A stretch of DNA of 63,944 nt, filler included, from Intoshia linei (Eukaryota > Animalia > Orthonectida), in NCBI GenBank assembly GCA_001642005.1. It is 8 parts of 8 records of this genome, joined end to end, with 100 filler letters (N's around TTAATTAATTAA, not from the genome) between each part and the next. Parts side by side here need not be neighbours in the genome. Positions count along the whole stretch, not along the records: positions 12,683 to 25,108 come from LWCA01001080.1; 7 more parts are not named here. One strand, 5' to 3'. The position numbers were made by a program, and so were the translations under genes. The notes beneath the pieces are model-generated. The model was given only the letters and a program-made list of their open reading frames with translations, was not told where the DNA came from and searched no databases. Positions 1 through 63,944 of this stretch are shown here, one piece after another; positions within the stretch are counted from its first letter, which is position 1, and every line of letters begins with the position of its first letter.

Positions 1-741
1 AGGGGTGTAATTTTTTATACTTTTTTTCGAAATTTCATGGTCCAAATACTGATATAGTTGCGTGTGATTGTTTCATGATAATCGTGAAAAGAAGAAAAAT
101 TTTTGAAAATTTTTAGTGGAAGAGCTTGTCATTTTAAAAATTTCATACAAAAGTGTTCTACATAAACTACAATATAACTTTATTTACTGGAATGTTACGA
201 TGAGATCCTGTAGTTATTTTTTGAGTGGTCTTGTGTTGTTCGTCATGTTTGGTTATTCACTTTGCATCTTTAAATTCAATTCTACCTATTTAACAATTTA
301 TTTTTGTTTTTAGTGAAAATTTTAAGTGAACAAACAAAATAGAATCGTAAATTTTTAGTATTCTATAATCAAAACAAAAAACTTTAGTATTAGTAATGTT
401 TATAGCAGATACATTAATATCATACATATTTTATATGTGATGTTAGAAATAATGTGACATTTTAATTGTTTATTGATAGCTGATGTCAAAATATATGTAT
501 AATATACATTGTATATATTTTAATTTATATTTCATTTATATTAAACGGACAAAAATGTCCTCTGCAAGTAGTAAAGAGTTAAAAAAATATCTTAAACCTG
601 CGGCCCTTCAGACTCTGTAGGCACACCTGATGGGGTCAAGTTCCATTTGGGAACCACTAATATAAACGACTTTGAAGGTTGTATCCATTTATATAACTAC
701 TAATATTTATTAATAATATAAATTATAATAAATAATTTTAG

Positions 742-2386
742 GCAATATCATATTTACACGCAAAAAACATTGTACATAAAAATTTAAATACCAAGTGTGT
801 ATTGGTTGAAAAAGAACGCATCCTTGTTCAAGATTTGGGTATACTCGATCTTAGGCTGCTTTGCTATAACTATGGGTTAGTTTTATAAAACACATTTCAA
901 TATTTACATAAATATCATTGATAACATTATAGAGGTAATAAAAAATTGAAAATTCCAAATGGTTTACTAACTTCAATACCACCTGAAATTATAAGAATAA
1001 TAAAACCATCAATTAAAGTTAATGAAATTCAGTTTGAACCAAAGTCAGATATATATGCTTTCGGGTAATTTTATTTTAAGTTTGCTTTATTTTTAAATTT
1101 AGAACTCTTTGGTATAATTTGATTTGTGGCGAAAAACCATACATGGGAAGTTGCCCTGAAGCAATAATTCGAAAAATTGGACTAGGTGATCTTCAGGTTA
1201 ATATCTACATTACAGTGTTTCACAAATTGGTTCAATCTTAGTTGTATAAAAATTTATTCTAGTATTATACAATACTAGGTTGACTGTTATGTACTACGTA
1301 CAAACAGCAACTAGCTCTGCCGAGGGCACATTTTTATTCTACAAAAAAAATAAATTCACGTTGAAAATCTAACTTAAAAATCCTACTATTCACTATTATT
1401 AATCCTTTAAAGGAGTAGTTCCCAAATTTGTTTCAGGTGGAACCATCATATCACATTATTTTTTACTTTAAAGTGAATTATTCCATCTTAATTTTTTGTT
1501 TGTTAACATTTGCGTAAATTGAATTATAAAAACAATTGTTATCTTATTTTTTTAATTTATTAGAAAGAATATGTTTATAATATTAAAAATAAAGTAAAAA
1601 CAGTTCAATCCTAAAAATTGTTATAAATAGCATAAATTCCAGATAAAATAAAATTATAACAACCTATTTTGTCAAAAATTCCAAAGGAATGAATTAAAAA
1701 AAAGGAAAATTTGGGGTTTTGGCTCCTATAGATATATTTTTTTAAATTTATGATTTTAAGATCCATATCAGAGTATATATTTTTTTAAATTCTTTAACTC
1801 CTTTGATTTTCAAAAAAAGGCAATTGGGGTTTTTGACACGTAAAATGTGAGTTTAGGAGGTTGAAATTTATTTTGCGAACACCCCCGCAAAAACTGTAAT
1901 TAAAATGTGGATTTTATAAAATTCTAAGACTTGTAGTTATTGAAATACACGATAACACCCACACAAACAAATATTGCGTAGCATATTATATGACTAAGGA
2001 TTTTTAAAACTGTCAGAATTAAAAACTCGTGAAATTTTGCGATTTGAGTTGGGCAGTCATTAAATGTTGGTTTGAATGGTGCATAATTAACCCGATATCC
2101 ATCAAGTTTTGCTCCAATCCGATATATTGACAAACATAAAATTTTTCAATTAATATAGCCAAATTTAGAGTTTGTATAGAATAAATTCACCAAAAGAATT
2201 TAAGGTAAATTAAAACTAGGATTATAAAAATAATTTAATTTGCAGAATTTGTTGATAATAATGTGGTCGTACAATAAAAACAAACGACCTACGGCTAGTA
2301 AAGTCAAAGAAATTCTAAACAATCTACCAAAACAAATGGTGGGTCGTAGTCCTTCTCAACCTTTACACGCAAAAAGTGGAATTTAA
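742..2386 (+). CDS. ksr: KSR (kinase suppressor of Ras)-like pseudokinase, 3' exons 742-875, 933-1064, 1103-1196, 2169-2204, 2246-2386; 5' part lies outside the window
   Basis: Manual GT-AG splicing gives AISYLHAKNIVHKNLNTKCVLVEKERILVQDLG...LKIPNGLLTSIPPEIIR...KSDIYAFGTLWYNLICGEKPY...MWSYNKNKRPT...LPKQMVGRSPSQPLH*. This is colinear with the KSR kinase C-lobe and C-terminal 14-3-3 site. Confidence 0.85.
1275..2000 (-). mobile_element. Non-autonomous Helitron-like element (family A) in a KSR intron
   Basis: On the minus strand it starts A|TC and ends CTAG|T, with a subterminal hairpin (ctgtt-a-tgtac-tac-gtaca-aacag) and no TSD. Many related copies occur in the window. Confidence 0.75.
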
Positions 2387-2524
2387 AAAAATAAAAATTT
2401 AATGTACATGTTTATTACAATTTACAATTTACATGTATTTTATAGTATATGGTCGATTTTTGGTATTAATTTATAATTATGATTGGACATTGTGCCTAGA
2501 ATGGTAAGGTTGCTACCCGATTGT

Positions 2525-3283
2525 TCAATGTCTGGAGAATAAGACATTAAATCCTAAATTAGTCAAATTAACAGAAAAAGAATAAATTAGAAACCTTTCG
2601 AGAAAAGGTATCCGTTTGGTGTGTGACAGTGAAAACGTTCTCTCCAATAAGCATTTCCATCTTGCCACTTTTGTAAATTCGCAACTTTCCAATTTTGCCG
2701 CTTTTCTATTTATACTATTAATTTTTAATAAAAAACTAGCATCTAAAACCAAATTAAAAACTAAACAAACTTTTTTTTGGGCAGCTTCATCGATTTCATT
2801 ATGCCATTTTTGAGTGATGCGAATGTATGAAGGAAAATCTGTGCTTATTTGAGGTTGTATGATTTCTTCCCAAGGCATATTTTTTGGAGCAATGAAATGC
2901 ACAAATCGTTCATTAATGTCATTAATAAAATTTGAAAATGTTTCTCCCACAGTGAAATTATCGACAAAGTTTTCTTGGTTTACTATAACTGGACTAATTT
3001 GATTAGATTCGCGGTTGATTTCTACCTAAAATAATACAATGTATAAATATGATTCATTTTTAAAAGACTGATTTCAATTTACCTGACGCATCAATTTTTC
3101 CAAAATAGGTAAATGCGTTGTTTTTCCTATGTAACCTTCAAAGTTTTCAATTTCAGTGTCCTTAGTATCAATATCAGTCTTTCTTACAATTTTTTTAATT
3201 TTTTCTTTGATATCATATTTTCGACCATTTCCATTGATTGGTTCATTTTTCATTGAAACTAATAGAAATATTAACTCAGTCAT
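2525..3283 (-). CDS. Hypothetical protein, two exons (3283-3083, 3025-2525); start uncertain
   Basis: A 57-nt GT-AG intron (3082-3026) joins the two ORF-track ORFs in frame (...LEKLMRQ|VEINRESNQ...FTVGETFSNF...LFSRH*). No family recognised. Confidence 0.6.
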
Positions 3284-5631
3284 TTATATTGGGTGAATGA
3301 AGAAATACATCTCCATAATTATAGACAAAGTAAAAAAACATGGAGCGGATATGGTAAAAATATTTTTAAAAATAGACAGGGGAAGGTTGGTCCAATTTAA
3401 TAATTAAATTCGTTTAGAACCCATTCAGTAGTGGTTATTCAAAAATACAACAATTATAGTAAAATTACTTTTTTTAGAAATATTTAGGCCCTGGTCAAAA
3501 ATTCCTTTGGATTCAACCAAGTTATTTTTGGAATCCCTGTGGCCATTGATACGTTTGCTTGCATGGTTTTTTAAATTTGACTTTACATTTAAATTGACTT
3601 TATTATCGGTACTTCTAAATTAAAATTAAATCAAAAATAAACAGTTCTACCAACTGTTATATTGAATTATTAGAATTTTGATTATAATGACATTTTGTAG
3701 GATAATTTAACAAATAGTCAATCCCTCAAAAAACACTTGAGTATAAAAAGGCTCAATAATATAACAAATACAATTCTATTTGGTTCAGTATGTTGCTGAT
3801 AACGAGTCTGAGGTGATGAATCTTAAATTTTTGGATTTCTCTTGTGATTTTTTGCAACTTACAAGTTGTGACATGACAATTAATTATCAATAACACTGTA
3901 AAAATATAAAATACTCATTATTTTTGACGTGTTTAACCAAATTTGGTTTAAATTTTCGTTTCTTCATCATATTTAATACATTTTCAATTAAGTTTGGTGA
4001 ATCTTGAATGTGTAAAACTAAATTTATAAATAAACAAGTGTGTCAATTTTCTGACTTCTAACTAATTATACGGATCTATAGAAACAAATTGTATTTATCA
4101 TCTATAGATAAAAATGGAATGTTATCGACTTAGTTAATAATATAGATATATAGACTTATAATATAATTTGACCAAATTATAAATTAATTTTTTCTTATAA
4201 ATTAACATTCTTTAGCAAATAAAATATAAATACAATGTACATTGTACAATAGGGTGTCACACATATTCATAATTTTAATGTGCTTAGCAATAGTTATATG
4301 CTTATATAAATTTATATAATTAATTCGTTAAAAAAATTTTTTTTTTAATTTTTTTAATTTTTTGAAAATGTTAATCAAATTTTAGGAGACCTTAATAGAT
4401 AGTCATAATACAACCAAAATTTTATGTGTCTTCAATACACCAATAAAATAAATGATTATATAAATTTTAATCTAAAATATATTATTCTAAATGATTATGT
4501 AATTATTCAAAGTATTTTGTTAAAATTTATTTAAAACCGTGACTATATTTTTAATTTTGTATTATATTGTGGACAAATTTAATTCTTGTTTAAATTTTTA
4601 AGTAAAATTATGTGTAACTTAGTGCAAAACTTTAATGCGTATTAATATTATTTATTAATACGCATAAATTGTCGTATTTAAGCCGACTCCATAGTAAATT
4701 TTATCATATTAATAGATTAAACGAGAAATTATAAATTTGTATGTAAGTTTAGTTTTGAAAATATAGAATTTTCGATTTTATTTACCGTTACATCATTATG
4801 TGGTATTATCATTATGGATTTGTACAATTTATTAAACGTCATTTTGATCAAGAAATAATAGAATATTATTAAAATTATTATAGGAAATGTTTTAAAAAAT
4901 ACATTTGGCACTGCTGATAAACTAAATATTATGGGAATAAATTTTATCACAATATTACGAAAATAGAGAATTAACCAATGAAGTATAAAATTGTAAACAA
5001 TTCAGCCGAAAGAGCCTTACAAAAATATAAACGATCATTAAATTTGTACACCAAAAAAAAAAAAAATTCAAAATACAGTGATGATTTTTAATACATTTTC
5101 ATATATTTACTGTGGACTAATTATATTCCGTTTATAATATATTTTGGGTTAAAATTTATAAAATCTTTTATTTTGTATGCACATTGCGTTGGGGATATAT
5201 AAAATTTTGGTTGGATTATAATAATCTTTTATAAAGGTAGAGTAAACTTTGAAATGATAGACAAATTTCTACATTTAACCCACCAAAAACATCAAAACAA
5301 AATGATAAATATAGCTATAATTTGAAAAATGTTTTTCTTCATATTACAGAATAACGTCAATGGTACATGATGCAGCTTAACATTATTTATTAAAATATAC
5401 AAAAATTATTAAAATTTCAACATAAACGAAGCATGAATTTAAGTTTTTGTAAAAAAAAATTAAGAAAAACATGAAAATAAACTTAAATTTAACTGTTTTT
5501 TGTTAATTACTTAAATTAATTGATCAATGCTGAGTCATTAATTATTATTTTTCAGAATTAGTGTAACGATTGGCAGATAAGAACGTAGTTAACAGATATT
5601 TCCGAAATTTAAAAAAATATATTTTTGTAAT

Positions 5632-6623
5632 TCTTACTATATGCTATGTAACATTTGTTTGTATGTGTGCGTTACCGTTTATTTCAATAATTATCAGTCT
5701 TAGTATTTTATAAAGTCCTTATTTCAATTACAGTTTTTTCTGGGGTGTTAGCAAAATAAATTTTAACTTCCTAAACTCACATCTTACGGGACAAAAAGCC
5801 CAATTGTCATTTATTTTGAAAATCACACGAGTTCGAAAATTTAAAAAAATATATCTTCAGGGTCAAAACCACAAATTACACTTATTTTTTAATGAAAACA
5901 GCCCTATTATTTAATAACAAATAATATATATTACAGGTGATAAATTTGTATACTGTTAACACACACAAAAAATTTTAATCTGAATAATTAACGCCTTCAC
6001 GGTCAAAAAAGCATTTTAGTGTTCATATATTTTTAATACCGAAATAATTTATTAAAACAAAAAATGTGAAATAATTAATGGTCCGAAAATTAAAAAAAAT
6101 ATTATTCTGATAGAGCTTATTCGAGTTGATATAAATACAAAATTTCAACCTCAGAAATCTACGCATTCCCGGTGAAAAATAATTTTTAATATATTATCAA
6201 CCAATATTTTTCAAATATTTAATTAAAATAAAAGTTGAAAATGTAAATATTGATCCAACAATTTCAAAAAAATGTGCAACGAATGTCTACACATTTCCAA
6301 TAAAGACATATGGGTGAAAATCTATATAATTCATTCCTTCGCAATTTTTTTCATTGTTACGCAATTTTTAAATCTCAAATTCTTATTTTTACAACATTGT
6401 GTTTAAAATTTAAATTAAAACTACAATACTACTACTAAACAATAAAACTACTAAGATGGAATAATTCACTTTAAAGTAAAAAGTTATGTGATATGACGGT
6501 TTTACCTATAACAAGTTTGAGAACCACTCCATTAAAAGATTGATAATAGGGAATAGTGGGATTATTATGTTAGATTTTCAACGTAAATTTATTTTTTTGG
6601 TATAATAAAAATGCGCACTCGTG
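5632..6623 (+). mobile_element. Helitron-like family A copy, opposite orientation, 3' end degraded
   Basis: Reverse-complement similarity to 1275-2000, 9874-12170 and 37117-37968; begins TCTTACT. Confidence 0.7.
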
Positions 6624-7860
6624 GGTATATAATTTAAATTTATCTTTTTTTTTAATTTATGACAGGGAGTGCTCCTTATATAAAATGTGAAAAATAAATG
6701 AAACGCATACAAATGACTACAAAAGTACACTGGTACTACTACCTATACATATAACTATAACTTTGTTGGTATCATTTTTATATTTTTAGTTGTACAGTAC
6801 GACTCGTACTCCCTATAGTGAATAAAATTTAGAATTTTTAATTTCTGTTCACCATGAAAGTATAGTGAACAAAAAAATCTTAAAAAAAATAGGGTTTATG
6901 GTATGACGAAGAACGACCAGCGAAGCGAGGAATGCACGACTAATAAGTACCAAAAACAAAAATAAATCCGGTTACTCCTACTTTTCCGAAAATGGCAGTG
7001 CTATTTTCTTTAGAATGTTTTGGTTTATGAAAAACTATTGTAATCTCTTCTTTATAATAATATAAACCATTAAAAAATTACAAATTACAGTAGAACTGCC
7101 TTTCTTATTCTTTGCTTCATTTTTGTGATTTATTTTCATTTTTGTTCATTACGGGTAAGAAAAATTCGATATATTTAGCTATTATAAAATAAAAAACTAA
7201 AAAACTTGTTCACTATTCGATATAGAGATTAAATAAATTTATTAATAAATGCCACCTTTTTAATTGTACAAAAGTACAATTTATTAAAAAATAGTGTTAA
7301 AAGACAAAATAATTTCATATTTAATAATTATAATTAAGAAACGATAAAAACATATCACCGGTCCATGGTAAAATAGACGTAAAAACCATTCCGAAGGATT
7401 GGTAATATTGAATAGTACATTTTTATGCAAATTTTATTACATTTATTGATATGGTAAAATTAAAAAAGTTCTCCATCGCAGAGCTAGCTACTATTTATTG
7501 AAGTAGATAACAACCCAGCTAGTAATGAATGTAATTAAATAAAATCGTTAAAAACGTTAAATACGTATGGTATGGATACTATCCATACATTAATAAATAA
7601 GTTTTGAAACATGAAACTAATTAAAATTGGATTAAAATTTGAAATAATAGCATCAACCAAACAATAACATGAATACATGTATAAAATTTTAGTTTCCAAC
7701 TATTTATAAATAAATTAATTCTTACACTATCCATTACTAAATTTCTTAGTAACTCAATTGACTACAGTAGAGATAAATCTCCGAGTAATTTAATAATAAC
7801 TCTGAATTATAAATTTATTCAACTTTTTTACATTTGGATTTAAAATTAATCAATCTCAAA

Positions 7861-10800
7861 ATGATGATTACAAAATTAATTTTTTCAATTTTCTTCATCT
7901 TTATTAATTCGAAAAACAACTATTTCATATCAAACTATAATATGATTAAATTTTATAATCATGTGGAACTTTTTTTTAAAGACATGCAAACTGTTTTAAA
8001 GAATTCTCATGATAAAATCAATATGGGGTAATTTTTTTGCACATTTGTATTGATATATATACACATATATTAATATTGATATTTTAATACTATGAATATG
8101 TAGTATATATATCTAAAGTAATATTAACATTTAGTAAACTGGAATCAATAAAATATAAAGTGTTGACAGACGGTTCAAAAAAATATATAAATCTAATTTT
8201 CAATCCAATATTTACGTATAAATCGTTTGTTGCTTTAAAATTGTTTAAAAAAATATTGGAAAAGGGAAACAACGAGAATGGTATTTTGAGAATTATTTTA
8301 AGATTACGAAAATTTGATAACATTAAAATCATAAAATAAAACTGAGTTTTCGATGAAATTTTTCATTATTTTGGATATATTTTGTAAGTATGTTATGAGA
8401 GAGGCACAACCCGATTTTATCAGAAAATTGTATTTTTTCTTTTTTGATGGTTTGGTTTCATTAAAATATTTTTACTTTTGCAACTACCTTTAAAATATAT
8501 ATAATTTTTTAGTATTAAAAATTATCTCGCACTACATTAATATTTTTGATGATGCTGAAATGAAAGGATCAATTGATGCTATATATCGTTTAAAAAAAAT
8601 TTACAAACTATCTCTTAATGAAATTATTAATGGAAAAATTAAAAATAACACCTTATTTCAACCAAAATTGGAAGGTTATTTTATATTTATACATGGTAAA
8701 CTTTAAGTTTTTGCTTCAGATTGTGTTGCAGTACTATAATGTTAACCTTATTTAGTTGCGATTTAACTTATCATTTAATTTTTGTAGTTTGGGAAATTTA
8801 CCAGCTTGGAGTAGAATATTATAAAATTGGTATGGATATTGAAGCACTGCCTTGGCTTCAAAGGGTTGAATCCATGATTCAAAAACAATATTCAATTATT
8901 AACCATATTTTTAATGTTGATGAATATTTTTATCAAGATTTGAATAGATATCTCTCAATTTGTTATTATATGGTAAATTTTAATTTATATAAAACTTTGA
9001 ATTGACATTCCTGTTTTTTAAAAGATATGGCGATTTTATAATATAGTTGTATGGGTTTATGGTATTTTACTTTTAAAGTTTAAAGACTATAAATTCAAAT
9101 TTACAGTACAACAAGTGGATTAAATCCACTGAATTTACATTTATTAACCTTATAATTCAATACTTTTAGAATGACGATTATTCTCGGTCACTAGAAACAA
9201 TTGAAAATCTATTAAAACTTGGTAAACGTTTAAACTTTAATAGTTAGCTGTTTTTACGAGTTTTTCAGAGATTGATGGAAGAGGGTTTCTTCTTTAATGT
9301 TAAGTATAGGCAGATTTTTCAATTCGGGTTTGGTAGAAGCGTTTCTCTTTTTTTTATATTTATATAATACAAATTACATGTGTGCCGCCATACGTAAATC
9401 GTATACCAATAGATATGGAAGTCATTTATTGTGTTTATTGTCGTTGTGTTTATTTTAATTAATTAGATCCAGATAGCCAGGATTTATTATTCAATAAAGC
9501 AAAAATAACAAAAATTTTAAATGGAGATATAGAAGACGACAAACCTAAAAATAATTATATGACACATTTCGAATTATCTAAAGATTATAAAAATTATATA
9601 GAATTATGCAATGATGAAACAGTAAACTCTTTATTTAAAATATTACAATATTAAAATTTTAGATAAATACAAATGTAATCGAAGATTCAAGGTTAATTTG
9701 TTCCTTCAAAAAATGGCACCCTTATCACTATTACAAACCACTTAAAGAAGAAATTGTTCATTTAAATCCACATGTTTATTTATTTCATGATGAAATTGAA
9801 GAATCTAGCATCGAATATCTCATTAATGCAGGATCTTCAAATGTATATAATTTATTAAGTTATTATACTAGTACTATGTTGATTGTTATGTGCTACGTAC
9901 AAACAGAAACTAGCTCTGTCGGAACACATCTTTATTATATCAAAAAAATTAAATTCACGTTGAAAATCTAACTTAAAAATTCTACTATTCACTATTATTA
10001 ATCCTTTAAAGGAGTGGTTCCCAAATTTTTTTCAGGTGAAACCATCATATCACATTACTTTTTACTTTAAAGTGAATTATTTCATCTTAATTTTTTGTTT
10101 GTTAATATTTGCGTAAAGAATTTTAAAAACAATTGTTATCCCATTTTTTTAATTTATTAGATAGAATGTGTGTATAATATTAAAAATAAAGTAAAAACAG
10201 TCTAATCCTAAAAATTGTCATAAATAGCATAAATTCTAGAAAAAATAAAATTATGAAAAACCTATTTTGTCATTTTCAATGTAATGACATATATTCAGTA
10301 CCAATTTAATAAATACTTGAAAATACCAATTATGTATGAATAATTAACTGAATCTTCACTTTATAAACATTTCAGTCGAATTTTACCATTATTGCAAAGA
10401 ATTGTAATATAAAAATGATATTAACACAGTTTTTTTAGTTTCTTATTTAAATTTGAATGTTTTAATAAAAATTTTTTGAAAATAAGAATTTGAGATTTAA
10501 AAATTGCGTAACAATGAAAAAAATTGCGAAGGAATGAATTATATAGATTTTCACCCATATGTCTTTATTGGAAATGTGTAGACATTCGTTGCACATTTTT
10601 TTGAAATTGTTGGATCAATATTTACATTTTCAACTTTTATTTTAATTGAATATTTGAAAAATATTGGTTGATAATATATTAAAAATTATTTTTCACCAGG
10701 AATGCGTAGATTTCTTGGGTTGAAATTTTGTATTTATATCAACTGGAATAAGCTCTATTAGAATAATTTTTTTTTTAATTTTCGGACCGTTAATTATTTC

Positions 10801-12582
10801 AAATTTTATTTTTAATAAAATATTTCGAAAAAAAAAATATATGAATACTAAAATGTTTTTTTGACCGTGAAGTCGTCACTTATTCGTATTGAAATTTTCT
10901 GTGTGTGTTAACAGGATACAACTGTACAACCTGTAAATTTTTTGAAATTCTAGGGCGGTTTTCATTAAAAAAAGAAGGGTAATTTGGGGTTTTGGCTCTG
11001 AAGATATAATTTTTTTAAATTTAAATTTATGGTAATGTTTGTCGCATGCGAAAACTACACGGAACCAAAAGTACAATTATGAATATAATTTTATTTAGTA
11101 ATTATTGAATTTATTATTTCTAGTTATTAGTTAGTACAGTAATGAGTTGTATGATTATTTATATCTTATCAAACCTCATTGTCTCCATTATTTAAATATA
11201 GTACACAAAGAGTAAAAAATCCAAAGATTTCGACCAATTTAAAAAAATATTAAATCAATCAAATGTACCGTATCGATCGACTATATCGAGAATTTTTAGG
11301 CATATATTGTCTATTCACTCAGAGCTTCAGCGCGAATTTTATGTATTGAAATGCTTATATAAAAAATTTATTTGAATGAAAATAAAATTATTATAATTTA
11401 TTCACCAAATAGTGCCATCAAATTACCATAACATTATAATTTACTCACTGTATAATATAGTCTATATTTGATGCAAAAGTAGTTGTTTCATCAGATTCAA
11501 TTTTAACTTTGATTTGTAGGGTAAAATAGTCTCTTGCCTAGTTAACGTAAAAAAATAAACTTCATAACTAAACTAAATTGAATTGGATAAAAAATATTGG
11601 TTGTAGGTATAATATGGTATCTTAATATTTCAGTTTTAACTTGGGTCTGTAGTCTAAATTAAATGAACTAGTTTAGGTAACTATAACTAGTTAATGAATT
11701 ATTTAATTTAATGTAATTAATAACGATAATGAAACGATGCATCATACAGCATGATGCAATGAGATGTAACTGTGGATAAATATCAATAAACATAATATCA
11801 ATATAAGTATTTATAGTGATATTGTGAATTTGAATTGATTGATTACACAATGAAGTTATCGTAGTTATTGTAGTTTTGGTTCAGTGTACTTTTGGTATAC
11901 GACAATGTTTATAATTTTAAAATCCGTATCAGCGTATATATTTTTTTAAATTCTCCAACTCGTTTGATTTTCAAAAAGAGAGACAACAGGGGTTTTTAAC
12001 CCGTAAGATGTGAAATTGAAATTTATCTTATTATACGTCCCGGAAAAAACTGTAATTGAAATGTAGTCTTTAAAAAATTCCAAGAGTGGTAGTTATTTCA
12101 ATAAAGTGGAACACAAACACAAACAAAAATCGCGTAACCTTTTATTTAAGTTAGGATAATTATATAAGGATAGTAAAATTAATTACAATGTATAATTGTA
12201 GTTTTGTGAAAATGGCTTCAAATTTTTAATGTTATAGTGGCAATATAATAAAAATGTTAATTAATATTTGTTTTATTTTTAGTTAAGAAGATCAACCATA
12301 TTAAATAGCGCTACAAATGAATATGATTATTCAGATCATCGTGTTTCAATGAAGTTAGAATTTATAAAATATAAATTATATATTACTTTTAAAAATGTCG
12401 GATATAAAAATATAATTAACGTTATTGATAAAATTTTCATTATTTTTTATTTATTATTATGATTTCTAACTTTGGTAAAAATAATACATATAAATATCAC
12501 TCAATTTTTTAAATTAATTTTTTTAGTTCTTGGATAGATGAAGATAAATTTCCTTTATTCAAACAGTTGTCTTTAAGGTGTG
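7861..12582 (+). CDS. P4HA: Prolyl 4-hydroxylase alpha subunit, 5' part (exons 7861-8027, 8135-8280, 8513-8674, 8788-8972, 9170-9221, 9467-9621, 9663-9842, 12283-12353, 12527-gap)
   Basis: Signal peptide MMITKLIFSIFFIFINS, then NPIFTYK, GSIDAIYRLKKIYKL, TPR-like YQLGVEYY...YLSICYY, YIELCNDE, PLKEEIVHLNPHVYLFHD, LRRSTI...HRVSMNSWI, colinear with P4HA. The catalytic HxD...H half is cut off by the linker. Confidence 0.88.
9874..12170 (-). mobile_element. Helitron-like family A copy in a P4HA intron, interrupted by a TIR element
   Basis: Same hairpin end and internal blocks as 1275-2000 and 37117-37968. Confidence 0.7.
11041..11903. mobile_element. Non-autonomous TIR DNA element nested in the Helitron copy
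   Basis: About 37-bp imperfect TIRs (gtcgcatgcgaaaactacacggaaccaaaag / reverse complement of ttttggttcagtgtacttttggtatacgac) flanked by direct repeat aatgttt. The empty site is visible in the copy at about 25235. Confidence 0.7.
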
Positions 12583-12682
12583 NNNNNNNNNNNNNNNNNN
12601 NNNNNNNNNNNNNNNNNNNNNNNNNNTTAATTAATTAANNNNNNNNNNNNNNNNNNNNNNNNNNNNNNNNNNNNNNNNNNNN
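12583..12682. other. Artificial contig linker N44-TTAATTAATTAA-N44 (also 25109-25208, 29053-29152, 33984-34083, 58855-58954, 60634-60733, 62571-62670)
   Basis: Identical 100-nt spacer with stops in all six frames, repeated seven times; genes are truncated at these points. Confidence 0.97.
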
Positions 12683-14103
12683 AAAATAAAAAAATAACGC
12701 ACTTACAGTAAATATTCGTAAAGATATAATGATTTAAAATAAAGTTACAATAAAAACGACATTACTTATGAAACGACCTAATATATTGGCAACCCTCACA
12801 ATAATTTGGTAACAGATATAATATTCAAATTTTCCTTCAAAATCTGTCATGAAATTACTCTTATAAATGGTCATATCTGCTAAATTATATGCAATTCATA
12901 TATGCATTGAATAAAATTTAAATATAATTATCGAAAAATGTGCAATTAAGAATTTTATCATGAAAAAAAATTTCCCGAATATATTGTGAAAGATTAATTA
13001 AACTATTGCTTCTTAAAAATGACTTAAAAGTTACTTTAACAAAAAATATTTAATAAATTTTAGTATATTATGGAATCTTTGTATTGACCATATTCATCGC
13101 AAACATGACTTTATTTTTGCAAACATGATTAACAAGATCGTGAATGTCTTGTATTTGAATGAATTTATTATATTGTAAATAACCAGAATTTGATAAATTA
13201 AATCGTTAATAAAATCCAAAAAAATTGAGCTAGAAACAAATTTAAACAATTAAACTGTATAAATAAACATGGAGAACAGTATTATAAAAGCGGTAATACG
13301 TTTAAAAGCTCAAACGCCGATTTCTGGTAAAATAAAGTTCAGTTTTAATTTCTTAATAATATTTATACAGTGATATTTAAAATGACAAACGCAACTCGAA
13401 TAGATAGCGTTAAATATTTTTGGTTGCGAATTAGTTTTTCTATATTAAAATTACACACTTTTAGTGCTAATTGCCTTTGATTTTTTGATGAGTGTGACAC
13501 TCTACACTACAGTGCAGCCAAAAGCATCACAATTTTTGTGGATATGTATTATAATTTTGTAAATAATGTTTTTATATTGATTAATTCTGGTGGTTAATTT
13601 CGCCACTGTTTAAGTTTAATATACACTATTTTATAAGTAGTTTTTTGGAGTTTGAAAATTTACAGTACATGGTCTTTTGTTATAAAAGATTTCATATTTT
13701 CGCGTATTTTAATGTTGCATTACATAAAAATTTACTTTTTTATGACGCCGGTTAAGATTATATGTTAATTTGTAATTTTTTTTTGTAAATAGTCGTTGTT
13801 GTAAAAGATTTTGTTAAAATTATTTTATATATACTAATTCTTTTTTACCAAACTTTTAAAGGGTTTTCAAGATTTTTTTTACCAAACTTTCAAGGGGAGT
13901 TTTTAAGATTTTTTACCTTGATAAGCAGTGAATTTCATGGTATTTAAAATCATATTTTAAACTTAGAAAATATACAATATGAAATGTTAACAAAATGTAA
14001 ATGAACCATTCTCCAGCAAATAAAACAAATATTTCAATTTAATTTAATTTAAATTTAATTAATATCCTAGACTCATACTTATAGATAGACTTAAAATTCT
14101 CGT

Positions 14104-17100
14104 ATGACAGCGTGCAACATGGTTATTTGCACTATTTTACTATTTTGTCAACATTGGCGTAGTTATGGTGCATTCCGTTTGAGAATGTATTTTAAAATAT
14201 AGTATATTTTATTTATTTATGTCATAATATCTTAATAGAGCCTTATTATTAATTGTTCTATAATAATTTTGTAATATGCTGAACATATATGAATCAAACT
14301 AACAAACCACGTAAAAAAAACATGGTAGCATATAATTTAAATTTATGGTTTTTTTAAATTATGACAGAGAATGGCTCAAATACAATAAATATATAAATGA
14401 AATGATTAAAATGATGAAAAACAATTATAATACATATGTGCGTAATAATAATTTCTTATCCTTAACTATTTAGATAGTAATATTAATAAAATAACTTGTG
14501 TTATTGTGTAATTAATTTTGATTTTATTTTAGTTTGTAAATTATTTAAATACATTAATAAATAATATTACCAAATTGTATTACCAATATGATTCACCGAT
14601 TTGATAAAATTTGTACATTTATATTAATTTAATAATGATTATAATAAATATAGATTGTAAAATTATTTTAATATCATTAAAAAATTATCACGTGTGCCAT
14701 AGAAAGGAACGTGATGATTTTTATATTTTATAACGTGAAATGTTTCAGAGTATTAATTTAAATGGACCATAACTTTGAAAATGATGTGAAACCTATTTCA
14801 AATAAACAAATATACCTGTTTTATAATAATTAATTAGCGGCAAAATTTTGGGGTCGTTTATTTTTCATATTACCGCAGAAATTTTGCTTCCATTTTGATT
14901 CCTTACTCATTTCAATCATTTAATCATTAATTAAATTACAGTTAATGCATTGATATTATTACTTTATTGGATTTATATGGTTTTATATACAGGTCGCCAA
15001 AATAATTTTTTTGTTAACTTAAAATAATTTGCCAATCTACTTAATTTTTACTTTTGTTAATAAATGAATATGAAAATAATTGATATCTTTTTATAGCAAG
15101 TAATACCAATTTGATTGAAATTATATTCCCATATATTATTAAATAATTTAAAATTACATTAACTTAACAATTTTATTTCTATATTTCAGTTTGTAATTAA
15201 AATATATCATTCACAAAAATTGATTGCAATTAGCATTTCAGAAAATTATATATACATTTATTTTGAATTTAGATGGTAATATCTATTAATTTTTAAAATA
15301 CAATTATAGTCAGACCTATGTATCATTAAAATTAACCTTAAAGTTATTGAGGTGGTCATTGTATCGCAAATGGGAATCATGGTAGAGCTAAACCCCACCA
15401 GGGACCTACAGATAATCTATGGAAGTTTTATTATAGATTTTTCGATTTCAACATATTGATAACTTTTATGCGAATCGGAATTTTTTTGCTTGTTTTTGGG
15501 TCGGTTTTACACGGTTATATTTTATTAATGACTTCATCAAACATTTCAACTGAAATGTGAAAGAAATGACTTATATTGAAAAATATTTCATTAATGAGAT
15601 ATAAAAATAATATTAAACTTATTAGAAAAAATGAGTATTTTTATGTTTTTATAAATGATCGATTAAGTTGAATTTTTTTACTAACATTGGAAATAAGTAA
15701 AAAGAAAATATTAGATCTACTAATAAATTATGTCACTTTTAAATCCAATTTTAGTGAAGACTCCATATAATCACACTTTATATAAGAACATATATAGCAG
15801 ATGGGTCAAAGGATGGTCCGCGGGCCGCATGCGGCCCGTTACATCAAATTGAGGGGTCCGCGAAATTTTTTAGTAATATATTTTGAAAAACATTGATTTA
15901 CAGAAATATCATAATTACCACATTACCAAGCATTAATTTAAATTTTTTAAAAATAATTCTGTATTTGTGCAGTAATTATTCTCAACTTCTTACTTTTTGT
16001 ACATCACCATAATAATTCTAACTTTTTGAACCTTTTGTACCATTATCCTATACTTATATAAAGTTGAGATTAAAAGTTTAGGAACTTATTTTAAAGTTTA
16101 AGAATTTTAAGGTTGTCTTTAAGTTTGGTTCAAAAAAATTTCCTTAAAACCCTCTCCAAATTTAATTAAAAAAATGTCTAAAGAAACCCATAAAGTTGAT
16201 TCAAAAAAATTTTCTAAAACCCAAAAATAAAATGTAAATGAAAATTTTACACATTCTATACGAAATATACATAATATTCAATAATATACATAATAATGTA
16301 TATATAACGTAGAAGGTATATAATTTAATGTTAAATGTATGAATAATAAAAAATTTTTGACGGGTTCGACGCGTATGAATTGAAATATTTTATGTATGGT
16401 ATATATAAATATAATATTATATAATAATATATTTTATTTTAACGAAGATTGTAAAATTCTATTAATAATATTAATATACTTTTAATTTTAACGTTATAAA
16501 TAATATATTTATTATGAAACATTTAGTAAAAGGTTTTTTTACATAAAAAATAAAATGGAATGATAATATTTTATACATTAATTATAAGGCAAGGTTTTTC
16601 ACAATCCCACAACACTTTATTGGAATGATCGCCGTATGAAATACTGCTGATTAAAATGTGAAGTAAATTGAATTAGTGGATTCGAAATTACATTAATTTT
16701 TTTTACTGTTTCAGTTATATTTAAATATCATGGACACTACCAACTAAAAAATACCAGTCTTACAAAAATCAATCAGCCATTTTGCACTCAAAATTTTAAG
16801 AGCGATTTTGGAGAAATCTAGAAAGTTTATAAAGTGATACGAATGTATTAATTTTATTTATATTTTTCACAACTTTATTTTTTATTTTTTCGCGACTTGT
16901 GAATTATTAATTGTAAATTGTATCTTGAAAAACTTTGTTGTATATTGAAATATATAAAAATTTAATAAATTTAATTATAATTCAACTATAGCTGGTAATA
17001 TTACAGATGAGTAATTATATTAATTACAACATTAAGGAGGTAAAATACATTGTAGTATTATTAGAGTATTGTAATATTATGAATACCATAAATAAAGTGG

Positions 17101-20100
17101 TTTCTGTGAAATGTGTGTTATATGAATGTCTCACGAATAATATTTCATGTACTTTCCGCTTTGTTCAGTAATTTTCCTTTTTCATATACATATTGCACAA
17201 AATATTGCATTATGAATATCAATTGTAATAACTGGTTCTATGGAATTATTATGGAACAGAAATTACTTATTAATATTATAATTATTATTAATTATTATTA
17301 TTAATATGATCAATTGAAATATTATTAAATAAAACAGTTATAATTAAAAAATGATAATTTTATATTTTTACGTAAATAGTCATAAATTTAAAAGCATATT
17401 AAAAAGATAGTAAATAATTTAAATTGAAAGCAAATTATACTATAAAATGAAATTAAATAAAAAAATTAAATATTATTGACAGCAAGTAATCATAATTTGA
17501 TAAAATAGTTGTTTTTTAGTACATTAGCTGTCACTCCATTAGTTGGTTAATATTTAATTTACTGGATATATTGATACTTTTCTTATTTATTTATCAAAGT
17601 AAATTTTCCCTAAATCGTAAAATATTACATTAGCGTTAATTTTAAATATTAAGTTAAGTTGTATATTTGAATTGTTTTTAATTCGGATTCCCCTACCAGT
17701 AGCAGCGATCTACACATGTAAACACATGAAATCTCATACAGTTTTAACGAAATTTCATTTTATCATTTTTATAATAGCAAGTTATGTACGAACAAACCAA
17801 AGGATGTTTTAGTTGATTTGATAAAATTTGATGCCTTATTACATTATTTTTGAAATATATATGGATTTATTAATTTACTAATTGAGGATGGCATATATTA
17901 TACAATATACGTGTAGTAAATACAATTTAATAGATGGTAAATATTAAAAAAATATATTCATAATTTTAATTTAATAGCCCGTAAAATACATATATTTTAT
18001 TTTATAAATATAATCAATAAAAAATATATTAAAATTTTAGTTTGTAATTGATTTGAATTAAATTTTTATACAGTCTCACCTCCGTTTGAGCACCTTTTTT
18101 GCAAAGTGCCTCAAAATTACAGGTTTTATTATTTAGTAAATTGTCTAATTTTTGATTAACATGTAAATACATGCATTAATATTAAATAATTATATATGTA
18201 ATGATATGTATAATGTTATATACTATTTGTTGGTATTACAGTCGAACCCGATATAGGCTGGTATTTTCAGATAAATGCATAAATAAAATTTTTAATAAAA
18301 AAAATTCTGACAAATAATTAAATTAATCCTGAAATTAAATATATTAATATTATTGTAATTACAATTATGTATACTTAATTTTTTGACATAATTAAATAAA
18401 TTAAATTATTTTCTAATCTAGAAGATATATAACCAAAGGTAGTTACAATAGCGATACATTAAGCGGTCCACTTTTCGAAAAAAATTGTTGCTACTGTATG
18501 TAGAAATCAAGGACGTCAGAGGAGGCCAGCGAGGCCGAGCCTCCACTGAGTAAATTGATATTGAAAATGCAAACTTTTCTTAAAAAACAATTACATTTTT
18601 TACTTTAACATTTTAAAAATTACAATTATTATGAATTTAATTCAATACTAAGTTTAGCATTTTAAATAAATTATATTTTTTTTATTTTTAATAATAATAA
18701 TAATATTTATGTATTTTTAATAATAATAAGTTTTTTTTTGGATGGTTTTTTCTTTCTCTTGTCTTATTTACATTTCTATAATTTTTATGTAATTTTTTTG
18801 ATAATAATCCAACAACAGTGACATAGTATGCTTGAAATAATAAATAAATATAGCTTAAATTATTATTATATTATATTAAATTGATTTAATTAGATTTACA
18901 AAATGTTTAACCAAACAGTCGATAATTTCATATATATTGTTATTTTTGTTATAAATACTATAAAATCAACATAATACAGAAAAACTCCTCAAAATGCGAG
19001 TATACACTATAGCGAGGTTTGCCCGAACGGGGTCGAACTGTGAAATGAAAATATAATAAAAAATTTAAAAACCAAGCTGGTAATATTAAATTAGAAATAA
19101 TCTCAAATATACAATGCATTTTATAAAAATTTACATTTATATACCCATCAATATACTACATATAAATATACTTGTATAATGTATAATAATATTTTTATTA
19201 ATTTTAGCACGTAAATATTATTAAATGAATACTACATGTACTATGCAGTGGCAGGTCTAAAATTTTCAGCCAGGGGGGGGGGAGAAATAATTATTAGGGG
19301 ACTAAACTCATATTATGTATTTAAGTTTCAATTTTTATATTATGTTTATTAATATATGTCTATATATAATAATTTATATTTTTTTTCTAGTTTTCATTAT
19401 ACTACCTTTTCAACAACTGCATCAAAATCACAATTTTCGGCAAGTTCTTTTTCTGTTATCAACAACGTTAAGTAGGATAATTTAACTTAAACTGCTGTTA
19501 AACTCCGATAACAAATTAATATACATAAAACGTTAAAGAATCATAGTTCAATAAAAGTAATATAGTTTAATTTAATGGGCCTAGAAAATTTTTTTAATTT
19601 TACACAATGGTAATATACAAATAAAAATATTTTAGAGACACATTTGTCACACCAAGGGCCCCGCCCCCTTGCACCACCTAGATCCGCTACTGGTACTTAA
19701 TATGTATGTATTATTAGTATTTATTGATATGTTTAAAATCATTTTTTATACCTGTTAGTTTATCTGTTTTAGTGAGTATTGAAATACATTTATTTATATT
19801 TTATTTATTATTACTATATATAAGTAATACATTTTTATAATATAAATTTTAATAATTTTTAAATTTATTAGATTGTAAATACATTTTTTAATTATATAAA
19901 TGTTAATCTGAAATTCAGATCGTAAATTTTTTAATTGAAATGAATTGTATTATTATCTTTAGACATTTAATTTTATGAGAAAATTATTTAGAATTATGAT
20001 CATTTATTAGACAAAATGACATGGTTTAAATGATTGTGTATTTTAATTAGAATGTAAATTATAACTCAAAAATATTAAATGTATAATGTACATTATTTAT

Positions 20101-23100
20101 ACATTATTCAAAAGTCTATACATTTACGATAGTGCGTAAACCAAAAATTATTAAATTCATCATGAAAAATACTGTATTTGATTAAAATTTTATTATAGAC
20201 GGTATAAACAAATCTAGTTTCTTTATAAATCAAATACATGTAGTATACATTTTATAATTACTAAAATTTTACAGCTTGTATTTAAATTTCATTTCATTTT
20301 TTTAATTTCATGGAAATTATTTTAATTATATAAATTAGATAGTAAATACAAACATGAAATAATATTACATGTATATAATATATATACTATTATACTAATT
20401 ACAGGATGTAATTGAATACATTAAATAACTATACAAAAATTTAAATATACTTTAATAAAATTTCATCAAAATAGTACGTATTGTTCAAGATTATATTTTT
20501 TATTTTTTATAACTTTTCTAATATATATTTTAAAAATAATAGAAGGTATATCATCAATACATTGCGATGCCGTGTCAAGATGGAACTGTCTAGATTATTT
20601 TAATTATCAAATTAAAGCGTGAATTGCCTTATTAATCATTGCATTTTATTGTATATGTATATGAAGGTGTGGGTCATTAAAGTTGGGTATTTAAGTCAAT
20701 TAATGAAAATGTAACATTTAACGATATTCAGACGAGTTCCGATGCAATAAGACAATTGATGTACGTTAATGTAATTAAATTTAAAATTATTCCATTTAGC
20801 GAGTAATATTTATTATTTTAATTATCAAATTAAAGCGTGAATTGCCTTATTAATCATTGCATTGTATTGTATATGTATATGAAGGTGTGGGTCATTAAAG
20901 TTGGGTATTTAAGTCAATTAATGAAAATGTAACATTTAACGATATTCAGACGAGTTCCGATGCAATAAGACAATTGATGTACGTTAATGTAATTAAATTT
21001 AAAATTATTCCATTTAGCGAGTAATATTTATTATTTTAATGTTACCATTCGTGCATTTACAATTACATTTTAACGATTAAAAATATTGATTTATTTATTT
21101 CATTTAGCTGGTAATTTGAATATTGTATTAAACTGATTTATAATAATGGTTCTAAAATAATATTATTTATTTCTATTTATTATCTATTTATTATAAATAA
21201 TTGATAATTCATCAGCTCGTATGTTCCATTGTTTCAATAATATTAAATATATTTTAATTACATTCAATCCCAGGACTGATCTCACAAATATTACAAATTA
21301 TATAAAACTTATTATTAGAGTTTATTAGTATTTTGTCAAGGTTTAATTTTTAGTATTTTTTTGAGTATTTTAAAAAAAATTTATATGGTTTTTTGGGGTA
21401 TTTTTCTTATTTGGTATTGTGACGTCATTTATGGGAATGACTAGTTTAAATATAAATTAAATATGTTTATAGATAAAAGTAATTTAATTAACAATTTGTA
21501 AACTCTTATTGTATGTGTACATTAATTTACATTAATTAATAATAAATAAAATTAAAAATAATTACGAACCCATGAAATTTTTTAATGTACCTTTTAAAAT
21601 GTAATTTTTATGAAAAGAGAATAAAATGCCAAACAGGTTTATAAATATGATGAAAACGTTAGAATCAGAGAAGGTTATGTACATAATATATATTCTGATA
21701 TATATTATTATAATAATATGTATTTTCTAAAATAATAAAAATGACAATAAAAAAAGCAAAAATTTTCAAATTAAATTTTATAATTTGACGAATAATATAA
21801 TAATATTTTTTGTACGTTTCCATGATAACTTGTTTAATTTTTATTCAAAAAAACGGTAAATTGAACACTAATACTGGTACAGCCTGCAGCATCAGGTATG
21901 AAGATAATTACATATAGTATGTTAATTTTAACGTTTATACATATAGAACGTAAACTTTTATATTAATACTTTTTGTATTAAAATTAGTGTTATACATTAT
22001 ATATTAATGTCAATTCCTAATGTGGTTAACATGTAGCAATTTATATTTAAAAATAACTAATCCAAAATAAAATTTAAAATTACAAATTTATTGATTTTGA
22101 GAATAGATGGTATAAAACTTTTATATTTTATTATTTGTATTTAAATTTATAAATATAGCTGGTTCGTGATTTAAATATTTAAGTCAAATTTACTTTAAAA
22201 CTTAATTTGTATAATAATATAAAAATTAGAATGTATGCATTTTATTTTAACCAATTTAAAATATATTATTGTATTTTTAATATATATATTTTCAACAATA
22301 CCATAAACATGTAGTAGGTAATAATTATACATCACCTACTTATATTATTATATTGCATTTATAATTGAAATTGAAATATAAAATTTAGTTCGTAATCAAT
22401 TTAAAATATATGATTTAACACTTTTCAAAAGGAACTTAATGTAAACATGGGGCCTTTGGTTTCGATTACGGAACATGGGATCCAAATTGAACGATTTAGT
22501 TAATTTTATAAAAATATAGTTGGTATATTATATTCACATGTACATATGTATATGTTTATGTCAATATATAACCATATTAATGTATCGTGTACGATATCCT
22601 ACTAAATATGTAAATTTATAGCCGGTAAATGTTTATCAATATATCATTTTCAATATTTTAATAATATTAATATTAATTAAATTATTGTATCGGTTAACCC
22701 ATTTTAATTATTAAAATATAAAATGTTATGTTATATATTTTATATTACTTTTTAAAATGATTAGCTTGTAAAATAAAAAATATTAAATATAATTGTAATT
22801 GTATCCTTAAATCGTAAAATTATTAAATATCTAAAATAAAACAGATTGTAATACCCATATAAATACATACATTGATGAAAAATCACTTATAAACTCAATT
22901 ATAATAGTGAGTAAATTTTAAAACTTTATTATTTTAACATGTAAATAAAATAATATAATATTATAAAAAAATTTAAAAATAATGTGATTGAAATCAGATT
23001 ATTATCATTATAAAATTATTACTTAATTTTTTTAGTTGGTAATTTTTTAATATAAATAAATATAAACTATCATAGTGATTAATATGGTTAAAAAATCTTC

Positions 23101-24337
23101 CCACTTTTATTATACTTGCTGTATCTTAATTAATACATTCAAATATAGCATGTAAAAAAAATTTAATTTTTTTTAATTATTTTGTTTATAATGTTTTTCA
23201 TGTTTCAGTGAGTAAAGTTAACTGAAATCTATATTCACATTTTAAATAAATTTTCATTGAAAATCTAATTTTACCTATCTAGATGGTGATATATTGTTAT
23301 ATAAATTATATACAAATTTATATGTACGTGAAATGTATACATTCCACGGGAAAGTCGTAGAATGTGTAAAATTTTCATTTATATTTTAATTTTAGTTTGA
23401 TTTTGCGTTTTTTAGAAATTTTTTTTTGAACCAAACTTTCAACAGGGGTTTCTAAAAAATTTTTATTTAAATCAAACTTTAAGGTGGTTTTTAGGAATTT
23501 TTTTAGAACCAACTTTCAATATGGGTTTTTAACAAAATTTTTTTTAAACCAAACTTTAAGAGGGGTTATAGGAATTTTTTTTTGAACCATACTTTCAAGG
23601 AGGTTTTTAAGATTTTTTTTGAACCAACTTTCAACAGGGGTTTCTAAGTAATTTTTTTTGAATCAAACTTGAAACAACCACCTTGAAAGTATGGTTCAAA
23701 AAAAATTTCTAAAACCAAAATTAAAATATATAAATGAAAATTTTACAAATTCTACGACTTTCCTATAGAATGTGTACATTTCAGTTTTACACATTTTATA
23801 CGACATATCTATATGGTTGTTGAAGGTTGATCAAAATGTATTATTTTCATAAGATTTAGTAAATATAAAATATCATTTTCTTCATAATTTTTAATTGTTC
23901 AATATTGTTCAAATCCATGCAAATTATAAACTGACGGTAATATATACAATGTATATTATACATGTATGTTTATTATTAATACTTGTGGTAACATTTAAAA
24001 TTTGGTAGCATATCTATACTTTCCAACTACATACATTTATTTAGTAGAAAACTCCGATGGTGTTAATATTTAATTTTTAAATGTAGAAAGTAATTTTATA
24101 ATTTTAAATATATTGATTCATATTGCATGATATCATTATAATAAACCTTTTACTTTGTTTTTTTAGGATATATTACAATCATATATTTAATTGCCGATTA
24201 GCTAGTAAAATTCACAAGTTTTTATTAAATTTTTTTATTATTATTCTAATTGTTTCTAATTTATTATAGTTCCAAGACGTAACATATTGAAACTTATTAT
24301 TTAGAAATATAATTTATTAAATATATAATTGTAGTAC
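14104..24337 (+). CDS. Putative micro-exon gene: two ordinary exons (14104-14186, 14368-14441), then about 50 three-nt exons plus a 6-nt (21473-21478) and a 9-nt (24270-24278) exon, all phase 1; probably secreted; 3' end not found
   Basis: AG|NNN|GT units (mostly TAG/CAG acceptors, GTA-type donors) at exon starts 14474,14533,14654,15097,15190,15273,16313,16992,17037,17483,17543,17778,17934,17978,18041,19077,19208,19773,19872,19919,20051,20133,20199,20275,20339,20405,20475,20543,20800,21018,21108,21216,21947,22107,22159,22230,22315,22389,22520,22622,22765,22845,22908,23036,23149,23209,23283,24087,24202,24335. Joined: MTACNMVICTILLFCQHWRSYGAFRLRIEWLKYNKYINEMIKMMKNNYNTYV-HIYSIYEAGAIANALSALNYQLHAYRLQATTAHKKHAELVLAAYLIALNETIPRL... 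Confidence 0.75.
19246..19692. mobile_element. hAT-type MITE inside the micro-exon gene
   Basis: TIRs cagtggcaggtcta / tagatccgctactg; partial flanking direct repeat gtact. Confidence 0.6.
20594..21040 (+). repeat. 218-bp tandem duplication containing the CGA micro-exon
   Basis: Two nearly identical copies with period 218 (CGA at 20800 and 21018); at least one substitution (gcatttta / gcattgta). Confidence 0.9.
23328..23783. mobile_element. Foldback/MITE element with long TIRs and an internal ~40-bp minisatellite
   Basis: About 75-bp inverted arms (tgaaatgtatacattcc...tagaatgtgtacatttca) around repeats of ttttttgaaccaaactttcaa-ggggttt. Fragments also at about 13840-13915 and 16060-16265. 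Confidence 0.7.
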
Positions 24338-24440
24338 GTAATCTTTTTATTTATAGCGTATTCATTATACAAAATGTTTAATTATGACAATGACCTTAAC
24401 ATGTTTGTATCCTGTTTTAAATGTGGAAATGTCTAAATTA

Positions 24441-25108
24441 CACAGTACAACATTTTTCGAAAAATTTCAAAATAGATTTTTCTAACCTATATCGTTTTGT
24501 AGCTGGTATTCTTGTGATTCGAATAGTGTGGGTCACTTTATCAAGTCAGATCGACGTTTCGAGATATAATAGGAATAAAATACCATAATTACAAGAAAGT
24601 TATATTGATTGTGATCTAAAACCCACTATTCGACCTATAAAAAAGTTATGGATTCAACCAAAAATTTGGCTTGTGGCAATATACGTATGTATCTACCATA
24701 GAGAGAAAAAAATTAACAAAATTTAAAGTATTTTAGAATTTAGCCTGTGGCATTCCTCTTATATCTTTAGAAAAATTAGCATTTTTGAATAAATTTCTAC
24801 TTTCATGAGTGATATACATCCAAGAGTCTACTTTTTATTCTAACTTTACGACATACTTAAATGACCTCCATGCATTTAATTCATCAGGACATAGACTGTT
24901 TTCAAATGTTTTAGACATAAAAAGTTGTTTGATTTCTGGTCCATTTAATACTCCTGCCAACAATTTCATTTTCGATAAATGTGGCAGAGCACTTGTTAAA
25001 GTAATACGTGGTTGAGAAGGGTCGAGAGATCTCTTTCTTAAACATTTTAAAAACTGAGCATAATCCGATTTTTAAGTGTAATGGAGGTAACAATATCCTA
25101 TCAAATTT
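24441..25108 (-). mobile_element. Degenerate DNA-transposon transposase remnant, probably CMC/Chapaev3-like
   Basis: LPPLHLKIGL motif followed by a frameshifted MKLLAGVLNGPEIKQLL...NAWRSFKYVV segment; CAC-type terminus at 24441. Superfamily assignment is from recall. Confidence 0.55.
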
Positions 25109-25208
25109 NNNNNNNNNNNNNNNNNNNNNNNNNNNNNNNNNNNNNNNNNNNNTTAATTAATTAANNNNNNNNNNNNNNNNNNNNNNNNNNNNNNNNNNNN
25201 NNNNNNNN

Positions 25209-25498
25209 ATAATTTTTTTAAATTTAAATTTATGATAATGTTTATGATTTTAAAATCCGTATAAGCGTGTATATTTTTTTTAAATTAGATTTTAAAAAAG
25301 AAGGACAATTAGGGTTTTTTACCCGTAAGATATGAGTTTGGGAGGTTGAAATTATGTTTGCGAACACCCCCGGAAAAACTGTATTTGAAATGTGGACTTT
25401 ATAAAATTCTAAGACGAGTAATTATTTAAATAAAGTGGAACACACACACACACAAACAAAAATCGCGTAGCATATTTAAATTAAATATAAGTTAAGAT
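25209..25498 (-). mobile_element. Helitron-like family A 5'-end fragment
   Basis: Matches the cacacaaacaaa...gcgtagcat...aagat end of family A. Confidence 0.7.
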
Positions 25499-25539
25499 AT
25501 GTATCACAAATAAATATTTTATTTATCAAAATTTGCACA

Positions 25540-27965
25540 TTAAGTCTTATTGACATTTTCAGGATCCTTTTCTTTTTTTTCTATTGGTTCAACTTTTGGT
25601 ATCTTTGGTTCGTCCTTCTTTGGAGTTTTGACTGTAAAATCATAATATTTAACATTTTTATTTTCCGTTTTTTTTAAGGGTCGTCGATATTTTATATTTC
25701 TAATCTTTTCAATCTAATGGTAATGTAAATATTTTATCAAATTCAATTCAATGTCAAATACAAAAGGGTGTCTTTTTCGTATGGGCATTATTTAAAAATT
25801 ATTAATATAATATTATTGTGTATTTTGAAATTAATGATTACGGATTATGTTTTTTCAAAAAAATTTAATTAGTCTGAATTTAAACTTTTAAAAAATGAAA
25901 CTTCTGTCAATGTATTTATTCATTTTAGTACAATTTGGAAAAAATAAGCTTGGAAATTCTTTTAAGAAAATCAAAATATGAAAATATAGAAATTTCAATT
26001 TTGATATGTGAATTTCATAATTTTTAAGAATATATTTATTGAATAAACAAAATTTAATATTTATAAATAAAATATCAGAAAAAAACTATTTTGAGTTAAT
26101 TTTGGAAACTTTTTAAAAAAATAAAATTTTCAATAAAAATAAATTTTACTAAGTGAATTGGATCATATTTAAGAATATATCCTTACTAAAGATTCCTTAC
26201 TTATATAAAGTAATTTAGCTAACAATATACATTTTTAATTTTAAAAATTTTTAGTAATTAATTTTAATTTATTAATAGGTAATGTTAGAAAATTTCTTAA
26301 GTATACCAAAACCAATACGATTTCCAACGTTTAAATTTAATTTTTAAATAATGAATGATCGATTAAGCAATGTATAGATGTACAATTTTCTAAATCATTT
26401 TTATAGTGGCCTACAATTTCCATCTGGCCCGAGCCTACTGCTGGCTCTCTACGGCCCTGGTTTGTATATAAACATTTTTTTAAGAAAATAAAACGCTTAG
26501 AGTTATAAAAACACCAATTTCTAATACAATTTTTCGAGAGTGGGGTTATATTGCAAATTTTTTTTTTAAAAACTTCTAATTTTATAATCAACTGAATTGA
26601 AATTTTGTTATTATTATTTTAAGTGTATAAAAAATGACGCAAAAAATTGGTGATTTAATATTTTTAAATTTATTTGAATAATTTTTAATTGGTTCCATTT
26701 CATCGGTATCTATAAGTGCTTTAAGCAGCTTAAAATATGTTTAAATCCAAAATGTTATAATTTATAAAAATATTATATTTTTACTTCACTTTCAGTCATT
26801 CTCAAAACCTGTTTGGATACAATATTGAAAAGTTTCAAATTTTTCTTTTTGTTGTAGGATTCATAGACATAAATTTCATTTAGATAGTGCTGCATATCTA
26901 TAAATTATATTACATTAATACAATAACAATTATTACATTTATTCAAATGACAACCTTAAAATTATATAAAGTTGATTGTGTGTGCCAGTTACTATTTATT
27001 TAAAAAACATCAAGTATACACTATATGTTTTATAAAATTATTTTTATAATTTATTATGATAACAAGGGTTCCCAAAGTGGGAGATATCGCTCCCAGGTGA
27101 TGATTACTTCAGTTAGGAAGGGCGATTTTAAAAAATTATTAAAAAAAAAAAAATTTCCATAGAATGTAAAACACTTTTAAAGTCACACATTGTTTCATTT
27201 CATTTTGATAAGTAAGTAGGAGTAAAATTGATGCGGTACCTGAAGAAACTTCTTATAACTTTTACATCATACATACCTCGTTGAACGTGGATTCAGTGTT
27301 TTAATGAATTTATAGACCAAAAATAGAATAGATTACAAATATTCGACCGTGGAGATTCAAGATTTATGTTGATTGACATAAAATCAGAAATAAAAAAGTA
27401 GTGCATCAACATCACATTTATTTTTCACATTAATTTTATTATTATAAAATAAATTGTATATCCTATTTATAGTCGAAAAAAGATTTTGTTGGGTTTTAGA
27501 TGAATAGAAACGGGCGTTGATGAATTTTTTGGTTGTAAAGGGGTATTTTTATAGCAAGTATGGGTCAACTGAGATAAACAGTGACACAGTAATAAATATA
27601 TTATTTTTTAATTGACACATAATTGCTAGTATATTTAATAATTATACATATTCAACATAATGAATTGTATATTATAATCTAATCTTATAATCTATTACAA
27701 CATTTATAAACACTGATGTAATCAATAATACTATTAATATAAAATAATAATTGTATTAAAATAGATACGAGATTTTTAAAGTCTATTTTCTGAAATAAAA
27801 ATTATTCATTATAACCAAAATAATATAAAATTTACCTTTTCTTAAAATTTCCAAATCAACATTTTTCATAGATGCATCATAAAATGGTAACGCACTCGTC
27901 TCATTGCTAGCCTAATATATCCATAAATTTAAAATTTAAAAAAAAATTATAACAGACAACACCAT
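25540..27965 (-). CDS. Hypothetical Lys/Glu-rich protein (candidate exons 27965-27954, 27911-27836, 26897-26785, 26728-~26640, 25713-25540)
   Basis: Phase-compatible GT-AG exons give MVLS|ASNETSALPFYDASMKNVDLEILRK|DMQHYLNEIYVYESY...MTESE|LLKALIDTDEMEPIK...|IEKIRNIKYRRP...KDPENVNKT*. One junction unresolved; no family recognised. Confidence 0.5.
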
Positions 27966-29152
27966 GTTATTTTATAATACAATTTATTTCATACATTTAA
28001 AATAGGGACAGATTAAGTGAACCACTTTTTTCAAATGTGCCCGCTTCTAGCAATTGGTTCATGTTGTTTTTAACCTTGTTTATTTTTGTAATCGTATACA
28101 TTTAATATAATTCTGTATATACTTTACAATTGAATTGTTGAAAATGTATTTTCATGATAAAAATTTAATTAAAATTAAAATTTGCATTTAAATATTAATT
28201 AGAAGCGTTTACATAGACACTCCAGAGTCTGGAGTCCAGACTGACAAATATTATGCGAAAATAAAAATTTTGAAATTTTTTTTTTAAAATTTTGTTCAGA
28301 TTTTTTAACACATGACCGCTTTTTTTGGTCGAAACTTTACATTTTACCTGAATATAACTATTTTATANTGCGAAAATAAAAATTTTGTTCAGATTTTTCA
28401 ACACATGACCGCTTTTTTTGGTCGAAACTTTACATTTTACCTGAATATAACTATTTTATATAGAAAAATTGAAATTAATTAAAATTTTTAAATTTTGCAA
28501 AAAGTAATTTACTTTGCACAACTAGCCCATGGTCGGCTTAATCTGTCGCTACTGTACATTGTACAATGTTTATATTTTAGAACATGAACGTGTAGGTGAT
28601 TTTGCATTTTGATATATTCAAAGTTTTATATAGGTCACACGTAATATTTTCAAGAGTTTTATCACTTACATCTGCAAAGATGCAGGTGTTCATGAATAAA
28701 AAGATATATTTGAAATTTTAACTAACAAAAACTACAACAGATATAAGATTGATGTCATAAATTTGGAGAGTCAAAGATTAACAAAAATAAAATGTTATTA
28801 GTTTTTTATTAAAACGAAATTTATGTGACATAAAGTTAAATAATTTGAGTTTGTTTAATAAATTAAATATTCGTTTCGCTCGTAAATATCACGTCAACAC
28901 GATCCGATACAGAACTCAACTGTATATCTAACAAACTGATTCCGAATCAGAGCCGTTTTAAGGCATGGGCAATATGGGCTGTAGCTCAGGGCCACTCATA
29001 AAAAAGGCCCCCAAATTAATAAAAGTACTTTACATTTATATCTTAAAAAGAGNNNNNNNNNNNNNNNNNNNNNNNNNNNNNNNNNNNNNNNNNNNNTTAA
29101 TTAATTAANNNNNNNNNNNNNNNNNNNNNNNNNNNNNNNNNNNNNNNNNNNN

Positions 29153-29229
29153 TTTTGAATTTACCTTATCCCAATATATGGTCCGGTTTATTTTTCTTTA
29201 TGATGTGGTTGCTCGGCTTGGACAGTCAG
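29153..29229 (+). CDS. SLC6 (Na+/Cl- neurotransmitter symporter) TM8 exon fragment
   Basis: LPYPNIWSGLFFFMMWLLGLDSQ followed by a GT donor at the intron position typical of SLC6 genes; starts at the linker. Confidence 0.85.
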
Positions 29230-29772
29230 GTTTGTTTTTTTGCATCAATTTACATTTATTTTTGGCCAAAAATAGGAAATTTTAAACGTTTCAATAATTT
29301 ATTGATCCCATCCTTCTCTATTAAAATTGTTATATAATTTAAATTATATTTAATCTAATAAATATTGCGTTTATTTATTGTGGTATATTAGATTTAGGGT
29401 TATTTTATAGGGTAGATTTATGTTTTTTGGTAGATGTGAAATTATAATCATAATCCTAGTAACATTGAAGAGTTGAATTAGCAAGTTTAATTGTAATCTG
29501 GATATGTTACTATTTTAGTGGGCCTATATCAGTATTCTGTCTGCAACTTGCTAATCCATATATAATACAGCCATTCTCAACGGGTCCATGTGGACACATT
29601 GGAGTCCACAGGAGTTTTTTGGGGTCCAAGAAAAATTATTTCAATAAGTGAAAAATTATATTTCGGCAATGATGGTAATTATTTCTAATTAACTCCATCT
29701 AATTTAATATATTTTTTACATTACGACTAACTTTGAGTGAATATATTAAATACTCCATATAAACCTAAAAAC

Positions 29773-30316
29773 CATTGTTATCCCATTTTTTTAATTTATT
29801 AGATAGAATGTGTATAATATTAAAAATAAAGTAAAAACAGTCCAATCCTAAAAATTGTCATAAATAGCAGAAAAAATAAAATTATAACCTATTTTGTCAT
29901 TTTCCATGTAATGATATATATTCAGTACCAATTTAATAAATACTTAAAAATACCAATTATGTATCAATAATTAATAGAATCTTCACTTTATAAATATTTT
30001 AGTCGAATTTTACCTTAAAAAAAAAAACGAAAAAAAGGGTAATTTGTGGTTTTAGCCCTGAAGATATATTTTTTTTAAATTTAAATTTATGATTTTAAAA
30101 TCCGTATCAGCGTACATATTTTTTAAAATTCTCCAATTTGTTTGATTTTCAAAACAAAAGATAATTGGGGGTTTTTGACCTGTAAGATGTGAGTTTGAGA
30201 GGTTAAAATTTATTTTGCTAAGACCCGGAAAAAACTGAATTTGAAATGTGAACTATTGAAATAAACGGTAACAGACACACAAACAAATATTGAATAGCAT
30301 ATTATATAAGTAAGGA
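29773..30316 (-). mobile_element. Helitron-like family A copy (partial) inside a hAT-like MITE spanning about 29568-30620
   Basis: Near-identity to 10135-10390 plus the family 5' end (taagtaaggat). Confidence 0.65.
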
Positions 30317-30983
30317 TAAAGTCTGGGATAGCTTTTAAAATCATGAGCATTATAATAAATGGTAAACTCAAAAAAGTATATTTTCATGACTAATTGGGTG
30401 AAATTTAGTTTTTTACCCTAAAAAACTCAATTTCGGATAATGAAATTGCGATACTGCATCACTCTTAAAAAACTGTATTCCCAATTGTTTTTTTTAAACA
30501 CTAACACACATAAACTTTTATTTAAGTAAAGGATGTAATTTATATAATTTTTTTAGGATCCACAGGTTGTTTCAATACCATCGTAGAGGTACACAGTGAA
30601 AAATGGTTAAGCATGTCTGCTCTATATCACCTATTCTAAACAGTTCGCCTTGAGACGAATTATGTACTGTAGTGATATATCGCTATCATACTAATCGAGA
30701 TTCGAATATATACTTTTGATATAACTCACTTGTGATGTCTAACTAGCAGAGTGGGTAATAGGGTGTTAACTTTTTTTAAATTAAAAATACAGAGTACTAC
30801 AGGGTGAAAAATATACAGTTCAGAGTCGTGGTATAGTTTATTAAGCTTAAATTTTAAAAAAGTCCGGCCACGCCAAGCAAATTAGTTATTATAAATATAA
30901 TTTTTAAAACCTTAACATTCATTTTATTTTAATTGTTGTTACCATAGTTTTTATTTTTAATTTGATATCAAGTTGGTATAATG

Positions 30984-31186
30984 CAAGGGTTCCGCTTTTT
31001 TTCACGGCGGACCGGTAATAAATTGTAATATTTAGCGCGGACCATTAAAGCGAAACTGCTACCTTTAAAAAAAAATTGATAAAAAACGTAATAAATTGAC
31101 TTCTAATTAGTAAAAATTATTTTGCGAACAGGTAATAATTTTCACGGAACTGTACTACTCCGCGGAGTAGCATTTGGGAAACGCTG
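30984..31186. mobile_element. hAT MITE with 8-bp TSD (second copy about 31615-31797 in the duplicated block)
   Basis: caagggttcc...gggaaacgctg flanked by gtataatg on both sides. Confidence 0.75.
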
Positions 31187-31271
31187 GTATAATGTGCTAC
31201 ATGTCGATAATAGCTCTTATAATCAGAAAGATCGTTCTGAGAATTTAGTAATAAGGGCTAAGCCAAATATC

Positions 31272-31480
31272 TATATTTCAATTACTCGATTACTATTCTG
31301 GAAGTCGAATCATTGTGCTCATAGCCTTATTTGAAGTTTTAGCCATCTCCGTTTATGGAATCGACAGATACTTTAATAATATACGTGAAATGATTGGAAT
31401 GAGCAAAGGATGCATGTCCCAAACCATTATTTTCTATATGAACTTTTCATGTCTTCCTGACTCCTAGTTTATTAAGCTTA
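31272..31480 (+). pseudogene. Disabled SLC6 TM10-TM11 exon
   Basis: [42 protein letters not shown]...FYMNFS, then a frameshift to VFLTPSLL. Lacks an acceptor and the conserved W of WVYG; flanked by the 30835-31273 / 31465-31884 duplication. Confidence 0.7.
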
Positions 31481-33099
31481 AATTTTAAATAAGTCCGGCC
31501 ACGCCAAGCAAATTAGTTATTATAAATATAATTTTTAAAACCTTAACATTCATATTATTTTAATTGTTGTTATCATAGTTTTTATTTTTAATTTGATATC
31601 AAGTTGATATAATGCAAGGGTTCCGCCTTTTTTCACGGCGGACCATTAAAGCGAAACTGCTACCTTTAAAAAAAATTGATAAAAAACGTAATAAATTGAC
31701 TTCTAATTAATAAAAATTTTTTCACAATTATTTCGCGAACAGGTAATAATTTTCACGGAACTGTACTACTCCGCGGAGTAGCATTTGGGAAACGCTGGTA
31801 TAATGTGCTACATGTCGATAATAGCTCTTATAATCAGAAAGATCGTTCTGGGAATTTAGTAATAAGGGCTAAGCCAAATATCTTTTTTTCACGCATTACT
31901 TCTCTAGAAACCAGTACGCGGATACGCATTGTAAATAACATTATTGGAAGATATTTGAAAAATATTGAAATTTCGAGATCTACAGCATAGTAAATCTGAT
32001 TTACTAAATCATAGCTCAAAAACTATAATTTGTATAATAAAAAATTCAATATAAATATTACTTTGAGTAGCATTGTAAGGAAATTATCAAAACTATCGTA
32101 TAATACGACATTTAAGTGACGTCCAAATTTAAAAAAAGTGGTGTATTTCGATCAAATCGAAAGAACAAATTTAACATCTAAGATTATTTTACCAACAATA
32201 GAGAAGATGTAAATTCGTATAAACTTGCATTAAAAAATGTATTTATACAAGACTACCTTTTTTTGGGATTAGAAATGTTCCTCTTTCTGTCTTACCGAAA
32301 AGTTTCAAATATTGCACGTTTTTTACAACAATATTTATATTTGTCGGTACCACCTCTTCAAGTGGCTCTATCAATGAGGTTTCTGAGCGTAAAATAAACA
32401 GAATACAATACCGATAAAACAGATCCTCATTCAAGTATATTGACGATAAACTAGTCAATGATACAATTAATAAACTGAAAAATATATAAATATATAGGAA
32501 TAATAAACAATCGTTCATAATAAAATGTGTGATTTATCAAAGTGAAAGGTGGCCAGACTTTTTATCATTATATTAAAAAATAAAATTATAGATGTTATTT
32601 ATAGGATATTAATCATACTACACGGCCATATATTTCATCAATTTCTAAAATTCGACTAAAAAGTTAACGCTCTAGTGCAGTAGTTCTTAACCGGGGGTGC
32701 ATAATCAATTTTTGGGGTGCAAAGAGCTATTTTCAATTATTTTTAATTACATTAACAAAAAAATTAATTCAAAATTAATTATTAATTAATTAATTTTTTT
32801 CTAAATGAGTGAAATTACATAATTGATATTATTATTATCAACAAAAAGATTAGATATAAGAGATAATTTCATCTTGTTAATACTTATTAAGTTAAGTTAA
32901 TAATTAACGCTCATTGAATTTATTTACAATCATTTAATAATTAAATTAATTTTGTATTTTTAACTTTTTTAAGGTATACAAATTATGTACTTTAATATAT
33001 AAGTTATCATAGAGTTTTTAACCTTTACTAACAATGTCTAAAAGAAGACAATGAAATAACAATTACGTAGATTATAAATGTGTCAGATTAAATTTTTAT

Positions 33100-33710
33100 G
33101 ATCAAATTAATATCAATACTAAATTCACAATAAATTTATTTTGTTGCTGTTTTTCGTATTGCTGTCTATCCAACAGGATTATAATATTAAATTACCAACT
33201 GAATTTTCTAATTACTTTTATGGACAATTTATTTCAAGATGATGTAGATGATGATTTTGACGAATTTAATGGTATAGAATCAGACGAGAAATATATTAGT
33301 GAACATGACTGAAACTGACGAATCTATCTCATATACAAATTGTACGTTCACTGGAAAAGATATGCCATAATCATGTAATACTTAGATCTTAATCTCTGAA
33401 TAATTTAATCGGTATTTTATAATAATTATTGAAAATTAATTTAATTTTTAGAATTGTTACCTGTTCAAAAAAGCGAAGATGTTATTTATGTAATTACAAT
33501 GCTAAAAGAACATTTCAAGTATGCATTTCATGTAATCAGCATATTTGCAAAGATTTGTAAAAAATGTTCTGAAAACCACGCCTATTAAAATAATTAAATC
33601 GTATAACAAAATGTTTTATTGCTTCGTGTAACATTTTTCATTCATAAAAATCGACCATTTTTTGGCGTCTGTGAGCGTTTACGTTATAAAAAAGCGCGAG
33701 CACTAACGGG
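33100..33710 (+). mobile_element. piggyBac-like remnant
   Basis: Acidic N-terminal patch; Cys-rich tail KKRRCYLCNYNAKRTFQVCISCNQHICK; terminus ...ctaacggg|TTAA. Confidence 0.6.
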
Positions 33711-34083
33711 TTAACATTAAGTAATTAATTACTTAGTTAATTATAAAATTTTAGTACGTTTTTATCGGTACTACCTACAATTTACTTTTAGTTACTTTAC
33801 TATAAAATATATCGCAAACTTGAAACTAGATAAGTCTTATCAAATAAAGTTCACATTAAAAATTTACATTTGCCAACATTCGCGTAAATTATATACAAAA
33901 GAAATTTGTAATAATGATACAAAATCAAGCAATTCGAATAAAAAAAGCCACAAGTAATTCTTACATTGATTTCCGTTCGTAAGNNNNNNNNNNNNNNNNN
34001 NNNNNNNNNNNNNNNNNNNNNNNNNNNTTAATTAATTAANNNNNNNNNNNNNNNNNNNNNNNNNNNNNNNNNNNNNNNNNNNN

Positions 34084-34458
34084 ACCTATGAATGTGAAAA
34101 GGCATTTTCAACACTCGTACAAATAAAAACAAAATCTCAAAACAGACTATATGTCAGTGATGATTTGAGATGTGCTTTATCCAAAACACAACCAAGAATA
34201 GTTGAATTGTCAAAAATCAAACTGAAACATCCTTCACATTAGTTTAATAAAATTTAATTTGAATTAATAATGTTTGTGGGAGCTACGGCTCAGAATATAT
34301 CAATAAATTTCATTTTTTTTGAAATAATAATGTTAATAAAACATTTTTTAAAATTAAATAATTTTTTTCGGCATGTTTTATTTGGGGGTCAGCGAGCAAA
34401 ATTAAAATTGAAAATAAACCAAAAAGTCAAAAAATTTAAAAAGTTTGAGAACTCCTGA
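34084..34458 (+). mobile_element. hAT (SCAND3/ZBED8-type) transposon 3' end
   Basis: TYECEKAFSTLVQIKTKSQNRL...DDLRCALSKTQPRI...HPSH*, then TIR-like tttgagaactcctg. Confidence 0.8.
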
Positions 34459-34515
34459 TCTAAAGGGCCACTATCAACAAGTCTGACTGTAATACGTTAA
34501 TAATAATTATTTTAG

Positions 34516-37500
34516 ACTTGGATAGACATAAATATACAGTGGAACGAAAAAATCTTTGATAACATCACAATTATAAGATTGCCAGTAGAATCTGTTTGGA
34601 TACCTGATATTGTTCTCTATAATTAGTACAATTTCACATATATTATTTCAATGCCAATTAAATCGAAAAAATACGGGAACCATTATGATAGCCGTATCAT
34701 ACGGGCTTGTTAACTATTAGTTTCACCTCCACAATTATAAAAATAAGACAAGTATTAGTAAATCGCAACCATAAGTGAGTCACACATTTTATTGGGTCAG
34801 TAAGTTGAGTATGGTAGAAAACTGGCTAATGAAAGTGGCTTGACCTGCTACTTAGTAAATAAAATAAAATACAAAATGCTCGTTTTAAGACTTATGGTCT
34901 ATTGTTAGCTTACTCTTTATATCAATGTTATTTCACCTCCAGTTAAAATATAATTGAAGTGGTTGTTCTAAAAAGTAACCACTTTTTAAGTTATAAAATG
35001 TTGAAAATACATGTATGTATGAATGTTCAATTAGATCGACTAAAATATTTGGGAATTTTTTTATTTAGACCAGGGTGTACATTGTACAACTATAGTTCTT
35101 TACAATTCTTATTTTTGTTCTATATTCTCTCGGTATCTTCTATTTTACCAATGTTGACAAAAATTGAGATGATATTATTGAATTGTCTGTCAATTTTGAT
35201 GTCATTTTTACTAACAAAATTATGTAAACTATTTTTCAGATATTTTTTTCAAGTGTTACATTAAGAGGTTAAAATATTAGATAAATTTATACAATTTTTG
35301 AAATGTTTTAGAAGAGTTTTAGATTATTTTGTAGGTTGATACTATTAAATGCGTAATTTATAGTACTATCCAATACATAACAGTTTCATGAGTTTATAAG
35401 TATAAAATGACCAATATATTAATGCCAAATTTTTATCATATCCGTTTTAGTGCAGATGAACGATTAAATGAAATGCGTAAGACATCAGTATTAGTAGACA
35501 GCGGAGGAAACGTCTTATGGATCCCACAAGGAATGTTCAAAAGTACATGTGCTATAGATATTAAATATTTTCCATTTGATACCCAAATTTGTGTGTTAAA
35601 ATTTGGAAGTTGGAGCCATGACGGTAGAACTTTAGATCTTAACTTTTATCAGGATTTAAATTCTTTGGATCTCAATGATTTCACTAGAAGCAACGAATGG
35701 GATATTATTGGTCATTCTGCAATAAAAAATACCAAGTTATATCCATGCTGTGTGAATCCTTACATTGATATTACCTTTACAATAAAAATCAAACGCAAAT
35801 TCACCCACTTTGTATATATTTTGTTATTACCTTGCATCTTATTATCTACTCTCACAATGCTCATGTTTTGGATTCCACCAGAAAGTCAACACAAGATGAT
35901 TTTGGGTACTATTATATTAATTGATTATTTTAAATCAGGGATGGACAAACCTACGACTCGCATATTTTTTTTTATAATTTTTCTATATTTATACATTTTA
36001 TTTTTATTTTTTTTGTCTAGTCATTTTCCTAATGAATAAATACTAACAGTCAAATTCTAAAAAATCTAATTTAATTAATTATCAAGGGTTAATTGTGATT
36101 TGATGCAAAATTTCTTTGATAAGATAAGAAAGTTTTATTATAATGAATGAATTATGAGTAAAGAGTCAACATAAAAAAATAATTAATAATCCCATGGTAA
36201 GATGAACGTTAATAGTTAAATTTTTAATGTATCAGGTCCGTAGCTATCGTATACATTTTAACAAATTTTTAGGAGGAAGGAAATATATTATTGATAACAT
36301 GTCCAATTCCACATATCTACTTTATTTAACATTTCTAATGACCTTCAAATATTCCTATTTTAGCAACTTTTTCAAAATTTAGGCGCATTTTAAAAAACAC
36401 CTGGACGTAATGCAGAAAGACTGATTTCACCATTTTTTTCAGAATAAAAATCTTTTCTAGTTGCATTAAATTTTACTCTTACATTAAAAAATAATTAAAT
36501 TGGTTTTTTTAACTTGAAATAAATCTCAAAATTATAATAACAAAGTTATATTTGAGTTGATTGTAAAATTTCTTATTTTTGTTTTTGAGAATGAGAATTT
36601 GCGTAGCAATGATAAAAAACCATAGGAATCAATATATGAGACTGAAACTCAGATTTGTGTATTTAAAATATGTATACTCTCAATTCCTACTTTTTTGAAA
36701 TTGTAGGATGAATATTTAAATTTTCCATTTTTAGTTTTACTTAGTTTTCAAATTTTTGAAAACTATAAGTTGATAACATATTAAAAGTTATTTTTCATCG
36801 GAAACCCGTTGACTTTTGTGATTAAAAATTTTTTATTGATCAACTGGAATAAACTGCATCAGATTATTTTTTTTTTTTATTTTTAAGATGATTTTACAAT
36901 GTAGAATATTATTAAAGATGATTATAAAATAATCCCACGTATTAGTTATATAATATTTTTTGTTAATACAATAGTTACCAAATAAAAAAAGTGAATACTT
37001 TAATTTCTTTTTGACCTTGAAGAACTCATTATGTGAGATTAAATATTTTTGTTTATGTAACTGTAAATAACCATATTAGCTGCTATTTTTTTAAAGCAAA
37101 AGACTATTATTTATTACTAGATTGACTGTTATGTACTACGTACAAACCGCACATAGCTCTGCCGTTGAATTTAGCAATATTGTAAAGGATTGTAATAAAT
37201 ATAAAAATGATAATAACAAAATTCTATTATGTTTAGTAATTCGTTGTTGTAGTTTTAATATAAATTTAATCAAAATTTTTTGAAAATGAGATTTAAAAAT
37301 TGCGTAGCAATGAAAAAAATACCGAAAAAATGAATTATATAGATTTACACCCATATTTTTTTATTGGAAATGTCTAGACGTTCAATGCACATTTTTTTTG
37401 AAATTGTAGGATCAATATTTACGTTTTCAATTTTTATTTTAATCGAAATATTTGAAAAATATTGGTTGATAATATATTAAAAATTATTTTTCTTTGGGAA

Positions 37501-39806
37501 TGCGTAGATTTCTGAGGTTGAAATTTTGTATTTACATTAACTGGAATAAGCTCTATCAGTATAATTTTGTTTTTTAATTTTTGGACCATTAATTATTTCA
37601 CATTATTTGTTTTACACATTTTTTTAATAAAATATTTCAGAAAAAAAATATGAATACTAAAATGCTTTTTTGACCGTGAAGTCGTCACTTATTTAGATTT
37701 AAATTTTTTGTGTGTGTTATTAGGATTTAACTGTATCACCTGTAATTTTTTTTGAAATTCTCGTTCTCGTTTGATTTTCAAAAAAAAGGACAATTGGGGT
37801 TTTTGACCCGTAAGATGTGGGTTTGGGAGGTTGAAATTTATTTTGCTAACACTCTAGAAAAAAAAGTAATTGAAATGCGGACTTTATCAAATTCTAAGAC
37901 TGATAGTTATTGAAATAAACGGTACCACACAATAACAAGTATTGCAGGGCATATTATATAAGTAAGGATTATTAAGAAAAATAGTAATTTGTGGGTTTGA
38001 CACTGAAAGAGTCAATTTCTTAGAATGAATATGCGATACAACATCAAACTCAAAAAAATGTACTAGAAATTGTGTTTTTTAAATTCTTGGACTTTAATTT
38101 TTTCATTAAACGGTGACACGTATAAAAATTAATTTTCTACGAGTAAAGACACTGTCCTTTAGTTTTATTTTTACTTTTTTTTTTTTTGAACAGTGTATAT
38201 TATATACTGCATATCGTGAGTCATGATTTAAATCTAAAAAAATATAAAAAACCACAGCTACACATCAGTGTAAATGGATTTTTAAACCAACAGTTAACAT
38301 GTATATAATGTAGGAATGAATCTATTTGTAGCATATTTTGTATTATTAATGTTGTTGGCCGATCATACGCCAATTTCTTCAAATTCTGTTCCAATAATAG
38401 GTATTTGAAAATATAATACAAGTTAAATTTTTCATTTAGGAATATACTTTTGTCTAAATATGGTATTAATTACTCTATCTAATTTCTTATCGATAATGGT
38501 CATAAATCTGTATTTGATGAACAATGTTTATTTTACCTACATGCCAAAATTTGTCGAAACGGTAAAAAATATATCTTATATCAGTGTTTCTAAACCGGTG
38601 CACCAGCAAATTTTGTGTGTGTCCACTGGACACTGTCCAACCCAAAATATGAGTAAAAATATATGAGTATGTATGTGAAAAAATTTTTAGTGCCTCTTTT
38701 TCATTTTCAGTGGTCTCGAGTAGGATAGGTTCAGCTCTGTATTTTCACTAAAAAGTAAATACTATGAATCCAACAAATATAAATTGTTAAATATTTTGTT
38801 ATTTGTTTGTTCGCGAAATTTTTTTAATTACTTCCCATTGCGCCCAATGGAAAAAAGGTTGAGAAACACTGTCTTATATAGCAAAATCAAAACAGTAAAA
38901 AAATGGTAACGCGATAATTTATGAATAAAAATATTTTTTACTGTTTTGACAAAATTGATTAACTAAAATTATAATTACTCAATTCACAATAATTATTTAA
39001 TTTAGATATTCATAAAAATATTGGGACAGTATTTGTGTCCGTCACTGTTAAAAACATTGCATCAATACGTGGCTGAATCATTTAACGCCAGAATAAAATC
39101 AGAGGAAGCGTCTGCAATAATATTTAATAAAATTCGAAAAAAAAAAGTAATGGAAACCCCACCATTAAAAAGAAAACCATTCAACAAACTAAAGAAAGTG
39201 GAAAAACGATGTGATACGTCATTTAATTCACCACTATTAGAATCTATAAATGACGCCTGGAATTTTTCCACCAGTTTAAATACATTGAAACCAAAAAGAT
39301 ACCAAACCACCAATAATAAAGCAGGGAAATCAGAATATTCATCCATATCTTTACAAAATTTAGCAACTCAAAAAGTAGAAAATCAACACTATCCCAAAAA
39401 AATAAGCCAGTTAAACTCACATTTGAAACTCAACATGGACATTAATCCTCACCATAAAAATCTGACTAAACGAAAAGCATCCAACATGTTTTCCAGTAAA
39501 AGCAGTTATGACATTCAAAATAATTACAATCCAAAACTGATATCAGATATTGAAAGTCCAAACATTAACTGTATTGGAAAATCAAGAAAACTACGTGAAC
39601 AACTCCTAATCAAACAAATTAAAGAGATTAAAAACGCTATTATAAATGTCGTCGACAATGAAACTAGACAATCGTTAAACCAAAAAAATATCCAAGTCTG
39701 GAGAATTGTTGCTATTGTTCTAGATCGAATTTTCTTCATTTCTTATTTTATGATTATTTCTGTAACCACAATTATAGCGTGCATTTTAAATGAACTCAAT
39801 GATTGA
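34516..39806 (+). CDS. Nicotinic acetylcholine receptor alpha subunit, lophotrochozoan anion-type clade (exons 34516-34625, 35451-35905, 38314-38400, 38440-38561, 39006-39806); N-terminal exons missing
   Basis: WIPDIVLYN, Cys loop CAIDIKYFPFDTQIC, FGSWSHDG, loop C YPCC, M1, M2 KMILGMNLFVAYFVLLMLL, M3 GIYFCLNMVLITLS, M4 WRIVAIVLDRIFF. Confidence 0.95.
37117..37968 (-). mobile_element. Helitron-like family A copy in a nAChR intron
   Basis: A|TC start, hairpin plus CTAG|T end, no TSD. Confidence 0.75.
38582..38871. mobile_element. hAT MITE
   Basis: TIR cagtgtttct.aacc / ggttgagaaacactg; 8-bp TSD tcttatat. Confidence 0.85.
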
Positions 39807-39914
39807 ATTTGGATTTGAATTAAATTGTTTTTGTTTAAATTTCAGGAATTGACACAATTACCAAACAATTGGTTCAATGAAAAATTAAAGATATACAGAT
39901 TTTAAAGTTATATC

Positions 39915-40289
39915 ATGGATGATTCAGGTTCAGATTATTATCTTAAAAATTCAAATGAACATGTTATAAACAAAACTATAAACACATTTGTGGATGAATT
40001 GGACATAAACAATGAATTTTTAAAGAAATTGGTGGATTGTAAAATTTTATCCATGGAAAGTCATGAAAATATCATGTGTAGACCAAATAGGAAAGCCAAA
40101 GTAATACATTTTATTCATTTGTTTTATTTCATCATCTATAAGGTTGCCCAATTGATGAAATTGATAAAAAGTCGTGGACCAGGTGCACTAGTCAGTTTAG
40201 CTCAAATTTTGGACCAAGAAGAAAAGACACGACACTTGGCCGAAATTATTAGATATGTCAGTATTGAAGAAATAAAAAATGATACATAA
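39915..40289 (+). CDS. Small CARD (death-fold)-only protein; in-frame 42-nt intron 40101-40142
   Basis: FVDELDINNEFLKKLVDCKILSMESHENI...RKAK|VAQLMKLIKSRGPGALVSLAQIL...RHLAEII is a typical CARD pattern (RGPxA, HLA). Confidence 0.8.
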   Translation: MDDSGSDYYLKNSNEHVINKTINTFVDELDINNEFLKKLVDCKILSMESHENIMCRPNRKAKVIHFIHLFYFIIYKVAQLMKLIKSRGPGALVSLAQILDQEEKTRHLAEIIRYVSIEEIKNDT

Positions 40290-40297
40290 TAAAAAAT

Positions 40298-40641
40298 TTA
40301 TATATGAAAACTTTCGCCACATCCACAAACTCCTTTTATTTTCGTATTGTTGAAGACAAATTCACTTTTTAAGTCATTTTTTATGTAGTCCATTTCAGCT
40401 CCCAAAAGAGTCATTTGAGCCTTATTTTCAATGTAGAGTTTGTATTTATTGTTAATGTTAACTTCCTCGTCAAGTTTTTGCTTTTTATCTGCATAGTCCA
40501 AAAAATAGGATAATCCACTGCAGCCACTTGATTTTACTCCAATTTTTAGTGCTTTTCCAGGGTGTTTCGATAAGATTGTTCCAATTTGACTGGAAGCATT
40601 CTTGGTCAAAGTTAGAGGGGTTCGAAGGTTTATAACCTTTC
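40298..40641 (-). CDS. ISCA1: Iron-sulfur cluster assembly 1 homolog (main exon; short 5' exon unresolved)
   Basis: LTLTKNA...LKIGVKSSGCSGLSY...TLLGAEMDY...SEFVFNN...GVCGCGESF; AG acceptor before 40641. Confidence 0.93.
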
Positions 40642-41593
40642 CTAAGTAAATATTAACATTTTAAAACACTTTAAATAATCAGTTCAGAAACTTTTTTATA
40701 ATTATATTAAAATTTTTACGTAAACAATATTTTTATCATAAATATTATAAAATTGGGTTCAGTGATGAAAAAAATAATAATACTCATTCAGAAATTTCAA
40801 AAATTAAGATAAGAACCAGTGATAAGGAACGAATTTTTTTCTTAAATAAATTTTGGAATAATTCTGATCTAACGGATTTAGAACTTGCTTAATATGGGTC
40901 AACGGTTAATAAAAATATAGTATTTAATAATACTGTAGTTAATATTTGTCAGAGATAATGTAATGAAAATATATACATGAAAAATATATGATATTACCCT
41001 GGAGCAGTTTTTAAAAGGGGAGCACATTATTTGCGCCTTTAATTACTCGTATTTATAATTTAGAAACAAAAAATCAGTACTTTTTATAAAATTGCATCTC
41101 ATATGAACCGCGTAAAGGTATATACTGTATATGTGACCCACATTATCATGGGTCTATAAAATGATCAAATTTCTGATTTTGTTTACATATATGTTAATAT
41201 ACAAAGAGAAAGTTATAATTAGAAAATAATCTTACTAGAATTTTGTGAAGCTTGAATTATATTCATACTAATTTTTATTGCTTTCATATAGCGGAGGCCT
41301 TTATTGGTGGTGGTTTACTAATAAAAATATAAATAATATCAATACGATAAATGGAATACACCAAATATAGATTTACAATCTCGCATTTCAAAAGTAAATT
41401 CAAATTCCCAATATTGATGTCGTCATGATAACATTTAAATAAACTTTTTATATTTCAATGTCAAATTGTTTCTACAGCATTCTTTTTGTGGGTCAGGTTA
41501 AGATTGATATTGATACCTGATGTATACAGTAGGGGTGTAAATTTTAGTAGTTTTTTTTTGATATTTTATGGTGCAGGAACGGATAAAGTCGCG

Positions 41594-42025
41594 TGTGGTG
41601 ATATATCGCTATCATACTAATCGAAACCTTTGGACATCTTTTTATTTAAGATGAACTTATCAGAGTTCTTATCTGCCAATCGTTACAATACAATTATAAT
41701 ATGCATTAATCATTCTAAAGGTGTATGTGATCGAAAACAAGCTCGACACTTGGAAAAGATCAATCAATGAAGTTTGCATTCAATGAGCATAACATTATTG
41801 TCGTTACAATGGTTCATTGTTTTGTGATGGAGATGTAGTGATATATCGCTATCATACTAATCGAGATTCGAATATATACTTTTTATATAACTCACTTGTG
41901 ATGTTTAACTGGCAAAGTGGTTATAGTCATATAATTTTATTCTGTGTGGCTAGGTTCGAATCGAGATTTGGACATCTTTTTATTTAAGATGAACTTATCA
42001 GGGTTCTTATCTGCCAATCGTTACA
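41594..42025 (+). mobile_element. TRIM-like miniature LTR element (LTRs 41594-41687 and 41834-42025)
   Basis: Two TG...CA direct repeats (first one internally deleted), 146-bp interior ending in purine-rich gatggaga, 5-bp TSD TCGCG. Inserted into a repeat whose empty site is near position 60. LTR fragment also at about 30668. Confidence 0.7.
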
Positions 42026-42379
42026 TCGCGTATGACAGTTTTATGGCTACACTGAAAAAAAATCATTTTGGAGAATTTTTTGACGACACTCGCAATTTTA
42101 AAAATTTTATACAAAAATTAACATGTAACTTTATTTGCTGAAATTTAATAACTTATGATGATATATTGTAGTTATGTTTTAAGTCATCTTGTGTTGATCG
42201 TCATGTTTGGTTATTCATTTTGCATCTTTAAATTCAATTCTACCTCATTTATTTTTGTTTTTAGTGAAAATTTTAACAATGAAAAATGACAATTTTTATA
42301 AAATTATAATAACTTTAAAGTTTAAACATGGATAAAATAAAAATTAAACGAGGTAGAATTGAATTTAAAGTTCAAAGCT

Positions 42380-42565
42380 TCATTCATCTCTTAATATTAT
42401 AAGTAAAGCTGTAAATATGATCAAGTTAAATGACAGAATATTTCATCAGTTGTGTCAGGATAACAATGATGAATACATCAGGCTGCTATTACACAACGAG
42501 GTTCGCTGGTTGTCAAAGAGGTTGTGCTTAACTCGTTTTAGTAAGCTATATACTACTATAGTACA
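42380..42565 (+). mobile_element. hAT transposase fragment
   Basis: KAVNMIKLNDRIFHQLCQDNNDEYIRLLLHNEVRWLSKRLCLTRF (the EVRWLS motif of SCAND3/ZBED8-type hATs). Confidence 0.75.
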
Positions 42566-43179
42566 GTTTGCAGGTTTCCAAAGTGGTACACTAGATTTTA
42601 AATAATTTTAAATAAAATGAAGATAACCATATTTTTTTATTTTTTAACAATAAAATTAAATTAGAATATTATTAATTATCGATGATACAATAATATTCTT
42701 TATTATTGTAATAATAACTAGGTATAATAATTTAAAAAAAAAAATTTATCCCATTTTTTTCAATTATTAGACATTTGCATTTTTATCAAATGGAATAAGC
42801 TTTATCAGATTAATTTTTTTTTAATTGTATAACCATTAGTTATTTCAAATTTTTTGTTTTAATACAATAATTTCGAAATAAAAACAATTAATATTAAAGT
42901 ACGTTTTTGACCGTGAAGGCGTCATTTTAGATGACGTCATGTGAAGGTGGTCCAGTTACAGTTAAAGAAAAACTAATTAAAGTTAAATTAAAGACCTATT
43001 TCCGCAAGACGGAAATTTTAGTATTTATTTTGTTGAAAATTTTTATTTAATTTATTTTTTTCAGATTCTTTCTGGGTATCGCTAAAATTAGATAACTATT
43101 TTTAAATGATAAATTATCATTCATAATAGTTAACATCGTAAAATTTGAAAATTGTTATAATTTAAATTTAGTGGAGCAC

Positions 43180-44075
43180 ACCAGAATCGCCAGAATCAAA
43201 GTTATCAAGTTCTGTTATTATTTGAGCTCTGATTTCTTTTCGGTAATATGACTTAAAGGTTTGTATTATGCCCTGTTAACTCGGCTAAATAACACTAGAA
43301 AATAAAATGGAAACTTTTTTCGAGGATCTGCATGAGACCCACACAAATAAAAAGATGAAATATTCCTGATCAACATGATACTTCTCTTTTTAATTTTACA
43401 GTTCGGTATCAAAAGATAATGATTGACAACATCATAGCAACCAAGATATTTAAATTAATTTTAGTTTCTTAATTTTTAATTTAATTATCATATATAATGA
43501 GATATTTAAATTTTTCTTTTAAAATATATGGAATTGATAGCGGATAATTAACATACATAATAGATACTTGATAGCGGATACATGATCACATTTAAATTAA
43601 AAAAAATAAATATTAAATAAATTACAGGTGTACAAAAATTTAACTGACGACAGGCACTTTAACAGGGTGAACATCTGATATGAGCTATAATGAACTTTTT
43701 AAAGATACATTCTGATGTCTAAATCCAAATTTACGGAAAAGATTTACTTCGATATTTTTAGTTATTGATACATATATTTAAAAAAAATAAATTTAATTTT
43801 TTTTTTGTAATAATAATTGGTTGATTTGGACATTCCTCAGTACACATTGAAACAACTGTTTCTTGAGATGATAATGGCTGAGATGATGAAACTAAATTAT
43901 ATACTTTCATTAGAATTGGTAAAGTTGAACTTTTCATAGCCGGATAAGAGTAAAGGCTTAATTTATTTGTTTTTCTTCTTTTCAGAATACAGAAATAGCA
44001 GTTATTCGCACTTTCTGAATGTTTCCATATTCTAGGTCGACATTCAGTTGTGTCTAGTGTAACAGACGTATTCAC
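43180..44075 (-). mobile_element. Degenerate transposase remnant, probably the same family as 24441-25108
   Basis: IWKHSESANNCYFC...YPAMKSSTLPI N-terminal zinc-binding motif, then frameshifted sequence. Confidence 0.5.
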
Positions 44076-46937
44076 CGGAAAAATATGATATTAATATGAT
44101 TATTAATTAAGCAATGTTTTTTAAAAATTAAATAAGAACCCAAATTTAAATTAAAATTTTAAAATTAATCACTACTTGATTAAAATTGTATAACCGAATT
44201 TTTGATCACTAGCCGTGATCAATATAATCAGCTTCTACTTTATTAAATTAAATTTAAAGTTAAATTGAGTTTGTAATGTCAATACAAATTGAGCACATAA
44301 TAAAGTTGATTTGATACGATTTATTGAGATGTTATCTTATTTTTCTAAAAGGTTTAACTTGCCTCGGCACATTGTGGTTGAAAGAGTGTTGGCGGTAGTA
44401 AATTTATAATGTTAATCTTACGCATTTAGAGTATCCCATCCGTAGTAACTACAACAAGCTGTTCAATTTTACTTTGCATTATTGTTTTTAGACAAGTCAT
44501 GTACAATAACAATTTTATGTAATGTTTAATATATTGATCGAGTTTTCTCCAAAGTGGACAGCGAGATGCTAGTATTAAAATAGTTCTGGAATTGATGCCT
44601 TCATAGTCAAAACGCATATTACTTTAAAATTGACTATCAACTAATTATTTTAAAACTTTGGAAAGGTGCAAAAAAACTTAATTTACATGTGTACCACCAA
44701 ATTTTCCTATTTATTATTTTGATGTATTTTTATAATTCGAAAATTTGAAAAACATTGATAGATAATATATTAAAAGTCATTTTTGATAGCAATACGTGGA
44801 TTTTTGGAGTTAAAAATTTTTTCTCTAGGTCAAGTGGAAAAACTATTATAATGATTTTTTATTTAATTCTGGGACAGTTTTTGAATATTTTTTTCAAAAT
44901 TGTTACCAAATAAAACAAATTATTCTAGTCGTTTTTTGTCTTGAGGGCGTTAATTTTTCCTGTATACTTACTATAAAGCACTGTATTAGCTGTGATATTT
45001 TTTTAATTCTATGACTAGTTTTTTTTTATTTTTGAAACTGGGGGTTTGACCTTGAAGCTGTCAATTTCTTAGAATGAAATTTATGATACTACATCACTCT
45101 CGAAAAACTTATAATTAATTAATATAATTATAATTAACTTATAAAAAACTGTTATATAAAAAAATGTGTTATCGTTTATTTCAATAACTAAGAGTCTTAG
45201 AATTTTAACAAACATAAAATTCATACATTTTAAGTCAGCTTTTTCTTTAGGAGAAATTAAGATACATTTTAATCTCAGAAACATGCATCTATCGGTCAAA
45301 AACCCAATTAGCCTTTTTAAAAAATACATTATAAAATTTGAAAAATGGAAAATATAAAATGCCGTTAACATAAAATTTATACCAAAATTCAAAACAACTA
45401 AATTAATCAACAAACTAACGGTAAATCGCGAAATATACACTATATATACTGACTCTAGTATATACAACTAATTCTCTAATTCTGAGTACTATTTTGTTAA
45501 TTTAATAACATAACGTCTGCTCTCATTTAAGAATTATAAATCGATGATTTTGAAATACCCTTCACTATTATAAAACATTGTAGTCTAAATGTCGTGTTGA
45601 TTCTAGTTTAAGTACTAGTATTTTTTAAAGTAACTACCATCATAATCTACACATTACATTAATTTTCCGATATAAAATTATGATTTATTAATAATTTTAA
45701 TTTATATTTAAAATGTATCAATTTATTTATCTAATTTAATTTTTGATGATATATTTAAGCGTGTATAGCTCCTCTCAAAGCAATAAAAGATGTTTTAAAA
45801 TCTCGTGAAATATATTGGTGTTACAGTGAAATCATTCATTAGTAGACTGGTCTTAAAACTTTTAATTAATATTATTGTGACAATTTTGAAATGTCTCTTT
45901 TCGTGTTATCCAATGCGTAATTAAATGCTTCTATAAATATGAATGTCTAACTATTAAATGTATGTTTAATTCAAATTTAAAAAGTCGATAAATTTTGACT
46001 TGCGTAATCATTTGTAAATCAAATTATATCAACCATTTGCATATTTTATAAAATTGAATTAAAATTTTAGATTTGATCATCGAAAACCTAGAGCGCCATG
46101 GATGACTGATATAAATACGGACTATACTGTAATGACTTGTTAAATTAGTATTTATATAACATTTATAAATTATAGGGAACTCGATGGCTTCGAAAATATA
46201 TGAATGTACCAGACATTCCGCCACATCCTGATCGACCAGATATGGATTAAACTCGAACTATGCAGTATATAATTTTGTTTGTCACAATAAAATTATTCGA
46301 TCAGTGTTTTACTTTTCCACTTTACAATAACTAACTCAATTAAAACAATGTTCTAAATTAATTTAAACTAGATATCATGTGTAGCGTATGGTCAAACAAT
46401 TATAAATATAAAACACTGCCTTATCTTGACTAAATGATACGAATTACATAGATGTTAGACACAAATATATCGATATTCTCCTCAGGTAAATGAACATATA
46501 TATACACTTTTACTTATACATGTATAATTATTTTTATTAAATTCAACCAAAATATTAAATTAACGTTGGTTTTGATTTATCAATATATTGATGAGTGCTA
46601 GACATTTTGTCTCTAAATTTGCAAATTGTTATCCAAAAGTTACAGTATTAATCTAGCATGACAAGTATATAAACCATGCAAAGTTTGATAGAATAGGTAA
46701 AATAAATTATACCAAGTTTACATGACTTCATATTAATTGCCATTTATTTGTTTTTCACTATCTCAGTTGTATCGATTATTTTATACATAAAAAAATTTCC
46801 ACGCATTCGTTTGAGATACAATTGTTAATCTATGCATTTTAGAATTTATGAAATTGTGTTGAACGTTATTTAGATTTGACAAATATTTGATTAGGTAAAT
46901 TATTTTTGACGTTTACCATTTTTGTATATAGAAACGT

Positions 46938-49900
46938 ATGGCGGATTTGGAGTCAGTTTTAGCTGATGTCAGTTACTTGATGGCTATGGAAAAGAGCAAG
47001 CATATTAATTATTCTAAATATATTAAAAAAATTGTACTTCCAGATGAAAATGTACATAGTATTATGAGAAAATATTTGGCTAAACGAAATTTATTGAATT
47101 TTGAAAAAATTTTCGATCAAAGGCTAGGTACTGTATAATTTATTTTATTACTCTTAAAAATTATAATTCTCTTAGTCTTGATCAAGTTCAGGCATGATTA
47201 GTCAATATTTATTAATCATGCTTTTTATTTTTACTTTTTGTATTGTAATGAATGAATTAATATATTATATTAGGATATTTACTAATCAAGGATTTTTGCG
47301 AAATCAATCACCCAAATACACACATGCAATTAAGATTCTATGATAATGTAATTTTTTTAATGTATGAGTAATATTAATCGTTGCACTCATTTATAAAGTA
47401 CTGCATTTTACAGTAAGGTGCACAGGTTTTATGTTATACATTTTTTATTGTTTTTTTATTATATTTCATTATTTTTAGATCATGACATTCAAAACCATTA
47501 CAACTAATATTGATAGATTAAATTATGGTCGCAAAATATACGACGAATTTATCATGACAGACTTGTTGATTAATTCTCATGTAATTTTATACTTTATATA
47601 GTTTCAGTCGAGATTTTTAAATTTATTGAATTTTAAAAACATTCCGTTAGCCTTTTTTAAGTGTTAAAAACAATGAATATATAGTATATACTAACATTTA
47701 ATTTATCTTTTGTATCTTGAGACGATGAAAGTGGAGAAATTTTTTTACGGATCAGTAAAATGTGATGACTTAATTTAAAGTTTAAAAGTGGTTCTGAACG
47801 GTTGACGGATTCCTATTTCCTATTTATTCAAATAATAATAAATATTTTTAAAATTTAACACACATACACACATTTTTCACGCACTGGCAATTAGGAAACT
47901 GGTCTATACCACTTTTACCATCTAACTATAAAAAACTAGTAAAAAACACTTAAAAATTTAAAAATAAATATATAATTTACCTGTCTTCCGTGTCAGCGTA
48001 TATATTTTTTTAAATTCTCCAACTCGTTTGATTTTCAAAAAGAGGGACAACTGGGATATTTGACTAGTAAGATGTGAGTTTTGGAGGTTGAAATTATGTC
48101 TGCGAACACCCCCGGAAAAAAACTGTAATTGAAATGTGGACTTTATAAAATTCTAAGACGGGTAGTTTTTTAAATAAAGCTGAACACACACACAAACAAA
48201 AATCGTGTAGTATACATTATATAACATTATATAAGTAAGAATAAAAGTAAGTAAGATATATAGTCGTATATATATAGAGTAAGTATAAAGTTAGGACAGT
48301 GGTTTTCAACCGGGGGGTCGCAAAATTTATCAGGGGAGTCGTGAGAATTTGAACACAGTATAAAATATAAATAAAACTGAATGTGATTTTTTAATATTTT
48401 CATTTATGTGAATTGATTAGATGTTTGGAGTATATAGATAATTTTTTATGTTTATAAGGGGGGTCGCGAACACAAAAAGGTTGAAAACCACTGAGTTAGG
48501 ATGTATTTCATGTAACTTAATTTACTTCAGAATAAGAATAAAACAATAGTAAAATTTATATTCAAACACATTAAACTTAAATTTAAATTAAATTTGAAAA
48601 TCTATAGTAACATAAGTTTATTGAATTAATAATAATATTTAATTTTATTTAATTTTATTAAAAATGAAATGTCTAATTGTAAAAATTGTCAAATTGAAAC
48701 TAGATTTATGAAATCCCAGTAAAAGAGTGTACCTGGAAGGTGTTATTTATGGAATTGTAGGATGCTAACTAAGAATTGCTAATTTTTAATTTACAATTAG
48801 CTTAATTTGCAAAATGTGGCCATTTTAAAATTTAAATTACAACTGAATGTTGTAGTGATTCTGTACTGCGAAAATGTAAGTTCTATCTAAAAATTCTTTG
48901 AGTGTGCAATGCACATTATTATTTTTGGTAGTATCTATATTTTATAAATGTTTATGGTATGAGATCTATCATTAAAAATATAAACTTATTGACGCGGTTC
49001 ACAGCTTTGAAAATTAAAAAGTGCCTGAGGGATCCAAATATCTTTCTACATCAAACAATTTTTTTAAATTGAATAATGAGTGTGGAATTACTGAAAATTA
49101 GGTTATATCAGGTTTCCCACATATAAAATATACCACTTTTTATGTGTAACGAGTAAATAAGTGTAATTATAATTAAAATGTACTAGATTCTAGTTCAGAG
49201 ATGGCAAGAATTTACTGTTCAAAGCCCGCACTAACGTCCCAAAAAAAATAAAAAGGCCGCACCTTTCTAAATAAAATTTAATCAAATACAGCAGTACTTC
49301 TCATGAGGTGACTGGTATCCCTAAGGGATTAATAATTTTATTAGTATTATTTAAAAGTAGTATACTACAACAACGATTAATATTTTTGAAATGATTTTAA
49401 ATAAAAAATATTTCAAATTGTTCAGAAGGGCACAGCAAATCGTCAATAAGGCAGCACTTTTGACCATTTCTGGTCTAGTTACTAGATTAAAGTAACTAGA
49501 CTCTAATAATTACAATTAGAGTCATGACGAGTCTACATTATGTGGTTATTACATGCCCGTGTCCGTCAAAATCAGTAAATTCTTTATTAGGCTACGATCA
49601 ATACATAATGACCAGAATGCTCTCCAATTTCCGATGTATTAACCATTACGCACTGTGTCGAATCCACCGAACCCGAGGCACCTTCTAGGGCGATCTCGAC
49701 GAAATTTTTGTACAATGGGCCCTCATTTTTCTAAATTAAACATTCAAAAAATTACGTTCTTGAATATCATGATTATTTTGTGTATTAAATTTAAAATGTC
49801 TAATCGAGAGTCTTGGAGAGGTAGCTAGAGGCTATATGTCACTACGAATCGTTTGGAAATTTTTTTTATGAGTTTAGTTTTCATGTTCGGGGGCCTCGAG

Positions 49901-52900
49901 ATTAATAGGTTCGGATCTCATTGTAGATACTGTAACTATAAATACTCAGTACAGATAAAAAGAATTTCATTCGATGAACTTAATAATTTCCATTTATAGT
50001 TCAAAATGGCCGTACATTTAACTATCTAAAATTGAACATCATTATTAAACTATGGTTTTTAATATGTCGTACATTTAGTGTAGTATCATTCACTTTAATA
50101 AACCACTTATATTGTAAATTATTAACATTTTTTTTAAATGCATTTAATTTACCTCTTTTCACTTTTCTGACGTTAAAATCGACCATAACAAACAAAATAA
50201 ATAAGATTTATTACAATTATCAAAATTTTACATATAAATCCCACTCAAAAGGGTGTAATCGTACCTATGAAATACATTTTTCAAACCAGCATTATAAAAT
50301 GATAAAAAATTTGTAATGTATAATATAATAAAAATTTTTTAGCCTTTTGAAGAAGAATCACTACGCCGTGTTCAAGATGCCTATAACGACGCAAACCGAC
50401 ATAGATGTGTAGGTTTTGACATATTCGACGTAATTATATTGTAAAGAATTGCTAAAATGACATTAGGGGTACATTGAAGAGATAAGAAAAAATATCAAAA
50501 ATACTATATTCGATTCATATTTAAATAGGTACTTAAACATTTATAATTCAAATTTATAAACCAGTAACCAACTGACACAAATTATCCGAAACAGATTATT
50601 CCAGATTGATAAAGGCCGTTTAACATTTAATAAACCACTTTTCTATCATTCCTTCTACATTAATCAAATACTTTAGTGAATACATGATAAGATACTGTCA
50701 ATGGAAAAATTATGAATACAATTTGAATGTAACAAAAGAAGACTTTAGCATTCACAGAATAATAGGTAGAGGGGGATTTGGAGAAGTTTATGGTTGTAGA
50801 AAACTTGACACTGGGAAAATGTACGCAATGAAATGTTTGGATAAAAAACGTCTCAAAATCAAAAATGGCGGTCCAGAATTAGCACTACATGAAAGGAATA
50901 TTTTGATACGTGTTAGTAAAGGCGAAGTTTCACCATTTATTGTACATATGACTTATGCTTTTCAAACACCTGAAAAATTATGCTATGTATTGGTCTTAAT
51001 GAATGGAGGCGATTTGCATTACCATTTATGCCACCATGGTGTTTTCAGTGAAAGTGAAATGGTAAATATTGAGTTGGTGTCAATTGATTTAAGTTTTTAG
51101 AGATTTTTTGCATGTGAACTAATATTGGGGCTTCATCATATGCATTCAAGAAAAATTGTTTATCGTGACTTAAAGGTAATTGATTTTTTTAATTTATTTG
51201 ATTTTTCGGTTTATCAAAATTTATTTAAAGTTTCATTTTAGCCTGCAAACATTTTATTGGATGAGGCCGGTCATATTAGAATATCTGATATGGGTCTAGC
51301 TTATGATTTTTCGGAAAAGCATCCTACTTCTTGCGTGTAAGTGTGGTCTTAAGTTTGTTTTCAGGTCTAGAATCCTAAATGTCCAGTTACGGGTATAGAA
51401 AAATTATTTAAAGTTTTTCCGCAAGACGGGAATTTTGGTATTTATTTTGTTAAAAAATTTTTTTTTAATCTTTTTTCTGGGTGTCACTAATATTAGATAA
51501 CTAATTTTAAATGATAATATTTAACCTCTTAAAATTTGAAAATTGTTGTTATAATCTAAATTTTAGTGGAACACACGGGTACATGGCGCCAGAAGTTATG
51601 AGAAAAAATGAACCCTACAATAGTAGTGCGGATTGGTTTTCTCTTGGATGTGTTTTATTTAAATTAATCAAAGGGTATTTTCTTTGTACATATTATATTG
51701 CCATATATTCTTGACCCATAAACTTAGAACTTTACCATTTTACAATCGAGGCTCAGGAATGACTGAACTTGAAAGGATTGTCACCATAGTAATATACATA
51801 TATTTATATAGGTGTAATGCAAGCCTCATATTATATTAAAGTTCTATAACGTGTGTAGAATTTACATTGTAGATGAATACAATATTTTAAAAACATTTAC
51901 CTGTATAGAGCGGCGAGCAAAAAATTAAAAAAATTTATGATTACACGTACGATTTGGTACGGATTATAAAATGTATTATTGGTTGTGTAATGGTTAAATA
52001 TCTGCAAATTATTTTCGGGATGTAAAAAAATCTATTTAACTTATTAGAAAACAAAATTATAAATTATGGGGCGCATGTATGTGGAACAATTTTAAGCACG
52101 GTGGTGTGTGGTATAATTAAATAAAATGCAGGAGTATATGGTATTTATTAGGGTGGTCAGAGCACTTGTTTGTGAGGCCGAAGAATAAATTTTACAAATT
52201 TCGGTGACAGCAACATTATTATTTTCTCATCAATCCTGTCCCTTTAGTTTGTGCTCTTTCCCCAATTGAAAAAACACACATTTTCTCCTTGCACTCCTCA
52301 TTTGAATAACACGAATATTTATTAAAGTTTATTGACATACTCTTGTATTTTTCCATCCAGTGCCGAACTTACCGTACCGAGACCTCTTCGGGGGCTCGAC
52401 CAAATTTTTTGTAAAGTGGAGGCCTCATTTTTCCAAATTGAGCATTAAAAAAATTATATTCTTGAATATCATAAACTATTCTGTGTGTTAAAATTATAAT
52501 ACCATAATAATAAGTCAAGACTCTTAGAGAGGTCGTTGGGCTATAATGACACTATGCATAGATGTGAAAAAAATTTTATAGGCCTATTTTTCATTTTCGG
52601 GGGCCTCGAGCTGGGTAGGTTCGACTCTAATTACAGCTTAACTATATAATATTAATTATACTGCATTAAACATACCATGATACAATGTAATTTTATTTTA
52701 GCCTTTGGATCTACCATTATCATTTTCAACAGAAGTTAGAACTCTAATATCTGGTCTATTATGCCCCGAAATATCGTTACGATTGGGTTGTTATGATAAA
52801 GGGTAATAATTACATATACATTAAATTTTGTGGCTTCACATTACAAGTGTATTGATATATTCTATTTTATGTGTTATTAGTCTTGCTGAGCATTGTATAA

Positions 52901-55900
52901 TCTTACTTATATGAAGTCAAAGTTGCTAAATGTGTCTCGGTGTACGTAACCATTTTTTTTGTCAAACATTTGACAATTGAGGTTTTTGATTTATAAGGTG
53001 TGAGTTTGGGAGGTTGAAATTTATCTTATTATCACCCCGGAAAAAACTGTAATTGAAATGCGGAGTTTATAAAATTCTAAGACTGATAGTTATTGAAATA
53101 AAGTGGAACACACACAAACAAATATTGCGTAGCATATTATATAAGTAAGGATACATTATATCATATATTCATTTAATTTATATGTACATTATATTTAATG
53201 ATTATATTATTAATTATTAATACATATTTTGTAATGTAATACAAAATTTAAAATTAATTTATAGTATCGAAAATATCAAATCTCACCCGTTTTTTAATTC
53301 AATAGATTGGAGTCATGTATGTTAAATATATTCAATTAACAATTTTTCATAGGTTTTATATTTAAAATACCCACCACCTTTAATTCCTCCAAGAGGAGAA
53401 GTTAATGCAGCAAATGCCTTTGATATTGGAAATTTTGATTCCGATCATTTCAAAAAAGTGAAAGTAATATTTGTCATTTTATTATCACATTAAGTATGAT
53501 CAAATGATGAATGATAACTATCATTGATCAGTAAAATGTGTGATCCACTGTATTTTATCATGTATTCATTTCCCTTACCGTTTAATCAAAATTATGCTCA
53601 CATGGAATGTTTTATATGTATGTTCAAATTTCAGAGTTTCGGGTCTGAGTTACTTTTTCAATTTAAAATATTGCGTTATCCTTGTTGTGAACCACTGTTT
53701 ATAATGAATATTTTCATAGTGATTAAGCAGTGTTTGGTTTCTCAAATGTTAAAACTAAATTTATAACTTAAAAAAAACTACATTGTATTTGGATTACATG
53801 GCATGTAATAATCCTACTAAGAATATGACTCATAATTTATAAATGTATTTACAATTAAAATTAAAGAAGACATATATTATTTATTATTTAACAGTTAAAA
53901 TTGTGAGTCCTTTTTAATTGATACATTTTAGTTAAATGAAAAAGACGACGAATTTTATAAAGATTTTAATGTAATTATTTCCGAACGATGGCAATCAGAT
54001 ATAACACAAGAAATATTTGATCTAATAAACTCTGATGCCGATAAAGCACTTCAGAAAAAAAGACAAAAATTAAAAAAATGTAATGTTTATTAATTTTCAT
54101 TTTTTTGTGTTTTATAGTATCATACATCAGGGTGGTCCAAACACATGGCGAGTGAAGGCCTAAAAATAAAACTTATAAAATTCGGGCCGCAACATTAAAA
54201 AATATAGTCAAAAGGAAACTAAGTCGAAAAAGTCAAAATTTCACAGGTTAATAATCAGCAAATTACTAAAAGTATTATATGAATAATATACGAATTAAAA
54301 ATATTACAATAAATAAAGTATTTATAAAGTCAAAATACATGTAGTCCAAAAAGTTGGAATTATTTGGTAAAGTATTAAAAGTAAGAAGTTGAGAATAATT
54401 AGTACAGAAAAACAGAATTATTACAGTAAACAATTTCGCGGGCCGCACAATTTGATCTTGCTCTTTGAACCACCCTGTCATACATATTTAAATAAAATAT
54501 TTTTTAAATATTATATAAATTTACAAAATTAAAATAGTATCCCTGAGCTATTTATGATATGAAATATTATTTAACGTACTATGTCATTTTTACTGGGCCC
54601 GGGATAATAATTTGATACATGCGAATTTGTATGTTTATATCTTTGGTACTCTAAATTAAATTCAAAAATTTAGATGGATCTGATATTGAATGCTCACATG
54701 CTATTTTGGAAGGAGACTTATTGAAACTCAGTGGTCCATTCCAAAGTTGGCAAAAAAAATATTTAAAATTATACACCAACCGAATGGAATTTTATACTAA
54801 AAATAAAGATGGAATGTTAATAAATAAATCATTGGAGGTAATATTATACAATCTAGCTTTTTAATATTAATGATAGTTTATTCCAATGATTGATGTAAAG
54901 GAAGTCATTAAAGATTTCAAAAAAATTAACAAAAATGACAAATGTATAGTAATCGTTTTAAAAGATGAAACCAAAATTGCAATTACCTCCACCGTAAAAT
55001 TATTTATTCATTATACATTAAATGTGTGCGATATGGCTCAAGGGAAATTGAAAAAATCAATGGATAGAAAAAATTTTTGAATCTGTATCATACATTGTAG
55101 AAAATATGAAAGTTTGATTAACTTACAAGTGGTCCATCTTGATTTATTAAGTACTAGCTTGACAGGTATGTCCTGAGTAAAAATAGTAGCTAGATCTGTC
55201 GAAGGCAGACTTTTTAACTTTAAGACGATTTTTTAGTTTCGACGACTAGTCAACACTGAAAAATAGATATATAACCATTTTGAGCAACTTTTTCATTATA
55301 TAGGTTAGGGGTGTGAACAAATTTTTATATCAAAAGGCACCCTTCCACCATATGAACATTTTGAAAATATTCAATTTGCACCCAATCTTACTTCTCAAGT
55401 GTTAAAAAAAACACTGGCCTCTAAAGTTTTAAACAATATATAGCTCACAGTAACTAATATATGACAATTTTCTTAAAAATATTATTTTATAATATAAAAT
55501 TTTTTATACAAATAGCTATAAACATGCGCAAATTATCGTCTAGACTCTAGCGAATCATGAACGCCGAATTAATAAAAAAACCGATTCCAATGAGAAAACT
55601 GAATAAATAAAAAAAATATAAATTGAAAATTAATTGTTATGGAAATAATTATTACTATGAAATTTACTATACAAAATAAATTAATTTTTGCTCATTATTC
55701 ATATTTTGAAGTGCTTTGCTCCAGGGTTTTTTTAATCCTTTTTATATAATTTTTTGATAATTGTGTATCATTCAACCCCATCTTCCACGTATGGGGTGGC
55801 ACTTTTGTATTTTCGCAAAAAACTAAAAAAATTCACACTAATATGGGTCCTATATGATAATATATGTAATGATTATTTACGAATTCAGCCATTTTCTTTC

Positions 55901-56263
55901 CATTTCATACATCATGAGAGCGATTCTTGACGTGTTATAGAAAGGAACTGCATAACTTTTTATTTTTATACACGTTGAATGTTTGATTATTTGAATTAAT
56001 AAAATGTTTATGACCCACACCAAAATTATTGCCATTACAGATTTTATTTTAATTATAGTGAATTTAGGACAAAATACTAATTTCCCAATGGAGAGATGAA
56101 TTAATTGATGGTTTTCGTTTATCTACCGAAATGATGTTAAAAGTAATTTTATAAAATTTATAGTTCCCACACTACTGTATACCATTCAAACGCAATGTTA
56201 CCTGAAATTTTAATTTTTATTTAGATTGGAAAAAAAGGCAGGAGTCGTTTTGGCTTGCAGTAA
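46938..56263 (+). CDS. GRK2: G protein-coupled receptor kinase 2 (beta-ARK/Gprk1), complete; exons 46938-47127, 47274-47347, 47479-47580, 50343-50429, 50467-50528, 50677-51061, 51101-51175, 51242-51336, 51567-51674, 51728-51788, 52702-52802, 53265-53316, 53353-53463, 53932-54079, 54674-54837, 54877-54993, 56068-56142, 56225-56263
   Basis: [23 protein letters not shown] domain, [59 protein letters not shown]-terminal PH domain. Confidence 0.97.
47990..48256 (-). mobile_element. Helitron-like family A 5'-end fragment (others at about 52975-53151 and 60734-61380)
   Basis: Matches family A blocks (gatgtgagtttgggaggttgaaatt...cacacaaacaaa...agtaagat). Confidence 0.7.
48297..48493. mobile_element. 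hAT MITE
   Basis: Perfect TIR cagtggttttcaacc / ggttgaaaaccactg; 8-bp TSD agttagga. Confidence 0.9.
54128..54477. mobile_element. hAT MITE
   Basis: TIR cagggtggtccaaa / tttgaaccaccctg; 8-bp TSD tcatacat. Confidence 0.88.
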
Positions 56264-56538
56264 AATATAGTATCTGTTCACTTTTTTGTTATTGTAATGT
56301 ATGTTATTAAATTAATTTATATCAAGTTTTCATAATTTTTACAACCCATTTGAGATAATTAAATTTCACAAATTTTCAGGTCAAATGACATAACGGGCGT
56401 ATTGTAAACATCATTTGATTGTCCTTTAAAAAATCAAAAATATATCATATAACCAATTCCAATTCTGCAATTCTGAACTATGGAATACACATTATATCAA
56501 CAATTTTATATACAGATGGAACTGATATTGAGCTAGAT

Positions 56539-57472
56539 TTAATATTTCTTCATTCTTTTCTCTATATTGGACCGACAAAGTGGACAAATTTCAACTCTAT
56601 TCGTGCATATTGAGCAAGTACAAATGTGTCCACACATTAAAAAAATAACATCACACATTTTCTCCATACAAATTACACATTCTTCTTCGGCTTCATAGGT
56701 GGAAATTGGTAAGTTCTAAAGAATATTTTACATCAATTTGAAAATAATACATCATGATTCATGACGTATTTTGATTGTATTGAAAAAATTTGTATTTTTG
56801 TGAGACATCGTTAATAAAAATATATGAGTGATGCGTAACATACCTTCAAATTCAATTGATTTGTTTCTGATAACTTTGGGTTTTCTAGTTCAACATTAAC
56901 ATCTTTTGTGTAATTTTCTTTAACATGATTTATCAAATTATTGGCAACTTTAGAACTAATCCCCATCTATCAAAAAAAAAAAAAAGTACTTTTATTAAAA
57001 ATTCAAATACGTAAAATCACGTGGGATTCACATCAGAACCTACTGTACTCTCGATTATTCTTAGGGTTGGAGGTTTGCGAAATGTTTGTAAAATGGGCCT
57101 GCATTTTTCAAAAATTGATCATTAAAAAAATAATATATTTCAATCATCACTCCATGTATCAAATTTAAATTATCAAGTCCGAAAAAATTTATAGAGGATA
57201 TTTTTCTATTTTTAATTTCTGGCGTCTAGTATGGTAGGTTCAGCTCTGATAAGATTATTTTATTATTAATATAAAGAGATTTTTTGAAAAGATAAAATTT
57301 AATTGTTATACTTGTAAAATTTAAATTGAATAACCTGCACTAAAGTGTCTATAGATGTATTTGCAATTTTGTCTACGTTCAAATAATTTTCTATAAATAT
57401 TTCATAATATTCCGTTGCAGAAGTCATTATCATAATATCAACCATATCTCTGTCTAATGTTTTGGACGTTAA
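56539..57472 (-). CDS. LRSAM1: LRSAM1-like E3 ligase, last three exons (57472-57335, 56966-56844, 56715-56539): SAM + RING
   Basis: LDRDMVDIMIMTSATEYYEIFIENYLNVDKIANTSIDTLVQMGIS (SAM), then C-terminal ECVICMEKMCDVIFLMCGHICTCSIC...CPLCRSNIEKRMKKY*. Missed by the ORF track. Confidence 0.8.
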
Positions 57473-57755
57473 CTATAAATATTCTGATAATAAACATATT
57501 TTTAAATGATATTTGCATTATTACATGTAGTACATTAAATAATGAATACTGAATAAAAATCTTTCATTAAAATTTAATTTAAATCCATTTAATTTAATAA
57601 CGTAGTGGTCATATCATTAATCACTTCTACACTTGTTTTTTTCGTAGAACTTGGAATATTAATTACGTTTACTAGTATTTACTTAAAAATTCATATTGTT
57701 AAAAAATAAATTTATATTTATGAAAATAAAATCTATATTTATGAGAAACATTGTA

Positions 57756-58854
57756 CAGTGTTCAATAGATTATAATAATTGCTTTTTACATATTCTGTGG
57801 TTACTAATTCACTAATGAGTAGATGAAATTAAATAAAATTTTGAAAATAAGTTACACATATATTTATGTTTAATTCGAATTAATTAATATTTTGTAATCC
57901 CTCCTTTAGCATGTATGAGAGCTATAATTCTCCGTGGCATACTATTAATACAGTCTTTTTCCAGTTTTTTCAAAGTAGGAGAATTGTTCCATACTGTATG
58001 TAGGCGAATAATCAGTTCCGATTTTGATCTTATTAAAATTCTATGAACTTCCTCTTTCAATTGTGCTCACACATTTTCGATTGGGTTCATATCTGGGGAA
58101 TTTCCGGGCCATTCAAGAACATTAATCCCTTCATTCTGCAAATATGAAGATACAGATTTGGCTTTGTGACATGAAGCTAAATCATGTTGGAATATATACT
58201 CCTGATCAATGTGCCGTTGTGTCATTTCATCAAAAAAATTGTGTAATACATTTTTATAGGTATGCTGGTTCATTATACCTTCACAAATCTGTAATTCACC
58301 CATTCCCACAAAAGATATAGCCCCCCAAACCATTACTTTTGTTGGAACTTTTACTGTTTGTATGCTGCATTCTTGCCTTGATGATTCGCATGATCTTCTG
58401 CGCACATTTTTACATTGGTTGCCCATCACACAAATCATTGATTCGTCCGAAAAAATAACCTATAAAATTACAAATTAGGTGGTTTTTTATTAATTAGTAC
58501 AAAATTAATGAATATAATATAATACAATTTATTTGAACTTATTAATAAATGACCTCACTCCATTTATGTTCATTCCAATTTCATGACGTTTTGCCCATAA
58601 AAATCTTATTTTTTTCATTCTCTCAGTAAGGGGGAGTTTTCTTGTTTTTCGGTAAGATCTCTAACCTGCCTCCAATAGTCTACGATTAACATTTTGAGTT
58701 TGTAATTTTCTAGAGATTTCAGCGCAGCTAGAACTTCTATTTTTTAGAGCTGTTCCGAGTATAACTCGGTTTATTCTTTGATTCGTGGATTTTTTTGTAT
58801 CATACCTTTTTCTATATAAATTACTACTTTGTTGAGATTTCGACATATTTTTTT
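57756..58854 (-). mobile_element. Tc1-type transposon; inactivated, intron-containing transposase
   Basis: WSE|VIFSDES (intron 58553-58460), VMVWGAI, FQHDLASCH, WPGNSPDMNPIENV* (W changed to stop), KGGITKY*; terminus TA|CAGTG at 57756. Confidence 0.9.
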
Positions 58855-60289
58855 NNNNNNNNNNNNNNNNNNNNNNNNNNNNNNNNNNNNNNNNNNNNTT
58901 AATTAATTAANNNNNNNNNNNNNNNNNNNNNNNNNNNNNNNNNNNNNNNNNNNNGTATTATTTTTAAATTACCTATGTGAAAATGTATGAAAATAAAAGA
59001 ATAAAGTTCTTCAAAATTAAGCAGTGTATATCATAGAATACACAGACGTGTGAAGTGAAATTGCTTTGTATAGTATAGAATACACAGACAGTGAAAGGAT
59101 TAATATAGTTCGGCAAACTTTTTGTTTGTGGGCCATATTTTGAGAAACGCTGGTTTAAATGTTAATTTTTTTGAAATTGGAGGATTAATATTTATATTTT
59201 TAATTTTTATTAAAAATTAGAATATTTGGTCGATAATTATCGATATTATAATATATTAAAAGTAATTTTTGACCGGAAATACGTGGATTTTTGAGGTTGA
59301 AATTATTTATCTAGGTTAACGGAAATAAACTGTATCAAAATAATATTTTTCTAGATTCTAGATTCTAAATATAATTCTAGAAATATTAATTATTTTTTAT
59401 TTCACACATGAAAAAATTTCAAAAAAAAAGAGTAAAAAGTAATTGCGTTTTTGACCGTTAAGGTGAGAGGAAAAGACCTTTGTCAGATTGAAATTTATAG
59501 TTTAAGTGAAATGAAAAACCTATATTAAATTTGTTTTTTTTTTAAATTCNTTCAAAAAAAAAAGAGTAAAAAGTAATTGCGTTTTTGACCGTGAAGGTGA
59601 GAGGAAAAGACCTTTGTCAGATTGAAATTTATAGTTTAAGTGAAATGAAAAACCTATATTAAATTTGTTTTTTTTTTAAATTCTACGACTATTTTCATCT
59701 TTAAAAAAAAGAGTAATTTTGGTTTTTGACCATGAACGCCTCAATTTCTGAGCATAAAATTTGTGATAAAACAATACTCTCGAACAACAGTATTGTACAA
59801 TGTACATTTTGTGTTTTTGAATTTTAGAAATCTGATTTTTTGTGTGATGTATCATATTTACACTAAAAATCTATAAAAACTAATAATATGGCATTTACAT
59901 AATTCGAATTGTCTTACTCTTATTAGATGATTAGCACAAATTATTCAATATTCATTGTACCATTAGATAATTACATTAAAAAATTTGTTAAACCTATAAG
60001 CAATGACAATATCGATCACTAATACTAATTTACATGTATATTAACATATTAATGATATTTACAACAAATATTTTAAAAATTTTTGTTTAAAATAATACTT
60101 TAATGTAAATTTAAGTATTTGATTGAAAGTTTGTACATATAATTTAATCAATATATTAAATTTTTGTTAATAAGATTAACATGTTTCACTTACATTATAC
60201 ATTGTACGTGTAAATTTATTAGTAGAAACATCAACTCTTAAATAAATACATTTCATAATTATTCATTTTTTTATCATTTCATTCTTATA

Positions 60290-60443
60290 ATGATTAAAAT
60301 ATTTGGATTTGTATTTCTTTATCTTTATGTTGTGGAATGCCAAATAAAGAAAGAAGACGACAAAGATGCTTATCAGGTTATTTTTTAAATTTTAATCACT
60401 TATGTATAGCTTCGTGTGTTATGTTGTTCACCATCCATTTCCA
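60290..60443 (+). CDS. Possible 5' exons of a secreted protein (60290-60376, 60410-60443)
   Basis: MIKIFGFVFLYLYVVEC-QIKKEDDKDAYQ resembles a signal peptide, followed by a 33-nt GT-AG intron; contig ends shortly after. Confidence 0.35.
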
Positions 60444-63325
60444 GTAATAATAAAAAATGAAAATATTGAAATATTTTTACTTTAGTTGTTTAACTTTATT
60501 TTATTATATTATTTATGAACTTGTAGGTTTATTTTTAAATTTGAAACAATATAGTTAAAAGTCTAGCGTCTAGTTTTTTAATAGAATATTTATTTGTTTA
60601 CATAATGGTTTTTAAATTTCTAAAAACGATTTANNNNNNNNNNNNNNNNNNNNNNNNNNNNNNNNNNNNNNNNNNNNTTAATTAATTAANNNNNNNNNNN
60701 NNNNNNNNNNNNNNNNNNNNNNNNNNNNNNNNNTATCAATAATTAACGGAATTAGCACTTTATAAACATATTTCAGGTGAATTTTACTAATATTGCAAAT
60801 GATTGTAATAAATATAAAAATAATAATAAAGTTTTATTACTTTTAGTAACCGTTGTTGTAGTTTTAATTTAAATTTTAAACAAAATGTTTTGAAAATGAG
60901 AATTAAAAATTGCGAAGGAATGAATTATATAGATTTTCACCCATATTTCTTTATTGGAAATGAGTAGACGTTCAATGCACATTTCTTTTGAAATTTGTTG
61001 GATCAATATTTACATTTTAAATTTTTATTTTAATTGAAATATTTGAAAAATATTGGTGATAATATAGTAAAAATTATTTTTAACATGGAATGCGTAGATT
61101 TTTGGGGTTAAAATTTTTTATTTATATTAACTGGAATAAGCTCTATCAGAATAATCTCTTTTTTTTTTTAATTTTCGAACCGTTAATTATTTCACATTTT
61201 TTGTTTTAATAAAAAAAATATTTCGGAAAAAAATATGACCTTTAATTATTTCACATTTTTTGTTTTAATAAAATATTTCGGAAAAAAAATATATGAAAAT
61301 TAAATGCTTTTTTTGACCGTGAAGTCGTCACTTATCGAATTAAAATTTTTTGTGTGTGTTAACAGGATACAACTGTACCTACCTCAACAAGAAATTCGCA
61401 AATTTCTACTTTTTGAATCACCCTAATAGTCACCTATTTATACTCAATAATTAAAATTTTGATAAGCAAAATACAGTTTATATTAACAGTATTGTAAGTA
61501 TTTAAGTATGATTCGGAATCATTCTTTGATAACCATTTTGATTAAATCTTAATATGTATGAATCATTATTATTAGCTATTAAAGCAGGGTTCTTCATACT
61601 AGTGCGCTCGCGCACTTGGCCCACGACACGATAAAATGGTACCATACAGCACAATTTCGGTGGCCTCGCCCAGATACAATATATTTAAATATTTACCATT
61701 AGTAAGTACAACTCCAGCGGTAAAGGTTAATTCATCGCAATTGTCAGCTACACAGTCATAAAGAGTTAATGCATTTATATTTCTACATTATTTAATTAAT
61801 TAATGCTGAAATTGTAAATTTAACAACAAATTACATATATTGTACTTACTTTTTAATATTATGTTTCATATTATTGTCACATTTTGAATTTCTATATAAT
61901 AGCATTTATAGTACCGAAGTTTCAGTGTTCGGCTAATGTAGATAATTCTTTATATACATATATAATACACATGTATAATATCTTCATTGACAAAACCTCA
62001 CATTTACCAAACTTTAATTGAAATTCTAATCTATTATATTCCAGTGGCGTAGCGTGACTTTTCTCACTTTCTTCCTTGGTAACGTAAAATTTTTAAATAA
62101 AGTTAAAATAAATACAGAAATATAAAGAAATGTTCATAAGGGGTCGCGAATACAGAAAATTTGAAAACTACTTCTATAAAGTATGCTTGAAAGATAACTT
62201 GAGATGATATTTGATATGAATTTAATTTCTTTCATTCTTGTAAATAAAATTTTTGACCAATTAGAAATAGAATACTATATTTAAATTAAAGTCTAAATCT
62301 ATATCTAAGTGTAAGTGGTTCATTTTATTTTCAACACATCTTGAGTAAAATTTGACAATGTAAATCTCTATAGAAAATATTTCCATATTATAAATGTTAG
62401 CAAATGATGTATCATTAGATACTATGAAATTGTGTTAGCTAAAATTTCAAATTTCAAATTTCAAGACACCTTGAGTATAATATTAAAATTTAAATCTCTA
62501 TAGAAAATAATAAAATAATTTTTACGATGTACAAATTTATTCTAATTGAAATTTATTATGAGTTTAAAATNNNNNNNNNNNNNNNNNNNNNNNNNNNNNN
62601 NNNNNNNNNNNNNNTTAATTAATTAANNNNNNNNNNNNNNNNNNNNNNNNNNNNNNNNNNNNNNNNNNNNTCTAAATTTAATTTTTTTATATTATATGGA
62701 CAAGTTTTCTCAATAAAATTAATTTTTCAACCCAAAGAGGGTTCTCGGTACGTTAAGTTCGTCTCTGCGAATACGTGTTCAATAAATAAATTTTTACTAA
62801 TTTAATATCCATTGGAATCAATCTGTAATCCTACCAACCTTGTATTTTGTCAAATTTGAAAAGACTTTTGTAGATTTTCACACAAAAACAAAAAAAAATG
62901 AATTTTAGTAGAGAACATTAATTTATTTGATTCAAAAAGTTAATTTTTAAATTTATAAGGTCAGAGTGCTCGACACATTAGAACCGTGATTTTTAAGAAG
63001 TGCGCTATGAGTAGAATGAGTAGTATTATTGAGCAAAAAAATTTGAGTTTATTTTATAAATTANCGTGATTTTTAAGAAGTGCGCTATGAGTAGAATGAG
63101 TAGTATTATTGAGCAAAAAAATTTGAGTTTATTTTATAAATTAGTAAAATTATTAATTAATAAAAATTTTGAAATGGATAATTCAGTGATTCCTTATCTA
63201 GGTTGCTGGAAAAGTTTCAGAAATTTTAAAAATTATTGCTTTAAAAATTTTCATTTAATTATTAAATTAATACTCCATTTAAAATTTTAAATCAAGTAAC
63301 AAATTAAGTAAAATTAGTAAATTGC

Positions 63326-63526
63326 CTTTTTCAATAATTCTGGTGCAATTATGTTGTTTACGTTGCTTACAGCATTTGAAACACCTAAATACATGTTAAC
63401 ACATACATGTAAAAAAAATATGAATTTAATTACCTTTTCCATGATATTCTTTTCCTTTATCTCTCAACTCTAAAGCTTCATATATTCCTGTGGATGCACC
63501 ACTAGGTACCGCAGATCGAAATAACC
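63326..63526 (-). CDS. eno: Enolase, two internal exons (63526-63434, 63384-63326)
   Basis: [32 protein letters not shown]|[19 protein letters not shown] is the enolase signature. Confidence 0.93.
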
Positions 63527-63944
63527 CTAAAAATGATAAATGAGTCAATAGAACGTAATTCTTCAAAATGAAATTGCTTCAAGCGACTAATGATTTAATG
63601 AATGAAAATAAGTATTTATCTTAAACCTCTAATATAAAGTGCCCAGAANNNNNNNNNNNNNNNNNNNGCACCGCTAGGTACCGCAGATCGAAATAACCCT
63701 AAAAATGATAAATGAGTCAATATAACGTAATTCTTCAAAATGAAATTGCTTCAAGCGACTAATAATTTAATGAATAAAAATAAGTATTTATCTTAAACCT
63801 CTAATATAAAGTGCCCAGAAAAAATACGTACTATCAATTTTAGTTTATTTGGTATTAAATGTAAAGCCAAAGCTACTTATCCATGATGAAGAATAAAAAT
63901 TTTCGGCTTAAATTTTATTCCAAATAAACTAAAAGTGATAGTAC

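Follow-up and report, generated by a model that had tools for sequence, protein, structure and literature searches.

The closest known kinds of gene to the locus described here are the bicycle, or cassette, effector genes of aphids and the micro-exon genes (MEGs) of schistosomes. Bicycle genes, found in aphids, phylloxerans and scale insects and corresponding to the KQY/KHI cassette effector genes of the pea aphid, have a first exon encoding a signal peptide followed by many very small exons. They contain on average about 17 exons with long introns between them (10.1101/2020.10.28.359562), nearly all of their internal exons start at codon position 2, and some homologues identified by a classifier lack the CYC motif (PMC9168663). 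In the pea-aphid cassette effector KQY1a, 37 exons measuring 6-416 bp are spread over 45.7 kb (PMC7495047). For the Schistosoma MEGs, the exon sizes are now quoted as 3-81 bp (PMC10526429), a range that replaces the 6-36 nt or so given in the original prediction for this DNA. Isolated 3-nt micro-exons in the animal genes RPS24, MAP4K5 and bee elav-like show that the spliceosome can include a 3-nt exon (PMC12207440, PMC8632122, PMC8553928). Our literature search found no described gene with a chain of 3-nt exons, in agreement with the original prediction, whose author knew of none with dozens of consecutive single-codon exons. The ratchet points of Drosophila, reportedly described by Hatton in 1998, Burnette in 2005 and Duff in 2015, are said to consist of an acceptor abutting a donor and to be used sequentially, the 5' splice site being regenerated.

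The locus lies in piece 12683-25108 of the window (the whole stretch of 63,944 nt that was analysed). This piece has a G+C content of ~21% and, as expected for a region described as devoid of a recognisable ORF, contains no ORF longer than 68 aa. The motif AG-NNN-GTA (k=3) matched 50 times on its + strand, versus 3-9 times for every other spacing of AG-N{k}-GTA from k=0 to 15, and the minus strand gave 3-10 matches at every k over the same range. AG abutting GTA (k=0) occurred 7 times on + and 6 times on -, which is background. For YAGNNNGTA we counted 48 matches, 45 on + and 3 on -; 100 dinucleotide-preserving shuffles averaged 5.36 and never exceeded 11, and no match in the piece precedes the one at 14471, which belongs to the first unit (exon 14474-14476). 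When single letters of the motif were changed (YAANNNGTA, YAGNNNATA and others), the matches showed no strand bias. Acceptor-donor pairs were also scored with position-weight matrices: at k=3 this gave 37 pairs on + and none on -, each remaining k up to 40 gave 0-3, and no other exon sizes emerged. Strand composition skews vanished after masking the units and were uninformative.

We defined a strict set of 49 AGNNNGTA units 3' of 14441, among all of which about 3-5 chance matches are expected. The plus-strand peak at k=3 and the roughly 50 consecutive 3-nt units that had been predicted were thus both recovered, as were the thirty units placed in 19773-23285 (28 strict ones, plus 22159 and 23283 with weaker donors). 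Since the unit count (about 45-49) is roughly tenfold the chance number, and on one strand, the region is most likely a gene of single-codon-sized exons. We think it probable, from the sequence, that 14104-about 24500 (+) is one transcription unit and a real micro-exon gene with ~45 exons of exactly 3 nt, and we infer that this predicted gene is transcribed, spliced, translated and its product secreted.

Putative exon 1 (14104..14186, +), as read from the sequence, begins with an ATG, encodes a signal-peptide-like N-terminus and ends at the donor AT/GTATTT, carrying 2 nt into exon 2. Judged by eye, the N-terminus has a hydrophobic core, then small residues at -3 and -1 (S-Y-G/A). Putative exon 2 (14368..14441, +, 74 nt) lies between the acceptor ...gacag/ and the donor C/GTAATA and carries 1 nt (C) into the array. 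Joined together, the two putative exons translate without a stop; with the donor at 14441 unused, the frame ends at the TAG 14471-14473 and the alternative product has 62 aa. Neither exon had a match in Pfam. A phmmer search with exon 1 (32 aa) against 1.84e9 protein representatives retrieved no real relative, only one spurious repeat protein, and no transcript-derived protein with the exon 1 N-terminus was found among these representatives. A query for sequencing runs with 14000-19999 listed none.

The array starts directly 3' of the exon 2 donor (14441), and its last strict unit ends at 24505. Its sparse 5' half (14474..19210, +) contains, by motif counts, 17 strict AG-NNN-GTA units, at 14474-6, 14533-5, 14654-6, 15097-9, 15190-2, 15273-5, 16313-5, 16448-50, 16992-4, 17037-9, 17407-9, 17483-5, 17934-6, 17978-80, 18041-3, 19077-9 and 19208-10. 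The most doubtful are 14474, 17037 and 17978, preceded by introns of 32, 42 and 41 nt, and the long gaps of this half hold G+C-richer, repeat-like inserts. The dense half (19773..23211, +), delimited by motif counts and spacing, contains 28 strict units, at 19773-5, 19872-4, 19919-21, 20051-3, 20133-5, 20199-201, 20275-7, 20339-41, 20405-7, 20475-7, 20543-5, 20800-2, 21018-20, 21108-10, 21216-8, 21947-9, 22107-9, 22230-2, 22315-7, 22389-91, 22520-2, 22622-4, 22765-7, 22845-7, 22908-10, 23036-8, 23149-51 and 23209-11. The candidate units with weaker donors on the same strand, 22159-61 (GTT) and 23283-5 (GTG), both fit the frame, and two further + strand candidates read from the unit list, 21918-20 and 16822-4, would create stops. 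A tail (24087..24505, +) holds 4 strict units at 24087-9, 24202-4, 24335-7 and 24503-5, with several acceptors followed by short open stretches, so that many terminal-exon candidates are equally possible. One of them, 24270..24302 (+), follows unit 24202-4 after a 65-nt intron with a T-rich acceptor and consists of 11 codons then TAG, with ATTAAA at about 24315; its use would imply that units 24335 and 24503 match by chance. Rfam and tRNA scans returned nothing above threshold.

Four independent features of the units look like those of introns: the acceptor and donor consensus, the depletion of AG, the spacing floor and the unrelated flanks. AG is preceded by T in 37 units, by C in 8 and by A in 4, never by G (T or C in 45/49); at donor position +4, 38 of the 49 units have A and 11 have T, corresponding to GTAA or GTAT. 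G is present at donor +5 in 2/49 units; these donors are weak relative to the usual animal consensus. Upstream of the acceptors there is an AG-exclusion zone, with 0.06 AG at -15..-2 versus 0.43 at random positions, a seven-fold depletion, and the nearest upstream AG lies at a median of 55 nt for unit acceptors versus 15 nt for other AGs. Spacing in the dense half has a floor near 60 nt (1/27 spacings is below 60 nt), and none of 20000 random placements was as extreme. The inferred introns have a median length of 105 nt, with 32/49 at 45-150 nt and most at 57-165 nt; four are shorter than all the others (32-44 nt), namely the first (14442-14473, 32 nt) and three of 41-44 nt. These four short introns, like the weak donors and the absence of a transcript-derived protein from the representatives searched, count against a micro-exon gene. 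Besides two-copy duplications of 218 nt and 29 nt and the repeats of inserted elements, no similarity was detectable among introns or flanks, and the units do not align head to tail as those of a satellite or minisatellite do. The motif is kept while the flanking sequence has diverged.

The 218-nt duplication is a perfect tandem one (20594..21029, +, 100% identity, 2.1 copies), with one CGA unit in each of its copies (20800-2 and 21018-20). The array is therefore able to grow by duplicating one intron-plus-exon unit, although the duplication may instead be an assembly artefact. The 29-nt tandem duplication (21909..21969, +) comprises the good unit 21947-9 (GTAAAC) and a degenerate copy, 21918-20 (GTTAAT); the copies are 26 nt apart, too close for joint use, and the degenerate one would create a stop. 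One long array intron contains a MITE-like insert (23329..23783, strand unassigned) whose ends are 59-nt inverted repeats and whose interior has 38/77-nt tandem repeats, and related fragments are present at 13839-13914 and 16100-16260; Pfam and homologue searches with the transposon-like fragment were both without a match. A possible second inserted element (19246..19694, strand unassigned), in the 562-nt intron preceding the dense half, has G+C-rich imperfect inverted ends with about 75% identity over 37 nt, a weak resemblance obtained by local alignment.

Read with one base carried, the C of putative exon 2 at 14441, the 49 strict triplets contain 0 stops, versus 4 with no base carried and 3 with two. 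The claim that phase 1 is the sole open phase therefore stands for the strict set; the peptide originally proposed keeps this phase but differs from ours in several residues, weak units having been added or dropped there. The open frame is modest evidence for a gene once triplet composition is allowed for, such chains being also open in 7.5% of permutations and in 11% of position-matched random chains; under a background-composition null, 0.9% are open. Base composition departs from background at triplet position 1 (GC 37%, p=3e-6) and position 3 (GC 49%, p=2.6e-5), and is at background at position 2, the wobble base in the open phase (GC 18%, p=0.38). This wobble-like composition fits coding, and that of the outer bases could reflect the preferences of donor positions -3/-1 as well as coding. 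The conceptual product of the 49 triplets has no cysteine. All units are 3 nt with the same phase on both sides, and since every unit is 3 nt, any subset of them preserves the frame.

If the region is a micro-exon gene, its two ordinary exons would supply a signal-peptide-like N-terminus plus some 30 residues more, and the chain would contribute roughly 45-49 residues to a small secreted protein. Because exon 2 hands over one base, the first two bases of each micro-exon would finish a codon and the third would start the next one. Upstream of each 3-nt exon there would be a normal U2-type acceptor, made up of an A/T-rich tract, an AG-free zone and YAG, and downstream a normal GTAA/GTAT donor. 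Exon definition being impossible for a 3-nt exon, the short introns would be recognised by intron definition and spliced out in sequence, and the triplet just joined would supply positions -3..-1 of the donor that follows. The array would have grown by tandem duplication of intron-plus-triplet units, the perfect 218-nt duplicate representing one such step, and later transposon insertions would have stretched its 5' half.

A pattern scan of metagenomes detected comparable chains, read by eye, in the unrelated eukaryotic contigs L083, L051, L011 and L097, which makes a 3-nt exon architecture more credible. The introns are of about 27 nt in the L083, L051 and L011 chains and of about 80 nt in L097. 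In L083 and L097 the flanking ordinary exons share the frame of the chain. The L083 chain extends the reading frame of an ATG exon and takes in exons of 6, 9 and 21 nt with no stop, and L097 is a young tandem-repeat array whose introns are still alike and whose flanking exons would also be in frame if the array were skipped. Pfam and PDB searches with the ordinary exons of L097 and the ORFs of L083 yielded no gene identities. These chains suggest that the architecture arose more than once, and on balance we lean towards reading the ~45 consecutive single-codon exons (3 nt, split 2+1), spliced serially, as one case of a wider undescribed architecture.

The alternative that survives best, although we consider it unlikely, is that the units are real splice signals whose product is not the predicted protein, the array lying in a long intron or in a non-coding part of a transcript. 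The units would then be alternative, partly skipped or stepwise (recursive-like) intermediates, or a regulatory device, and some or none of the triplets would be translated. Such a role would agree with the weak significance of the open frame given triplet composition, with the in-frame stop at 14471-3 when the exon 2 donor is skipped, with the frame neutrality of any subset of 3-nt units, with the in-frame ordinary exons of L097 even when its whole array is skipped and with the several equally possible 3' terminal exons. However, known recursive sites are zero-length exons, and k=0 is not enriched here (7 vs 6); a spacing of ~100 nt would be purposeless for the stepwise removal of a long intron; and the only stop-free phase is precisely the one delivered by exon 2. 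The wobble-like triplet composition, as in coding sequence, and the L083 chain, which prolongs its ATG exon without stops even through exons of 6, 9 and 21 nt, argue in the same direction.

We regard as still less probable that the array is a decaying relic, no longer expressed, of a micro-exon gene or of a once-homogeneous minisatellite containing an acceptor and a donor. L097 resembles such an array at the stage of a young tandem repeat, the 5' half of ours is broken by several inserted elements with sparse units, and the transcript-derived protein was absent from the 1.84e9 representatives searched. Yet neutral decay should erode the motif as fast as the flanks, whereas 45-49 units retain YAG, GTA, the AG-free zone and the spacing floor between flanks diverged beyond recognition, and 0 stops have accrued in the reading phase over 49 codons. 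A motif unrelated to splicing (chance or composition, a protein-binding motif or mobile-element target-site footprints) is very improbable, and largely refuted already by the spacing and strand counts, shuffles, variants and spacing floor: T/A-rich contexts do arise easily in a piece with about 21% GC, and (GTAA)n microsatellites yield many AGNNNGTA matches, as in termite-gut contigs such as L038, but no shuffle attains a quarter of the observed count, counts for one-letter variants and for the minus strand stay at background, the array has the structure of neither a microsatellite nor a satellite, and an AG-exclusion zone and a spacing floor are specific predictions for introns. Target-site duplications of a mobile element were rejected as consecutive triplets differ, introner-type intron families as the introns show no kinship with one another, ciliate IES boundaries as the ends are GTA...YAG and not TA-bounded, and U12-type introns as there are no /GTATCCTT donors.

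If it is spliced as read, the micro-exon gene would be the most extreme of which we found any trace, in which most of the coding sequence would come in three-base instalments, each codon costing ~100 nt of intron. Inclusion of 3-nt exons could then be constitutive and occur in series, a point relevant to the pairing of splice sites where exon definition is physically impossible, and intron-definition spliceosomes would have no practical lower limit on exon size. Unit skipping could yield a huge diversity of peptides. Standard gene finders depend on the statistics of exon length, and read aligners have no means of placing segments of 3 nt; both would miss such a gene, and whole families of the kind, perhaps encoding secreted effectors, could be absent from annotations. 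A simple criterion for searching whole genomes is a k=3 peak of YAG-N3-GTA that is confined to one strand and combined with an intron-sized spacing floor. The architecture having apparently arisen more than once, its origin by unit duplication and its benefit become testable questions, possible benefits being rapid change in length and sequence and combinatorial skipping.

Among the known systems, the Drosophila ratchet points resemble the array units in the juxtaposition of acceptor and donor and in their sequential use, but they are AG/GT sites kilobases apart, with no exon between and nothing left in the mRNA, whereas in the array k=0 is at background and k=3 is tenfold enriched. The 3-nt micro-exons of RPS24, MAP4K5 and bee elav-like are single, often alternative exons of ordinary genes and do not form the bulk of the coding sequence. 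Schistosoma MEGs encode secreted products, mostly by symmetric micro-exons whose skipping is frame-neutral, and the exons of the array are symmetric as well; the MEG exons, however, are of varied sizes with introns up to 5 kb, no MEG has been described that strings together dozens of 3-nt exons, and the likeness is one of architecture alone. The piece, at 21% GC, is presumably unlike a schistosome genome. The original description of the locus as an extreme MEG holds as an architectural label and not as a demonstrated membership of the schistosome family; the tested sequence-level predictions of a 3-nt exon chain were all positive. The bicycle genes are like the predicted gene in their many very small internal exons, and their signal-peptide first exon may have a counterpart in putative exon 1, signal-peptide-like by eye; given the exon 1-2 model, the codon position at which their internal exons start, with one base carried, is also the phase of the array. 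They too are hard to annotate, and their members show poor similarity to each other. The CYC (Cys-Tyr-Cys) motif is absent from the array product, whose micro-exon part has no cysteine. Bicycle genes have long introns and extend over tens of kilobases, whereas the median intron of the array is 105 nt, and its about 45 consecutive exons, all exactly 3 nt, are far smaller and more uniform than theirs.

The piece of the window that carries the putative gene (12683-25108, from LWCA01001080.1) has a G+C content of about 21% throughout and, as the original prediction had stated for the region, no recognisable ORF, the longest not exceeding 68 aa. We counted AG-N{k}-GTA on both strands of this piece for k (the number of nucleotides between the acceptor AG and the donor GTA) from 0 to 15. 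There were 50 matches at k=3 on the plus strand, against 3-10 for every other k and for the whole minus strand. The original prediction had named such a strand-specific k=3 peak as the test for its own refutation, and the peak was recovered. The pattern YAGNNNGTA had 48 matches, 45 of them on the plus strand, compared with 5.36 on average and 11 at most in 100 dinucleotide-preserving shuffles; the strand bias was absent from one-letter variants of the unit motif. When acceptors and donors were scored with position matrices, k=3 gave 37 pairs on the plus strand and none on the minus strand, and the remaining values of k, followed up to 40, gave three or fewer each. The excess of units is real and far beyond chance, and the earlier figure of about 50 plus-strand units stands, with some 3-5 of the 49 strict units corresponding to chance expectation. 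The array begins directly 3' of the proposed exon 2 donor (14441), with no YAGNNNGTA match in the piece upstream of the first unit (14474-14476), and its last unit lies at 24505. Serial splicing of these units to give a coding mRNA is, we consider, probable; of the readings considered it is the best, and none of the sequence-level tests went against it.

The phase test was performed on an objective set, without hand selection, of the 49 AGNNNGTA units after 14441. The concatenated triplets contain four stops when no base is carried, three when two bases are carried and none when one is, the latter being the phase given by the C that putative exon 2 (14368-14441, plus strand) leaves at 14441. 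The pattern first described, with stops in two phases and an open exon-2 phase, is reproduced in this set. The exon-2 phase was open by chance in 7.5% of trials with the same triplets in shuffled order, in 11% with position-matched random triplets and in 0.9% with triplets of background composition; the open frame lends modest support to coding. G+C is enriched at triplet positions 1 and 3, which are codon positions 2 and 1, and both deviated strongly from background (p=3e-6 and 2.6e-5, respectively); position 2, the wobble base, had background composition. This composition fits the exon-2 coding phase and is counted as supportive only, because part of it could stem from the bases that donors prefer at -3 and -1. 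That the units are splice-competent and yield a product other than the predicted one is rather unlikely. Among the weak-donor candidates, all on the plus strand, 22159 and 23283 are compatible with the frame and 16822 and 21918 would each add a stop, and 24270-24302 (plus strand) is one of the possibilities for a terminal exon. For putative exon 1 (14104-14186), signal-peptide-like by eye, a search of 1.84 billion protein representatives brought up no real relative, and Pfam gave no family.

The inter-unit stretches belong to no common repeat family; the exceptions are two tandem duplications, a perfect one of 218 nt (20594-21029) and another of 29 nt (21909-21969). Since these stretches are not copies of each other, the unit motif was kept while its flanks diverged, and its retention amid diverged surroundings argues for selection on splice signals; that the array is a relic appears improbable. 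Four units preceded by introns of 32-44 nt (14474, 17037, 17978, and 19919) are the likeliest candidates for false matches. The putative intron before the first unit (14442-14473), at 32 nt, is the shortest in the array; if the exon 2 donor were unused, the frame would stop at the TAG 14471-14473, which is also the acceptor of that unit. Four properties outside the search pattern are intron-like, the dissimilarity of the inter-unit stretches being one of them. Across the 49 units, AG is preceded by T 37 times, by C 8 times, by A 4 times and by G never, and donor position +4 is A in 38, T in 11 and never C or G. An AG-exclusion zone was observed, with 0.06 AG per unit at -15 to -2, where randomly chosen positions in this region have 0.43, and the median distance to the nearest upstream AG was 55 nt for units versus 15 nt for other AGs. 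Spacing in the dense half (19773-23211) falls below 60 nt in 1 of 27 cases, a floor for which none of 20000 random placements was equally extreme, and the median length of the inferred introns is 105 nt, with 32 of 49 in the range 45-150 nt. With these properties, an explanation unrelated to splicing is very improbable.

If the units are spliced in series, exon definition would be inapplicable to them, because a 3-nt exon is too short for U2AF/U2 on its acceptor to sit next to U1 on its donor. Splice sites would be paired across introns of 60-150 nt, an established way of recognising the short introns of insects and of other genomes with small introns. We infer that the introns would be removed in order, each triplet serving as bases -3 to -1 of the following 5' splice site once its upstream intron is gone. 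Recursive splicing is a similar stepwise joining, from which the proposed chain differs in that three bases would remain per step; true ratchet points (k=0) were not enriched in piece 12683-25108. Because all units are 3 nt long with the same phase on both sides, skipping of any subset would keep the frame and alter the junction codon only. That such skipping produces variable products is speculation.

The long gaps in the sparse 5' half of the array (14474-19210) contain inserted elements, which fits introns lengthened by transposons. A MITE-like element (23329-23783) ends in inverted repeats of 59 nt that are 90% complementary and contains tandem repeats of 38/77 nt, and fragments of its family lie upstream of putative exon 1 (13839-13914) and inside another long putative intron (16100-16260). 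The G+C-rich, partly palindromic stretch 15800-15865 (GGTCCGCGGGCCGCATGCGGCCCG...GGGGTCCGCG), which lies in the array's 1037-nt gap, probably represents a further small insertion. On the minus strand, 24838-25071 holds an ORF fragment, degenerate and frame-shifted, that extends to the piece edge at 25108. Neither Pfam nor a homologue search, within the length range it covered, gave a match for this fragment; it seems to resemble the transposon-derived proteins common in animal genomes.

A metagenome collection was scanned once for three TAG-N3-GTAA units 45-75 nt apart, which gave 120 loci (L-numbers below). Most were rejected as chains: L038, L034, L048, L057, L072, L021, and others are termite-gut contigs with (GTAA)n-type microsatellites and dozens of AGNNNGTA matches, and L089, L091, L105, L075, and L118 are satellites with a single invariant triplet. 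Any genome-wide k=3 scan must mask such false positives. The chains in L083, L011, L051, and L097 were read by eye. In L083 (contig Ga0169931_10021451, 291-2140, plus strand), the chain opens with a 13-codon ATG exon, after which come about 55 putative 3-nt exons, with single putative exons of 21, 9, and 6 nt and introns GTA...YAG of 24-36 nt; the chain is in phase 0 throughout with no stop, a single scored TAA being an overlap artefact within a GTAAGTA donor. The same contig has two long standard-code ORFs (480 and 598 aa) without Pfam match. In L051 (minus strand; 14% G+C), 88 units are packed into 3.2 kb at a spacing of about 31 nt. This locus and L003, L028, L031, and L106 (contigs JAEEGJ/JAEEGK/JAEEGL..., Ga0256407...; 14-21% GC) have AG-NNN-GTA units that carry many different triplets, are spaced 26-33 nt apart and give a K/E/N/I-rich codon reading; they resemble this architecture as it would appear in organisms whose introns are tiny. 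L011 (contig Ga0194116_10020356, 2790-3900, plus strand) combines putative 3-, 6-, and 9-nt exons with introns of about 27 nt; its one in-frame TAA suggests either that TAA is read as sense in this organism or that a unit was misread. L097 (contig Ga0137392_10011787, ~4890-2370, minus strand) has 35 YAG-NNN-GT(A/G)AGT units with varying triplets, separated by introns of about 80 nt that are clearly paralogous to each other. Its chain is open in phase 0 and flanked by ordinary exons (5137-5029 and 2319-2269) with phase 0 junctions; Pfam and PDB searches with its ordinary exons identified no gene, and the locus appears to be a young array from tandem duplication of an intron plus triplet. As read from sequence, these chains show that runs of codon-sized putative exons are a recurring architecture in different eukaryotes and can originate through tandem duplication of an intron-plus-triplet unit, the process to which the 218-nt duplicate in the window also points.

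The original prediction knew of no gene of dozens of consecutive 3-nt exons, and our full-text literature search, incomplete in coverage, likewise found no description of one. Single 3-nt exons occur in ordinary animal genes (PMC12207440, PMC8632122, PMC8553928). Schistosome MEGs, whose exons are given as 3-81 bp and whose introns are long (PMC10526429), have in common with the window gene model a secreted, symmetric micro-exon design, secretion being predicted here. The closest known kind are the bicycle or cassette effector genes of aphids, phylloxerans, and scale insects, in which a signal-peptide first exon is followed by many tiny exons and nearly all internal exons begin at codon position 2 (PMC9168663; 10.1101/2020.10.28.359562; PMC7495047). 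In the window gene model the internal exons are likewise many and tiny and would start at codon position 2, and the putative first exon is signal-peptide-like by eye; the exons of at least 6 bp, long introns, gene lengths of 12-87 kb and frequent CYC motifs of bicycle/cassette genes are absent from it. Among micro-exon genes, the window gene would represent a new, extreme form.

Follow-up and report, generated by a model that had tools for sequence, protein, structure and literature searches.

The window analysed here is 63,944 nucleotides of Intoshia linei DNA, joined from eight parts, and the locus lies in a 12.4-kb piece of it (positions 12,683 to 25,108, from LWCA01001080.1). What lies there is a long series of closely paired splice signals on the + strand, each pair enclosing three bases. 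The region is very A+T-rich (G+C of 21.6%), and its + strand has more G than C and more T than A, as expected of a sense strand. The putative exons were collected by a blind motif rule, YAG-NNN-GTA, with each exon running from start to start+2; about 3 of the 45 sites so defined are expected by chance.

14474..24505, + strand: YAG-NNN-GTA chain of 45 putative three-base exons (blind motif rule), with starts at
exons 1-9: 14474, 14533, 14654, 15097, 15190, 15273, 16313, 16992, 17483
exons 10-18: 17934, 17978, 18041, 19208, 19773, 19872, 19919, 20051, 20133
exons 19-27: 20199, 20275, 20339, 20405, 20475, 20543, 20800, 21018, 21108
exons 28-36: 21216, 21947, 22107, 22230, 22315, 22389, 22520, 22622, 22765
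exons 37-45: 22845, 22908, 23036, 23149, 23209, 24087, 24202, 24335, 24503

A one-strand array of splice signals at three-base spacing

There are 50 matches to AG-NNN-GTA on the + strand as against 6 on the - strand; the total of 56 compares with 11.9 +/- 3.5 in dinucleotide shuffles, whose maximum was 21. For the stricter YAG-NNN-GTA, the counts are 45 and 3, a 15-fold difference. When AG-to-GT spacings of 0 to 12 are compared, only a spacing of 3 is enriched, and when good acceptors are paired with good donors, 42 pairs enclose an exon of 3 nt and each other length from 1 to 120 is represented by one to four. This array, on one strand and at one spacing of three bases, is a real feature of the locus. 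The original prediction had counted 52 micro-exons, a number that a plain YAG-NNN-GT search of 14474-24337 reproduces exactly; the stricter blind rule gives 45. Sites of the form YAG-NNN-GT[C/G/T], as well as the RAG-NNN-GTA sites at 14184, 16448, 17037, 17407 and 19077, are as frequent as on the opposite strand and were set aside as chance occurrences.

The sequence around the triplets resembles that of splice sites beyond the motif itself. The base at -3 is Y at 45 of the 50 AG-NNN-GTA sites, donor position +4 is A or T at all 50, and position +5 is likewise only A or T. Furthermore, chain acceptors have a median AG-exclusion zone of 45 nt and other AGs one of 13 nt, a branch-point-like YTRAY lies 8-30 nt upstream of 56% of sites as compared with 36% of random positions (P=0.006), and G makes up 4.7% of the last 20 nt on the acceptor side; none of these three features is imposed by the search rule.

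19773..21218, + strand: densest run, 15 putative three-base exons (from intron lengths)
20594..21029, + strand: exact tandem duplication, 2 copies of 218 nt at 100% identity, holding exons 20800 and 21018
23329..23783, no strand assigned: MITE-like insertion inside an 875-nt intron (inverted arms and internal repeats)

Most of the predicted introns measure 56-165 nt, with a median of 107 nt and a mode of 60-80 nt; 31 of the 44 are shorter than 150 nt, and the shortest two are 41 and 44 nt. Those between 20133 and 20545, within the densest run, measure 79, 63, 73, 61, 63, 67 and 65 nt, a narrow size class of the kind usual among minimal spliceosomal introns. Apart from one exact duplicate, the introns are mutually dissimilar in sequence, which rules out the motif as the core of a tandem repeat. 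No larger in-phase exon stands out within the long introns, and Rfam and tRNA scans returned nothing above threshold, which rules out a host gene for small RNAs.

Each 218-nt copy of the duplicate contains one three-base exon and an intron, such that the duplication adds one in-frame codon; this could be one way in which the chain grows, unless it is an assembly artefact. The MITE-like element has 59-nt inverted arms (90% complementary) and internal repeats of ~38 and ~77 nt, and it accounts for one long intron (875 nt) and for two false YAG-NNN-GTG sites (23361 and 23769). Its words found no match in two metagenome scans. A degenerate transposase-like fragment at 24838-25071 on the - strand had no match in a homologous-protein search or in Pfam, and the protein atlas returned only vague neighbours for it.

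Neighbouring triplets fit together non-randomly

If the triplets are joined with the last base of one exon as codon position 1, a G-ending exon followed by a C-starting exon spells alanine. The original prediction put such adjacencies at 12 of 17 G-ending exons, with 17 of 52 exons starting with C, and proposed a permutation of exon order on a blindly chosen set. Our recount of the 52 sites gives lower figures (10 adjacencies from 15 G-ending exons, with 16 C-starting). In the 45-site set, where 15 exons start with C, one of these comes directly after 9 of the 12 that end in G. The permutation gives a mean of 4.25 (P=0.0014; Fisher P=0.0009), so that the adjacency is beyond chance; the result survives a max-z correction across all 16 base pairs (P=0.009) and block-restricted shuffles (P=0.002-0.003). 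The excess is found at lag +1 only, with counts of 2-5 at the other lags from -4 to +4. As independent support for the gene, the correlation between neighbours holds in this confined form (P~0.01 corrected), and a global test relating an exon's last base to the first base of its successor is weaker (P=0.06). Neighbouring triplets fit together non-randomly, the whole adjacency signal amounting to about 9 junctions, and confinement to lag +1 is as expected when neighbours are joined and read in that phase, which it suggests.

The same frame, which takes the last base plus the next two, has no stops among the joined triplets, compared with 4 and 3 in the other two frames. This had been put forward as evidence of translation and is true of exons with a GTA donor; the 52-site set includes three TAA junction codons, all with weak GTT or GTG donors, of which two lie within the MITE arms and one would require a 26-nt intron. 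Taken alone, the absence of stops is not significant (P=0.04-0.11 overall): permutation gives P=0.11 for the 45 sites and 0.04-0.07 for sets of 48-50 sites, three other lags are also free of stops, and by our estimate one or another of three frames would be open by chance with a probability of ~0.2. Loss of a single exon from the chain would generate stops at 5 junctions, an argument against exons being skipped in free combination.

Composition points in the same direction. Among the predicted 44 residues there are 9 Ala (4.25 expected) and 8 Leu (4.4 expected), an Ala/Leu-rich peptide as anticipated, and the mean hydropathy of the predicted frame is shifted (P=0.011), an effect absent from the neighbouring frame. 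Two further arguments from base composition carry less. The A/T-rich middle base, once offered as codon evidence, is uninformative, with 80% A/T against a background of 78%. The last base is indeed rich in G+C (49% as compared with 21.6%, P=6.5e-5), a property confounded with splicing because the donor consensus itself calls for G there.

Candidate terminal exons

14345..14441, + strand: candidate first coding exon, low confidence (ATG, 32 codons and one base, GTAATA donor)
24503..24588, + strand: candidate terminal coding exon, low confidence (last YAG taken as acceptor)

The donor of the first candidate is in the phase that the chain needs and lies only 32 nt from exon 14474, so it would have to join exon 14533 instead. 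An ATG-started open frame of at least 32 codons in this phase precedes 1.7% of GTA sites on the + strand. An alternative first-exon candidate lies at 13269-13326, and a hydrophobic N-terminus is absent from both of these best-scoring candidates. A further start candidate, at 14118, is hydrophobic but was rejected because its only phase-1 donors fall under the donor-score cut-off.

At the other end, the candidate terminal exon consists of two bases and 27 codons, closes with a TAA at 24586-24588 and contains AATAAA at 24574-24579. Two more YAGs, at 24446 and 24476, share its phase and the same 55-codon open frame, and site 24503 has the worst micro-exon context scores among all 45. The terminal frame is not unusual, since 15% of all YAGs are followed by at least 27 open codons in this phase. 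When 1.8 billion representative proteins were searched by phmmer with the 55-residue flanking open frame, there were 0 matches, and four exact-protein look-ups of open frames from the window found none.

A predicted gene of serial one-codon exons

Taking these lines together, we consider it somewhat probable, judging from the sequence, that 14.3-24.6 kb on the + strand is a translated gene whose internal part consists of ~42-45 consecutive 3-nt exons. Every internal exon would be preceded by YAG and followed by GTA(A/T), and would be separated from the next by an intron mostly of 56-165 nt, the long introns carrying transposon insertions. Introns would be removed one after another, with one triplet gained per step, in a mode that may resemble recursive splicing with a 3-nt instead of a 0-nt exon; sequential removal is proposed because a 3-nt exon presumably cannot hold acceptor- and donor-binding factors at once. 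Each codon would take its position 1 from the end of one exon and its positions 2 and 3 from the start of the following exon, which corresponds to phase-1 introns (exon phase 2 in GFF terms). The chain product would be ~44 residues, rich in Ala, Leu, Tyr and Ile, and would probably run into a hydrophobic C-terminal tail from a normal terminal exon.

The stronger form of this proposal, that the whole internal coding region lies in ~45 one-codon-sized exons, that stepwise splicing is obligatory and that every codon is split by an intron, we regard as evenly balanced on these sequence features. The chain suggests an extreme, apparently undescribed micro-exon gene. From this we infer splicing, translation and the terminal exons, as well as a small secreted or membrane role of the micro-exon-effector type. 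The literature searched describes no such chain and holds no precedent for 45 consecutive 3-nt exons, which lowers the prior for the model.

Three other readings have to be weighed. The splice sites may be real and the triplets joined into a product that is not translated (a non-coding RNA or untranslated region), with the Ala/Leu adjacency due to chance. We consider this improbable: it is compatible with a stop-free frame that is not significant alone, the global association of P=0.06, the lack of a convincing start exon or signal peptide among the candidates and of protein relatives for the flanking open frame, but the G-to-C excess survives correction and is specific to lag +1, and the shifts in Leu and hydropathy occur in the same frame only. 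Moreover, it is not obvious what a non-coding RNA would gain from exons of precisely 3 nt, which preserve a reading frame; the Rfam scan revealed no hosted small RNA, and a small RNA would not fit into most of the introns.

A little less probable still is that the sites are stepping stones or decoys of a recursive type within a long intron, with the real exons of a larger gene lying outside the piece and the triplets forming no coding chain. Juxtaposition of acceptor and donor is the hallmark of Drosophila ratchet points (bioRxiv 10.1101/006163; PMC8605326), and the 12.4-kb piece yielded no ordinary exon. However, in ratchet points no base separates AG from GT, and this spacing of 0 is not enriched here (7 on the + strand, 6 on the - strand). 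In addition, only 2 of the 50 sites have an exon beginning with G, which means that splicing recreates no GT at the acceptor. The sites, 60-130 nt apart, are also much denser than subdivision of a long intron needs, the chain ends ~1.8 kb and ~0.6 kb inside the limits of its piece, and the codon signal at lag +1 would be left unexplained. Finally, a reading without splicing, as a strand-specific DNA motif (a protein-binding or transposon-target site), a relic of diverged repeats or an assembly artefact, could draw on the abundance of short A/T-rich motifs at 21.6% G+C and on the exact 218-nt duplicate as a possible assembly error, but is very improbable given a 15-fold enrichment on a single strand at a single spacing, acceptor and donor features in the flanks beyond the motif, units with no other similarity, and a neighbour correlation at lag +1 only.

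Comparison with known micro-exon systems

The predicted gene of serial 3-nt exons shares features with several described systems and differs from each in others. Aphids, phylloxerans and scale insects carry bicycle genes, with ~5-25 micro-exons, and megacycle, in which long introns separate 118 exons of ~53 nt that encode 2092 residues (Korgaonkar et al. 2021, bioRxiv 10.1101/2020.10.28.359562; Stern and Han 2022, PMC9168663). Occurrence in Aphidoidea, Phylloxeroidea or Coccoidea and expression in the salivary gland characterise this group. As in both, many internal exons would be unusually small (here 42-45 of 3 nt); as in bicycle genes, where this holds for almost all of them, internal exons would start at codon position 2, judging from the only stop-free frame, and the gene would be hard to detect by sequence similarity. 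Entered by hand into the published structure-only bicycle classifier, whose training exons were much longer than 3 nt, the putative gene model would have a linear score of ~51 and a probability of ~1 (cutoff 0.72), driven by its 43 phase-2 exons. Unlike in bicycle and megacycle genes, the predicted internal exons are all of 3 nt and most introns are ~60-165 nt long. The predicted chain peptide differs from bicycle proteins in being without Cys, and hence without a CYC motif, a motif that some classifier-positive homologues lack as well (Stern and Han 2022, PMC9168663), and no signal peptide was found in the best-scoring first-exon candidates.

The MEGs of schistosomes, which are parasitic flatworms, place exons of 3-81 bp, in multiples of three, between ordinary terminal exons; their introns are long, up to 5 kb, and their products are small and often hydrophobic or disordered (PMC10526429). 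The predicted coding region likewise lies in short exons with lengths in multiples of three, whereas exon size is uniform at 3 nt, the lower limit in MEGs, and introns are short (median 107 nt). Ratchet points, which effect zero-nucleotide recursive splicing in Drosophila, leave nothing in the mRNA and lie in very long introns (bioRxiv 10.1101/006163; PMC8605326). The chain resembles them in that an acceptor adjoins a donor, implying stepwise re-splicing from a growing upstream exon, and differs in that three bases would stay per step, with steps ~60-130 nt apart. Isolated 3-nt micro-exons, as in RPS24 (PMC12207440), MAP4K5 (PMC8632122) and bee elav (PMC8553928), show that the spliceosome can include an exon of this size, but each of these stands alone between normal exons, often as a regulated cassette, as opposed to a run of ~45.

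Implications

If the triplets are joined, this would be the most fragmented coding sequence on any record that we found, with an intron in every codon. The gene would set a working lower limit for the size of serial exons and would require ordered splicing of a recursive type. A word made of 10 consecutive predicted triplets does not occur in the genome. Mature reads of such a gene would share no alignable word with the genome, so the gene would escape standard RNA-seq alignment as well as gene prediction, and there could be entire families without annotation. The exact exon-plus-intron duplicate would offer a simple route to gaining residues singly, unless it reflects an assembly artefact. 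The inferred intron phase, in common with bicycle genes, hints at an evolutionary connection, open to testing, with secreted effectors that evolve rapidly, and the chain may, if the model is true, be a first glimpse of a hidden gene class, perhaps the most extreme form of bicycle-type effector gene.

A strand-specific array of splice signals

The piece of the window at 12683-25108 (LWCA01001080.1) has a G+C content of 21.6%, and neither of its strands carries a long open reading frame. Counting AG and GTA separated by k free bases (k = 0 to 12, both strands of the piece), we find AG-NNN-GTA (k = 3) 50 times on the plus strand and 6 times on the minus strand, with 3-10 matches at every other spacing on either strand; the total of 56 compares with 11.9 +/- 3.5 (maximum 21) in 100 dinucleotide-preserving shuffles. 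The sites span 14184-24505, and the first 1.5 kb and last 0.6 kb of the piece contain none. The strand excess is confined to YAG-NNN-GTA, with the two related classes at chance level.

Site classes by strand
YAG-NNN-GTA: plus strand 45, minus strand 3
RAG-NNN-GTA: plus strand 5, minus strand 3
YAG-NNN-GT[C/G/T]: plus strand 10, minus strand 6

Because YAG-NNN-GTA carries the entire excess, it was chosen as an exon rule blind to coding, and it yields a chain of 45 candidate three-base exons (14474-24505, plus strand) with about 3 expected to be false. Several features outside this rule behave like those of true splice sites: all 50 AG-NNN-GTA sites have A (38) or T (12) at donor position +4, without a single G or C, the median distance to the nearest upstream AG is 45 nt for chain sites and 13 nt for the remaining AGs, a YTRAY branch-point-like motif occurs 8-30 nt upstream of 56% of sites versus 36% of random positions (P=0.006), and G falls to 4.7% over the final 20 nt 5' of the acceptor. 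The plus strand also has more G than C (+128) and more T than A (+218), the usual direction for a sense strand. A decayed tandem repeat with the motif as its core is excluded because the introns are mutually dissimilar, except for one 218-nt duplicate:

20594-21029, plus strand: exact tandem duplicate, two 218-nt copies, each the same three-base exon plus intron

Either the unit was duplicated very recently, adding one codon, or the second copy is an assembly artefact. Judged by its sequence features, the splice-signal array in this piece is genuine beyond reasonable doubt.

Since pairs of good acceptors and good donors up to 120 nt apart enclose an exon length of 3 nt 42 times and each other length only 1-4 times, the candidate chain exons are uniformly 3 nt long, and the chain conceals none of greater length. 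Only 2 of the 50 AG-NNN-GTA sites have G as the first exon base, although ordinary exons often begin with G; this could reflect avoidance of GT right after AG or a protein with little Gly, Arg and Cys.

Correlation between neighbouring exons

With phase-1 introns, each junction codon comprises the last base of one exon and the first two of the next, and the original prediction was of selection on such codons, seen in an excess of C-starting exons after G-ending ones. Its number of 52 micro-exons is reproduced with YAG-NNN-GT (14474-24337), although its base counts differ from those of the plain rule, which gives 16 C-starting exons, 15 G-ending exons and 10 G-to-C junctions rather than 17, 17 and 12. 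In the blind set, 9 of 12 G-ending exons precede a C-starting exon, a class making up 15 of the 45 overall (permutation mean 4.25, P=0.0014; Fisher P=0.0009). The probability is 0.00085 with one copy of the duplicated exon removed, 0.002-0.003 with shuffling confined to blocks of 5-15 exons, and 0.009 for the largest deviation over the full set of 16 base pairs, a correction for this pair having been chosen after looking. Across offsets in chain order (lags) of -4 to +4 the counts are 5, 3, 5, 2, 4, 9, 4, 5 and 4, so that the excess occurs at the immediate 3' neighbour only. A global mutual-information test of last base against next first base gives P=0.06, with P between 0.36 and 0.89 for five control pairings.

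The G-to-C excess therefore stands, but is thinner than claimed: the codon-level signal is real in kind, remains significant at about the 1% level once corrected, and is limited to true neighbours. Splicing itself offers no reason known to us for preferring G|C where two exons are ligated, since such junctions usually read G|G or G|A, and the simplest reading is that GCN codons are selected in the joined product. The anticipated Ala/Leu-rich composition is borne out in the predicted chain peptide (Ala 9 versus 4.25 expected, Leu 8 versus 4.4), with Asp, Val, Pro and Ser low and mean hydropathy above shuffles (P=0.011, stops ignored; neighbouring frame, P=0.13). The middle base is mostly A/T, as proposed, but its 80% is uninformative against a background of 78%; the last base is indeed G/C-rich (P=6.5e-5), but G there is also donor consensus.

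When the 45 triplets are joined, two frames contain 4 and 3 stops and the third, that of the junction codons, has none. With exon order shuffled, this frame averages 1.8 stops (probability of none, 0.11; 0.04-0.07 in looser sets of 48-50 sites), and pseudo-junctions at lags -4, -1 and +3 are likewise without stops. Given these weak probabilities and the three other stop-free lags, stop avoidance is true yet unconvincing alone, and adds little to the codon argument. The claim that no junction forms a stop holds for the blind set and fails for the 52-site set, which has three TAA junctions, all involving weak donors at sites that are probably not exons. Joining each chain exon to the next but one produces 5 stop codons, so skipping single exons would often truncate the product.

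Gene model and proposed splicing

We lean towards a chain of 42-45 three-base exons that are joined by stepwise splicing and then translated, the introns being in phase 1. Because three bases cannot hold acceptor and donor recognition simultaneously, introns would be removed stepwise, use of each donor having to wait for removal of the intron upstream of it, or vice versa, in a form of recursive splicing leaving 3 nt per step. Candidate end exons are as follows:

ATG at 14345, plus strand: candidate first exon, 32 codons, ending in a phase-1 GTAATA donor
24503-24588, plus strand: candidate terminal exon, 27 codons to TAA at 24586-24588, with AATAAA at 24574-24579

An open frame of this kind precedes no more than 1.7% of GTA sites; the first candidate lacks signal-peptide character. 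Among the 45 chain sites, the YAG at 24503 ranks last in micro-exon context and may open a terminal exon rather than a micro-exon; YAGs at 24446 and 24476 share the phase of its open frame, but a frame as long follows 15% of all YAGs. These exons would give a product of about 100 residues in which a hydrophobic stretch spans the boundary between chain and terminal exon. The flanking open frame has no relatives among 1.8 billion representative proteins, and Rfam and tRNA scans were empty.

Introns and transposon-like insertions

Intron length has a median of 107 nt and a minimum of 41 nt, with 31 of 44 below 150 nt and one run of 79, 63, 73, 61, 63, 67 and 65 nt. Long introns contain transposon-like insertions, among them:

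23329-23783: MITE-like element with inverted arms of 59 nt (90% complementary) and, inside it, repeats of about 38 and 77 nt

Fragments of this family lie at 16100-16260, in another long intron, and at 13839-13914, upstream of the chain. The stretch 19247-19692 has G+C-rich inverted ends (G-run 19269-19282, C-run 19659-19672, and by eye CAGT-type termini) bracketing about 450 nt within a 562-nt intron, and looks like another small foldback transposon; a similar lone end lies near 17700. Short G+C-rich islands with local palindromes in long A+T-rich introns (15800-15865 and 18500-18550) are probably transposon remnants. On the minus strand, 24838-25071 encodes a 78-residue stop-free fragment followed by more broken frames, and resembles a transposase-type gene in decay; neither Pfam nor a word-indexed protein search gave a match, and its protein-atlas neighbours are unnamed, a few carrying RAG1-type zinc-domain labels at low shares.

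Comparison with known systems

Bicycle genes have many micro-exons, nearly all internal exons beginning at codon position 2 (PMC9168663), the same phase as inferred for the chain, and a chain gene model built of predicted exons would score far above the cutoff of the published structure-only classifier for bicycle genes, which was trained on much larger exons. However, micro-exons number 5-25 in bicycle genes, and megacycle exons average about 53 nt and are separated by long introns, whereas the chain has 42-45 uniform 3-nt exons and mostly short introns; its predicted peptide lacks Cys, hence the CYC motif of bicycle proteins, and membership is not established. Schistosome MEGs, whose exons measure 3-81 bp and whose introns are long (PMC10526429), embody the same idea but differ in taxon and intron size and have exons of variable size; they are described as skipping exons freely, unlike the chain, where single skips would often truncate the predicted product. 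At Drosophila ratchet points AG adjoins GT with zero bases between, a spacing that is not enriched in the piece. The full-text literature searched for chains of 3-nt or single-codon exons yielded only isolated 3-nt cassette exons. The chain would thus be an extreme form of micro-exon gene, new relative to those described.
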